Positions 1 through 64,000 of a DNA stretch of 64,000 nucleotides are shown one piece after another. The stretch is taken from assembly GCF_000150275.1 (NCBI RefSeq), contig NW_002060943.1:9394209-9458208 (forward strand), written 5' to 3'. Each line of letters opens with the position of its first letter. Position 1 is the stretch's first letter. This DNA comes from Trichoplax adhaerens. Its lineage: Eukaryota > Animalia > Placozoa. The notes beneath the pieces are model-generated. The model was not told the origin of the DNA and did no database searches. It worked only from the letters and a program-made list of their open reading frames with translations. The translations under genes were made by a program, and so were the position numbers.

Positions 1-3000
1 GTAACTTTAGTATAGGTATTACCTTTAAACAAATCACACAAAATCAACTGTCCGAAATTTGTAGTAATCCAAATACAACGTCACTTACCAGAGAATCTAT
101 ATCAACGCGTGAAAGCACATACGAAGCAAAACTGGGATTTCGATGTAATAATAAATACAACAAAAGGGTCGTTTCATCGGCATGTAATTCTCTAAAAAGT
201 CATTCACATAAATTTAGTAGAAGATAATATCTTAAAAACACCGGCTTCAAGGTTTAGATTTAAAATTACTTGCATATAGTATTGTACAGTTGACTCATAT
301 TGAATGATGAATCGTGCGGAGAGCTGGAAGGAGTGTCATCAGAATGTGCAGATTCGATCTCAACATTAACTGAAATATATATATATAAGCAAAGTTACTT
401 TAAATTTTATGCATTCCTAAATAAAAGAGATAATACAGAGGAATGAAATGTAACTACTGTACCATCAGATTCCTTAGCTCCAAGCCGAAATAATGAATGC
501 CTGAAAGGATTAAATTTTCCTTCATCTTGTATATGATGGCTAGATAAAGCTAATAATAGTAGCAAAGACTGTACTCCCAAAGGTGATTTGCGATTATCTT
601 CAGGAATTGCATTTGTCTTAGATACCATCGACCAAAGACCAGCTAAGAACATAAAATATTCACCATATTACAATTTACTAAAAGTACCGGGTTAGCACCG
701 CTTTACCACATACGTACAGGCTACAGCTGATCCAATGTTGTAAAATAATCCTGTATTAAGATACAAGGATATCTTCTTTGGCGGAGGTACTTGCTGAGTA
801 AAGTTATCAAGTAAAGACCGTACAACATTTTGAGCGACGCTAAAAAGTAGAAATGCAAGCAGATTTTAAGCACACTACAATAATAAAAACAGGCAATAGA
901 GAGTTTATCAGTTTATAGCTTCTTATACCCACGAATTTTCGTAAAAGTTTACCTCTTTTGAGCCATGATTACTTTATGAAACGGGCTATTGCACGATGTT
1001 TTTGGATTATAGATTTCGGCCGAAAGTAAACTTAATATAATATTGATGGCTTCGTAATGGATGTAGTAGGTATTTTTTCTATGTGTTATATTAGAATCAA
1101 ATGTGAGGATACGACATACCCATACGTTAAAAGCAAAGAATTAATGTTTTATTCAGTGTTTTCTTACATGATCGGAAAAGTTATAATTATATTCATTAAT
1201 TCCCTAATAAAGACCCTCAGTAACTCTAAAAAATTTATGATAACTAGTATCAATCTTCCTTATCATATAATTTACGATATGTCAAGGTAATAAAACCTAA
1301 TGCTGCATGGCATTAAATCCAAACCTTATCGTTATACTTACTTTCTTCTGGTATCAGTCTAATATCATTATTTGATTGCAAGTCTTTCTCATCGTCATTT
1401 AAATTTTGGTCTCTGATCTCGCTATTTACAGATATTATTGTATCTGTCAATTTGGCTACGTTAGTTTCTTTCTTTCTTTCGTCATCACATTCAGATACTT
1501 TCTTTTTATTAACGGAATCTTCCTTAGTCTAATTAAGTTAAAGGAAATTAAATTTTGATAATCATAATAAATCTGTCATTTCAGTAGATGTAAAACTAAA
1601 AGTTAAAGCAATCATCTAAAAGCATTTAAAAAGTTTAATTACATCATTAATGATAAATATCTATTTTAGCTATCCACAAATATTACAGTATAGAAGTCAT
1701 GAAGTTCCAATTGTAACGAAACCATCATTCATAAATTTACCTCATGAATGAATCTAATTTGAGGATTACGCGGACTGGATAAGAATTGCCTGACAATTGT
1801 TTCTTCCCGTAATACTTCAAACTGATACTTGCAGACGAACCGAATTATCAACAAGCAGTTGTACGTAATTAAAGCGCTATGGTTACTGTAATAGAGAAAA
1901 TGATTTCATTATGGTTGCATCCTGTTATGGAACACATAGTGATATCATTTAAATGGTTTTATATGAAGACAATCAGTATATCTTATGCAGTAAACTTTTG
2001 CGTACTTTTATAAAAGTTAAAAGGTACTGTATAGAAAATGATTAAAAACACACCATACACTGTTTAGTAACTATTCTTTTAGTATTGTTAATTGGATATG
2101 ATGACAGATAGCACAGTAAAATAATAATTATATTCATTACATTACAATACCCGCGTGATACTTTTAATCAAGAATAAAAAAATAGGTCAATGATATAACT
2201 TGTGATATTTTAAAATGCATGGTACTGTAATGGAAATGTCTAACTTGTCCACAATTATTGTAAACTACGAAAGTAGAAACTACCCAATAATGAAGTATTC
2301 ATGCGTATACAGTACTACAGTACTTTGCAGTACGAAATAACAACGCTATCAACTACCATAAAGTATATATTTTAAGCTAATAAACTAACTCGACGTATCT
2401 ATCGACTTTTATCCATTCCTGGATGTGGTTCAGTAAGAAACGAATCATCGTACCAAAGTTGCCAGTCGACAGATTATTCCTTGCTATAAAGTGCAATATG
2501 CAATATTAGCAAATGTAGCGCTGAGTTGAATGAATTTATTATAGTCAATTCTATTACGTAGTCGGTGCGAGTCCTCTAAGTATAATTAATAAGGTGAAGG
2601 TAGCGTAGCTTACCAAAAACAATGTTGATCGATCGAATTGACTCCTCCACGTTCTTTTCTGCACAGCTATTTAAACAAAAAGTCAGTAATGTAGCTTAAT
2701 CGCTGTGCTTGCAATTGTGTTTTTGATTCTAATATAGCTATGAGATTGTGATTGGCTATTGTATTAAATAAAGGTCTTACCAGTCATATTGGCATGCAAA
2801 GCTACAAAACCGTATTTAATTTAAGTCAGTGGTACTGCATGCAAAATTTGTGAAATGGCGAACATACGTTTAGGTTCGACCATTAATTAAGCCCACATTA
2901 GTAACATTACTATATTGCATCGATAAGACCTTAACCATGGATCACTGGAAGGAATCACTGTAGTCTACGCTATATCGCAGGTTCGAAATGTACTCGTATA

Positions 3001-3676
3001 TTTGTTTGAAGCTCGTATTTTGCGGTATGCACTAACTTACAGTATGCAATATGTGTAGAGTGCAGTAGCATATAGTATAATTGTTTACTAGTAGAATATT
3101 GTAATACTGCCGTGTACAATGTACATTGTACAGCTCACTATCATACAGTAGCTCTACTTATCCACTAACTATTCGTGCAGAAGAAGAAGAGATATAAAAA
3201 CGTTTGTAATTAATAATACTAAGGAATTGAAGACCAATACTTGGGAATAATGATATGATACGAAGGTGTCATTCGAGCAAAAATGGATGAGGACGTGTCA
3301 TAACGTATTCATGATTATGATAGCACCAGGTGCAGATGATTCGGCTACTTTCAGATGCTGACCATTTTCTGTAATATTTTTTAAGGGTAAAATGTAGCAT
3401 ATTTCTGGTAAGAAAGCTACGAGGTGCAACCGAAGGCTCAGTTTTCAATTTACTTTTATAGTTAACAAATAACATTGGTAGATTGTCATCATTCAGCATT
3501 TAAGTGAAAACCTGTGCACTCGCAATGTGTTACCTTGAGCTTGGTGATATCCAATGAAACGTTAGGAATTCCAACCAAAAGCCATCATGAAGGTCAATCG
3601 AAACTTGGCCTATTAATCTTTGAATACAGGGATTACTATCCAAATCGTTAAGACTACCTGACCAACTGGCTCCCAT
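1..3676 (-). CDS. DYM: Dymeclin, multi-exon; 3' part continues beyond the left window edge
   Basis: ATG at 3676. Exon 1 (3534-3676) reads MGASWSGSLNDLDSNPCIQRLIGQVSIDLHDGFWLEFLTFHW, with an N-myristoylation-type MGxxxS start. Later exons give RNNLSTGNFGTMIRF (~2390-2483), NHSALITYNCLLIIRFVCKY (~1741-1886), KNTYYIHYEAINIILSLLSAEI (~953-1078) and ADETTLLLYLLLHRNPSFASYVLSRVDIDSL (~89-191). These match recalled human DYM segments (DPFWNQLLSF, NNPRTGNLGAL, ATLLLYTLLHQN). Introns are GT-AG. Confidence 0.93.
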
Positions 3677-3894
3677 TTTTTAAACTTTTACGTTTTTAAC
3701 AGTAAACATCGACACCAAAATTCCAAATACTCTTTCGTAAACTATAGTACGAATAAACTAACTATACCTGTGGTACATGTAAAACAACTTTCTATCGTAT
3801 CAAGTTGCTGTCTGCTCTCGACACTCAACTAGTAAGCCTTCGTTACTCTGCGCTGACATGCGTATTAGCTATTTACAGTTTGAGAAGTTCTCCG

Positions 3895-4490
3895 TTACAG
3901 TACTGTACAGTACTGTACAGTACTATAATGTACTGTACAATGTACTGTACACCGTACTGTACATCTAGGGTCTTGGCTCACTTCGCTGGCAGTGGCAGAG
4001 GTACGTACAGTATACAGTACGCTGGTATTAAGACTAGTTCATGTATGTTCTGTAATAATAACAGGTAATCGGTCGAATAATAGGTGTGTATTAGCGTGTT
4101 GATAAATTTCTACTGAATGTGGTGAGATAGCTGAGAGGCAATATTATATTCATTTGCACGACATCGTGTGGCCGGTTAACTTTAAGCTAGTTATTGATAA
4201 ATTTATGCATAGTACAGTATATTGTGCACAACGCTAACTGTTATAGGAATTACAGTATTAAAAAGATAGAGGTGGCCGGAAATAATCATTTAATACTGTG
4301 CGTATACTGTACTACGGTAATACCGTACTGTACTGTACTGTATGTGGAGATCGACTGGTCGACCATTTGAATGATCACTTCAAGAGACCTGTGTACAGTA
4401 CAGTCGTTTCCAGCCTGTACTGTACACTGTAGACCATACGAGAATACTGTACGCTTTCAGTGGTACAGTACAGTACAGTACTGTAGAATG
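3895..4490. repeat. Palindromic TACAGTACTGTA/TGTACA-rich low-complexity tracts upstream of DYM
   Basis: Dense tiling of TACAG/CTGTA pentamers at 3895-3962, 4305-4345 and 4390-4485, visible directly. Confidence 0.8.
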
Positions 4491-6084
4491 AGCAGAAAAA
4501 TGATAGGCCTCCGCGCTTCTTTGCACAGCGTACTTTTTTACTCGTGGTCTTATGTCATATGTACTTTAGTATACTGTACTTCTCTTTTTCATTTTTTTAT
4601 TTGTTTAATGTTCACAGAGTAAGTAAGTACACAGTGCTCATCTGTGCTCTATCATAAACTATTAAAAAGAAAGAGGCGGACAGAAAACGGTCGTTCACTA
4701 TCCTAATAATGTGAAGGCTGATTATTTTACTGGTCATTTCAACTGTATTGCATGTCTTCAATTGACATCCAAATTAGCTGCAAACATGCTCCTGAGTTGG
4801 TTTTGTGCAGTATGGTATACGGTTTCATTGACACAGTATAGTAGAATGATCGCAAAGATGATAAACCTCCACATTATTTTGTAGTGAAAGTAGTTTCTCG
4901 TCCCTTCCTTTCTTTTTGCATAGTGCACTGCCAGGGACTACTAAATAAGAAAGAAACGGGACTGCCACCAGTGCAAAATACTGCGGAGGCTTAGCATTTT
5001 TCCCCTCATTCTACTATACGGTACCAATAAAACTGTATACCATACTGCACAAAACCAACCTAGCAGCTTATTTGGTTATCAATCCCAGACAGCATAGTAT
5101 GTATGCCGTTTACAGATATACGAATTCAATTGAAATGGCTAGTAAAATAATCAGCTTCCACATTATTAGTACTGGTGTAGACAGCAGTCAACAAACGTTG
5201 GCAGTCGCGCTTCTTTCTGCAGTATTGTATTGTCTCGTCTCGGACGGTCGGATATTTGGACCTTATATCGCCTTGTTCAAAGACTTTAACTAGTTATTAT
5301 GAAGAAAATAGACGTCGCACGCAGATTTTAATTGATGAACTATGTTATTTAGCTTTTCTCTACCGATTGATGTATAATTTGTGCAGAATAAAGGGGTTCC
5401 TTGATTTTGCTCGTTAAAATTTATCGGCTAAAATATCTTAGACATACTGTACTGTACAGTACTGTACCTTTATGGTTATACTGTAACATTCATTAAGTCG
5501 AATTCTATCTTAAGTACAGTATATCACTTATTTTTCTAACAAAAGTGAAGTAATATTATTCTATTTTACTAAATTGTGCTTGAAAGAAGTTATATAGCGT
5601 TATAAATGCTTTTTGAATTGGTAGAAGCAATTAAAGAAAAGTAGACACAGAAGATCCATACCAATTACCCGTTGTCGTTACTCAATAAAGTAGTTGTTGG
5701 CGTTATTTACTGTATGTACTGTACAGTAGAGTACAGTGTACGGTACAGTTGTTCAGAAAAGTCTGTCCATCCGAAGAGTATTCTGTCCAGGTGCAAGGTA
5801 GATCTTTGTCTTCCATAACTGTGAACTTTATTTTAGGAGTCTCCGCTGTACTTGACGTAGGGCTAAGGAGTCACAGACTAATTGACACAGTTACAGATGT
5901 CATATTCTGCTATAATGTAACGTATAGATCCAATTTTACACTGTGTACAGTATTGTACTTTATTTACTGTTTTTATCAGACTGTACTACTCATCAGCAGA
6001 AGTAGGCTATATTACTATGCGCTACAGCATGCAGTACAGTACTACAATGACAACGATGTGCTATTTCTGTTGAATGGCTAGAGC

Positions 6085-6235
6085 TAGCCAATCATCATCT
6101 TTAAGTGCCAATCATTGTCTACAAACCACTTTGAAGACTGCGTCTTAGCGTCTAGACACCCCACGTGATTCAATTAACCAATAAATTTAACGAGTAACCT
6201 TCATCAAAGCTGTGCCTGTCAGGAGACTGTCTGAC
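6085..6235 (+). promoter_or_regulatory. Putative I-Smad proximal promoter: CCAAT boxes, palindromic Smad-binding element, E-box, AP-1-like site
   Basis: CCAAT at ~6088, ~6108 and ~6178; GTCTAGAC 6150-6157; CACGTG 6162-6167; TGATTCA 6166-6172; extra AGAC/GTCT pairs at ~6135-6145 and ~6224-6232. About 330 bp upstream of the ATG. Confidence 0.65.
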
Positions 6236-6483
6236 CGAAGTGACTGCTGGCTTTTTTATTCAAGGTTACCAGTAGGGTAGCGAGAAACAAATCGACGGTT
6301 TAGATTCTAAGTGTATTGCCATTTTTTTTTACGTCTATCGGAAAAAGTGTGCATTATTGTTTGGGAATATAGACGTGTTAAGAAGGCACGCTGTACATTT
6401 GGTCTCCAACTCTGTAGCGGATGAAACGCGCTTAAAGCTACCGTCAAGTCTTCATGACGATTTTTCTGGATATTAATAAATGA

Positions 6484-9400
6484 ATGTTTAGGAGAAAGCG
6501 GAACAACTTGTTCAGGCGATTGTGGCGGTGTCGGGCAAGCAAAATTGTGAATGACCCGACGAATAGTGATCATGACACCGCCCGTTCGCCATCATCACAA
6601 CTTCAATCACCTTCGGCATCGATTAATTCGGAATCTATCAATAATTTCTTATTAAAAAATTTCAATGATGAACAACTGAAACGCACTGTCTATGGCTTAT
6701 TGAAAAGTATTTCCATCAAGCAGTTCGAGAATTTAGTAAAATGTATCGAATCCCGCGGTGGTATCAAGTCGAACTGTATAGTAACGACAAGCAAGGTCCA
6801 AATTAGACACAGCGATGGTACAACTATGGACGTAAAGTTTCATGTATTACTGTCTTGTCTTTTTCGTTGGCCCGATATGATAGGAGAGGATTATGAACTA
6901 AAGAGATTGGCAACATGTACCACCTGCATTGAAAACGATTTAGATGAAATAACTGGTATTACTCCAGCACCTTCAGATCTTCACTTAGTTTGTATAAACC
7001 CACACCATTATGGCCGTATAAATCTACAAGGTATGATGGAAGGCTCTCGTAAGCGTCAACTTTGGTTGATTTGTAAATTTAATTTACAATATCTTCGTCT
7101 CTTATCCTTACTGTGCTATTTTCTGTTTCATACAGTAATTGCAACAGTTTTAAAAAATGTAAGATGGTACAAGAATGCAACCTCTTACGTTACTTATCTT
7201 TTCTAATTTCTTAGAATCTGTGCCATCACCTTACGTTATCTACCAATTAAATGATTTACCCTGTGATTCTACTGAAGCAGGTAAGCGTTCATTGAGATAA
7301 TTAAGCGTCCGGTATATTCTCTCTAAGTAGCGACACCTTCTGTTCTGTTTGTCTAGCAGTTAGCTAGGTACCGTTTATTCAATTTTAAGAATGAAAGTTT
7401 CACCGTTAGTTAATTTCAGCATAACATGATGAATAATGGCTGTGATTTACCTTGTTGCCGACACATTGTCTTAATATGAACAGTCGGTGTAGAATGCGCT
7501 TAAGCGTTTATTAATGTTACGAATGAATTATAGCCATGTTACACAAGTTATGGTACCGTAGTACTCGACAGACCTCATTGATACTGTGGTTAGTGAACTA
7601 CAGTACTGCTGCAGACAGTAAACATTAAATTAATTTACTGTTAGACTTGATAAAAAATTCAAAGAGCGTAAATATAATAATGAACGTAGCAATGATTGAA
7701 AAGAAGTGGCTAAGTGTAGTAATGTCTTGTCTAGTATAAGGGAAAATTTTAAGAATTGCGCTATAATTAAAATTTGCTTTTAAATTTTAATCTTCCAGTG
7801 CTTGATAATACTTCTCCGTTTATCGCGTCGGCTTTAAAAACAAAATTTTGTGTTACAGAATTTAATTTTAGATAATTTTCTTATTTTAGATTCGAGCAAT
7901 CCGTCAATATCATTTGATTCTGCTGGTAAAAGTTTCGGTACGTAGAGTAAATAAGACGTGAACATATTCCTAATTCTAATTATATAATTCTTCTACAGTT
8001 TATGAAATAAACGTTTAAGTAGACTACGTTTGATGATATTGTGTCGTGGAACTACAAAACGCCTTCAATTTTCTTGTAAATACCGTCTGAGAACATCGCA
8101 ATTTTTTCTATATTTGATTTCATTTTATATTATATTTTTTTTATACGGACTTTACGCTGATAAAACTCTTTCCAGTTAATAAATAACACCATACGAAATA
8201 CTGTACTGGACAGTTCTGAAAGCGTACCAAAATAACACAGTGATATGTACCGTACAGTACCATACTATACGGTAGAGTACTGAGTACTGTATTATGTGAT
8301 CTTCTACTCTAGAAATTCTTTTTTGATAACATCGAGATTGAAAGTTAAGTGCGCGGTACAGTACACCACTGTACATACTATTTCATAGAATCAAATGCTT
8401 ACTTTATAACGTTCTAATAAATAATTAGAATTAATAATAAAACAATAAATAAATAAAATAAAATCAATCAACTGAACATTTAGATCAGCGTTAGTGCTGC
8501 TAGCCTAAATAAAACCTTACAGGTACTATGAATTATCTTTAATGCAAGCTCACCTACCAACTGTTGGGATAGATCTAAAAACTTTTTCTGATCTCGACGA
8601 TATTTTTATTCCTGACTGTAATGTAGTCAGTTACCTAGTCGTAGAAGAGTCTATGACAAAATTGATGTTTACAGTATTGAGATCGATCTGTCTCCTGTGT
8701 TTAATTGCTATTCATCAAACAATCAATGTAGCGGAAAGAGTATGTCTAGCGGCTGCTAGCTCCATTACTTAGGCACCATACGCTCTACTTTTTAAATCTG
8801 ATGTAGCATTATCAGCGGTTTATTCTTATACTGTAGTAGAGCTAATCTAAGATAACTTCTATTCATCGAATTTGTATGGAACGAAATTTATTAACATATA
8901 ATACATGACATTTTAAGGTCTTTGTGATACAAACTAGTGATAAAATTTGCCTAATTTTTAGTATTTGATTTGGCCGTAAATCCTTGAATTCTTTAATTAA
9001 TGGACTAATAAAGGGTGGTTGTTGCCGACATGATCTGATCAGCACTCGTACTACTTCATGTTTTATAATGTTCGCATTATGATCTTGTTGTAGTAGTATA
9101 TATTTGACGTTTTTGTTTCTATTTCTATATAAAGATGATCATTCATCGTATTCGTCAATATGTAAAGCTTCTTTCGATAGCAGTTGGTGTGCTATCGCGT
9201 ATTGGGAATTTCGTGAACGTGTTGGTAGAATATTTGATGTTAAAAGTTCAACCGTCAATATTTTTCAACAACTGCCTGAAGGAGAAGGATTTTGGTTAGG
9301 TGCCCTAAACCGTGATGGTGTTTCTGGAAATATTTCCAATACTGATTCGAATCAGTGTGATAGCCGAGTATTCCACCGTATCGGCTACGGATTGCAACTA

Positions 9401-9712
9401 TCGCGTGAAGATGATTCTGTATGGATTTATAACCGCAGTGAGCATCCTTTATATGTTAATAGCCCATTGTATAATAAAAATATTCAATCGACTCATAACA
9501 CGGAAGTTAAAAAGGTCCAACCTGGATACTCATTAAAGGTATTTAACTATGCTAGAGTTGATATGCCTCAGCAGATAAGGCCATACGTTGGTCCAAGATA
9601 CCCTTATTCGATACGTATTAGTTTTGTGAAAGGTTGGGGTCGTAATTATACTAGGCAGTTTATTACGTCATGTCCATGTTGGTTAGAAATTTTACTCAAT
9701 GTATCGCACTGA
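6484..9712 (+). CDS. SMAD6/7: Inhibitory Smad (Smad6/7); exons 6484-7030, 7215-7280, 7890-7925 (or -7937), 9135-9712
   Basis: N-terminal MFRRKRNNLFRRLWR is the I-Smad signature. Degenerate MH1 (LFRWPD...ELKRL...VCINPHHY) and MH2 (WCAIAYWEFRERVGR...YNRSEHPLYVNSP...SIRISFVKGWGRNYTRQFITSCPCWLEILL). No C-terminal SSXS. All three introns are phase 1 GT-AG and keep the frame. Confidence 0.96.
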
Positions 9713-11604
9713 CAAATTGACTTACTTGATTGATGAATATATTTTAATTTGAACATATTTTACGAGAATAGCGTCTTGATACTTGTGCTGTCATCTTTGA
9801 ATCGCAATACTATCTTCTTGCCGCTGTCTCTTTAAAGTTAACATATTCTTTGTCGCTAATATCAAAGTTTTAAGGAACGGTAGTATTCTAAGATAATATT
9901 TTATGATCTGTTAGATAACCGAGATCGTTAAGAATTACTCGTTATCGCTAAGGCAAATCGAATCTACTTCTTTGCCAAGCGATTATAACGATATTGCTTT
10001 TTACTGTAGAACGATTTAGAAGACTGTAAAATTTTTAGCTACGTCTGTTGTGAATATAGATTGTTGTATATTGCTTCTCACCATTGGATGGTAAAGATAT
10101 AATTTCCTTCAATCTAAGAAAAGAAATTTGATTTTCTCTTATATCTCTTTATTTTTCCTACCCTTTGCACTGCTCTTGTAATTTATCTCCATTGTATATA
10201 TAATATATACGTAATTATTGGTATCAATATTTATCAGCTGTAATATTTGGTATTTATGTATTATCATGTATACTTTGGTACAGTACTTTTGATCCAGTTA
10301 ACGCTTTAGCACGCTATTGTATTAGTACTATGATGCTATCTAACGTAAAATACCAGATATATTTTACTCTGTACCACTGCTTCAAATATGTCCGGTACAA
10401 CAAACTTTTCAATCAAGTTTAAGCATACGGTTACACCCGTATACAGTACCATAAATATTTCACTGTATATTTAATAAGAAAGTGAAATCGCTGGTCACGG
10501 TTAGCGGTGAACTTCTACTAATTCATGACAACCTTGATTATATATGATAGCAACAATCGTCTATTTGACTACAGGAATCAAATGCCTGTTCTATTAATAT
10601 TTGAAAGAAATGTTCGTTTAATTAATTATTTTCGTGGATAAAATGAAGCCGGAGGTGCTTGCTTTTGTATTATGTTTGACATAAATAATTTCAGAAAGAT
10701 TTCTTCAATTAAAATTATATATTTATTACTTGAAGAGAATGGTTTCATTCGCAAGATGCTGTGACTAATTTCTTGCATGCCCTTAGGCCTTAGCACCTTG
10801 GTTTATTTACAGTAGAGTGTGTGGTAAATTAATGTGCAAGGCCTTTTTCAGTATTTCGATATACTATTGACTGTTGTACAATGTACAGTACTGTACTTGT
10901 CGAGTTCATTTGCACGTAATGGAACGGTATGTACCTTTACCACTTACCGCAAAGGCTTATTTAAGTGATTAGTTATAACTAATTGTGAAGCAGTAGTAGA
11001 ACGCCGTAGAACTCGTTGCCGTAAGTACTCCTTGCAATCAGTCTACAGTAGGCACCCGTTCAGTTTACCGAAGTGATAGCGATGCACAGGAAATGATTTG
11101 GTCAATTTCTGGTAGCCCGGGCGAATTTATTGTTGCTTGCAGACTCTAAAGTACCCAGATTGTCCGAAAATTTACTTGCTGTAAACTTAGGTTGATTGCA
11201 GATCTAGACGTGGACAACACTGCCATCGTAAAGCATAAAATCTGTTTTCCGTCGCTATGTATAATTATAGTACTTCACATAGCGATCTCTAATTATGATT
11301 TTCTGCGTGCAGATTATGCGTTTAGGACTTGAAAGTCTACGCTTCGGTACATAATCGTACTGTACACTGTACAGCACTAAATGAAACTAATTAAGCAATT
11401 GATATATTGATACGAGATTCCACAACTGAGGAAGAAGTTAATTTACAGTTAATTTATTTACTGTAATTAATAACTGTAGTTCTTTTATTTAAAATATATT
11501 TATGATGTGTATCAGGCTTTACGAAATAATGTATGTTAACTGAGTCGCTGAGTTAAGGTTAAGAACCTGGTCAAACTGAACTTCAGCCTAAACTCTGAGG
11601 TAGG

Positions 11605-12822
11605 TACACTGTACTCGGTCCAGTTTACGCGCCAGAGACTGATCAGACAAACCTGTAACGAAGAAGTTTTTTTGATAATTATAATGAAATATATATATCT
11701 AATTATAACACTAATCTCGTATACTACACTGCGCTCGTGTATCCCATACGGTCCAGTTTATGCGGCAGAAACTGATCAGACAAACCTGTAATGAAGACGT
11801 TTTTTGATAATTATAATGAAATATATATATAATTATAACACTAATCTCGTATGCTATACTGCACTCGTGTATCCCATACGGTCCAGTTTATGCGGCAGAG
11901 ACTGATCAGACAAACCTGTAATAACGAAGTTTTTGATAACTATAATGCAATATATATATATATATATATATAATTATAACACTAATTTCGTATGCTCTAC
12001 TGTACTCGTGTATCCCATACGGTCCAGTTTATGCGACAGAGACTGATCTGACAAACCTATAATGACGAAGTTTTTTGATAACTATAATGCAATAATATAT
12101 ATATATATATATAATTATAACACTAATCTCATATACTATACTGTACTCATGTATCCCATACGGTCCAGTTTATGCGGCAGAGACTGATCAGACAAACCTG
12201 TAATGAAGAAGTTTTTTGATAATTATAATGAAATATATATATAATTATAACACTAATCTCGTATGCTATACTGCACTCGTGTATCCCATACGGTCCAGTT
12301 TATGCGGCAGAGACTGATCAGACAAACCTGTAATGAAGAAGTTTTTTGATAATTATAATACAATATACTGTATATATATATACATATAATTATAACACTA
12401 ATCTCGTATGCTATAGTGCACTTGTGTATCCCATACGGTCCAGTTTATGCGGCAGAGACTGATCAGACAAACCTGTAATGACGAAGTTTTTTGATAACTA
12501 TCATGCAATAATATATATATATATATATATAATTATAACACTAATCTCGTATACTATACTGTACTCGTGTATCCCATACGGTCCAGTTTATGCGGCAGAG
12601 ACTGATCAGACAAACCTGTAATGAAGAAGTTTTTTGATAATTATAATGAAGTATACATATAATTATAACACTAATCTCGTATGCTATACTGCACTCGTGT
12701 ATCATCCCATACGGTCCAGTTTATGCGGCAGAGGTTTTTTGATAACTATAATGCAATATACTGTATATATATATATATACATATAAACAATTATAACACT
12801 AATCTCGTATACTGTACTCGTA
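11605..12822. repeat. Minisatellite, ~9 units of 130-145 bp with an internal variable (TA)n tract
   Basis: CGGTCCAGTTTA unit starts at 11616, 11749, 11879, 12020, 12161, 12291, 12436, 12579 and 12712. The last unit has an internal deletion. Confidence 0.97.
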
Positions 12823-13093
12823 TATTCAGTAATAACTAAAGTTAATAGACGTGCTGTACAGCGTACAGTACGATTGCGTACGGTAGTAACCGTACTGTGC
12901 AGTTTCAATAACCAGTCAAAAAAATACAGTACAGTACACGAGTAATTTCTACTGTAATATTGTACTGTAGCACGTGTGCTATACTGTACTGGACTCCATA
13001 GTAAACACTTACTGCTGCTAACAATCATCATTTAACAACCATTACTGAAAAGTCGACGCACAACTCCGCACAAGGCTGGTAGAAATCTAAAAA

Positions 13094-14567
13094 ATGCCTG
13101 GAAGAGAAGGTACACCTATCAATTTTCGCAATATATCGCATTTTAAGCATGCTAAAGAGCTTCTACTATACGATCATGACTTTACTTTACTTTATAATAC
13201 ATATAATATACACAAGTAATAATTATAACTTTAAATTGTAAGTACAGTAAATGTCAGTAATACCAAGTTACTAACAAATAAGATACTACATACAGTCCAG
13301 GCTATCCCGGCCTTGAACATGTAACCGCCACAGCCCTGCTATCCTAGTAGAGTTCCTGTATGACTTTATGCTCCTCTCTTCTTTTAATCCCATCATGCTG
13401 GTGCAATTGATTAAAATAATTGTCACATCATACAGTATGATCATGAAGTAAAAATCTTTTGACTTTATACTGTAGGAGGGAAAAAAAAACCGCTCAAACA
13501 GCCAAAGAAAGACTCCAAAGATATGGACGAAGTAAGTACTAAACAATCTTACAAGATAATTATAATTACAAGTACAGTAATGTATTAGGCTGCTAAGTTG
13601 CAACAAAATTTAAAATACAATTCATCTACATTTTCTGTGCTTAAGAAACTACTGTAGTACAATCTTTCAGCATCAACAATTAGTAGCAATACTGTTTCAC
13701 CTTATTGCTTCGAAAATGTACATTAATTAAAAGCTCATACGCAAACTAACGACAACATCATTCGGTTTCAACTTGTATCATCATAAGATTATTACCGAAT
13801 GTCTAAATACTCGTATATTATATTACGTTATGCTGATACGTAAATATTACTAGTAACGTATTATCCTGCAGATAATGTAAAGTATTGTTGTACGTGATAT
13901 ATTCGTTATTAACTAAAAATGAAATAACGTAATTAATTTAAGTATAAAGCTACTTGTACATCCAGCAGCCGGTTCTTGTAGAGTTCGCTCAATAAATCAT
14001 ATTTTACAATGTAGCCTACCCTCTAAATACAGTACGTATATTGATCATAATTTAGGATGAAGCAGCTCGCAAGCAACAACTACGAGAAGAAAAGAAGAAA
14101 TTAGATGAGGCAAAAGCAAAGGCGTCCCAACGGGGACCTTTCGGTAATTCGATTGATATCACAAATAGTTCTGCCTGTTTTATTTCGTTGAAGACTATAA
14201 AGTGAAATTTTACAAATTGATAGTTCTTCTGAATACGTAATTTTATCTACTAAATTCACTACTTTATCAATTGGCTAACTATAAAATTACTTCACGTGTT
14301 GTAATGCTCCTGTTAAATGTACTGTATAATGTAATACAATATTGTATACATTAGATGAACTAGCAAGTCTATAAACATTGTCTAAAATATTAAATTGGCA
14401 TGTTATCTTGTGGTGCACATACTATACAATGTATACATGTAGATTTTAGAATAGAATTTATATCTACTGTAATTATAAATTATCAGAGAGCCATTTTGAT
14501 ACTGCTATCTAATAGATTCTTCATGATTTTAGGTGGACCTGGACTTAAGAAATCTGGCAAAAAGTAA
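13094..14567 (+). CDS. TMA7: Translation machinery-associated protein 7; exons 13094-13109, 13476-13531, 14056-14143, 14533-14567
   Basis: Spliced product [64 protein letters not shown] matches the TMA7/CCDC72 family ([17 protein letters not shown]...GIKKSGKK). Absent from the ORF track. Confidence 0.96.
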
Positions 14568-17500
14568 GCGTCATTCTATGTTGCCACTCTCCTATGATTA
14601 TCTGCTTATTTACTAGCCTAAATTATGCTATTTAGTATTAATTAGACTTAAACGTAGATACTAATAAGTGATTAATATCTTAACTAATACAATATATCGG
14701 CCACATGATCAGCTCAAACTCTTTGCTATAACCTAGCAAGCTAGTATAAATAATACTGTCATGTTATTTTAGCAGTTCACTATGTAACGCCTAGTCAAGA
14801 TAGAAAAATACACATGTTTAAACTATGTGGCACCACGACAGTTTGGATTAGTTAGTCATTACCCCATAATCTGTGTTTTAAAATTTAAAGTTACATTGCA
14901 TATACTGCCATTTGTGCCCTGAAAGATCCAAAAATTGATTTAATGATCGTAAGGTATATTATCGATACTGGTGTAACTAATAGTAAACAAATCGAAATAT
15001 TACGAGATAGTTCTCTCTAGCTTAAAAGTGTAGATGAATTCTTATTTATAATAATAAATATCATGAATTACTTAAATCTTGTGTTTTGCCTCGGAGATTC
15101 TTGAAATGACTACTTATAGCAATTCAATGTAAAATCACTTTTTCAAATAAAATATTGTGATGCAGTACTAGAACTACGATCCGAATAGTCGCTTAAATAA
15201 GAATATGGAAGCTATAAGAAGTGGAATATTCTCTTTTTTGGTCTAATTATAATTATTGGCTCATTTTAAAATTTTAATCACGTTGTTTTTATAGCCGCGT
15301 ATGTCCATAGAAGTAGAAAAATTTGCATTACTCTACGTAGAACACTAAAGTAAAACAACGCACAAATCGTCAAGGACAGTACGCAGAATTCTATGCAAGC
15401 ATAAATTGAACATTCAGTATACAGTATCTGAAGAGATTACATATTATGTCTTTACGTCAATTCAGAGCGCAGCTCAAAGATGTTTTAGGGTACGTATGCA
15501 GTTATGGACAGTGGTAATCTTGAGCGATTTGCGGTAAAATAAAAGAGTTGCAAATACTGTACAATAGATATTTGTTAACGAAATTATGAGGTCTCCTTTT
15601 TGTTGTCAAATGCGTAGCTAGTGCCATGCAGAACTATGACATGTAATCAGTACAGTTTATAATTGTTCTGAATATACAAGTGATCCATAATTCACGTACC
15701 CACATCTGTAAAGAAACCCTTGACGCGTTTTGATTGTTGGTGAGTGAATATACGTGATTTATAGTAGATCTGCAAGTGTCAAAACAGTACTGTGTGCAAT
15801 GTATTTGCAATATGCGTTCAGAATTATGAATTATAATTAGCTAAGACTCGCAGTAGAATAGACGACACCGATGATTGTTGAGAAGGAAACGTAGTTTTAT
15901 TTAAGGGAGTAAAATCAGGATACGGGATTTGTTGATGCATAAGAAGAGAACACAGTCAGAAAAGACATATAGTCATATCAGGTTTAGATCCAAGTTTCAG
16001 CTCTATAGCTTGACTAAATATAATTAAGCCAACTATAGATAGATTTAGACTTTAAGGGGGATCGTATGCAAAATAATTTACAGTAGATACTATAATGTCC
16101 AGTCCATAGAGCCTCTATGATAGTGGTAAAAGAAAAAGGTCTACATTGTACAGTACATATATGGCCAAGTTGGTCGACTTTCATGCTGCACTACAGTAAT
16201 ACATTACTACTGCTTAACAGTTGGTTTAGAAAAGCAATAGCCCTTAAGAAGATTGCAATGACTAGATCTGTAGTCATGCGTCCATATTCGATAACGTTGA
16301 TTACATGTTTGGCGTAGTTAAATTGCTAACATTTAGGTATTCTCAGGATTTCCTTATTAGATAACAGTTGACTACTAATGTTAGATATTTCTAAATTACT
16401 AATGGTAGTTGATTATACTGTGTAAGTATGGGACATGGTGTTATTACCTTGTGTGAATCAAATATACCCCAGTTATGAAGAAATCCAACACTTTACTTTA
16501 CTGTGTTAGACTTTAAAGGAAAACTAATCGTAAATCAAGTAGATAGACTTGCACTATATACCGATTATGAGCCGAACCCTTAGCACATCTACCTGTTGAT
16601 CATGTAACGAAACTACCAGTTCATAATTGAGTTTTTGAATTGCTCTTTATTTCGTTCACTCAAACTAGATATGCCATCGCGTACGATAACAACACAACAC
16701 AAAGAAATCATAATAATTGAAAATGATCTAATATGAACTTAACTACTTGTAGTACGTATACTGTATTCTAACACATAAGAATATTTGTAGCATGTGATTT
16801 TAATGCGGTAGCTAAAGTGTAGATAAGACGAATGAAATGCCCCATGTTTTATAACTATAACTTAAACAGTACAATCTCTGAAATTTCTTAGTTCTACGAC
16901 GCTTACAATACAAGGTAACAAGCTACGAATGACATTGAATTACAGCGAGGGCGATATTACGATAGATTGCCTATTTGGGAAAATTGCTTCTGCCGATGGA
17001 TGATTCAGTGGTGATTGTAGGCAGCTTGGTTGCCATAAATGGATTGAGCGAGCTACTGTAAATACGATTAATAAGACCTACGGATAGGAGCCGTTTTTGA
17101 TTCATTCCGGTTTAGGATATTACTTTAGATTCTTGTTAGTAGTAACTATGTAACTATTATTATAAATACTTAATAAAAGCCTTTAACTTCTATTTAAATC
17201 TACACTATTGAGTTTTGAGATAGATTACCTTAGCTTTAGGTAGAGCGGCCAGATACTTTTTAATGCAAGATCTTTATCTACTTGTATATATGTAAAAAAA
17301 TTGGATAAGCTTGATATGTGAATATCTTAAGGGATAGTTCTGAAAATATAATGTCTTAATCATAGCTTTATAGTAATCTGTCTTAGCCTGATATTATAAC
17401 AGGGAAATGTAATATTATGATCAAGTAATTAAATCAAATTAATAATAGTAATACCCAGGCATATGCTGAAGTGAATTAATTTAGACGGAATGAATGATTA

Positions 17501-18013
17501 TGCTTGTCTTGTGACCTTTATATCTAACAAATTGAATCTACTCTCTAGTCTAGTCTTTGCAGATTACGTTGACTTTTAACATATAGATACTAATGATTTA
17601 TATTTCAAAGTATTCCATATATCTACTGCGTTTGTTAACTATGAATGATACTTAGTTACATCAAACTTTATTATCTATCAAATACATTGATTTATCATAT
17701 GCAAACAACGCATACGATTGTAGATTTGCAAAAATTAAAAAAACGTAATGTATTACGTAGATTACTAGAAATATGTATACGAGTATATATCCAAAAAAAG
17801 TATACGCGTATACAATAATTGGAAAATTATTATTTATTGATATTTATTACTTTGCCTTTGCACAAACAGAGGGCAGTCTAATAATATAATATAATTTATA
17901 TATGTAATTTATACAGGATACTGTACTGTATACCGTAATGTATCAAAGAACAATTGAAAAGGATACTAAACCAACATCATCATCAATGTACTGTATTTTG
18001 CCGGTTTATGCAC

Positions 18014-18043
18014 GTTACTATGGTAACTAATAGCCATAGTAAC
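18014..18043. promoter_or_regulatory. Tandem RFX X-box motifs upstream of CFAP276
   Basis: GTTACTATGGTAAC (18014-18027) and ATAGCCATAGTAAC (18030-18043) resemble the GTTNCCATGGNAAC consensus; ~220-250 bp upstream of the ATG of a ciliary gene. Confidence 0.7.
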
Positions 18044-18261
18044 AAATGAAAAGCAATGCTGCCTTTTAAGTTTGGTGTAGGACCCTGTTATGCTGGATTG
18101 ATATTATAGAAAATACAGTACGATAATTGACATATTGGGTCAACTAATTAAATCATTAATTTACAAGACCGAAAACTTTAATGCATTCTTGCTGCTTTGA
18201 GACTCTTGCTAGATTATAATTTTTAAGATTCATTAATATTGAATGTCGCAAACTGTATACC

Positions 18262-19314
18262 ATGCCTAGAAATCCTTTTCCATTTCCTTGCTATGAAAAC
18301 GAACGTAGTTTTAACGGCAACGAACCATCGCATGTATGTATATAGGAGAACTTATTATGGTTTCTGAACTGACGTTTATTCATGTATTATAATGATACCA
18401 ACTGCTGTGATAATAACTGCGCTTTAGCACCTCATTTAATTATAAAATTAATTTAATTTAATACGCAGTCTTAAAGAATTTGACTGTAAATACGTTGTGA
18501 TATAGCATTTCTTTTCTAAAAGTTTTCAAATTAGATATTAATGAGTTTTTAACGATGCTACTTCTATAAAATTTACGCCTACAGCAAACATTTCCAAGAA
18601 ACTTCAAGCCTGTCGATAATGTGACGTGGGATCGGCTTCATCAAACTCATACCCTTCAAAGCATGAGAAGAAGTTATTTCAGTTACGATGAGGAGGTTAT
18701 TTTATTAATAAAAACATTTAAATTCGAATGCTTTCTTTGCTAGCTTTGAGCGAAACTCTTATATTGCAACTTCTATCTCTCTCTAGGAACCAAAAGATAG
18801 CTTAGATTTCGCATTGAAATCCTATTATGATCACCACAGCGAATTTCTAAAAGACACAAATGAGACATTACTACAAGCTGAGACACTTAACAAACCGCAC
18901 AAGTAATATTTATATAGAATATTCTTAAGAGTTCCTTGTAACAATATAGCTATTAGTTTGAGTTCTTAAAATTATAATAGTACTAGCTAATACAATCCGA
19001 CTCCACTATAGACGAATATTACGAAATCGCCCTAAAACAACACCTGCTAAAATTGACTTGAAGAAGTTACCGATTAAAACGTATCAATCCAGTACAAAAG
19101 AAAATCCGAATAGGGTCAAAGGAGCAATTGGTATTATAAATAGTTTTGTTGAAATTAAAATAAAATATCTAGCATACTTTACAGCACTTTCGTATAATTA
19201 CTATGATTTGTATAACATTGTGTATAACTTGTATTATATATAGAGGGCCACCACAATGCGGTTACAAATAATGGATTTTCTCGGAAATTTGATGGAGGAT
19301 TTTATACTAGCTAA
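18262..19314 (+). CDS. CFAP276: Cilia- and flagella-associated protein 276 (C1orf194-like); exons 18262-18333, 18585-18695, 18787-18902, 19012-19130, 19244-19314
   Basis: Spliced product MPRNPFPFPCYEN...[41 protein letters not shown]...GAIEGHHNAVTNNGFSRKFDGGFYTS* matches recalled human C1orf194 motifs (WSRLNSTPTITSMRR, PKDDLDFRL, TNGGYSRKKDGGFF). Exon phases are consistent. Confidence 0.92.
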
Positions 19315-19866
19315 TTAACCTTGCGATTATTTTTTGTGTTAATTATTTACTCAATTAACTATCTTTTATCAGTATGTTGTGCACTATACCTACATTAATG
19401 TGAAATAAATACAAAATTAGTCTTCTGAAAGGAATAAGGCTAAGGAATGATCAAGTATTTTATTGGGTAGCAATTCATTAGCATAATTTATTTTAGTATG
19501 CCTAATGCTTCAATAATATTATTTTCGTAACACGGTATCACATCAAAAGAATTTAGATCAAGTTTATTTAATAAATAGATTTCCATTAACCCTTTCAAGT
19601 TAACTAGGAATTAGCTTTCAAAAAATACTATTATCAACAAGTGCTTAAAATGTTTTTACATACAGATTAAAAATGTTAGTGATAGCGTAAAATGTAATAC
19701 GGAAATATAATAAAATACTAGAAACTCGAAGGATTTAAGTAATAATTGCACGTAGGCTACAAATCAAAATCACATAGAAAGATTCTATGGCTTTAATAAA
19801 TTTCATTCAAAAATTGGGTATCATGGCAAAGTTTATCCGTAATCATCTTTTAAAGTCACCTAGGTA

Positions 19867-22800
19867 CTATAATTCTTGTATCTCCACTCCTTCAATGCTT
19901 TCTTCGCGAGTAGATCGACTAGTTCGCAAACGAGCATTACACTAACCCAAGATTGAAGAATTCACATTATTAAAATTTACTTGTATATGAAGTAGAGTTA
20001 ACCAATACTGAATCTATGGTAACAGTTAGCTATACTCGCATAGTACATATGGTATGCATTAAACTAAGACAAAACACTTATTTATTGATAATTAGCTTAA
20101 TAGTAGTTTGAGCAAATTAACTTACAGTTTTGGGCCTTGTCATCCTTTTAATGCGATCGTTATTTGCTAATATAGTGAAAAATTTTTAATATTAGAAATC
20201 AAATTCCATGTATTCATAACAATCCGAAATTTTAAATGGACATAAATAGGATACGGTGATCTAACCTGCTTGTATGTGAGAACTGCCGGGTCCCCTTGGA
20301 ATAGCGCTAAAACAACGTGTTTTAAGTTTAATGTCTTTTAATGGTTGTGCCCGACCTGTGCATGATATATAAAGTACACTGTCGTTAATCACGCTGTATA
20401 ATTATTATTGTTCAACTGACACAATAAAAATTAATAGATACAGAGAGTCAATCAATCTTTAATGATAGTATACCACTAGAGTTTAAGAGGCTGTATTGCT
20501 TCTCTTCAAATTCGTTAATTTGAACTTGAAGATCGTCTACTTTATGGAAAGCATTAAGTTTGAGAGATCTTTCGTGCGCTATTTTCTTCTGTAAATGTTC
20601 TACAGCCTAACAAAGCATTATATGCAATAAAGCCTTTAGTTAGCTTACATTTCTATGTCATTTACATATAGCAACAGCTTTAAATTTAACACTAAGAACC
20701 TTTCTGCCTTTAGCTTCAACTACGGCAACTTCCTTTTGATTCTTTTCGAATTTCCCTATAAAGTAAGAAAATTAATAGAACGCTGTTACCAAAAGGTACG
20801 CTATTGTAAGTTGATTAGTTAGCAATACTGAAAGTTAGGCTGCTATAATTAACCGGTAACTTCTTGCAATAAGACGTCCTTAGTTTTTAAGTCATCGATC
20901 TAAGTGTGAGATGTTTCCATTTTGTTATCGTGTGAGTAGATTAATAGAGAGCATCTAAAGATGGATTTAGCAAAATATGATTATACTGTATATCATAAAC
21001 GTATTACCAGCTGCAGGAAATTTTCTCTTTTTGCAAGTTCCAATTGTTTCCTATTCTGAGCTTGCTGTAATGAAATATTTAGGAAATTAATCTAATGTTA
21101 CTTTGTAAATAAATTCATATCGAAGTCATCATAAGTGTTGTATGTACCTGTTGAGCAACATGAGTTTTTTGTACTTTTTCATATTCCTAAAAAAATTTCC
21201 AGATTTTGTTTTAAGTTAGCAACAATCAAGTAATAATTTTACTTTCTAGTCTGCGTATTTGCAAACGTGAAGTAACTATAAATTTTACCTCTGCAGCTAA
21301 TTTCTTCTGTAACGATTCTCTATCCTTTTCCAAATGCTCTATACACTGCAAAAGCAATTAAAATAGAAAGTAAGTGTACGTAAGACAAGGCTCTATATGA
21401 TTTCAGTTTATACTATTCATAATCTATCTGATGCACTTAAAAAACAAAAGTTTGTTAATCTATTAGCAACGCAATCGTTATTACTCTACGTGCTCATAAA
21501 ACTATACATCTACAAGCAGTAAATTTAAGCTTGAATAAGTAACCGTATTGGAAATACAAGATTTTATAAAATTTATGTATGACAATATATAATAAGGGAT
21601 AATAATAGATTTATTTACTTCTGCAACTGTTAAATTTTATGTTTTCTGTAAAAACTAACTATACTACACCTTCCGTAAAGCTTCCAGCTGCTGTCTTAGC
21701 AATGTAATTTCTTCGTCAGCTTTCATCTTTATTTGTAAATTTCCCTTTTGCATCTTATTAACCTTTTCTTTCAATTGTTCTTCCTGTTGAAAATATGCCA
21801 GCCGTATTAAATTAGGAACCTATTAATATGTACACTTTCTACTAAAGCTAATTAATCTCTCTAAGTACAATTATAAATCTAGATCATTTCAAGGATTTAC
21901 GTTTTTTGTGAAGCTTAATTTATCCTTTGCAATCTTCCATTCATTCATCGTTCTCAATTTAGCTAGCTGTGATAATAATAAACTTATCAAAAGTTTGCAA
22001 ATGAATAGATAACCAAATAATTAAAATGCTACAATTATTTCCTATCCTTAATTGTAGGTTTCTCAGCTTACATATTGATTTAAATAAATATTTTCCTTAT
22101 GCAATTCGCGAAATTTTTGCGATTTTTCCAAAATAGCATCTAGTTTTTTATATCCATCTATATTGTTTTAAAAATGGAGCTGATAAGCATTTTTAAAGTA
22201 ATTATAAATTAATCACTAACGTAATTTAATTTGAACTATTACTTAATATGCCATTTGACATAAACAGAGGTAAATACGAATTTAAATGAGATAATTAATT
22301 AATCAGCTTCATATATCGTAATTACGAGTATGTCATAAATTAATACTTTACTATGATAGTAATAGAATGTACCTTTACTTATGATTGATTGATCTTTTAC
22401 GGTTTTTAATTTTTGAATGGTTTTTTTCCTGGTCTCTTGAATATTTTGTTGGATGTCATTGTAGAAGTGGCATCTGCATATAATGTATCGGTTGGTTTAA
22501 TATACTAATATAGGATAAATATAGTAGGTAATTTTTTATCGCACTACAATTGTATTTATAAACGAACGATTATAATTATAGACTCGCTTTTGTAACTTGT
22601 ATGATAATAGCTTTGTTTACTGGCTCACTTTAAACTTATAGTAATGCCCGATAATGCAATAAGCTTTAGACCTCACCGAAGATTTCGAATACAAATAAAG
22701 CAATAGAGAACACAATGCAGGTAAATATGCAATAGCTTATTTCGTAATCTTTATGAAATTTACAACTAGATATCTAAATTCTATTTAACTATATTATGAT

Positions 22801-25800
22801 AGGATTTCCTACTATAAGATTTTGTAGTCTAAAAGGATTATATCACGAAAATAATCAAAATTAGTTAACTATTACACAATTAATGTCATAAATGTAAAGT
22901 GTACGAAAATAAACTACTTTAATGTTTACGAAAATTATAGTGAAGCTAGCTCCGCAATTTAAAATATGAGACAGATTGTATTAGGGAAGAAGTAGTAAAC
23001 CTACACGATTGAAATATTCCATTCTAGTAAAATACGAAATTATTTCATGTTACAATTTTCTACTTAGATTGGTATCTCTTCCAAGAGCTTACTTTAGATA
23101 ATAATGATTATGTAGTAATAAACCCTATATTTGCTGGTATAATTTCACATATGCAACATGCATTACGTGTTATTGACAAGAATAGCTACTAAATTCAGTT
23201 AAATGGTCAATTAGTTATCTTAGCATATTTCTTAGTGCATGGACTTAGTAATATTTTTAGCCCTACTTATGTCTAATCATTAAATTGCTATTTTAATGCG
23301 GTATATTCCATAACGATTATTCTGGAACAGCTATTTAATAAAGTATGATTACAATCATAAATAGAAGAGATTATGTCGGTAACCGATATAACATAGTATG
23401 TACAGTAGCTGCACGATTTAAACAAACCATCTTAATCAGAAGATAGAGTGGTTTAAAAATTACGAGCCGTTACAAAAAAACTAATGCTTAACTATATTTA
23501 AAAGCTGAAACATTTACGCCAACAATTATAAACTTCAGATTTAAATGATCGAGAATCTTACCTATAATCATTAAATCGACTTTTTAGTGTGGTAGACGAA
23601 TGATATAAATTTTTTACCAGATTATCAAACGAATTTTTAATGTTTTTCCGGATGAATTGTTCCTAAAATTGAGGAAGATTTTATACTTAATCCGTTTATT
23701 ATTTAATTGTTAGGAGGGTAACGGTAAATGCTGAACCCTAAATAGAGGCTTACAACCTAAAACAAGTACTTTATCCGAGGTTGCGGATATTTTCATTTTT
23801 ATACTGACCTGATCTAAGCTGTAATCTCTCATATCAGCAATTTTTGCTCTTAGCGCAGTAATTTCTATTAAAAAATCGATAATTTTAATATAGTTGGTAT
23901 AATAGAGAACCAAATTTTTCTACAGATAGAGACGCAAGTACCTAATACTAGCTGATAAAATTTATCTGCTAACTGAAAGTGAGCGTTAGCAAAATTTTCT
24001 TCTGATATTTGTCCTACTGTAGATTGGAGATTCTTTACTTCCTATAGATAAAATATAATATATATCAGCTGACGTCATTAACGAATGACAATTGGCTATT
24101 TAAGGGTAATACGTGATAACATCAAATTTTTGACCTGTTCTCTTATATGACATAGGTAGCGGAGATGTTTTAACAGTCCCTCATAAAATGAACTATAGCT
24201 AATAAACAAAAATATTAAACGTAAAAATTGGTTTACAAAGTGTCTAGAATTAATTCTTTACTATCTATAGCATTATATAGATGCTGTAGACTTTGTATCA
24301 TTGCTAACCAATTTTAATTTTACTTTGACTTTACATTAAAAATTAAATAACAAAACATACTTTTCGTAGCAGATTCGTTCTCTTTCCATTACTTTACAAT
24401 CTAACTTTCTTAAACAGTCAGAAAGATAGGTTTTGCTAATGATGATATTATCGCCTGAATCTTTAATATTCTTGGATAAACATCGAACAAAGTCATCGGC
24501 TAAGTAAGGTCGATCAATTATGATCGTTTCAGCTGTTCCCTATTTATAGCGTAATGGAATATCAGATGAGAAATTATGCACTATACTATGCCTAATAAAT
24601 TCGTGAATTTCTTAACTAATAAGTATCAAGTTACATCTTGTGATATCAATACTAGTTTTTAGTAATAATTCAATCTTTAACAATAATACAGGATTTACAA
24701 GATAAGTAATCTGTAATCTTACCTCCTTTTGCCATAAATCATTAGGAAGGGTATGATCGATTTTAACTTTCTCAGTTAAAACGAAACTGTGATCTTTAGC
24801 TACTTTCTTTCTCATTTGAACGATCATGTGACATTCAATTGCAACTAAAATGTGTTGTATCTAAGAAACAAGAGAATGTAGTCATCGCGAATCAAAATCC
24901 TTCAAATAAGAATAAAATAAATGAACGATACCACTTATTGTTACCATTTTTATTTATTACGCGTGCATTTACGTTTGACTAATCATACTTTACCTGTCTA
25001 TACTTTAACTCAAAGTCAGAGATTATTTCTGGCAAATCGATTTTCTCCGTATCAGTTATTTGTAGTAATCGTTCATGTTCCTGTAGCTATTGGTAGGGAT
25101 AGCAAAAATGAAGTAGTAACCTACAAAAACCCGAGCCTGATTTCTAGCAGTACTTTTAGCTATAATACATTATTATTTTACCAAGTTATGATCCCGAGTG
25201 GCATCTTTTAAAACAGGTAAAATAACCTCTCTTCTATAAAATTTTCTAATTAAATCATCGCATAAAAAATAATATTAGTAAACACTTAAATTTACTGTAA
25301 TAGCACTACGTTACTAACATTTTAACTTACTCAAATACTTTTAGAGTTTTGGTATTGGTAATTTCTTGTAGGTTAAGTGACATTTCTGCAAATCTATTCT
25401 TCAACTCTTCCATACAAGTCCAGATTTGTAAATAAGTTTGCATATTCCGTAAGGTTGCACTAAAGTCCAATAAAGAATATTTTTAGTCAGTTTGTAGAGA
25501 AACACACATACAATAGATAAAATAATGATTACTTTTTGGAAATCATTTTATAACAACATATATGAGAGCAAAACTCCTGCGAAGCTAACAGCGGTAAATT
25601 ACAAACTGCGAGATAATGAAACAATAGCATGGTTGTGATACTCTCTAAAAGCATAAGTTATATATGATACCACGTAGCCGAATGATACATTTCGGCTGGT
25701 AGTTGTAGCTGGTATCTTAATACTGAGTTTTTTAAAGATTTAAATTTAATCTTAGTATGGTAATATTCTCTTACTACTCCATACTGCAACTGCATAAGTA

Positions 25801-28800
25801 TAACAGAGCGCCACTTGGGACAATACGTTAAATTATTTAAAGGATCTGAATAAATTCTTAGTAGTCTCTTCGTGTATCATTATGTTACAATATCTAATAC
25901 ATGGGTATATGTACTTCACTCTCTACAAACAATCTTAGAAATTCATAATTATACTTTTATCGTAGGTCGGTTTTGCGTTGCGTACAAATTACAAATCAAA
26001 CAAAAATATTATATGGTTGTACAGTACTGTTATTATTCCTAGGTAATTCAATGAAATATACTATTGTAAATACTGTATCCATTTCTTTAATACCTATGAT
26101 TTACTATGGATTTGCGACTGTATGGCCTTACAATCGTATCGTATAAACGACTATCTTTCAGTCTCCTAAATTGCTTACTGGAAGATTCACTGAAAATTTA
26201 TAGACTAAATTCTAGTCATGAAGCCTTCACAAATAGAATTCATTTAATATTTCATACCCGTCCTTTGTAAGGTCCGTGAAAGAAATGTCTATATCACTTG
26301 CAATGTTCTTTATTTGACCTTTGTAGTTTCCTACTTGAGCCGGTGCACTTTGTAATAATAAGGACATCTCCAAAATTTCTCCGTTAACAATTTTGCTGCG
26401 AAAATTTAATTTAATAATTAATTTATACGGTTACGTTTAGTTTATAGCAATAATATTGAGAAACTATCACTTAAACGTCAAAACTTTTACATTTCATCCT
26501 GCGACAATCTAGTAAAACAGTTTTCAATGTATTTTCCCAGATTGCTCCATTGGTGATACGATAGGGGATAAATGCCAAATCTAAAAGATAAACAAGTAGA
26601 CATCAGATAATAAATAAAAGAAACACTAGCTGATACAGCTGATATGAAAAGTTACCTGTTTTTTATTATACCTCAGATATACGACTTTAGGTTCAAATTT
26701 TATTCATAAATATTTTACATATATCTCACCTCGATTGGAATGTCTTCCATGGGAATACTGTTTGAGATAGTTCGCTTCTAATATCGATGGGATCTGGCAC
26801 AACCATTGACAGCGCAAAAATACTACACCTAATTGCATTTTACAAAAGATTAAATATCAAGTAATATAAACTGTGTATTCACACTAATTGAAAGTTACTT
26901 TAGGAGGTATACTAAGTACGACATCAATTACATACTGATCGCTATCTTGAAATTGAACTCGATGCGCATTTAAAGAATTTACGATTGTTACGTAAGAATT
27001 TTCTTTGTTTAAGGCCAATAGAGTTTCTCTTGCAGAATATCTCAAACATACATCAAGCTGTTGAAATATTAAATTCCTTCGCATATCCAATAAATTTGTA
27101 ACCTGAAATTATTTAAAGCGTTGATATACAAATATCATCGTGAGTTAGCAGTTGTCCATTTGGTACATTATTTAGATTTAACCTGTGAATCGATATTTTA
27201 CGCATTGAATATAAGTTGATTCGTTTTAACAAGAACGATTTTTACTGTTAGTAAACTAACCGCCTGCGGATCCTCAGGATTTTCTAGCATATCAATTTGA
27301 ACTTGAACTTCTCGAAGTTCATTGACTGAAAGGCATAGTGAATAAATTTACCATAGATTTTACCAATCACTGTTAACATTACCAGAATTCCATGCAATGC
27401 AATATTCAGGTAGGTTATAATAATGAATCTAATGAAAAGTTATAAAGCTGATACCGATTCCTTCAATTCCACCCCAATTAGCTTTAATACCGGTATTATT
27501 CTGCTTGGATACTGATGATAGAGTTAGGCTGCTACCCATTTTTGCAAAAGCGATAACATATTGACATATATCATGCAGCGTTGATACTAATTTCTGATGA
27601 AGTGTGGGTGTAATTCGTTTTAGTGCAAGATTGTTAGACTTGTAACTAATATCCAATATTTAATAATTTTTACTTACCAAAGCGTCTTTCAAACGTTGAA
27701 CACTCTGCTTGATTGGCAAGGCTTTGAACATTTGTATCACCTTAGATTAAGAAATTATAAAATCTCAAAATCGGTTTTAAATGTAGTAATTGATGAAAAA
27801 TTAATATTTTTCGTTTACAATTACTATAGGAATTCATGCTCTAAAATTTTATATGAACTTTTACATAGTAATCTAAATTTGGTACCTCTTCATAAGTAGG
27901 AATGTACCATAAGTTAAACAGTTTGCTACCATCTTCCGACAAAAATGAGCTTGAACGCTTTTGAACTTGTCTAAATTCAGTAGATATATATCAACGTGAT
28001 CAATTTCGATTAATTATCAATGGGTGGATACAAGACTGTGACTGAACAATCATAGATTTTATCATTAAAGCTACCCTGTCAATGAATAAGATCTTTCTTT
28101 TGAAGATGTATGAGTTCGTTCAGAACCCAATATAAATATGTTTGATCTGAAAAAATAAAGGCACATGACATTGAAACAAGCTATATGGTAATTGCTTCAC
28201 ATCATGTTATATTGAATGACGTACATAATTAATCAGTACATCGACATTATGACGACTCACCGAATATCTGGAAATGAACTTATTAAACTGCGAATACTGT
28301 TGAAATATGCTATTATCTAGTGGAATCAATGTACACGTTAAATACAGTTTATGGAATGAACTTGACAGTTATAATGCACAAAGTAAATTACTTGAGCCTT
28401 CAAAGAATAAATCTGAAAAACATCCACGAGTTTCGAAAAAAAAACTCTCACAAAACCCCTAAGATGAAATATAATTAATTTATGATAATCACGTAAAATT
28501 CATTGAATATACCATCATTATTTAAGGTGTGACGCATCGGAACGTATAAATCTATAGAATGTGATAAAATTTACAAGTCACCTTTTAATAGTAGGGATAT
28601 CCTCATAATTTCTTATAGGATTATAGACTTGAGCTTGTTTATTTGAAAATTCCCGCAGCATTTGATCTCTTAATGGGAGCTATTAATAAGAAATCGTAAA
28701 ACAATTAACAAGATATTCTATAATAAGCTAAGATGGAAATAGATTCTTATTTCAAATCTTTAGTCAACTAGGAATAATTTACTGAGCATTAACTAGCTTA

Positions 28801-31800
28801 GAATAATTAGATACACGTATTTAATTACTTTATGTAATTGTATCGAAACGAATGGAATTGGCTTTTCAGCTTCAAGATCTGCAAATGTTTCGTATCTTTC
28901 TTCGATCTTAGTTGTTAGAGAGGACTGAGAGGCTGCGGTCAATTTAAAGCTATATTGCGATCCAGTCGTAGATTTTCGTTCACTATATCAAGCGAAAATT
29001 TATTAGAAGCTTAAATTATAAACTTAAATCATTTAATTCAGTTAATTATTGTAAATATAGTTAAATAATTGATAAGTATCGAATATTTATCCTTCCTGGT
29101 ATGAAACTAGTAAAGATACAGGGATAGCAACTTCGTATGCAATAAAATTACCTATGTTCAGTTTCTCGAGAAGTTATACATTCGTCTAATCCGCAGCAAA
29201 CGTAATTTAGGAGAATCGCAGCCAATAAGCAATTTTTATGGACAACTTGTGCATAGAGAACAGTTTTTAAATTTTCCATATCGTTGTTATTAAGTAACTG
29301 CGTGATTTTTATAGAAAAATGAAAAGTTTTCAATTTAATTTTTTGTGAGTGAAGCGATATCAATAATTTTTATAAAAGTACACATACCAAGCGTCCTAAG
29401 TTTATATGGCATTATTTATCAGCTGTTTACTATGGATGTATCTTAAGTAAGTCTAGCTAAGGCTGTATACTGATACTATCTTGTGGAAATTTACAAATAG
29501 TCTCCATAAATTAACCTGTACAATGCCTTCCTTAGATCTGAAATTAAAAGTACTTATGTGCTTTTCATCCAATTCTTGGATTGCCAAAAGTAAATGAGAT
29601 GGTAAATACCTAATCAACAATAAATACGGCAGTACAATTATGTTTTTTCAATTAAGGATCCTACTAAACGCCGGTATCGTAAGTTTGTTTACAAATCCTT
29701 AAGATATAACAAATAAACAAATACTGTATCTTTATTACCTATCTAAGGCTATATTTGCAAGTTCATCCTCACTAGCATAACCATGCTTGCATTGTCCTTC
29801 TTTATGATCTTCTGCAAGTTCAAAGGGTATGGGCCTCAAAAATAAGTGAAATTCTTCTTTATTAAGCTCATTCGCTTGTGTCCGATAGATCTGTTAGATT
29901 AAATACAATTATAATTATCAAAATTAACGCACTTATTCGTCATTGAAAGATACTGCCTTACAAGACATATCATTAAAATATCAGTTGTTAAATTAATAGC
30001 GCTTATGATTATTGGCATTAAAAACTATTTAAGCATATCCTAAATTTATAGCCATTTATCCAACAAAATGTGTTCTAAATTATCTTTAGATTAAGATTTA
30101 ATATACAATCGATATAACTACCCCCCATACGAAATGCAACTGGATAGCTGTACAATGTAATGCATAATTATTATATCTCATACATTCGGTTCTATTTTCT
30201 TATCATTCATACTACAATGGTGTAATCATTTAATAAATTATTATTATACTAACAGATGTCAAAATTTCGGTTTCCCATGCAGCATCAATTAGTCGATGAC
30301 GAGTTAGTACAATCTTTATAATATAAAAAGAAGTCATTAATTCACTCTTTGTACTGTGGTACACATCGATTTAGGTTAACTACTTCAAAATGACCTCCAA
30401 AAGCCTATTCCAAACATCCATAGCTAGTTTTTGCCTCATGCTACTACTATGATGTCCTGTTTGAAATTCTTTCGATTTGATGTTAGAATGCCCAAGCTCA
30501 ATTATAAAACGTGGATCTTCTACGTAAGAGCTCGAAAATAGCTGCGTAAAGAAAAATATGAAATAACTGATAAACAAAAAACAAAAAAAATGACAGTCTA
30601 TTTCGTGTCGTATCGTAGCACTTAAATGAAATCGATCATAAAAAGAATATTATTTTTAGATAATACTTACATCGCGCTCTATTCGATAAGAATAGCTCGT
30701 TCCACACGATTTCATATTGGTCCATTCACTGAGAGCTATCTATTAAATTACGTAATTAGATATGGCTCCACATTAGGATAGTAGAAAAAAGCTAGAGTGC
30801 ATGAGTATGCAAATCTGATTTCGCTGGCGGTATGCCAATTACAACCTCATATAGCTTGATTTCTACCAGTAGATCTGCTTGAACAGAGGCTGGTTTGATG
30901 TGGTTTAAGAATTCCTAAATTAAGTATCAATATATTACCCGACATTTTCAAAGAATTGAAACAGATGATGTATTCATTTCTATTGATCACTAACATAATT
31001 ATCTAGCTACGACGATCTCACATACCGATAATGTATGTTCTAATGCCTGCGTTAATCGATTAATAACAGCTAAAGCTGGATGCACTTCAAGTAAATACAT
31101 ATTTTTGATCGTCGATCTGTCATAAAATAAATGATATTAAACGCTTATCTGTATCCAATCTATGGATACAAAAAACTGGTATTTCAATAGTACAGAGAAG
31201 AAAAAAAACTAGTTAATTAAGTACCTATAACCATGAACATTTATTAGCTGCTTTCGAATGAGTCTTTGCGATCGACCATGGTCTATTAAGATTTAAAATA
31301 GCAGATAACATGTATCAATGCGTTTCGTATATTCCAAATTCCTGTTTTATCGGTATCAGCTCTTAGTAATTTACCTCCTTTATTATCAGAAGAGACTTTA
31401 TCAATGTATTCTCGACTTTCATCAATCTAAATTTGACGTTAGACATGTTTGTAATAATTATATTTAGAATCATTTCATCATCAACTAATTACCTGCACAA
31501 TCACCTATAACGTAAGTTAATCGTAGAGTAAGTACTGCTTAGCAAGTAGACGCTTATTTTTTATCTTATTCTACAAGTTTGCAATGTTAAATAGAAGATG
31601 CTTAAGTGCCAGCAGCGTGAACTAATCTAATTTATAAGAATTAGCTAATTACGCGTAAATCAATGTTTTTCTTTCATATTGAAGAAGCTTACGGTGTAAA
31701 ATTAAAGAAAACGTAAGCGCTCAACATAAATTAAGCTGTCATTAATCAGTATTACCAAAAATTGAAATTCATGAGTAGTGTTTAATCGACTAAACATTAA

Positions 31801-34800
31801 ATATTAAGATAGTAGTTCAAGCATGCTTGACTTACTAGCGGTATGCAATTGATAAGTAAATATATGATAAGGTGATAGGTGATAACATAAAAAAATTGAT
31901 TCAGTAATTTATATTACAGCAAATCTTATATGCGTACGAATATTGATATACCTGATCTGATAAAATAGTCTTTATTAGCTTAAATCGACCATTTAAAGCC
32001 GCAGACGAAGCTTGATATGATCGAAGAAAATAATCTTCGGTGAAGTCGAAGTTAGGTCTATCGTTTATTAAATTAGTAACGATCTAAGAGGGAGTGAGAA
32101 TATACATAATAATAACACTCTTATTCCATGATATTATAATTTCTTTCATCCTCCAACCTTTGATTCAAAGCCTATATCTTTAAAAGTAAATCTTTCTCTA
32201 TCATTATCGTAATTGTGCCTAATGATACATGACTAATGCTTTTCAGTCACCAGGTAAGATAGCTGAAGACAAGCTTCAGATACGAATAATGATATTAAAC
32301 ACATAGTGTTAGATATCTGTACCATGTGATAAGACAAAATTCATCACATGATAAGTAATGAAGAGTACGTAGCATGTAAATACCAGTAATTAGCAATAAA
32401 GTGCCAGTTACAATTATACTCTCGGAGTAATCTCTTACTGTGGAATACACAACACAAGCAGTAATTGTAATCAAACAAATCAAAAATTACACTCAGGCGC
32501 TTTATGCTCTCCTAGTTTGATCTAATTACTAATATTTACGATACTACATGAAGCTAGTATATCTGAACGGAACTATACAAACCCCATGCTGTTGTAGTGT
32601 CATTGCACCTAGTCAGAACTCTTACCTTAGCAACTTGACGTCTTTCCTTTGGATCATAAATGGTATTATAGACCTCCATATAGCAATCGATAATCTAAAT
32701 CATTGCAAATAGTTTCACACAACAGGCGTATTTATAATACTGGTAAAGTAGTTGGGACTATATTGTTATTAATTTATCAGAATCACCTATACTACTACAA
32801 TACGCACCTGCCTCTTGCTTTCTTGATAAATTGCCTCACCGTACCATAAATCACGTAAAACAGCAAATCTGTCAATAAATTGATGGCCATCTTTTACCAT
32901 ATCTACATTGTCCGTTGACTGATGAGACTGATTACGAATTAATAACTATTAAGTTTTCATTATAAGGAAAAAATGATTTTATGTAACAAAAATAGATATT
33001 CGCTAACTCATAATAATTTGAAATGTACTACAAGTGTAAGGAAAGAACTAGCCATAATTAAAAGCAAATCAAACATTCATAAGCTAAAAATTTTAAACAG
33101 ATCAATATATCAGCCTAGATATCAGGTATACAGTAGATAATAGTACCGTAAGAATCTTTATCGAAAATTTATATATATAAGACAGCTCGCTATTCGCTAT
33201 TTAACATAAAAAATATTAAATCTATAGTGTAATACGGATTAGAATACAGCAAGAACTTTGCAAAATCTACACGAACGATTGAGCAAATTTTCAGTGATTA
33301 TTCGTTATGATCAATGTGGACTGTCATATTCTCTGGTTTGAACTGAAATTCCTCTAACTAGCTTAGATTATGCGTATCTATTTTCAACCAAACTACTTAG
33401 TAGTTAAAGCATCATCAGCATATAGATCAATACTATATATATATCTTGTAAAGCCATAGAGATCCATTGTATGTATAGATTTGGTGATTGAAACTCATCT
33501 CATACAGAAACTGTAATAAGCATATCAGAACTGACTGATTGCAACGCAAGAATTTTAATAATTTTCTATTTTGTATCTAAGTCACCACGATTGTATCGTT
33601 GTCAACTATTTAAGTTACTCACGGTACTTTTGCAACAGTCTATACCCTATACCCAGGTCTACAGTAACTATCTCATATCTTATGTAGATAACAGTACTAA
33701 TTAAGAACTAGTTTTCTATCAAAACTTCTAGGATCAATGTTGACAATGGCTACTAGATCTAATATAGATCTATCCGGCCTCTATCAATTCTTGATCAGTT
33801 CAATAATTACTGTTTCATCTAAAGTTCTAAATTAAACAAATGTTAATGTACGTGTACAACAACTGCATTGTAAAATTTCTAACCATGCGCTTGTGCTTTT
33901 TAATTCCAGGTCCTTTAGGAATAATCTTATGTTTGAGACTTTTATCCTTCCGAATATAATAGGATCCAATCAATAGTAGTTCTTCTTCAATCTTTCTATA
34001 AATTATTTACAGGTAGAAAAGAATAATGTTTCATCATATGATCTATTTCTAAGATAATTCATAGAAGAGGATCAATAAACGTCATGAACAATTTTATAAA
34101 TTCACCTTAAGTCTTTCTTAGCTACATCATATAAAATGTAATAACCATTTTGATCTCTGACATGTACTCTACCATCTTCAAAACTATAATAATCATCACG
34201 ATTGCGTACCTATAAAGTAAATTATTTTTGGCTTCATGTTAAAGATTCTTCTTTAGAAATGAAAAATGATAGTAAACAAACGCAAAAGTAGTCATAACCT
34301 CACTAAATTCCATAAACATTGATTGTGATACCCTAATAAGTACAAAATTATATTCATTGACAAATAATAAACAAAGCAGTAATAGCACAAAAATAGTGCA
34401 TTTATGTAGCCAGACTATATCAGACCAGTAATCGTAGCATTTAGATAATTTCTAGTATTCATTTACTATCATTACTTATAGTCGGCAGGCGTATTAAAAA
34501 TTTGCTGAATATTAGATAGATTTTGATGATCGGAATGTAATCCTTTTTTGCTAGTAAAAATTTGAGACGTAAGTTTTTCGTCGAGTAAAGCTATTATATT
34601 AAATGAATTATCACTATCAATATATTGGATATATAACAGATCTAGCATTACTTGGCCTGTTGAGAATTAGTAGATAATGCCAAGCCATTATTATCGTCAA
34701 TTGTAAGCGTCCTTTCAAGCGAACGAAAGTAATTCAAATCGCTCAGAACCTGCAAATAAAAATGACTAGATATCAGACTATGAATCCCGATGTCAGTAAG

Positions 34801-37800
34801 GAGAATTTTCTTACGAAAAATCCAAGACATTATCAATGACGTTTAAAATTACCGAGCGACGTAAATCTCTTATTTTGAGATGCCTTAAAAGCAGGTAAGA
34901 TAAATAAGCACCATTAGTGCTATCTGCTATGTTGTCATCTTCATCATCTAAACCAAGTAACTGGGTTGCACTAATGCTCTCAAAAGTACTTTCACTTTCC
35001 ATTCTTGATCGTCTATGTATCCCTGCGCTTTCTGTCTTGCTATTGCTGTAGTTTACAGCTGATGCAGCTGTCCGAGAGTTACTAAAACCACGAGTTGAAT
35101 GGCTAGCTATTGTATCCTCTTCAAAAGTGTTGCTAACAGAATCATCATTATTGTCACACCTAAAAATATTAATTTTTAATTCTTAAAATCTTTATCCCAA
35201 ATCGATGCATCAGATAATGAGCAAAGATGGTAATTGCACTATATTAAGCTACTTCCAGCAGTAACTGGTAGATCCTGCTGTACCTATCCTTAAAAAAATT
35301 GTACAATTTGTGCCATAATGTTGCCGTATCCTGAGTGGCACTCGCATTTGTGGTGACTTTAGTGGGAAAGTAATTTGGTGGATTTACCATACTTTTCACG
35401 TGCTTCTTAAGTGACTCTAAAATAATCTAACCAATATAACAAATGATATTACAGCTGTTTGATTTGTGTTGAATTTAAACGCTATAACTTTAAGCTCAAT
35501 GATAAAGAAACTTTAATAATCCGAGTTATGCTGTACTTACCTCAGAATTTCCAATGTTTAGAAATATCGAATTTATCCTAAGCAACTACGTGAAAGTACA
35601 AGCGTATGCATTAAATACTGTTATTTATTAACACCTGATCCTATACTATTAATTAATTGTACCTCATCAATATCATTATGATGCCATAGCTGGGCCATAT
35701 TCCTTTCACGGCCAATATTACTGGTAGGTCTATTATATCATACGATATTCTGCTTAGTATATAGTCAATCTAATAATAGACTAAAGATTTATATCTACAG
35801 GTTTTACACTATGATTTGAAATTTCGATAACAAACATAATTAAAAAATCAAAAATCCCTAGATGCGTCACGCAAAATTTAAACCATAAATAATAATGCCA
35901 AATCCTAAGTTTTATATACGTATAAGATCTATATTATATTTTTAAATGATGCTTCTTGGATATATACAGTGTACGAGTATACTGGTACGTAGTTTCTTAA
36001 TTTACATGCCCTTGTTTCGTAGTTTTTAGGCAAGTAAACTGTAGCATATAATCCGAAACTAATCTGTCAATCATTAACAACCTCTTTTCTAGAAGAATAT
36101 CGAGTCTACTAATTATATGATAACAATCGATGAAAGTCAAGATACGAAAATATAACCAATAAATTATTAACTTCTTTTCTATCTCGTCGAACAGCAATTG
36201 TCTATCTCTATCCGTAAAATTCATTTTTGTTATATTCATTATTACGCAGTAGATACGATAAATCATGAAGTATATTGAGTGATCCCAATAAAAATTCTAT
36301 AATTTTATACTAAGATCTCATAAATCGTGCTATGTGTACATTAATTATATAGCATACATAAATAGAGAGATTTGATTACATCTATACCTTGTACAATGAA
36401 ATATAGAAAAGCCTTAGAAGCTGAACTACTATTTTTATTTGCATGATGGTTATGCGGTATTTAATTACGTTGTAATTCTACAATATCAATCCTTCGATAT
36501 ACTAACAATTCTATACCTTATCCTACGAAAAGAAATCCAATTTGCCTCTTGTTCGTATGAACAATTCCATTTGACTCCCCATTTCTCTATACCCTAATCA
36601 ATGCAGGTGTATGCTTATATGAAGTATATAGTGGTAAGCGGTACCTTTTTACAAAAACTATCTCCAATATTACTATAAATTCAGGTTCTTACAAATTTAG
36701 GTTCCGATACAGCCGTATTGTAAGTAGGGAAACATCGTTCCATTTGTTGACGGTCAAATCTTTTCTTAAATCCTTGAGCAACATGAAAGTAGAATTCTGC
36801 TTCGTCTGCAATCGTTTGGATTTGATTCACTGACTGGACAAATAAAGCAGAAATCGATATGTTTATTAGATTAATTTAAACAGGCAAAAGCTACTAAATA
36901 TCGTATTTTAATATTACCAATTCATTTAGAGAAAAGAATTGAAGAAGGCTTTCTAATTCAGATTTAAAATCTTCTAAATCAGTTTCATGTCTTGGTAAAT
37001 GAAGGGACAATTTACCAATTTCAATTGACGACAAGCCGCTAATGTGTCCGGAGTGCTTAGATGGTATTTTAAATCCATCATAAGCGATATTATTACTCTG
37101 TGATGTAGCTATACCACTTGTACTATCATTAGGTAAGGTTGAGAAGTAGTGCATCAGCTGAAAACTGGTACCCCTTGGGTGAATTAATGATGCGTCGGCC
37201 TATATTTGTAAATTTAACAATTGCAGTATTAATTTCGCTTATAATTTATCAACTTATTTCTATCTAGAACCTACATTGGTATGTGTAGCATCTTCTCTCA
37301 CTTTAGAATTTTCTAGAATTTTTTCTTTATTCAGTAAATGAGCATGACTTATTGGCATCCATTGTAGTATCTACATAAGAGTGATCATATCATGGCGTAT
37401 AAAGCGTCTGAATATAGCATCATATGTAATCTTATTATCGATAAGTTAGATTGTACCTTCATGAATGAATTTATTTTCTTAATTGAATGCAAATGGCAGA
37501 TGATCCATGAGAGATATATGATAATATCTTCGGCATTGACACTTCCTAGAGATCGACTTAGGTCTCCAACTACGGCCGCATTGTGAGCACAGCTTAATCG
37601 TTTCGCTCTACCAATAGCATCCATATATTCACTCATAACGTACCTAATACATTGAGACGATAATAACATTATCGCAATAAGACTTTTACCTTTAAATTAG
37701 TATTACGTATAGTATACATTAAGTACAATTTTGTTAGCCCCCTACTTCAGTGTCCCCTGATAATCTTCATAAATAGCTTCTACTTTTTGAGAGCGAGAGC

Positions 37801-38595
37801 AAAAGCGAGTAAATCGTAGCAAGTACAAGTATTTCAAGTTAGCCATTTGTTCAATTTTATCTAAATAAAACTAACGGACCAAAAATATGTTAATGCTCCT
37901 ATAATCAGCTTAAAACAAATTTTAGAGACCATTAAATTGTAATAATTTATTACTAGAAATTGAATATAATAGCACCCCTTATTCGTAACACGTACTTGAT
38001 GCAATAGCAACGGCAGTCCGATCTGGTTGTATTCTGGCTGCAAAGCAACTGTAGCTTCTTCTTTCATAATATCTGCTTGAATTTGAACCGGTTTCACTTG
38101 CCGTGTCTGTAAAAATTTTTGATTGAATTTGCAATCTACAAAATTGCTTACGCAAACTAATATTTTAAATTATAACAGTACTAACTATTTATAAACAATT
38201 ATTTTTCTACCTCAATCAGCTTGTTTATAATCATTTGGCGTTCTAGTTTAAAAAATGATGCATCCTTTAAGCCTCCAAGTGAGCTACATATAGATGAGGT
38301 AACATACAAAGAATTTGTTAAGATAAACATCTATCCATGAGGAAAAATTGCCGTTACTGTAGTATTATAAATAAAAAATGAACGGAATGTACAATATTTA
38401 TAAGAACAAAATATTCACCGATTGCATGATTCATTGTGATGCTACTTCTTACCTCAACGATTTTGATTTATTTCCCAACTCCAAGTCTGCATCCTCTACC
38501 TCATGCTTTAAATCCTCTAATTCTTTCAGGAGCTCTTTCTCTAATTCGATTACCCTCGAATTTGTACTGACTTTATATGCGAGGTCCTGAGGCAT
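19867..38595 (-). CDS. CCDC162: Large multi-exon CCDC162/C6orf183 (DUF4549)-like coiled-coil protein
   Basis: ATG at 38595: MPQDLAYKVSTNSRVIELEKELL...KDASFFKLERQMII...KPVQIQADIMKEE...EYNQIGLPLLLHQ...KYLYLLRFTRFC...YVMSEYMDAIGRAKRLS...EDIIIYLSWIICHLHS. This matches the recalled C6orf183 N-terminus (YKITSTERVQLLEK, KYLHMLRWKRFC, WLVCHLHS). Dozens of short minus-strand exons follow, coiled-coil-like near 20.5-22.2 kb, with a probable last exon ending ...EGVEIQEL* at 19867. Internal exons were not all verified and a split into two genes is not excluded. Confidence 0.82.
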
Positions 38596-38685
38596 TGCTG
38601 TTACTTTTCTACGAATTATCAAATCACTATACTCTGTACACAGTGACCATTGCCACAGCCTTCAACGATGATTAATTTTGTAATG

Positions 38686-38699
38686 GTTGCGATGGTAAT
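38686..38699. promoter_or_regulatory. X-box-like (RFX) motif upstream of CCDC162
   Basis: GTTGCGATGGTAAT about 90 bp upstream of the minus-strand ATG. Confidence 0.5.
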
Positions 38700-38711
38700 G
38701 AAAATCCCGCT

Positions 38712-38985
38712 ATTTACAGTATTTACTTGTGTTCTGTACAGTGTACAGTGCAAAGTATTGTACATTTATACAGTACTGTACAGTACAGTACAGTACTGTA
38801 CTGAATCTCCAGCAGAGACTACAGTACTGTACAGTGTACAGTACAATACTGTACCGTCCTGTACTGTACTGTACAGTACCGTAGATGGCATAGTGTACTC
38901 GACAGTACTGTACATTATACTGTACAGTACAGTTAGGGTTATGGGTTAGATATACTATCACCGTACAGTGTACCGTACACAAACT
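38712..38985. repeat. TACAGTACTGTA-rich tract in the CCDC162/SLC41 divergent intergenic region
   Basis: Dense TACAG/CTGTA/GTAC tiling; it generates spurious YSTV/YCTV ORFs on both strands. Confidence 0.85.
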
Positions 38986-39054
38986 GTCACGGGCAATGTA
39001 GCATATGTACATAATATATACGCGTATATAACATATGTTAGATATAGATTATAT

Positions 39055-39085
<31 letters not shown>
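39055..39085. repeat. (TA)n microsatellite
   Basis: Direct inspection. Confidence 0.85.
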
Positions 39086-39812
39086 CAGCATACAGTCAAT
39101 GGCGATTCCTCTAGATCTGAAATACTCCCATCAAGCAGACTTATTTCAATATTTATTCGTTTATTCCCATAAACTTATAGTTTTGGTACATATGAAGTAT
39201 GATAAAACATTAAGTAAATATGTTCATCTACTTTGTGATCAAAATATCTAAAAAGAATATAACATGTACGTATATTGTTCTATATATAGTGCAGGAGTGC
39301 ACATGCTTACATCGGATAATTAATTAGTGGCTCCACATTTTAAAGAGCGTGTTGTGAACTTGCGTCAGAGATGTATTTTATTCCGTATAGTTCGTAGCGT
39401 ATGCCTTAGCTTACGTACGCGCACGCTATAGTAGACAGGAAACGAGTGCATGCTACATCATACTGTCTCCCTAGTAATTTTTACTAATAGCAAGTTTGTT
39501 TATTTATTTATGTTATTTTATTATATTGATATTTTTCATTAATTACAAGTATTCTAAAAAAAAATGAATATATAATACTAGATCAACTTCAATGAAATGT
39601 GTTTCAAGTTACTTAATTAAAATTAGACGTTGTTAAATATGTTTATTTTAAAGATTTAATGCGTCCGTAGTTGTCCAATTTCTTTAGTATAGTGTACTAT
39701 CCCTTAGCGCATGTTAGTATTAAACGTATACAATATGGAACAAAAGTGTATCGTATAGCGGAAGCCGTTTTTGCAGAGGCGGGGGAGCTTGTAACCTAGG
39801 AGTTTATTTGAA

Positions 39813-42800
39813 ATGGGTGAATTGTGTGTAGCCACTACCACTCAATTACGATGCCTTTTTAGTGATAGTGTGCAACATACTGTATTGTACGAGCATTCTT
39901 ATATGGCTACGTGGAATGCGGTTCGGCATCGACATCGCTATAACGTCGATGACGAAACGATTTTAGTACAAGATAGGATGATAGATACTGACTATCAAGA
40001 ATTAAGTGCAAAAGAAAATAATGTTGCTGACAATAAACAATTACCAGATCAGCTATCTGCGGAAGATATTACTGTTGATACAGTCGAAAGTTCTTGGGCA
40101 ATATTATCAGAGGTAACACTTCCCTTCTTGATTGCAGGACTAGGAACTGTTTGCGCCGGACTACTGCTGGATGTAGTGCAGGTACTGTCACAAATTGTGA
40201 AATATGTGTAGTACTACAGGACAATAGTATTAGCAAGAAGTCATCAAGAAAAAGCGAGATTAATAACAGTGGATTACCATCCTTTTAGGAGATTTAGTTA
40301 TGTAAGATGTACAATGACTTCAAAATTTACTATACTACACTACACAGTATTTCAGTTAACCGAACCTTCGACACCCCTGTTTTAAGTTACTTGTACTTAA
40401 CGATTAAACTATACGATAAAATAGAAATATCTCTATAGTACAGTATTAACACTAACAGATACTGTAGTACTATACAAAACATACGAATTAATAGTAAGTA
40501 GTAACTTACAGTACTATAATAGTACGGAACTTAACAAATGATAAATCGTAATTATAATTGCTGTGAAAGCTACTGGTCAGCTGAATTTATTTCAATTTCT
40601 TAAACGCTTTCCGCTGTTAATATCGAAATACGGTATTGGGATCAAGTGCATTAGACAGACCCAGTATATTTACATAGACTAATGCACTTGGTCCTGGTAT
40701 TGTATATTCGTAGGGACTTCGATAAAGTTTAATTTACAAATAAATTTCCAATTCGAATGCGATATATTGTACTAATTGTGCAGGCTGTACGCTTGTACAG
40801 TATGTTAGAATAAAGTAATATAACTTGCTACTATTTTCATTAACTTTGTAAACAGCATTGGCGTGTGTTCGTTCAAGTACCAGAAATTTTTATCATGGTT
40901 CCTGCGTTATTGGGTTTGAAAGGCAATTTAGAAATGACCCTTGCTTCTAGGCTTTCTACGGCGGTGAGTAGCAGTAGGAAATTGAGATTTCACAGAACTC
41001 TACTTAATGTACTGTATAGTATAGTACAGTAAAAGAGTACTGTAAATGATTTTATATTTTACATTTTAATTAGCATACACGAAGCAGTGTACTATAGATA
41101 TACATAGTCATGCACCTCTAGAACTACTAGAGATCAATGATATAGTACAGTACGGTATTACTGATACATCAATTCAAGTTTTAAGTTTTATTTATGCTTA
41201 AATCATTGTTACTGAAAGTATCATGCGATATAGTTCAGTATTAGGGATAAGCTCAATTTTTCAATTACGCTTTTGACCTGCACTTTCCTTATTAAGCTTC
41301 ATGCAAGGAGATGAACCACATCTTATATACGATTTCATATATTAATACCATATTAGGCTGATCTTCATTTGTTAGTAGCACTACGTTTCAACAGACACGT
41401 ATTTCAGTGTTTATTTACATCAGTTAAAAGTAAGAATGAAAACTGTGTCAAATTACATTCGCTATTTCTACACTGTAGTAATTAGCTAAAAGAAAACACT
41501 GATAAGAATTTTGAATATTTTATTTTTCTGTTAATTAATGATATGCAAAATCACACTGAAGAGTCGTATCTAATATCTACTTTACTATAAATAATTAATT
41601 GAACTAGCAGGAACTGTATTTATGTACTGTAATTTAGAGCTAACATCGCTTAATCTTTCAGTAGCATTTAAGCATTAGATTCTTTTACAGCTACGAATAT
41701 ATACATTAAATACCATCATTGAAAACTCCCCTAGTTCATATACCGCACTTGACAATCGTAATGAAAACTGTTAAGAATTCTCAATAGCTCTGTAGATACC
41801 GTAGCTAATCTTAAGACTACGTGTAGTTGTATACTGTGTGTATATATATTATCGCTTCACATTTTTTGTAATAGATACACTAATAGAGAATTATTAGAAT
41901 AGCCAAGAATTTCATATTTAAAGGCAGTGTGAGCATAACCACTACCCGGATTGTCTGAAAGTTACTTTTATTTAATCATCAAAATATTTGCTTGAGGGGC
42001 GCCATGTTACTAAATCTTACATTTAACTCCCTTTATTGCAAAATTATTCCTAATCGTTACGTAGTTTGTCATATCTAAAATTAGGAAAATATTTATCGTT
42101 TTACTTGTAGTCAAATTTAGGTCTTATGGATAACCCCGAAAGTAACTGGAAAATTATAACCGGAAACATTTCATTGACTCAGGTTTATATTGGCTATTGT
42201 TAGATCTTTTATCTCTGTTAAGACTTTTGATTCTAATTGCAAGAATTTGACTTTACTATTAATAACTAGATCCTTTCTGTAGTTCTATGTACTTTGTCAT
42301 ATTTTACTAATTTCTTATTTGATAGGTTCAAGCTTTAGTTGTGGGATTCTTAGCATCTCTAGCAGCTGTAATCTTCAAGTTCATAACAGATGGTCATGTC
42401 AGTATCATACATGGGCTTCTTTTGTGTACAAGCAGTTTGATTACGGCATCTCTAGCATCATTATTTCTTGGCATTATTATGGTATCAGTTATTTTGCTGT
42501 CTAAAAAATACAATATCAATCCTGACAACGTAGCTACGCCTATAGCTGCAAGTTTTGGAGATTTAATTACTTTATCCTTACTGTCTGGAATATCGAATAC
42601 CTTTTATCTTCGTTTATGTAAGTATAGACTGCAACACTATAATCTATCTAGCCTAAATAGTACACCTTACCTGTTAATTTGTTCAGTACTATGTAACATT
42701 CGAAAGTTATTACTCATGAGAATGATAATTATGCCCACTACATATGCTTGAATCTAAATCTATTACAGATAATCAACTATACCTTGCGCTATTATCAGCT

Positions 42801-43847
42801 GCTATAATTATTCTATTGTTACCGGTATTATGGATCGTGACAAGAAGAAATGAATTTACTCGAGATTTACTGTATAGCAGTTGGATCCCGATAGTATCTG
42901 CGATGATCATTAGCAGGTATTTCTTAAATTTCAGTTTCAGGCTCGCTTTCAAGAGTCGCTACGGGCAAAAAATCATTTCGTTAAACCTTTAGTTTAGGGG
43001 GCCTTATTCTCGACAAAGCAGTTTCAAAGTATCATGGCGTTGCAGTATTTAGCCCCGTCGTTAACGGTAAAAATACTCTCATTCTCATCATTCCTATACT
43101 TTCATCAGCAATCAAGTTAATGCTATCTCTGATGTGACTACATACTATATTCACTGATGTTTTGCTTTAAACACCTAAATAGGAGTTGGAGGTAATATTG
43201 CAGCTGTTCAAGCAAGTCGAATATCAACATTTTTACATCAAAGTAGTCATTTAGGCTTAGTGCCGACAGCCGAATCAGGTTCATGCGGATATTGTATAAC
43301 GAAAGGTAAGTCGTTGTAGCAAAAGATACAATCTGCTGGTAGTTATGTATTAATTGGGTTCATTTTCTTGCAATCGTTTTTAATAGGCATACATCTTCGA
43401 TCAGCTCTACTATTATACTCCCTTGTTGTTCCTGGGCATATGATTTTCTTATACATAATTAGTTATCTCGGAGCCGGGCACGCTACATATACGCTAGTAT
43501 TTTGTTTATTTTACTTGATTATTACTCTTATTCAAGTAAGGAAGTAGGCAATGCAATATTTTCAACTTAAACGTAACAAATAAAATTTAATACTTTTCAG
43601 TTCTACGTCATTCATGATATAATTGGCTGACATAGTGATTCCTTAATATTCTGTCTGACTACAGGTTGCTCTCTTACTTATCTGTACGAACTGGCTCGTA
43701 TTTAAGTTTTGGGAGTGGGAATGTGATCCGGATAACTATGCTATTCCTTATCTCACCGCCTTAGGAGATCTGGTCGGCACCGGTTTATTGGCCGCTGCGT
43801 TTGTAGTGATTGAAAAATTAAATAATGCGTCACTAGCAAATACTTAG
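39813..43847 (+). CDS. SLC41A: SLC41 family (MgtE-like) magnesium transporter; exons 39813 (or 39903)-40181, 40856-40963, 42111-42182, 42326-42617, 42769-42916, 42993-43066, 43183-43305, 43387-43535, 43665-43847
   Basis: Motifs [83 protein letters not shown] and [16 protein letters not shown] are diagnostic of SLC41. Confidence 0.96.
40624..40710 (+). ncRNA. Candidate structured RNA: long intronic stem-loop (pre-miRNA/hpRNA-like)
   Basis: 40628-40654 pairs continuously with 40679-40705 (27 bp: 21 Watson-Crick, 6 G-U), plus 4 more bp after a 1-nt bulge; 24-nt loop. The structure is seen in sequence; expression is unknown. Confidence 0.4.
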
Positions 43848-44508
43848 CTTCAACTTGTCAATTATAGTTAATTATTGTTATGCTATCTGAATGGCAATCA
43901 CTCCTATATTTATTAATATCTAAAAATTTATTCTCAAAATGAACTATTATATTTTATGCGTCATATCAAGAAATTTAATATAATATCGCCAAGGGTAATC
44001 TCTAGGCTAAATGAAGTTTATTACACACAAATGGCTGCTAGTTTTAATTGGAATGACTGAAGCCTTTATCTTAATCTGCGTTTAATTTATAATATACTGT
44101 ATATTAGGTGTAGGTTAATTATTGTAAATATGTAAATTAAATAATTCTCGTATGCATCGAATCGATTTGAATTAAAAGTCTTATTCTAGCGCCTAATACA
44201 CGATGAATTTGAAGTATTAGTACATTTATAGTATTTCATGATTACCTATAATAATTCAGATGAGTGATGATCACACAGTACACTATATTAATTATATAAT
44301 TATTTAATGTATATTTACGATATCTCTATATACAGTATATAATTATACGAGTACTCGTATATTTATAACATAATAAACTTTAAACTTTTAATGTCTTTTT
44401 AATACCATGAGAACAATTTCTTTCTGTAATGATGAGTTTTAATATACAAGTACAATTATATGCACACCTGCAGCAGCAGTTGTCTCACATTACAATTAGC
44501 AGTTACCA

Positions 44509-45869
44509 GTATTCTGCATTTGAACTTTGTTCGATTTAACCGAATACGCTGCCTGGGCTTTGCCTCTCGCCCTGAAAAGTGTGCAGTCAAATGAAGCCCA
44601 TGCACGCGTAGAACCCATGCAAAAGTCTAATTTTTTGTAGTATACTGTAGATCAATCTACTCAAGTAAAAGCCTATTTCCCAGTCTTCATTCAAAGTTCA
44701 TGATATCGAATTGCCTTATTTATTCTATTCCTTATTTGCGTACACACACACAATTGGAAGTCGATGATAGCAACAGTTTAGGATCTTGAGCTGCAATGGT
44801 CCAGTATCACTAACTAAAATGATCACAGTGTACTGTACGTATATGCACCGACGTACTGACCGCACCGTGAGATTGTCACTATGAGTATTGTACGGGCTTA
44901 ACGTCCTATCATTTCACTAAAACAGAGATATCACAGTTCAATTTCAAATTGGCAATATTTGTTAGAAGCAATGATGGTCACTGTGAGTATTCTACGGGCT
45001 TAACGTCCTATCATTTCACTAAAACAGAGATATCACAGTTCAATTTCAAATTGGTAATATTTGTTAGAAGCAATGATGGTCACTGTGAGTATTCTACGGG
45101 CTTAACGTCCTATCATTTCACTAAAACAGAGATATCACAGTTCAATTTCAAATTGGTAATATTTGTTAGAAGCAATGATGGTCACTATGAGTATTCTACG
45201 GGCTTAACGTCCTTGTTACTATCATTTCACTAAAACAGAGATATCATAGTTCAATTTCAAATTGGTAATATTTGTTAGAAGCAATGATGGTCACTATGAG
45301 TATTCTACGGGCTTAACGTCCTTGTTACTATCATTTCACTAAAACAGAGATATCACAGTTCAATTTCAAATTGGCAATATTTGTTAGAAGCAATGATGGA
45401 CAAAGTTTTCCTTTTCGACTTTCATATTTTCACTCAAGATACCGTAGAAATGCAGTCTTAACGCCTGTATACAGTAGAAAACTATCGATTGCACACTGTA
45501 CAGTACAGTACAGAAAGGCGAGTCACACTTACAGTACTGTAGTGTACAAAGTACAGTAAAGACTAAGTTCCAGTAATACTGTAGCAATACAGGACAGTGT
45601 ACTGTACACACTTTCAAAGAGTCTACAGTACATCCTCTACAGTGTACAGTGTACAGTACGACTCAGTGAACACGGTACAGCATTGTACAATGTACTGTAC
45701 TGGATACAGTATCGATCGGCAACGACTGCTGTGATGACAACATGTGATGGGGTGATTTTTAACGCAGGCGCCCATTCAAGTCGGACAGCCTTGAGAGGAG
45801 AAGTTGAGTTTACAAATGACGATTATCCAGTATAACGAGGAAGAAGTTTTAAAGGCTTTACCTCCATAG
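44509..45869. repeat. Duplicated segment, copy 1 (copy 2 at 45920-47689); includes the first ~18 codons of CERS1 (ATG 45816)
   Basis: Near-identical sequence on both sides of the N gap; the length difference of 409 bp equals 4 x 102 + 1. Confidence 0.95.
44875..45399. repeat. 102-bp minisatellite, 5 units (last two are 109 bp)
   Basis: GTCACT unit starts at 44875, 44977, 45079, 45181 and 45290. Confidence 0.97.
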
Positions 45870-45919
45870 NNNNNNNNNNNNNNNNNNNNNNNNNNNNNNN
45901 NNNNNNNNNNNNNNNNNNN
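45870..45919. other. Assembly gap (50 N)
   Basis: Run of n characters. Confidence 0.99.
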
Positions 45920-46285
45920 GTATTCTGCATTTGAACTTTGTTCGATTTAACCGAATACGCTGCCTGGGCTTTGCCTCTCGCCCTGAAAAGTGTGCAGTCA
46001 AATGAAGCCCATGCACGCGTAGAACCCATGCAAAAGTCTAATTTTTTGTAGTATACTGTAGATCAATCTACTCAAGTAAAAGCCTATTTCCCAGTCTTCA
46101 TTCAAAGTTCATGATATCGAATTGCCTTATTTATTCTATTCCTTATTTGCGTACACACACACAATTGGAAGTCGATGATAGCAACAGTTTAGGATCTTGA
46201 GCTGCAATGGTCCAGTATCACTAACTAAAATGATCACAGTGTACTGTACGTATATGCACCGACGTACTGACCGCACCGTGAGATT

Positions 46286-47218
46286 GTCACTATGAGTATT
46301 CTACGGGCTTAACGTCCTATCATTTCTCTAAAACAGAGATATCACAGTTCAATTTCAAATTGGCAATATTTGTTAGGAGCAATGATGGTCACTATGAGTA
46401 TTCTACGGGCTTAACGTCCTATCATTTCTCTAAAACAGAGATACCACAGTTCAATTTCAAATTGGCAATATTTATTAGGAGCAATGATGGTCACTATGAG
46501 TATTCTACGGGCTTAACGTCCTATCATTTCACTAAAACAGAGATACCACAGTTCAATTTCAAATTGGCAATATTTATTAGGAGCAATGATGGTCACTATG
46601 AGTATTCTACGGGCTTAACGTCCTATCATTTCTCTAAAACAGAGATATCACAGTTCAATTTCAAATTGGCAATATTTGTTAGAAGCAATGATGGTCACTA
46701 TGAGTATTCTACGGGCTTAACGTCCTATCATTTCACTAAAACAGAGATATCACAGTTCAATTTCAAATTGGTAATATTTGTTAGAAGCAATGATGGTCAC
46801 TGTGAGTATTCTACGGGCTTAACGTCCTATCATTTCACTAAAACAGAGATATCACAGTTCAATTTCAAATTGGTAATATTTGTTAGAAGCAATGATGGTC
46901 ACTGTGAGTATTCTACGGGCTTAACGTCCTATCATTTCACTAAAACAGAGATATCACAGTTCAATTTCAAATTGGTAATATTTGTTAGAAGCAATGATGG
47001 TCACTATGAGTATTCTACGGGCTTAACGTCCTTGTTACTATCATTTCACTAAAACAGAGATATCATAGTTCAATTTCAAATTGGTAATATTTGTTAGAAG
47101 CAATGATGGTCACTATGAGTATTCTACGGGCTTAACGTCCTTGTTACTATCATTTCACTAAAACAGAGATATCACAGTTCAATTTCAAATTGGCAATATT
47201 TGTTAGAAGCAATGATGG
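46286..47218. repeat. 102-bp minisatellite, 9 units (last two are 109 bp)
   Basis: Unit starts at 46286, 46388, 46490, 46592, 46694, 46796, 46898, 47000 and 47109. Confidence 0.97.
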
Positions 47219-47284
47219 ACAAAGTTTTCCTTTTCGACTTTCATATTTTCACTCAAGATACCGTAGAAATGCAGTCTTAACGCC

Positions 47285-47532
47285 TGTATACAGTAGAAAA
47301 CTATCGATTGCACACTGTACAGTACAGTACAGAAAGGCGAGTCACACTTACAGTACTGTAGTGTACAAAGTACAGTAAAGACTAAGTTCCAGTAATACTG
47401 TAGCAATACAGGACAGTGTACTGTACACACTTTCAAAGAGTCTACAGTACATCCTCTACAGTGTACAGTGTACAGTACGACTCAGTGAACACGGTACAGC
47501 ATTGTACAATGTACTGTACTGGATACAGTATC
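47285..47532. repeat. TACAGT/CTGTA-rich tract upstream of CERS1
   Basis: Dense TACAG/GTAC tiling between the minisatellite and the ATG; duplicated at ~45466-45712. Confidence 0.8.
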
Positions 47533-47634
47533 GATCGCCAACGACTGCTGAGATGACAACATGTGATGGGGTGATTTTTAACGCAGGCGCCCATTCAAGT
47601 CGGACAGCCTTGAGAGGAGAAGTTGAGTTTACAA

Positions 47635-50600
47635 ATGACGATTATCCAGTATAACGAGGAAGAAGTTTTAAAGGCTTTACCTCCTATAGACGAGGAGCCT
47701 AATTTACTAAAAGTTTTTATTAAATGTTATCAAACAGCGATATCGCTATGGGATTCGCGAATGGCTAACGGTAAATGGAAAGCCGGTTTTCTGGACGAAT
47801 TCCTGCACTATTCTTATTTCAAAATGGACGAACTTTTCATTGTATTACTGGCTGCTATTGCGATAACACTTGTCCGTTATTTGTTTACTGTCCACATTTC
47901 AGTCGTAAGTATTGCTCCAACTCAATAATACTGAGATCAAACTGAATGTAGGCTTAATCAACTGTTTCAATTTGATTTGATATCATTATTTTATACGATC
48001 GATGATGATCCAAAATGGGATGATACGAAATAGTTTACAGTACAGTACATGGATTGAGTGTACAATCTATGCCTGCGTGTATGGATACTGTATTCTATAC
48101 AGTACAGTATCTATAGTTACCTATACATTCGGTACAGTTACACGTGTATAAAGGTGGTGTTGGAACCCTACGGACAATGCGATCTTTTGAAGGCAAACGA
48201 GCTTAATCCGATCGCAAATCAATACAAATCTGTTCATACCCATTTCTCCCAATCGTTGCCATTAAGTTAATCAAGATTCACCAAAGCCATCTTCATGCCT
48301 TTCACAGTTTTCCTCCCTAGTTCTACTGTACAGAACGTCGTAGTGGTGCCTAGAGAGAGAGAGAGAGAGAGAGAGACTGATAGTAAAATACAGTTACAGT
48401 GTTATGTATTGAAATTGTTGAAATTTCGATAGTATTCACTCTTTTGAACTGTATCGTTGGGTAGATATGGAAAAAATGAAATGGACCTTCTACAGTAACG
48501 AGTAGTTAGTTACAAGTCTCATCGCTGCTGAATGATATTCCTCTTTTTATTTTTCTGTTTGCCATTTGTTCGCCAATAAGTTTAGATTGCTACATTATAG
48601 ACAAACAGGTATCGTCTTTTGTACGACCAACTTCTCAAGCAAGATCCATAGGATACGATTATGTTAGCCACCGTATGTGATCAACTGGCTGAGAAGATGA
48701 ACATTGAAGATCGCGCAATACAGTAGAATGAGTTTGCAGTAAGATTTGAATTTCAACGCCTTTAGTGCCCTTCACCGACTCAAAAATCGTCTACACTAAA
48801 ATCCTGCATGAACATACAATCGTACTGTAGTATACAATGAAATGATCTAGTAACTACCTGTCATTTTTGCCGATACCTTCTTGCAGGTAGAGTAGCCGAA
48901 ACGTAACAAGTTACTTTCTTGTCATCACCTATGACTTCTCCCATCTTTCATAAACGCGTCCATTAATGATCAATCTATTTTAGTTAAAATGTTTTCAAAT
49001 ATTACATCACACTATACAATCAGCAAATCGAAAATCTTCATAATTTCACCAACAAGCTGAAACTATAATTTTCGCTAATTATACTTGATGTATTCCAATC
49101 GTATACAGTTGAAGTAGCTGATACTCGCTTTTTGAACATACGTCTTACGCGTAAGGTTTCAGTAACGAGGCAAGTTGAAAATGTGTAGACGCTGCTGTTC
49201 TTTTACATACTCTACATTAAAATTGAATTATCGTATGCGCTATTGGGTATAATGGACACAGTAAAGCTTCATGGAATCTCACTTTCTTCCTCTGTCAATT
49301 TACCCTGAAATTTTTCCCCAAAAATCCGTAAAGAAGAGTGGATTGGGGAGTAGACTAGCTAACTTTGTTTGAACGCCTGATTGATACGATACTTTCAAGT
49401 TATTACTGTAGTGTGAGCCTAATCTTCTTGATTCCAACAATCAATCATTTTTACATCCGGATTCTGAAAAGATATTTTACTAACGGTGCAATTATCCAGT
49501 CACATTTCACATTCTTGGTGTAGTTTGTACTAAAATCAGAAGTGAAAGCTACGCATTAGTATCTTCCTATTGAGTAAACCGCTTAAATACCCATTACCCA
49601 TCGACAACTAATTAATTAACCTTAATTTATTTACTTCTTTAATTAAAGCTCATACTAAAACTTTAAAATAGAAAGATCAAAGATTCGAACACGCTAAATT
49701 AGGCCAATTATCATAATAGTTCATGCAAGCTATTGAATATTGAATAAAATGAGATAACTTAAAGAATCTAAATTTGAACGATGTAAAGTTAAGACTTGAA
49801 CTGAAATCTAGATCCCCTCAGAATGCATTAGAAGCATATTCCAGCGAGTGCGGTACTTTAGCCCTATTCAATAAAATACTGAGTAGGTGTATAGTAGTCA
49901 CGGATTCACAGTAACTGCGTAGTAGGGTTCGGCAGACTTGAATGTTTATTCTAGAAATATCGTTAAAACGCGTGTTTTGGTTGAATCATTGCTTGGTTTA
50001 TCATTTAATTAGAAAAGGATTGCTATAAAATGACTTTATACCGGCGTATCAAAAACCGATTTAGTACGAGAATCGCATAGTGAATACACTCGATGATCCA
50101 ATACAGCACTATATGAGTATATAATAACCTCAATCATGTGAAGCCTATTGCCCGTATGTATTTACTTCTCATGGACATATGGAAGAATCACTGTAACTTC
50201 TAGTGAAATCTTTTTATCCAAAGTACAAAATTTTCTTGTAGTCTTTCATGGTATTATTAAAGTAAAGTGATGAAATGCTGACTTACCTGTTAATAAGAAA
50301 GGTAGCTAATTCCCATTCGTAACTGTAGGTCATTCTGTATACGTAATACGTACACTAAAATAGGGTAATAATAAAAAAGTTAAAGTATACTGTACTATAT
50401 ACAGTAGTTCATATCATATTCTTTACAATGAGCACAGTATATAACAATTGTACCTTCGCAATTGCATATCATTGAAATGATTAACGATCGCAATTTAATG
50501 TGTATCCTTATTGTTAACTTCTTAATCTCGTAAAGCCAAATTTCGAAAATATAAGGGCATTTGATTGAAAGTAGAGTTAGGGCAGATAATGTGGACATGT

Positions 50601-52904
50601 GATTATCATGCTAAGTTTCGCTTGATTCTTACTAGATGCTGATGAATAAGGAGAATTTGTAATGTTATGATAGTTATGGAAGTTATATATATCAGAATAA
50701 AACATGTTTCACATACATTAAGCCAATGCGACTGCATACATAACTATGCCAAATGATAAGACCTGATAATTCACACTGTAAGAAAAGAGGTTGATATACT
50801 GATGGTAATTCCTCTGCATGGATTACTACTACATGTACGACAATGCTTTTAGGATCGATACCTCCTTCGGGCTCTGTCCTAATAACTAGATGATTACTAT
50901 GGCACACCAACTTCACATTACAATTCATTTCAGTAGACCACTATAGTGAATTGTAGTACTGCACTACATACTGGAGAGAACGTAAAATATATTCTACATT
51001 AAATTGAGTCCTATGATCTTTGAACGCTTGTAGAATTAATTAGTATTACCATTCGTGCCAAAGTATAGAGGACCACTTACAGTTATAAATGCCGTAGAGG
51101 CGTGACGTGACATTTCGATGAACAGCGTACCTAAAATTTTTGCTATAACGTATAATTTTAATTTCAGTAAACTACTGTTAACCCAGATATTGAAAAGCTT
51201 AGCACATACTATACGAGTACGAGTATAGTATATAGCTAGGGAAGTTTACCACAATCATATCGTAACTGTACCTGTGCGGAAATCGGTCAGTTTGATCACA
51301 CTTATTAGCTACAATGTAATATTATATTTAATAACTGATTGGCTAGTTTGTAACAGTCTATGGAGGACATCACGCACCATATGATTTTTATTCTGTGAAG
51401 TATCTATGTAATCAGTAAATAAATAGCGAAATGATGAATCGCAGTGAGGGGTATTGATTAATTATATTAACTCGATTATGTAGCAAGACAAATCCATTAG
51501 CTTTGTATAACAAATGACTAGCGCAAACTAATGTCATTAGATTTGAAAGATAGATTATAATATATCAGTTACATAATCTGAAAATGACGTAGAATATTAA
51601 TGTGAAATTGTTTTTTATTATGACTCATTTTACAAATTACAACAAACGATAGTCCACATGTAGTTCGTAACTTACTAATAAATAATGATATCTTCGCAGC
51701 CCTTGGCAAATTATCTTCAACTATCAGAATTGAATAAGAGAAAATTCCCCGAAAGTTTGTGGAAATTTGCATTTTATTTGGTATCATGGGGCTATTGTTA
51801 TTATTTAGTTATGGAAGCTGGCTACAACATTGTAGATGACCCCACTAATTGCTTTAAAGGTAAGTGGATATACGCTTATCTTAGTGTTACGTGATTGATA
51901 TGATTTAAAACTAAGTTTAATCTCTAACTCGCAGATTTCAAAAGAGGAATGGATGTTCCTACGGATTTTAAGATATTATATCTTATTCAAGGATCTTTTT
52001 ATGTTCACTCATTTTACGCTACCTTATACATGGACGAAAGAAGGAAAGATACGTGGGTTATGCTTATACATCATGCAGTTGCTGATTCGCTGCTTTTTTT
52101 TTCCTATTCTGTTAGGTAAGCTACTTATTATAGGCTAGATATATTTTTTAGAAAGGAGGATCATAATTTCGCCAGACGTATGTATTAAAACGTTCTAATT
52201 AATCTCTACATCAATTGAGCAGATACTACAAAATTGCAGCACTTGTTATATTCACCCACGATATCACTGATATCTGCCTCGAGTTTGCTAAAGTCGCCCA
52301 CTATATGAAACTTCGTGGTGGTAAAAGTTACCAGTCCTTTGATATCATTTCTTCAGTATTTTTCCTTTTTTTCTCTTTTTTATGGTACTTAAAATTTATT
52401 TCAAAGATTTACAAACAACTATGATTGATTAGGAACATAAAGAAGAATAATAACTTCGCTTATATCTTGACAGGATGGTATTTAGGCTGTACTTATACCC
52501 TATTAAAGTTTTATATACCGCTGGACATTTAGCAGCTTACATAATCCCGGATGGGCCGTTCTATTACAGCCTAAACAGTTTGTTATGGATACTTTTCGCC
52601 ATGAATATATATTGGTTTGGGTTTATATCGACATCATTAATCAAAATTGCATTTGGATTGGAGAAAGAAATCCGGGATTCTCGAGAAGATGAAGAAGAAG
52701 AAACAGTTGATAGAATAATTACGAAAGAAACTCATCAGGTATGTGTAGTATTCTTGAATATATCATTTGAAGGAAATTAACAAGAGTAAAATATCTTTTC
52801 GAAAGCAGAATTCTTTGAATCATACTGAAAATAATACAAGTGGTAAGAATCATTCGGATACCAATTCATCTACCTCGAAAAATGATATTCGGCGCCGACA
52901 TTAA
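47635..52904 (+). CDS. CERS1: Ceramide synthase 1 (LASS1-type, TLC domain, no homeodomain); exons 47635-47904, 51700-51859, 51935-52115, 52223-52384, 52474-52738, 52809-52904
   Basis: KFPESLWKFAFY, LIQGSFYVHSFYATLYMDERRKD, the Lag1 motif RKDTWVMLIHH...HDITDICLEFAK, and DSREDEEE. The first two match recalled CERS1-specific text (MPESAWKF, QGSFYGHSIYATLYMD). Exon phases are consistent. Confidence 0.94.
48352..48376. repeat. (AG)n microsatellite in CERS1 intron 1
   Basis: About 12 AG units seen directly. Confidence 0.9.
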
Positions 52905-55900
52905 TACTGGATAGAACTTACTTTCACATAATCAGCAGTTATCGGTTATTACTTGCACTGGGTTGTTTAATTAATTTGCTAGTGTACCATGTCTTTATAA
53001 TATTGTTAGTATGGCGTTTGCTACTTAAAATTGTAGTCGAGCAACAATTTCGCAAGTACGCATGTACAAAATTTTCCAAACTTGCTAGATTTCGCACTAG
53101 TCAAATATATCACTTAACCATAGCATCATTTATAGTCAAACTTTAAAGCTTTGCCACTTGCAGTTGGTGGTTGTGTTCTTATCATGAAGAAGTACATTAA
53201 GATATACGCTAATTTCCTATTAGAAGTATTAAAAATTATCTTTTCGCAATTAAGTTACACGAGTGCTCAGATGTTTTTATAATTTATGTAACTTTAACTT
53301 GCCATGTTGTTGCATTATCTTAGTTAATTTTGTGTTCAAAAAAGATCGCATAACACTACATATTAAATTTTTTATCGAAATTCATGTGGCAGTCTTATTT
53401 TGCAATGATAACTTATGAAAAATAGTATTTCTATTACTGTACGGGCTCCATACACGGACAGTGTCTACATTTTCGTATATTCGGAATCTGGACTACAATT
53501 TTCGGCTGAGCTCATGTAGCGATTGATACCCTAAATATCTGTCCCTTACCTATACCTTTCAATGCCGGTTAAATACTTCGTAAAGCAGTATCGACGTAAT
53601 TTTATCTTTCATTAATAAGGAAATCTCCTGCCTTAGTACTTATTCAGAGTTATACTTATACCCATTGTAAACAGATTGACTTTTAGTATTATAGCTTTAG
53701 ATAATGGATGGAAGACTGTAATAGTGCTTTAGTGAGATATTCAATTTAGGGAATAAAATCTGCCATGTTATATCTCGAAAAGCACATGCGCTAAATTTAC
53801 TAAAGCGGATCAGAAATAAAGACGAATAAATTTAAAAGACTCGATTGTACAATATACAAAACTTTGCGTCTGAAATGTCGTTTCACTTCTGTGTTAAAAA
53901 ATTTTTGTATCCGAATTCGTAATCAAATTGATTTAAATGTACGCATATGTACGTTCAGTGATGGAAATTTCTTTATAGAATGAATTTAAACTTCGCGACA
54001 CATATCGCAATATTGCGACTAATTAAGAAATCTTAAAGAAAATACTAATTACAGTTCTAGTACTATCATCGCAGTAGGCGACATAGGATAGCCTTGCAAC
54101 AAATCTGAGTAACTGGCTGTAGGCGCATCACTACTATAGCCGAGCTAATCACATTTTCGATAGCAGTCAATCTCTCAAGATTCCAGTAAATCTGGCTATA
54201 TACTAGCTCGTATACCCTCCATCAGTGATTCAGTACCGTTGTAAATTTGGTAACCGAAACATTTTAAATTTAAATCCGAAATAAATATATTTCACTCTTA
54301 AATAGTTATCTATTCAGATTCTAATGTCATAACCTGAATTTTATACAGATGCCGAATATTATAAAACATGCTTTATGATGTTTCGAGCATAACATATATT
54401 AACGAAGGTAAAAATTCAGATCAATCCAATAAATCGTGGCTCAATTGAAATTCCTTATCAATAAAGGATCTAGTATATTAACTACCATCCATTGTGAATC
54501 GAAGTCACATCGCGTGTATGTATATTCGCGCGTACTAATAGTAAAAGCGTCAAAATGACTACATTAACTTTCATACCGGCTTCTGGAGCAAACAGTGTTC
54601 ATAAACTTTAATAATTACTTAGCGAAATGTGCTGCTTCATAAAATTAATTAATATACCGTACCAATTAAAGTAGTAATTTGAAATAGTGTTCCTATAGCT
54701 TAGAGCCTCCATAACCTTAGTCCTGAACGTGTATGCAAATTTCCGTATCAAAGCATGATAATTCTTTTAGTCTTCATAAATGTTCTTACAATTATAGTTT
54801 TATATCATTTTAACATTTTTAAATCTAAAAGATTTATTTCTGATTACTTAATTAAGTAATCAATCAGATACTGCATACTTTTATTCGAATTTATTTAGTC
54901 TTCGTTTACAGATTGGTTATACAGTATATCGTATCAACAATTATTGAAATTTAATATGATCATACCATCATATCAAGTTTCTATACCTTAGAAAACGAAT
55001 ATACGCATATGTATGGGGATAGAGGAAACAAACAATTGCATCTGTATAAATCAATAAACAGTTGAACACCATTCAAAAGATCAATGTAGTTGCTAAATAG
55101 CTGATCTTACTATGTAACGCTCTTATTTCGATACAGACTATGCGATTCCAGCCTAAGACAGTTCTAGTCTCCTAGAGATTTACAGGAAAAATTAAAAGTT
55201 AACGTACCTTTCATATTAATGATAGGTAACATGGACATAACGTATCTATCAATTCAGTAGTTAACGACAGTCGAATAGCTTTAAAGCATACTAGCATAAA
55301 GCCTGCTTGCTTCGAAGTGACTTTATTCGGCTGAAGATAATACCTGCTATACTAGCAGCGGCTATAGGTTGCTATACGAATAAAAATATTTAGTGTTTAT
55401 GCAAGATAAAATTGCAGTTCTACGTCGGTTCTTGCATAATATTATTACGTATTATATAGCATAAACCTACGGCTTATGACATACTATTTCCGTAACGATT
55501 TAAGAAGTACTTTATGGTGTACCTACAAGTAGTTACAATATATTGCTAACTACGAAAGCATAACGCCACCTGAAACTAGGTTTTTTAAGCCCATAATAGG
55601 TTCTAAATAGATTATGAGGCTACACACTGTTAAAAAAAATCGAAATAAAAAGACCAAGCGATGATCGATGAAGAGCTTATGGACGCTAACAGCCGCTTAG
55701 CATAGTAAATGGCACCTTAAAGTTCTACTCCTTTAGTGCTACTTTGCTTGAATATTTGATATAGCCGATACTAAGATGCTCAACCATGTGTAGTGACAAT
55801 CTAAATTTGAAACTGCATTTCCTGCCATTCTGTATATACAACCTGAGATTTCGCTATAGATTACTTAAGTCCATAGGCCACATAAACCCACATAAAAAGC

Positions 55901-56035
55901 TGCGAAGGCGTAGAATGTTCATGATAGTGTCACTTTCAAACTTTCGGTAAGATGTAATCTATGGTGAAACTTATAGTTTCCTAGGATTTACAGAGGTATT
56001 TAGGATACTCGCATTTTTAACACAAATGATATAAC

Positions 56036-57256
56036 TTAAATTACAGTAGATTCATCATTATCAAAGGCAACGTTTCTCATCTTATACTTTTGGTAAGACT
56101 TTTGCTTGCTAGTCGGTGATATTTGATCAGTGTTAATATTATCACTATAGGGTCTTTCCTCTACCATTAAAGCCTTTGAGCGTAGAGGTGGAAGTGTATT
56201 TCTTCGCTTGATTCGCGATTCCGACTCAAGGGGATGCAATGGATGTTTTGACAGTTCATTTTGATAGTGAAAAAGGTTTCGCTCGTTCATTGAGCTAGAG
56301 TGTTGCAGTATCCCTTGATCAAATAAAAATAAAGGCTCAGAGGGCAAGCTGTGCGGCAATTGATCGTTATAAAACGTTAATTTATGCGGTTTGCCATGTA
56401 GTGCATCAGTGGCCACATCGCTGTTATGACGAGATCTGAAATTATTAGAATAAATTTCTGGATGATCCTTTCTCTGTAGTTGTGGCAGCGCACTACTATT
56501 TGGCCTGTTTACGAGATCTTCAGAACATTTTTCAGTTGATAATCCATATAATTTTTGACTACTCTTAGTATCAGTTATAATGGCAGAATTACGATTATGC
56601 CAATATTCACTGCTCATCGAAAAAAAATTCGTGCTTTCGGTTACTATTGAAATATCGGATGATTGAAGTCCTTGACTCGAATTATTACAGAAGACAGAAG
56701 AATCACGATAATCTAATCTGTCTGCTTGACTGAATTCTATTAGTTCACTATTCGGCTGCATTTTCAGCTTGTCAACAAGATCTTTTAACTTATGACTACC
56801 GTACTTGCTTTCTAAGAGCTTTCGTTCGTCCTTCCTTAATGATATTCTGTTATTTCTAAAATACGATAGCAATGTTACTACAGCGTCCGTATTGTTGGCT
56901 CTTATGGCTGATGTTAATGCTGTATCGCCGTCATGATTAATCAGTTGCGATTTCGCGTGATGTTCCAATAGCATCCTAATAATATTCGCATTAGTAAAAT
57001 TTTGGCAAGCTAAAATAATTGCTGTATTACCACGATAGTCTGTACAATTCGGGTCAGCATTTCTGTCCAGAATAAACTTGATCATTTTTTCTCCAGATTC
57101 AGTCCATTTAACGTTATTTCTGCAAGCTACCATTAAAGGAGTTTGCTTGTTTTCATCTTTGGAATTAATATATGCTCCTCCGTCAATGAGTACACGAGCT
57201 AAGCGCAATTGTCCTTTAGATACTGCTTCCATTAAAGCTTTGCCTTCCGGACTCAT
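56036..57256 (-). CDS. ANKRD34: Ankyrin repeat protein, ANKRD34-like, single coding exon (406 aa)
   Basis: EGKALMEAVSKGQLRLARVLIDGGAYIN...TPLMVAC...ADPN matches recalled vertebrate ANKRD34 ([28 protein letters not shown]). Four ankyrin repeats are followed by a Ser-rich low-complexity tail. Confidence 0.88.
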   Translation of the reverse strand: MSPEGKALMEAVSKGQLRLARVLIDGGAYINSKDENKQTPLMVACRNNVKWTESGEKMIKFILDRNADPNCTDYRGNTAIILACQNFTNANIIRMLLEHHAKSQLINHDGDTALTSAIRANNTDAVVTLLSYFRNNRISLRKDERKLLESKYGSHKLKDLVDKLKMQPNSELIEFSQADRLDYRDSSVFCNNSSQGLQSSDISIVTESTNFFSMSSEYWHNRNSAIITDTKSSQKLYGLSTEKCSEDLVNRPNSSALPQLQRKDHPEIYSNNFRSRHNSDVATDALHGKPHKLTFYNDQLPHSLPSEPLFLFDQGILQHSSSMNERNLFHYQNELSKHPLHPLESESRIKRRNTLPPLRSKALMVEERPYSDNINTDQISPTSKQKSYQKYKMRNVAFDNDESTVI

Positions 57257-60200
57257 TACCGCACAATAACATTAGTTACTAGACGAGAATAGGATAGAAA
57301 TCAAATTTTATGATATAAAAATGAAACTACAGTTCATACGCGAAAGGAGTTCCTTATAACTTCAGATGTTATTAACAGTTTTAAGGGATACGAACAAAAT
57401 ATTTTCCACGGATCATAAAATAGGCGTCTGATGTTTGAACACAACTATAAAACAGAGTGTTATGGCTAAACTGGATTTCCTCGAAAATTTTCTTGTAAAT
57501 AAATTTAGATTCTAGGATATAAGATCACAAACACATCAACTCTCTACTTTATTAGAAGTATCATATTTCGTAATAAATTTGTGAATATATACCACATTCG
57601 TAATTTGTTAAGTTAAATATCAAACAAAGAGACAAAGTGGATCATCTTCAGAGACTTGATGGATTAATAAATAATACATATACATTTACGTCTTAATAAT
57701 AGTATGTTTTAGAAGTCTAATGTTGTTATCGCCGAAACTAGTCGAATATACTATCATCAAGACTTCGAAACATTGTCTAAAAAATCGTGGCGACTGATCT
57801 CAAGATTGTCTTCTAATTAATATTAATATGGTTCCGGTCTATTCACTATTCAGTTTTAGCAAAAGATGGGTATAATAAATTATTGATATTATTCACAGTT
57901 AATTCAATATATTTATTACTATAAACAAAATTGTGATACATAGTACATTACTACAAACTGCTATGAACTACAGATCATTGAGCAAGCTATCAATCGTGTA
58001 ATGATCTCGTATTACAGGACCATAACATTACTATTTCTTTATGTTTTGTATAGTAGTATGTATATTACAGTATACTGAGTAAAAATATAATATTTTATTG
58101 TATGTATATTTAAATTATTACTCTTATTATGATTATTAGATGCGGTAACATTTAGCTTTATGTTCTACATATACTGCACTTGTGGATTTGATGATGAGAG
58201 AAATATTTACGATGTGACTTTATGCTACTAACATTAAGAATAAAGGAAAAGTAATAAAATATATGCAAAATAAGTGTACTCCGTTCCTTTACGTTCTTAA
58301 GCTCTATCACATAACATTACGCGTCGGTCTCGTTATTGCTACCCCCGTCAGTAATTAATAATACGCATTACGGTATATTTAATTAATTATATCGATAACT
58401 ATTGATACCAATTTTAAGTATATTTACTCTGAAAATAATGACAGCATTTACTGTAATCGGGTATATACCTAAAGTGTATAGTATCTGCTGTATAGAACGT
58501 GTATATATATAATTTCTTCGACGTGCTCACAAAATGTTAACATTTGATACAGTCCCGTGGACATGATATAAACCATAGAAGCATGATGATGTGTGCTATA
58601 ATATTCTGTCATTAATTGCTATCATAAAGCATTGATAAGTAAAATGATGATAATTAAATTATACGATAGAACTATACACAAATTATAAGAAGTCCCTATT
58701 GATAAAGAATTCTAGTAAGCTGAAATTAGAATATTATTCATTTTTATAAGGTGAACTATAAAGTTCGTGCACTCGTAGGATGCTATACACATAATCGTAA
58801 ATATAAATGCAACGACATATTATGGATTTATGATCTTTCTTATTTAAAAAAGTTAAATTTCCTAAGATCCTAATACTTGCGAGTAAAAAAATATTTATGA
58901 AATCATCTCGTGTATTGAATCATATTGTATACAAGTATGTATTGAAGTATGAGAATGACTTTAAAAATAGTAAAAATGTATATATTCAATTTCGATTGCT
59001 GATAGATTACAATCCTGTTCCTATTTATAGTTCACACTTAAGAAATTATGAGATATCTGTACAATCTCTGTGCTACAGATCAACCAAGTCAAGAATGAAG
59101 AACGTGCATTTCATATATGATGCTTATCCTTCCTTTTTGTTTCATTTTTAAACATGAAATTACGTTCTTCGTAAAATCAATTTCTTATGCCTTAAATATT
59201 TTGGAGACAAAATGTTGGGTAAAAATCCTGCGATATCCTCCTAGTGTGCGTGATAATAGAAACGAAAGGGGAAACGTTAATTTCTTTATGATAAAAGAAA
59301 TCCGTAAATCCTTTCTCATTTCCAAAAAATAAATATCGATATTTGAAGGATTCAAAAGCTATATCAAAATTTTTCTAATAGTATCGTCACAATGTAAAAC
59401 AGTCTAATTCCTCTGTATTGCGCAAGTCGAAGTATCTTTTTATCATATTTTCTAAAGAATAACTTAGTCGCGCATAATATGTATACCGAAGTAATATCCT
59501 TTTACATATTATTGTATTGTAACAACACGATTATCCATTATTATAGAATGTATTAAAAGTATTGAAAACTTCTTTATATATATCTTAACAATCAGAAATG
59601 CTAAAAAGTTGAGACTTCTGTACACTATTTCAAGACGATTTCATTTCATACCTAAGATTTTTATACCTTATCGAAACAAGCCACAATAGCGTATACGCTC
59701 GTTTTATCTAATTATCTAGAACTTACCATACTGTACAGTACAACCCTATAAATAATGAGTTACGTTATGTTTACTTAGTATCTGTTGTGAATACATTTTA
59801 ATCCCCAAATTGACCATAATAAGAATATCAGCAACCAAAAAGATTAATAGAGATCGTTATGAAAAAGAACAGTTTCGAAAAGGTATTTTTATCAAAGAGA
59901 AGAGGTACTTTGTGGCCATACAGATCAATATAAGTAAAGGATCGGTTGCATATTTTAATTTACGTAAAATTATCCCTTTGGACCGAGAGTTATGAGAACA
60001 AACCTTACTGAGTAAAAACTCCAATTTCATTATAAGTAATTTAAAGTTCCTTATTTGTTTATTGTGCTATGGAAGCACCGTAGTTGGTCTATAATTCTAA
60101 TCTCTATATCAGAGTTGGCATCTGTCACAAACAGCTTTGCAACAAGATAACGTAATATACGATCAATAAGTCAACTCCTCGAACCACATATCAAGGAACG

Positions 60201-61089
60201 ATATCTGCACTATCACAAACACTTTTGCTCTACTAGCAGACTACACAAAGACTTAACTAAGTTGGAGAATTCTTTTTATTTCACGATATACTGCATTTAT
60301 ATACTACTCCTCAATAGTTTAGGAGTCATAGTTAATACAATTAACCTCGGAATCATTTACTGAATTAGATATTAAGTTTAGCTACTGCTCCCTTAATGCA
60401 GACAACAGTATTTACGAATATAGACATGTAATGACTAATACAGAATAGTCAGATTACGATATGTCCCATCACGGAACATTTCCATGATAATTTACAATCT
60501 ACCATAAGTAAATTACAATATAATGATTCGAACTGTAAGTAGATGATTTGCATTCCCTATTATAACTATTAATTTCAGTATGTGTATAAGTGTCACTGTC
60601 ATAAAAAGTCAGTGCTATATTAAAACACAGTATATCCAAATTAGAAATTAACTAAATAAGGATAGTCTAACAGAATTATCCTAACATAGATATTTCTACT
60701 GTAATACAGTATTTAACACTGTAACAGCATCATAAAAGGTAGTGAAAATATTTTAATTACTTCTCAGAGCACTTCGACAAGTTAAATTATTCACATGGAG
60801 CAAAATTTACTTCTAATTGTTAATCGGATTTTGAATCAATAAATATCGAAGTAATTTAGTGCAGATACTCGAATCAACTACAGATGATCAAAAATATTTA
60901 TAATGATGGCAAGTCTGAAAAGGATACGAGCATTGTGCATCGTAGTTTATATTGAGTATGCATAGATGATGTGATGTGTGCTTCTAAACAATATACCATT
61001 ATACATATTAAATACAACGAGGAATATTGCTCAGATATTTATGTGTCGGTACTGTATTTCGCATACAACAGACGCTATGTTTACTAAGG

Positions 61090-61298
61090 TGACGTCGGGT
61101 ATATAAAAGCAAGGTTCTTACTACCATTCATCAGAAATGAAGAGTAAGGCTATCAATAATACCATGAACTATATACAGTAGACTATAGAGACTTTGGATT
61201 ACTTACTGCTATATATCATACTGCTATACTACGTCTTCTACCAATATAGGCGTACATATATATTGCATGTATTACTAGGACTGTATTTATTAGCATCA
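61090..61298 (+). other. Candidate 5' end of a TATA-driven gene with two tiny exons (ATG 61137-61143; 61250-61298), frameshifted as assembled
   Basis: TGACGTC at 61090, TATATAAAAG at 61100-61109, ATGAAGA|GTAAG, acceptor TATAG at 61245-61249, and donor TCA|GTAAGT at 61299. Confidence 0.4.
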
Positions 61299-64000
61299 GT
61301 AAGTACATAATATAATTGCTAGATAGTTTATTATATGATCTTTGATATAAAATATGTTTACACGTACAATTATATACAAAAAATTAGGGTTTAACGTTTT
61401 ACCTTACATAAATACAACTCGATTTCCCTTACTTGTGGTGCACAATGCCATTAATTAATAAACTACTTGAGCATTCTCGTTGTTAACTTAAGAAGGCTTA
61501 GTTCTCTTTTTCCTTGATATACTAGTTCTATTATGATCATTTATAATTGTAATTGGTTGAATGTTGTACTTATATTCCCGAAATAATAACCAGTTACTCT
61601 CATAACAACATAAAACTTCAATTTATCCTTGTAAACAAGTTTTTCTTATACCACTTTCACTCTAAATTACTGTGTCATTCGATGATATTTTTGTTCATGA
61701 TTATATCTTTACTCTTTCCGCTAATAAGCTACTAAACTACGATTAAGCCCAGTCGAACGAATTTCCTAATCTTTTATTTATCGTATTAGACAAGGAATAT
61801 TCTAATTATGAAGCGACTTGCTATGATCGATAATTAATTATCAAATGGAGTAGCCAGTCTATAACACCGTTTTACTATCAGTGCACTGTGAAAAACCCAA
61901 AAGCGTGGATATACAGTAGTATAAATTTTCAAATTTACCTTATTAATAGCTACTTCAGTTCAGCAGACCCTTGTTTGGAAGTTGGTTGTAATTTACCTTA
62001 CGTAATTGGATGCTATCAGTTATTCATTTTTATGATGATTTTAATTGTTGCTAATGTTTCGTTAGTAAGTATATTATTGTATCTCATTAAGCGTATGCGT
62101 ACTAATTTGGGTACATGGAGACACATTAGCGCCAATATTGTAATATTTCTAGCTAAAACTGAAGTGACCCGCGCGAGATATGGTTATATTTCTATTGGAA
62201 TTTGATATTTAGCTGAGGGACAGATTCCGTTTAATGCATTCGTACAAGCATTCACATTTTACTATTTGAATCGTAACATACGCGTATAAATCTTTGTAAA
62301 ACGAAAATATTCTGCAATTTTTACCTTCAGATGATTCAGGAATCCTATCGTGCCAATAATATATAAATATTAAAATCGACCTTTAATTATTGGATAGAAA
62401 CAAAAAATCAAAATTTAGAGTGTTAAAAAAAAATTTTAAATAATCACTGCGACGTATGTAAATGAGTTGCTTTAATATGAGTTTTTGTTTTCAATAGATG
62501 CGTATGTTTCTAACCTTTAGAGGTAAATTAGTGTATGCTCGTATAAGACGATTAGTAATACATATTCTAATCTGATAGTTATCTGTAACCTGCCACTTAC
62601 TTCAAAATCTATTGTTCGATTCCTTTTATTTATAGAATGACCTATACTTCGAGTTTTTGTACACAAAGTTTATTGTTGAGCTTCTTGTATCATATAGGGA
62701 ATGGTATCAAGTTTAAAAATTACGCAAGTATCGATTAGTAAAGCAATACCATAGACTACAATCAAGCCGTAGAGGAATTCTTACCATGCTATAGCGTAGA
62801 TGGAAATATGCCTTTAAATTACCATGGTTTTCGTTACCTAAAGAAGATGGAATACTATCACTATTATTATTACGAGGCAATTGTTATGAAGAGGTATACA
62901 GTATCTAGGATTACTGATAACAAGCTAAATCTAAGGTAGGTATTCTAATTTTATGATAATGCCTGTAAATTTTTTTGTTTGGAAAGTGAAAGGCTTAAAT
63001 TGGTATAGAATTTCGGTAAGGTCTGGATTTCTTTTAATCCAGATAATTACTAATAAGCTATAACATTAAATTTTCTAGGTCATATCAGTAACATTCTCGA
63101 ACAACTAGAGAATCAATATCGACTTCTAAACTTTAATGTTCATAGTTCTATTAAACTTGAATGGCACAATAGGGTCTGTATCCAGAATAGCTTCTAATAA
63201 TATACTTAAACTTCGAAGGTATTCAATAATTTGATTATTTTACATTAAATGTTAAAATTTCGTTTCAGTTAAGCAATATTTTTATTATATTTCTGCGATA
63301 TAGTTGTATAAATACATTGCGAAATTTTCATTTGCTAGCAAACAGAAGAAGGCATAAAGACATATTCTGTCATCTCAAATGGTTATCATAGGTTCTAAAT
63401 TTGTAACCAGTCTTTAATCTCTATGAGAAAGCTCGTCCAGCTGATATTAAATTATAGATATTTCAATATACAGCTATATTATTTAGATGGTTGACTTACT
63501 AGCTCGCACTAATTGACCACTTTGTACACAAGTGCAATCAGAAAGTCGATAGTAGATTGATGAGTATATGCGAACATTCCTTCTAAAATATTCTTGAGCG
63601 AGTCATATGAACTCCATTTATAATTCATTAATATATTTAAAACTAGACGAAATTAAGCTATTTATAATGTAATAAATGCTCCTTAGTTTAAATATTAGAA
63701 ATTATGTGAATGAGGTAATCCAAATAATAACTAACGTATCGCGCAAGGATTAATGTCAAGTTATTATATGTTATAGTTATGCATTCGAAAGAATCAAACA
63801 AACAAGTAGAACAAAATAAAGTTATTTATTATTCTACTGCACCACAAAGTTAACTGACAAAGAAAAGAATTATTGTAGAGCAATACAGCTTAAATAATAA
63901 ATACATATTATAATTCACCCACGATACAGAACATAGCTACAATATGCTATATCTTAGAACTATCGTATCATACCGAAAAAGTACGTAATCAACCACAGTA

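Follow-up and report, generated by a model that had tools for sequence, protein, structure and literature searches.

The window, a 64,000-nt stretch of the Trichoplax adhaerens genome (105.6 Mb in 1,414 contigs), contains an inhibitory Smad (I-Smad) gene on the plus strand and, upstream of it, dymeclin (DYM) on the minus strand. The two genes are in head-to-head orientation with 2.8 kb between them; DYM has its first coding exon at 3530–3676, and the start of this exon is at 3676 (MGASWSG..., MGASWSGSLNDLDSNP). The region 6085–6235, in which no TATA box is found, is the proximal promoter and start zone of the sole inhibitory-Smad gene of this animal. Read directly from the sequence, it holds the composite GTCTAGAC-ACCC-CACGTG-ATTCA at 6150–6172. 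The motif, the three CCAAT boxes and the extra AGAC/GTCT pairs described in the initial annotation were all recovered in place. The features, in window coordinates, are:

6088–6092, plus strand: CCAAT box 1 (AGCCAATCA), in a good context for an NF-Y-type site
6108–6112, plus strand: CCAAT box 2 (TGCCAATCA), 20 bp past box 1
6117–6120: single GTCT Smad-binding core
6135–6145: inverted pair of Smad cores, AGAC-TGC-GTCT
6145–6218, plus strand: approximate zone in which I-Smad RNA contigs start (runs X20 and X19)
6150–6157: GTCTAGAC, a perfect 8-bp palindrome and predicted Smad-binding element
6158–6161: ACCC spacer, 4 bp
6162–6167: CACGTG E-box, its C...A flanks shared with human SMAD7; CCAAT box 3 follows after 10 bp
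6166–6172: TGATTCA, a weak AP-1-like heptamer with one mismatch, overlapping the E-box
6168–6172: ATTCA
6178–6182, plus strand: CCAAT box 3 (AACCAATAA)
6224–6232: inverted pair of Smad cores, AGAC-T-GTCT, within the 5' UTR of both RNA contigs
6484–7030, plus strand: I-Smad coding exon 1, MFRRKRN... N-terminus, degenerate MH1
7215–7280, plus strand: I-Smad exon 2, from RNA contig joints (GT..AG)
7890–7937, plus strand: I-Smad exon 3, from RNA contig joints (GT..AG)
9135–9712, plus strand: last I-Smad coding exon, MH2, ending in ...SCPCWLEILLNVSH, stop codon at 9710–9712

The ATG at 6484 opens a spliced, expressed inhibitory Smad of 412 codons, and GTCTAGAC lies approximately 330 bp upstream of it. 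RNA contigs from two RNA-seq runs define three introns with GT..AG borders. In protein searches run on the individual exons, the MH1 match of exon 1 is weak (7e-17) and the MH2 match of the last exon covers the full domain (5e-45). Proteins named Smad6 by their sources align at both the N-terminus (MFRRKRN..RRLWR) and the C-terminus (SCPCWLEILLN), and the closest relatives of the exons carry that name, in agreement with the initial annotation that the gene downstream of the motif is an inhibitory Smad. Searching the whole genome with MH1 and MH2 models returns four Smad genes, only one of them inhibitory; the published number for Trichoplax is also four (PMC2657120). The MH2-exon search yielded an 84%-identical protein (P0001) in ENA contigs of at most 4.5 kb, indicating that a diverged placozoan copy exists in public data. 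A metagenome scan with exon 1 returned only an unrelated eukaryotic R-Smad (L002), which has neither motif. A three-codon upstream open reading frame (ATG AAT GTT TAG) at 6480–6491 overlaps the I-Smad ATG out of frame.

The intergenic segment between DYM and I-Smad is full of high-copy TACAGTAC/GTACTGTAC-rich repeats from 3800 to 5750, especially at 4197–4590 and 5379–5772. Summed over these repeats, depth in a DNA run reaches 1,000–3,300, compared with 33 for single-copy sequence. Contigs break and join repeatedly at 4463–4487 and 5443–5467, and RNA contigs map to the repeats as well; the segment has the appearance of a dispersed, high-copy element whose ends are defined. The interval 6030–6300 has one copy in the genome. 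In human, DYM neighbours SMAD7 in tandem orientation, so the linkage is kept between the two animals and the orientation is not. A Smad2/3-type R-Smad gene, read from three loci (L006, L007 and L013), lies on the same contig, outside the window and 80–92 kb beyond I-Smad, on the minus strand (G000:C1414:9483384-9486380). This placozoan linkage of an R-Smad with an I-Smad recalls the human linkages SMAD2-SMAD7 (18q21) and SMAD3-SMAD6 (15q22).

The position of the promoter is given by RNA contigs in which exon 1 is spliced to exon 2. These begin at 6218 in run X19 and at 6145 in run X20; both runs come from organism B, a near relative differing by about 1%. No RNA contig in either run joins an exon upstream of exon 1, and RNA depth in the bin 5773–5969 is 0 in X19 and 3, a trace, in X20. 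Depth over the introns is some 10% of that over the exons, a level that suggests pre-mRNA and not carried-over DNA. Since assembled contigs cannot give true starts, we place initiation in a zone of approximately 6145–6218. The RNA starts and the lack of an upstream exon identify the region as the proximal promoter, so the motif does lie in the I-Smad promoter, as had been claimed, and the RNA data do not put the start of transcription elsewhere. The palindrome and E-box are approximately 50–70 bp upstream of the RNA end at 6218 and just inside the RNA end at 6145. Because the X20 contig begins 5 bp upstream of the palindrome, the sites may be inside some transcripts rather than upstream of them. 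In a further run, X12 (a 2023 library of unspecified type, 44 Mb of contigs), depth over 5570–9343 falls from approximately 17–20 at the promoter to 3–8 at the last exon, a profile such as an accessibility or promoter-mark library might give, contig depths being too crude for a firm reading. Between 5413 and 6584, the only difference among those listed for organism B (runs X5, X12, X19 and X20) is a 1-bp deletion at 6322; with a divergence of only about 1%, this comparison is uninformative on constraint.

The Smad cores in the promoter total seven GTCT/AGAC motifs, arranged as three inverted pairs, with GTCTAGAC among the three. No match to GGCGCC, GGCGC or GRCGNC-N5-GTCT was found in 3676–9900, and any Smad response of the promoter would, judging from the motifs present, run via GTCT-type sites. 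The AP-1-like heptamer differs at one position from TGA(C/G)TCA, and the window has 14 copies of it. Between the E-box and CCAAT box 3, the interval 6168–6177 holds CAATTAA, with a homeodomain-type TAATTG core on the other strand, a possible further input to the promoter.

We asked how often the composite occurs elsewhere. The initial annotation had proposed a genome-wide count of the palindrome, a short spacer and the E-box. Run with a spacer of 0–10 nt, the pattern GTCTAGAC-N(0-10)-CACGTG has one copy in the genome, and this sole match is the one in the I-Smad promoter. With CACGTG first and the same spacer range before GTCTAGAC, zero copies are present in 105.6 Mb. A backwards control pattern with N(0-10), in both orders, gives 3 + 2 copies genome-wide. 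The palindrome by itself occurs 672 times in 105.6 Mb, about once per 157 kb, and the control 645 times; the chance of finding it in a given 500 bp is therefore about 0.003. Only one of the 672 copies has an E-box within 10 bp. The palindrome is not enriched over the control, which gives no hint of a broad regulon built on GTCTAGAC. In the partial loci of the other three Smad genes, neither motif is found. The combination of an inverted pair and the palindrome within 30 bp has two copies in the genome; in the 3 kb at the second (L009), no gene could be recognised.

Dinucleotide shuffles of the window never produced the composite. Because G+C content is 43% in the promoter and 32% in the window, a local dinucleotide null is the strict one, and 6030–6300 (271 bp) was shuffled 20,000 times. 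At least seven Smad cores appeared in 188 of these 20,000 sequences, at least three inverted pairs in 4 (0.02%), GTCTAGAC in 113 (0.6%), at least three CCAAT boxes in 128, and CACGTG anywhere in the 271 bp in 1,367 (7%). On these counts, the chance of a palindrome with an adjacent E-box in this promoter is of the order of 1e-6 to 1e-5. It is very unlikely that the composite arose by chance.

The density of Smad cores is also unusual. Within the window, the I-Smad promoter is the sole site with at least five GTCT/AGAC cores per 116 bp, and it holds all seven of its cores in such a span; all three inverted pairs in the window with no more than 5 bp between the halves fall in this promoter. For comparison, 188 kb was sampled at fixed round coordinates on four large contigs, giving 252 kb together with the window. 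The sample contains no cluster of seven cores, and its one cluster of six is a tandem minisatellite. The I-Smad promoter is thus the densest non-repetitive cluster of Smad cores among the 252 kb. The only other dense GTCT/AGAC cluster there is the minisatellite L028:960-1300 (G000:C1414:4000960-4001300), which consists of units of approximately 35–47 bp, each with the palindrome AGACGTCT. Clusters of CCAAT boxes are common, at about 10 places per 188 kb of genome, so this part of the promoter consists of ordinary promoter elements.

Candidate factors for reading these sites are encoded in the genome. The MH1 domain of the Smad2/3-type gene has no insert and best matches SMAD3 structures (1e-48). 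A Smad1/5-type MH1 is also encoded, as is a third R/Co-Smad, which is taken for Smad4. The MH1 domain of Trichoplax Smad4 has been purified and crystallised; it shifts a canonical GTCT oligonucleotide in EMSA, and a solved structure shows it in complex with a GC site (PMC5727232). NF-YA is encoded at G000:C1407. MiT/TFE homologues are present in Trichoplax according to a review (PMC7815692); an exon-by-exon search of the whole genome with the MiT/TFE N-terminal model PF15951 was blank, as were the control genomes.

The architecture of the sequence, its statistical singularity, its position in the promoter, the expression and splicing of the gene and the presence of Smad and NF-YA genes are established by these data. 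We suggest, with a probability of about 0.55, that the I-Smad promoter responds to Smads in a negative-feedback loop and has an NF-Y/E-box core, a reading drawn from the arrangement of the sites. Ligand-activated complexes of R-Smad and Smad4 would bind the palindromic sites through their MH1 hairpins, a constitutive bHLH-ZIP factor of the MiT/TFE or USF type would occupy the E-box, and NF-Y would occupy the CCAAT boxes. Together, the Smads, the bHLH-ZIP factor and NF-Y would raise transcription of I-Smad, such that a TGF-beta-family pathway would induce its own inhibitor by the same logic as at mammalian SMAD7. We infer the Smad binding, the co-operation and the ligand response from the sites and the factors encoded.

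Much of the same architecture could serve a promoter that has functional elements and no Smad feedback. A housekeeping-type promoter driven by NF-Y and USF (or Myc/Max or MiT/TFE factors) would account for the encoded NF-YA, for CCAAT boxes of a kind that clusters commonly in this genome, and for an E-box 10 bp from CCAAT box 3, within the preferred distance of 10–12 bp (PMC4889920). The palindromes would then serve another factor or the positioning of the start, and the pair at 6224–6232 is indeed inside the transcript, with one RNA contig starting as far upstream as 6145. Since the gap between E-box and CCAAT box 3 is the preferred distance, the E-box has a partner that rivals the palindrome; it may belong to a generic NF-Y/USF core, its nearness to the palindrome being secondary, or it may have a dual use. 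What this explanation leaves unaccounted for is the densest cluster of Smad cores in 252 kb, with an optimal palindrome, at the orthologue of SMAD7, a gene that mammals control by way of that palindrome. We also know of no other factor that binds GTCTAGAC, which counts against it, and we consider it rather unlikely. A simpler proposal is coincidence, that a GC-richer promoter happens to hold SMAD7-like strings. The match was spotted after the fact, in a gene viewed with the SMAD7 module in mind; the promoter is above the window in G+C, and the palindrome is not over-represented genome-wide. Local shuffling, however, rarely returns the palindrome or three inverted pairs and returns an E-box in only 7% of sequences, the joint chance of the adjacent pair is minute, and the composite is single in 105.6 Mb. 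Coincidence is accordingly the least probable of the explanations that we weighed.

The Smad-responsive feedback promoter also has a stronger form, which does not exclude it: strict homology, in which I-Smad promoters would have retained the arrangement of Smad-binding element, spacer and E-box without a break from the common ancestor of placozoans and vertebrates onward. The sites follow the same order relative to transcription in both lineages with the same C/A flanks around the E-box, both modules are in the proximal promoter of an orthologous gene, and the linkage has an old look, with DYM adjacent and the Smad2/3-type gene on the same contig. Set against this, the spacers differ in length, and at Drosophila Dad and mammalian Smad6 it is GC-rich BMP elements that are in use. 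In the main text of the Nematostella pSMAD1/5 ChIP paper smad6 goes unmentioned, and given the age of both binding specificities the arrangement may have arisen repeatedly, under the same protein geometry. Strict homology therefore seems to us unlikely. More tentatively than the feedback promoter itself, and still as a doubtful proposition, GTCTAGAC with a short fixed spacer and CACGTG could be an ancestral animal cis-unit through which TGF-beta/activin signalling has controlled its own inhibitor since before the split between placozoans and bilaterians; if so, it would be among the oldest gene-specific enhancer layouts known.

In the literature searched, we found no description of a placozoan I-Smad promoter, and outside bilaterians the assumption of I-Smad feedback is based on the presence of the gene alone. 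With a promoter element that is short, single-copy and of defined layout, this assumption becomes directly testable in a placozoan. If the element is ligand-responsive, an early-branching animal would be shown to carry the feedback wiring in its cis-elements. The promoters of other placozoan genera and of cnidarians bear on whether an arrangement of transcription-factor sites can persist across so deep a split.

Among known elements, the closest counterpart is the SMAD7 promoter, for which the human comparison consists of short oligonucleotides printed in papers and matched by eye. In a published probe from human SMAD7 the sequence is GTCTAGAC-GGC-CACGTG-A, and that study also employed a promoter with a mutated E-box (PMC5889486); an AP-1 probe from a second study has this CACGTG at its start and opens with CACGTGACGA (PMC5918965). 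The mammalian module is thus as the initial annotation had described it. Titles cited in these papers state that the SMAD7 response element requires a functional Smad site and an E-box and that TFE3 and Smad3 act in synergy on Smad7 (PMC5889486, PMC11063908), and Smad3 and TFE3 are named as cofactors at PAI-1 and SMAD7 (PMC11063908). As in human SMAD7, a CACGTG with C...A flanks comes after the perfect GTCTAGAC in the direction of transcription, in the proximal promoter of an inhibitory Smad. The placozoan E-box is also overlapped on its 3' side by a weak AP-1-like heptamer. The proposed resemblance therefore stands for the palindrome, the order and the flanks. It is looser in the spacer, which is 4 bp (ACCC) in the placozoan and 3 bp (GGC) in human, and in the AP-1-like site, which is weak, reading TGATTCA where the AP-1/CRE-like site of the human sequence has TGACGA. 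The placozoan site is further distinguished by two more inverted pairs of Smad cores and three CCAAT boxes on its flanks. The position differs as well. In mouse Smad7 the module is located at about -179 from the start, further upstream than in the placozoan, where it is at or within approximately 70 bp of the RNA 5' ends.

The PE2 element of PAI-1 (SERPINE1) likewise has a Smad site adjoining a CACGTG E-box, in another gene and with AGAC half-sites rather than a full palindrome. Hua and colleagues are said to have found in 1999 that a 3-bp spacing mattered in this related element, a spacing that the 4-bp placozoan spacer does not match. The core of the promoter, TATA-less and with more than one CCAAT box, resembles NF-Y/USF promoters. 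For NF-Y with USF1/2 and MAX, human ChIP-seq data give 10–12 bp as the preferred distance between CACGTG and CCAAT (PMC4889920). In the placozoan the E-box ends at 6167 and the CCAAT box starts at 6178, leaving a gap of 10 bp (6168–6177) counted edge to edge, a measure that may differ from that of the human study. An NF-Y/USF module of this kind has no Smad sites, unlike the placozoan promoter. The BMP elements of Dad, Id and Smad6 combine a GC-rich site with GTCT at a fixed spacing, whereas the placozoan element is purely of the GTCT type; what they share is that a TGF-beta-family pathway appears to be wired to its own inhibitor, in the placozoan by candidate Smad sites.
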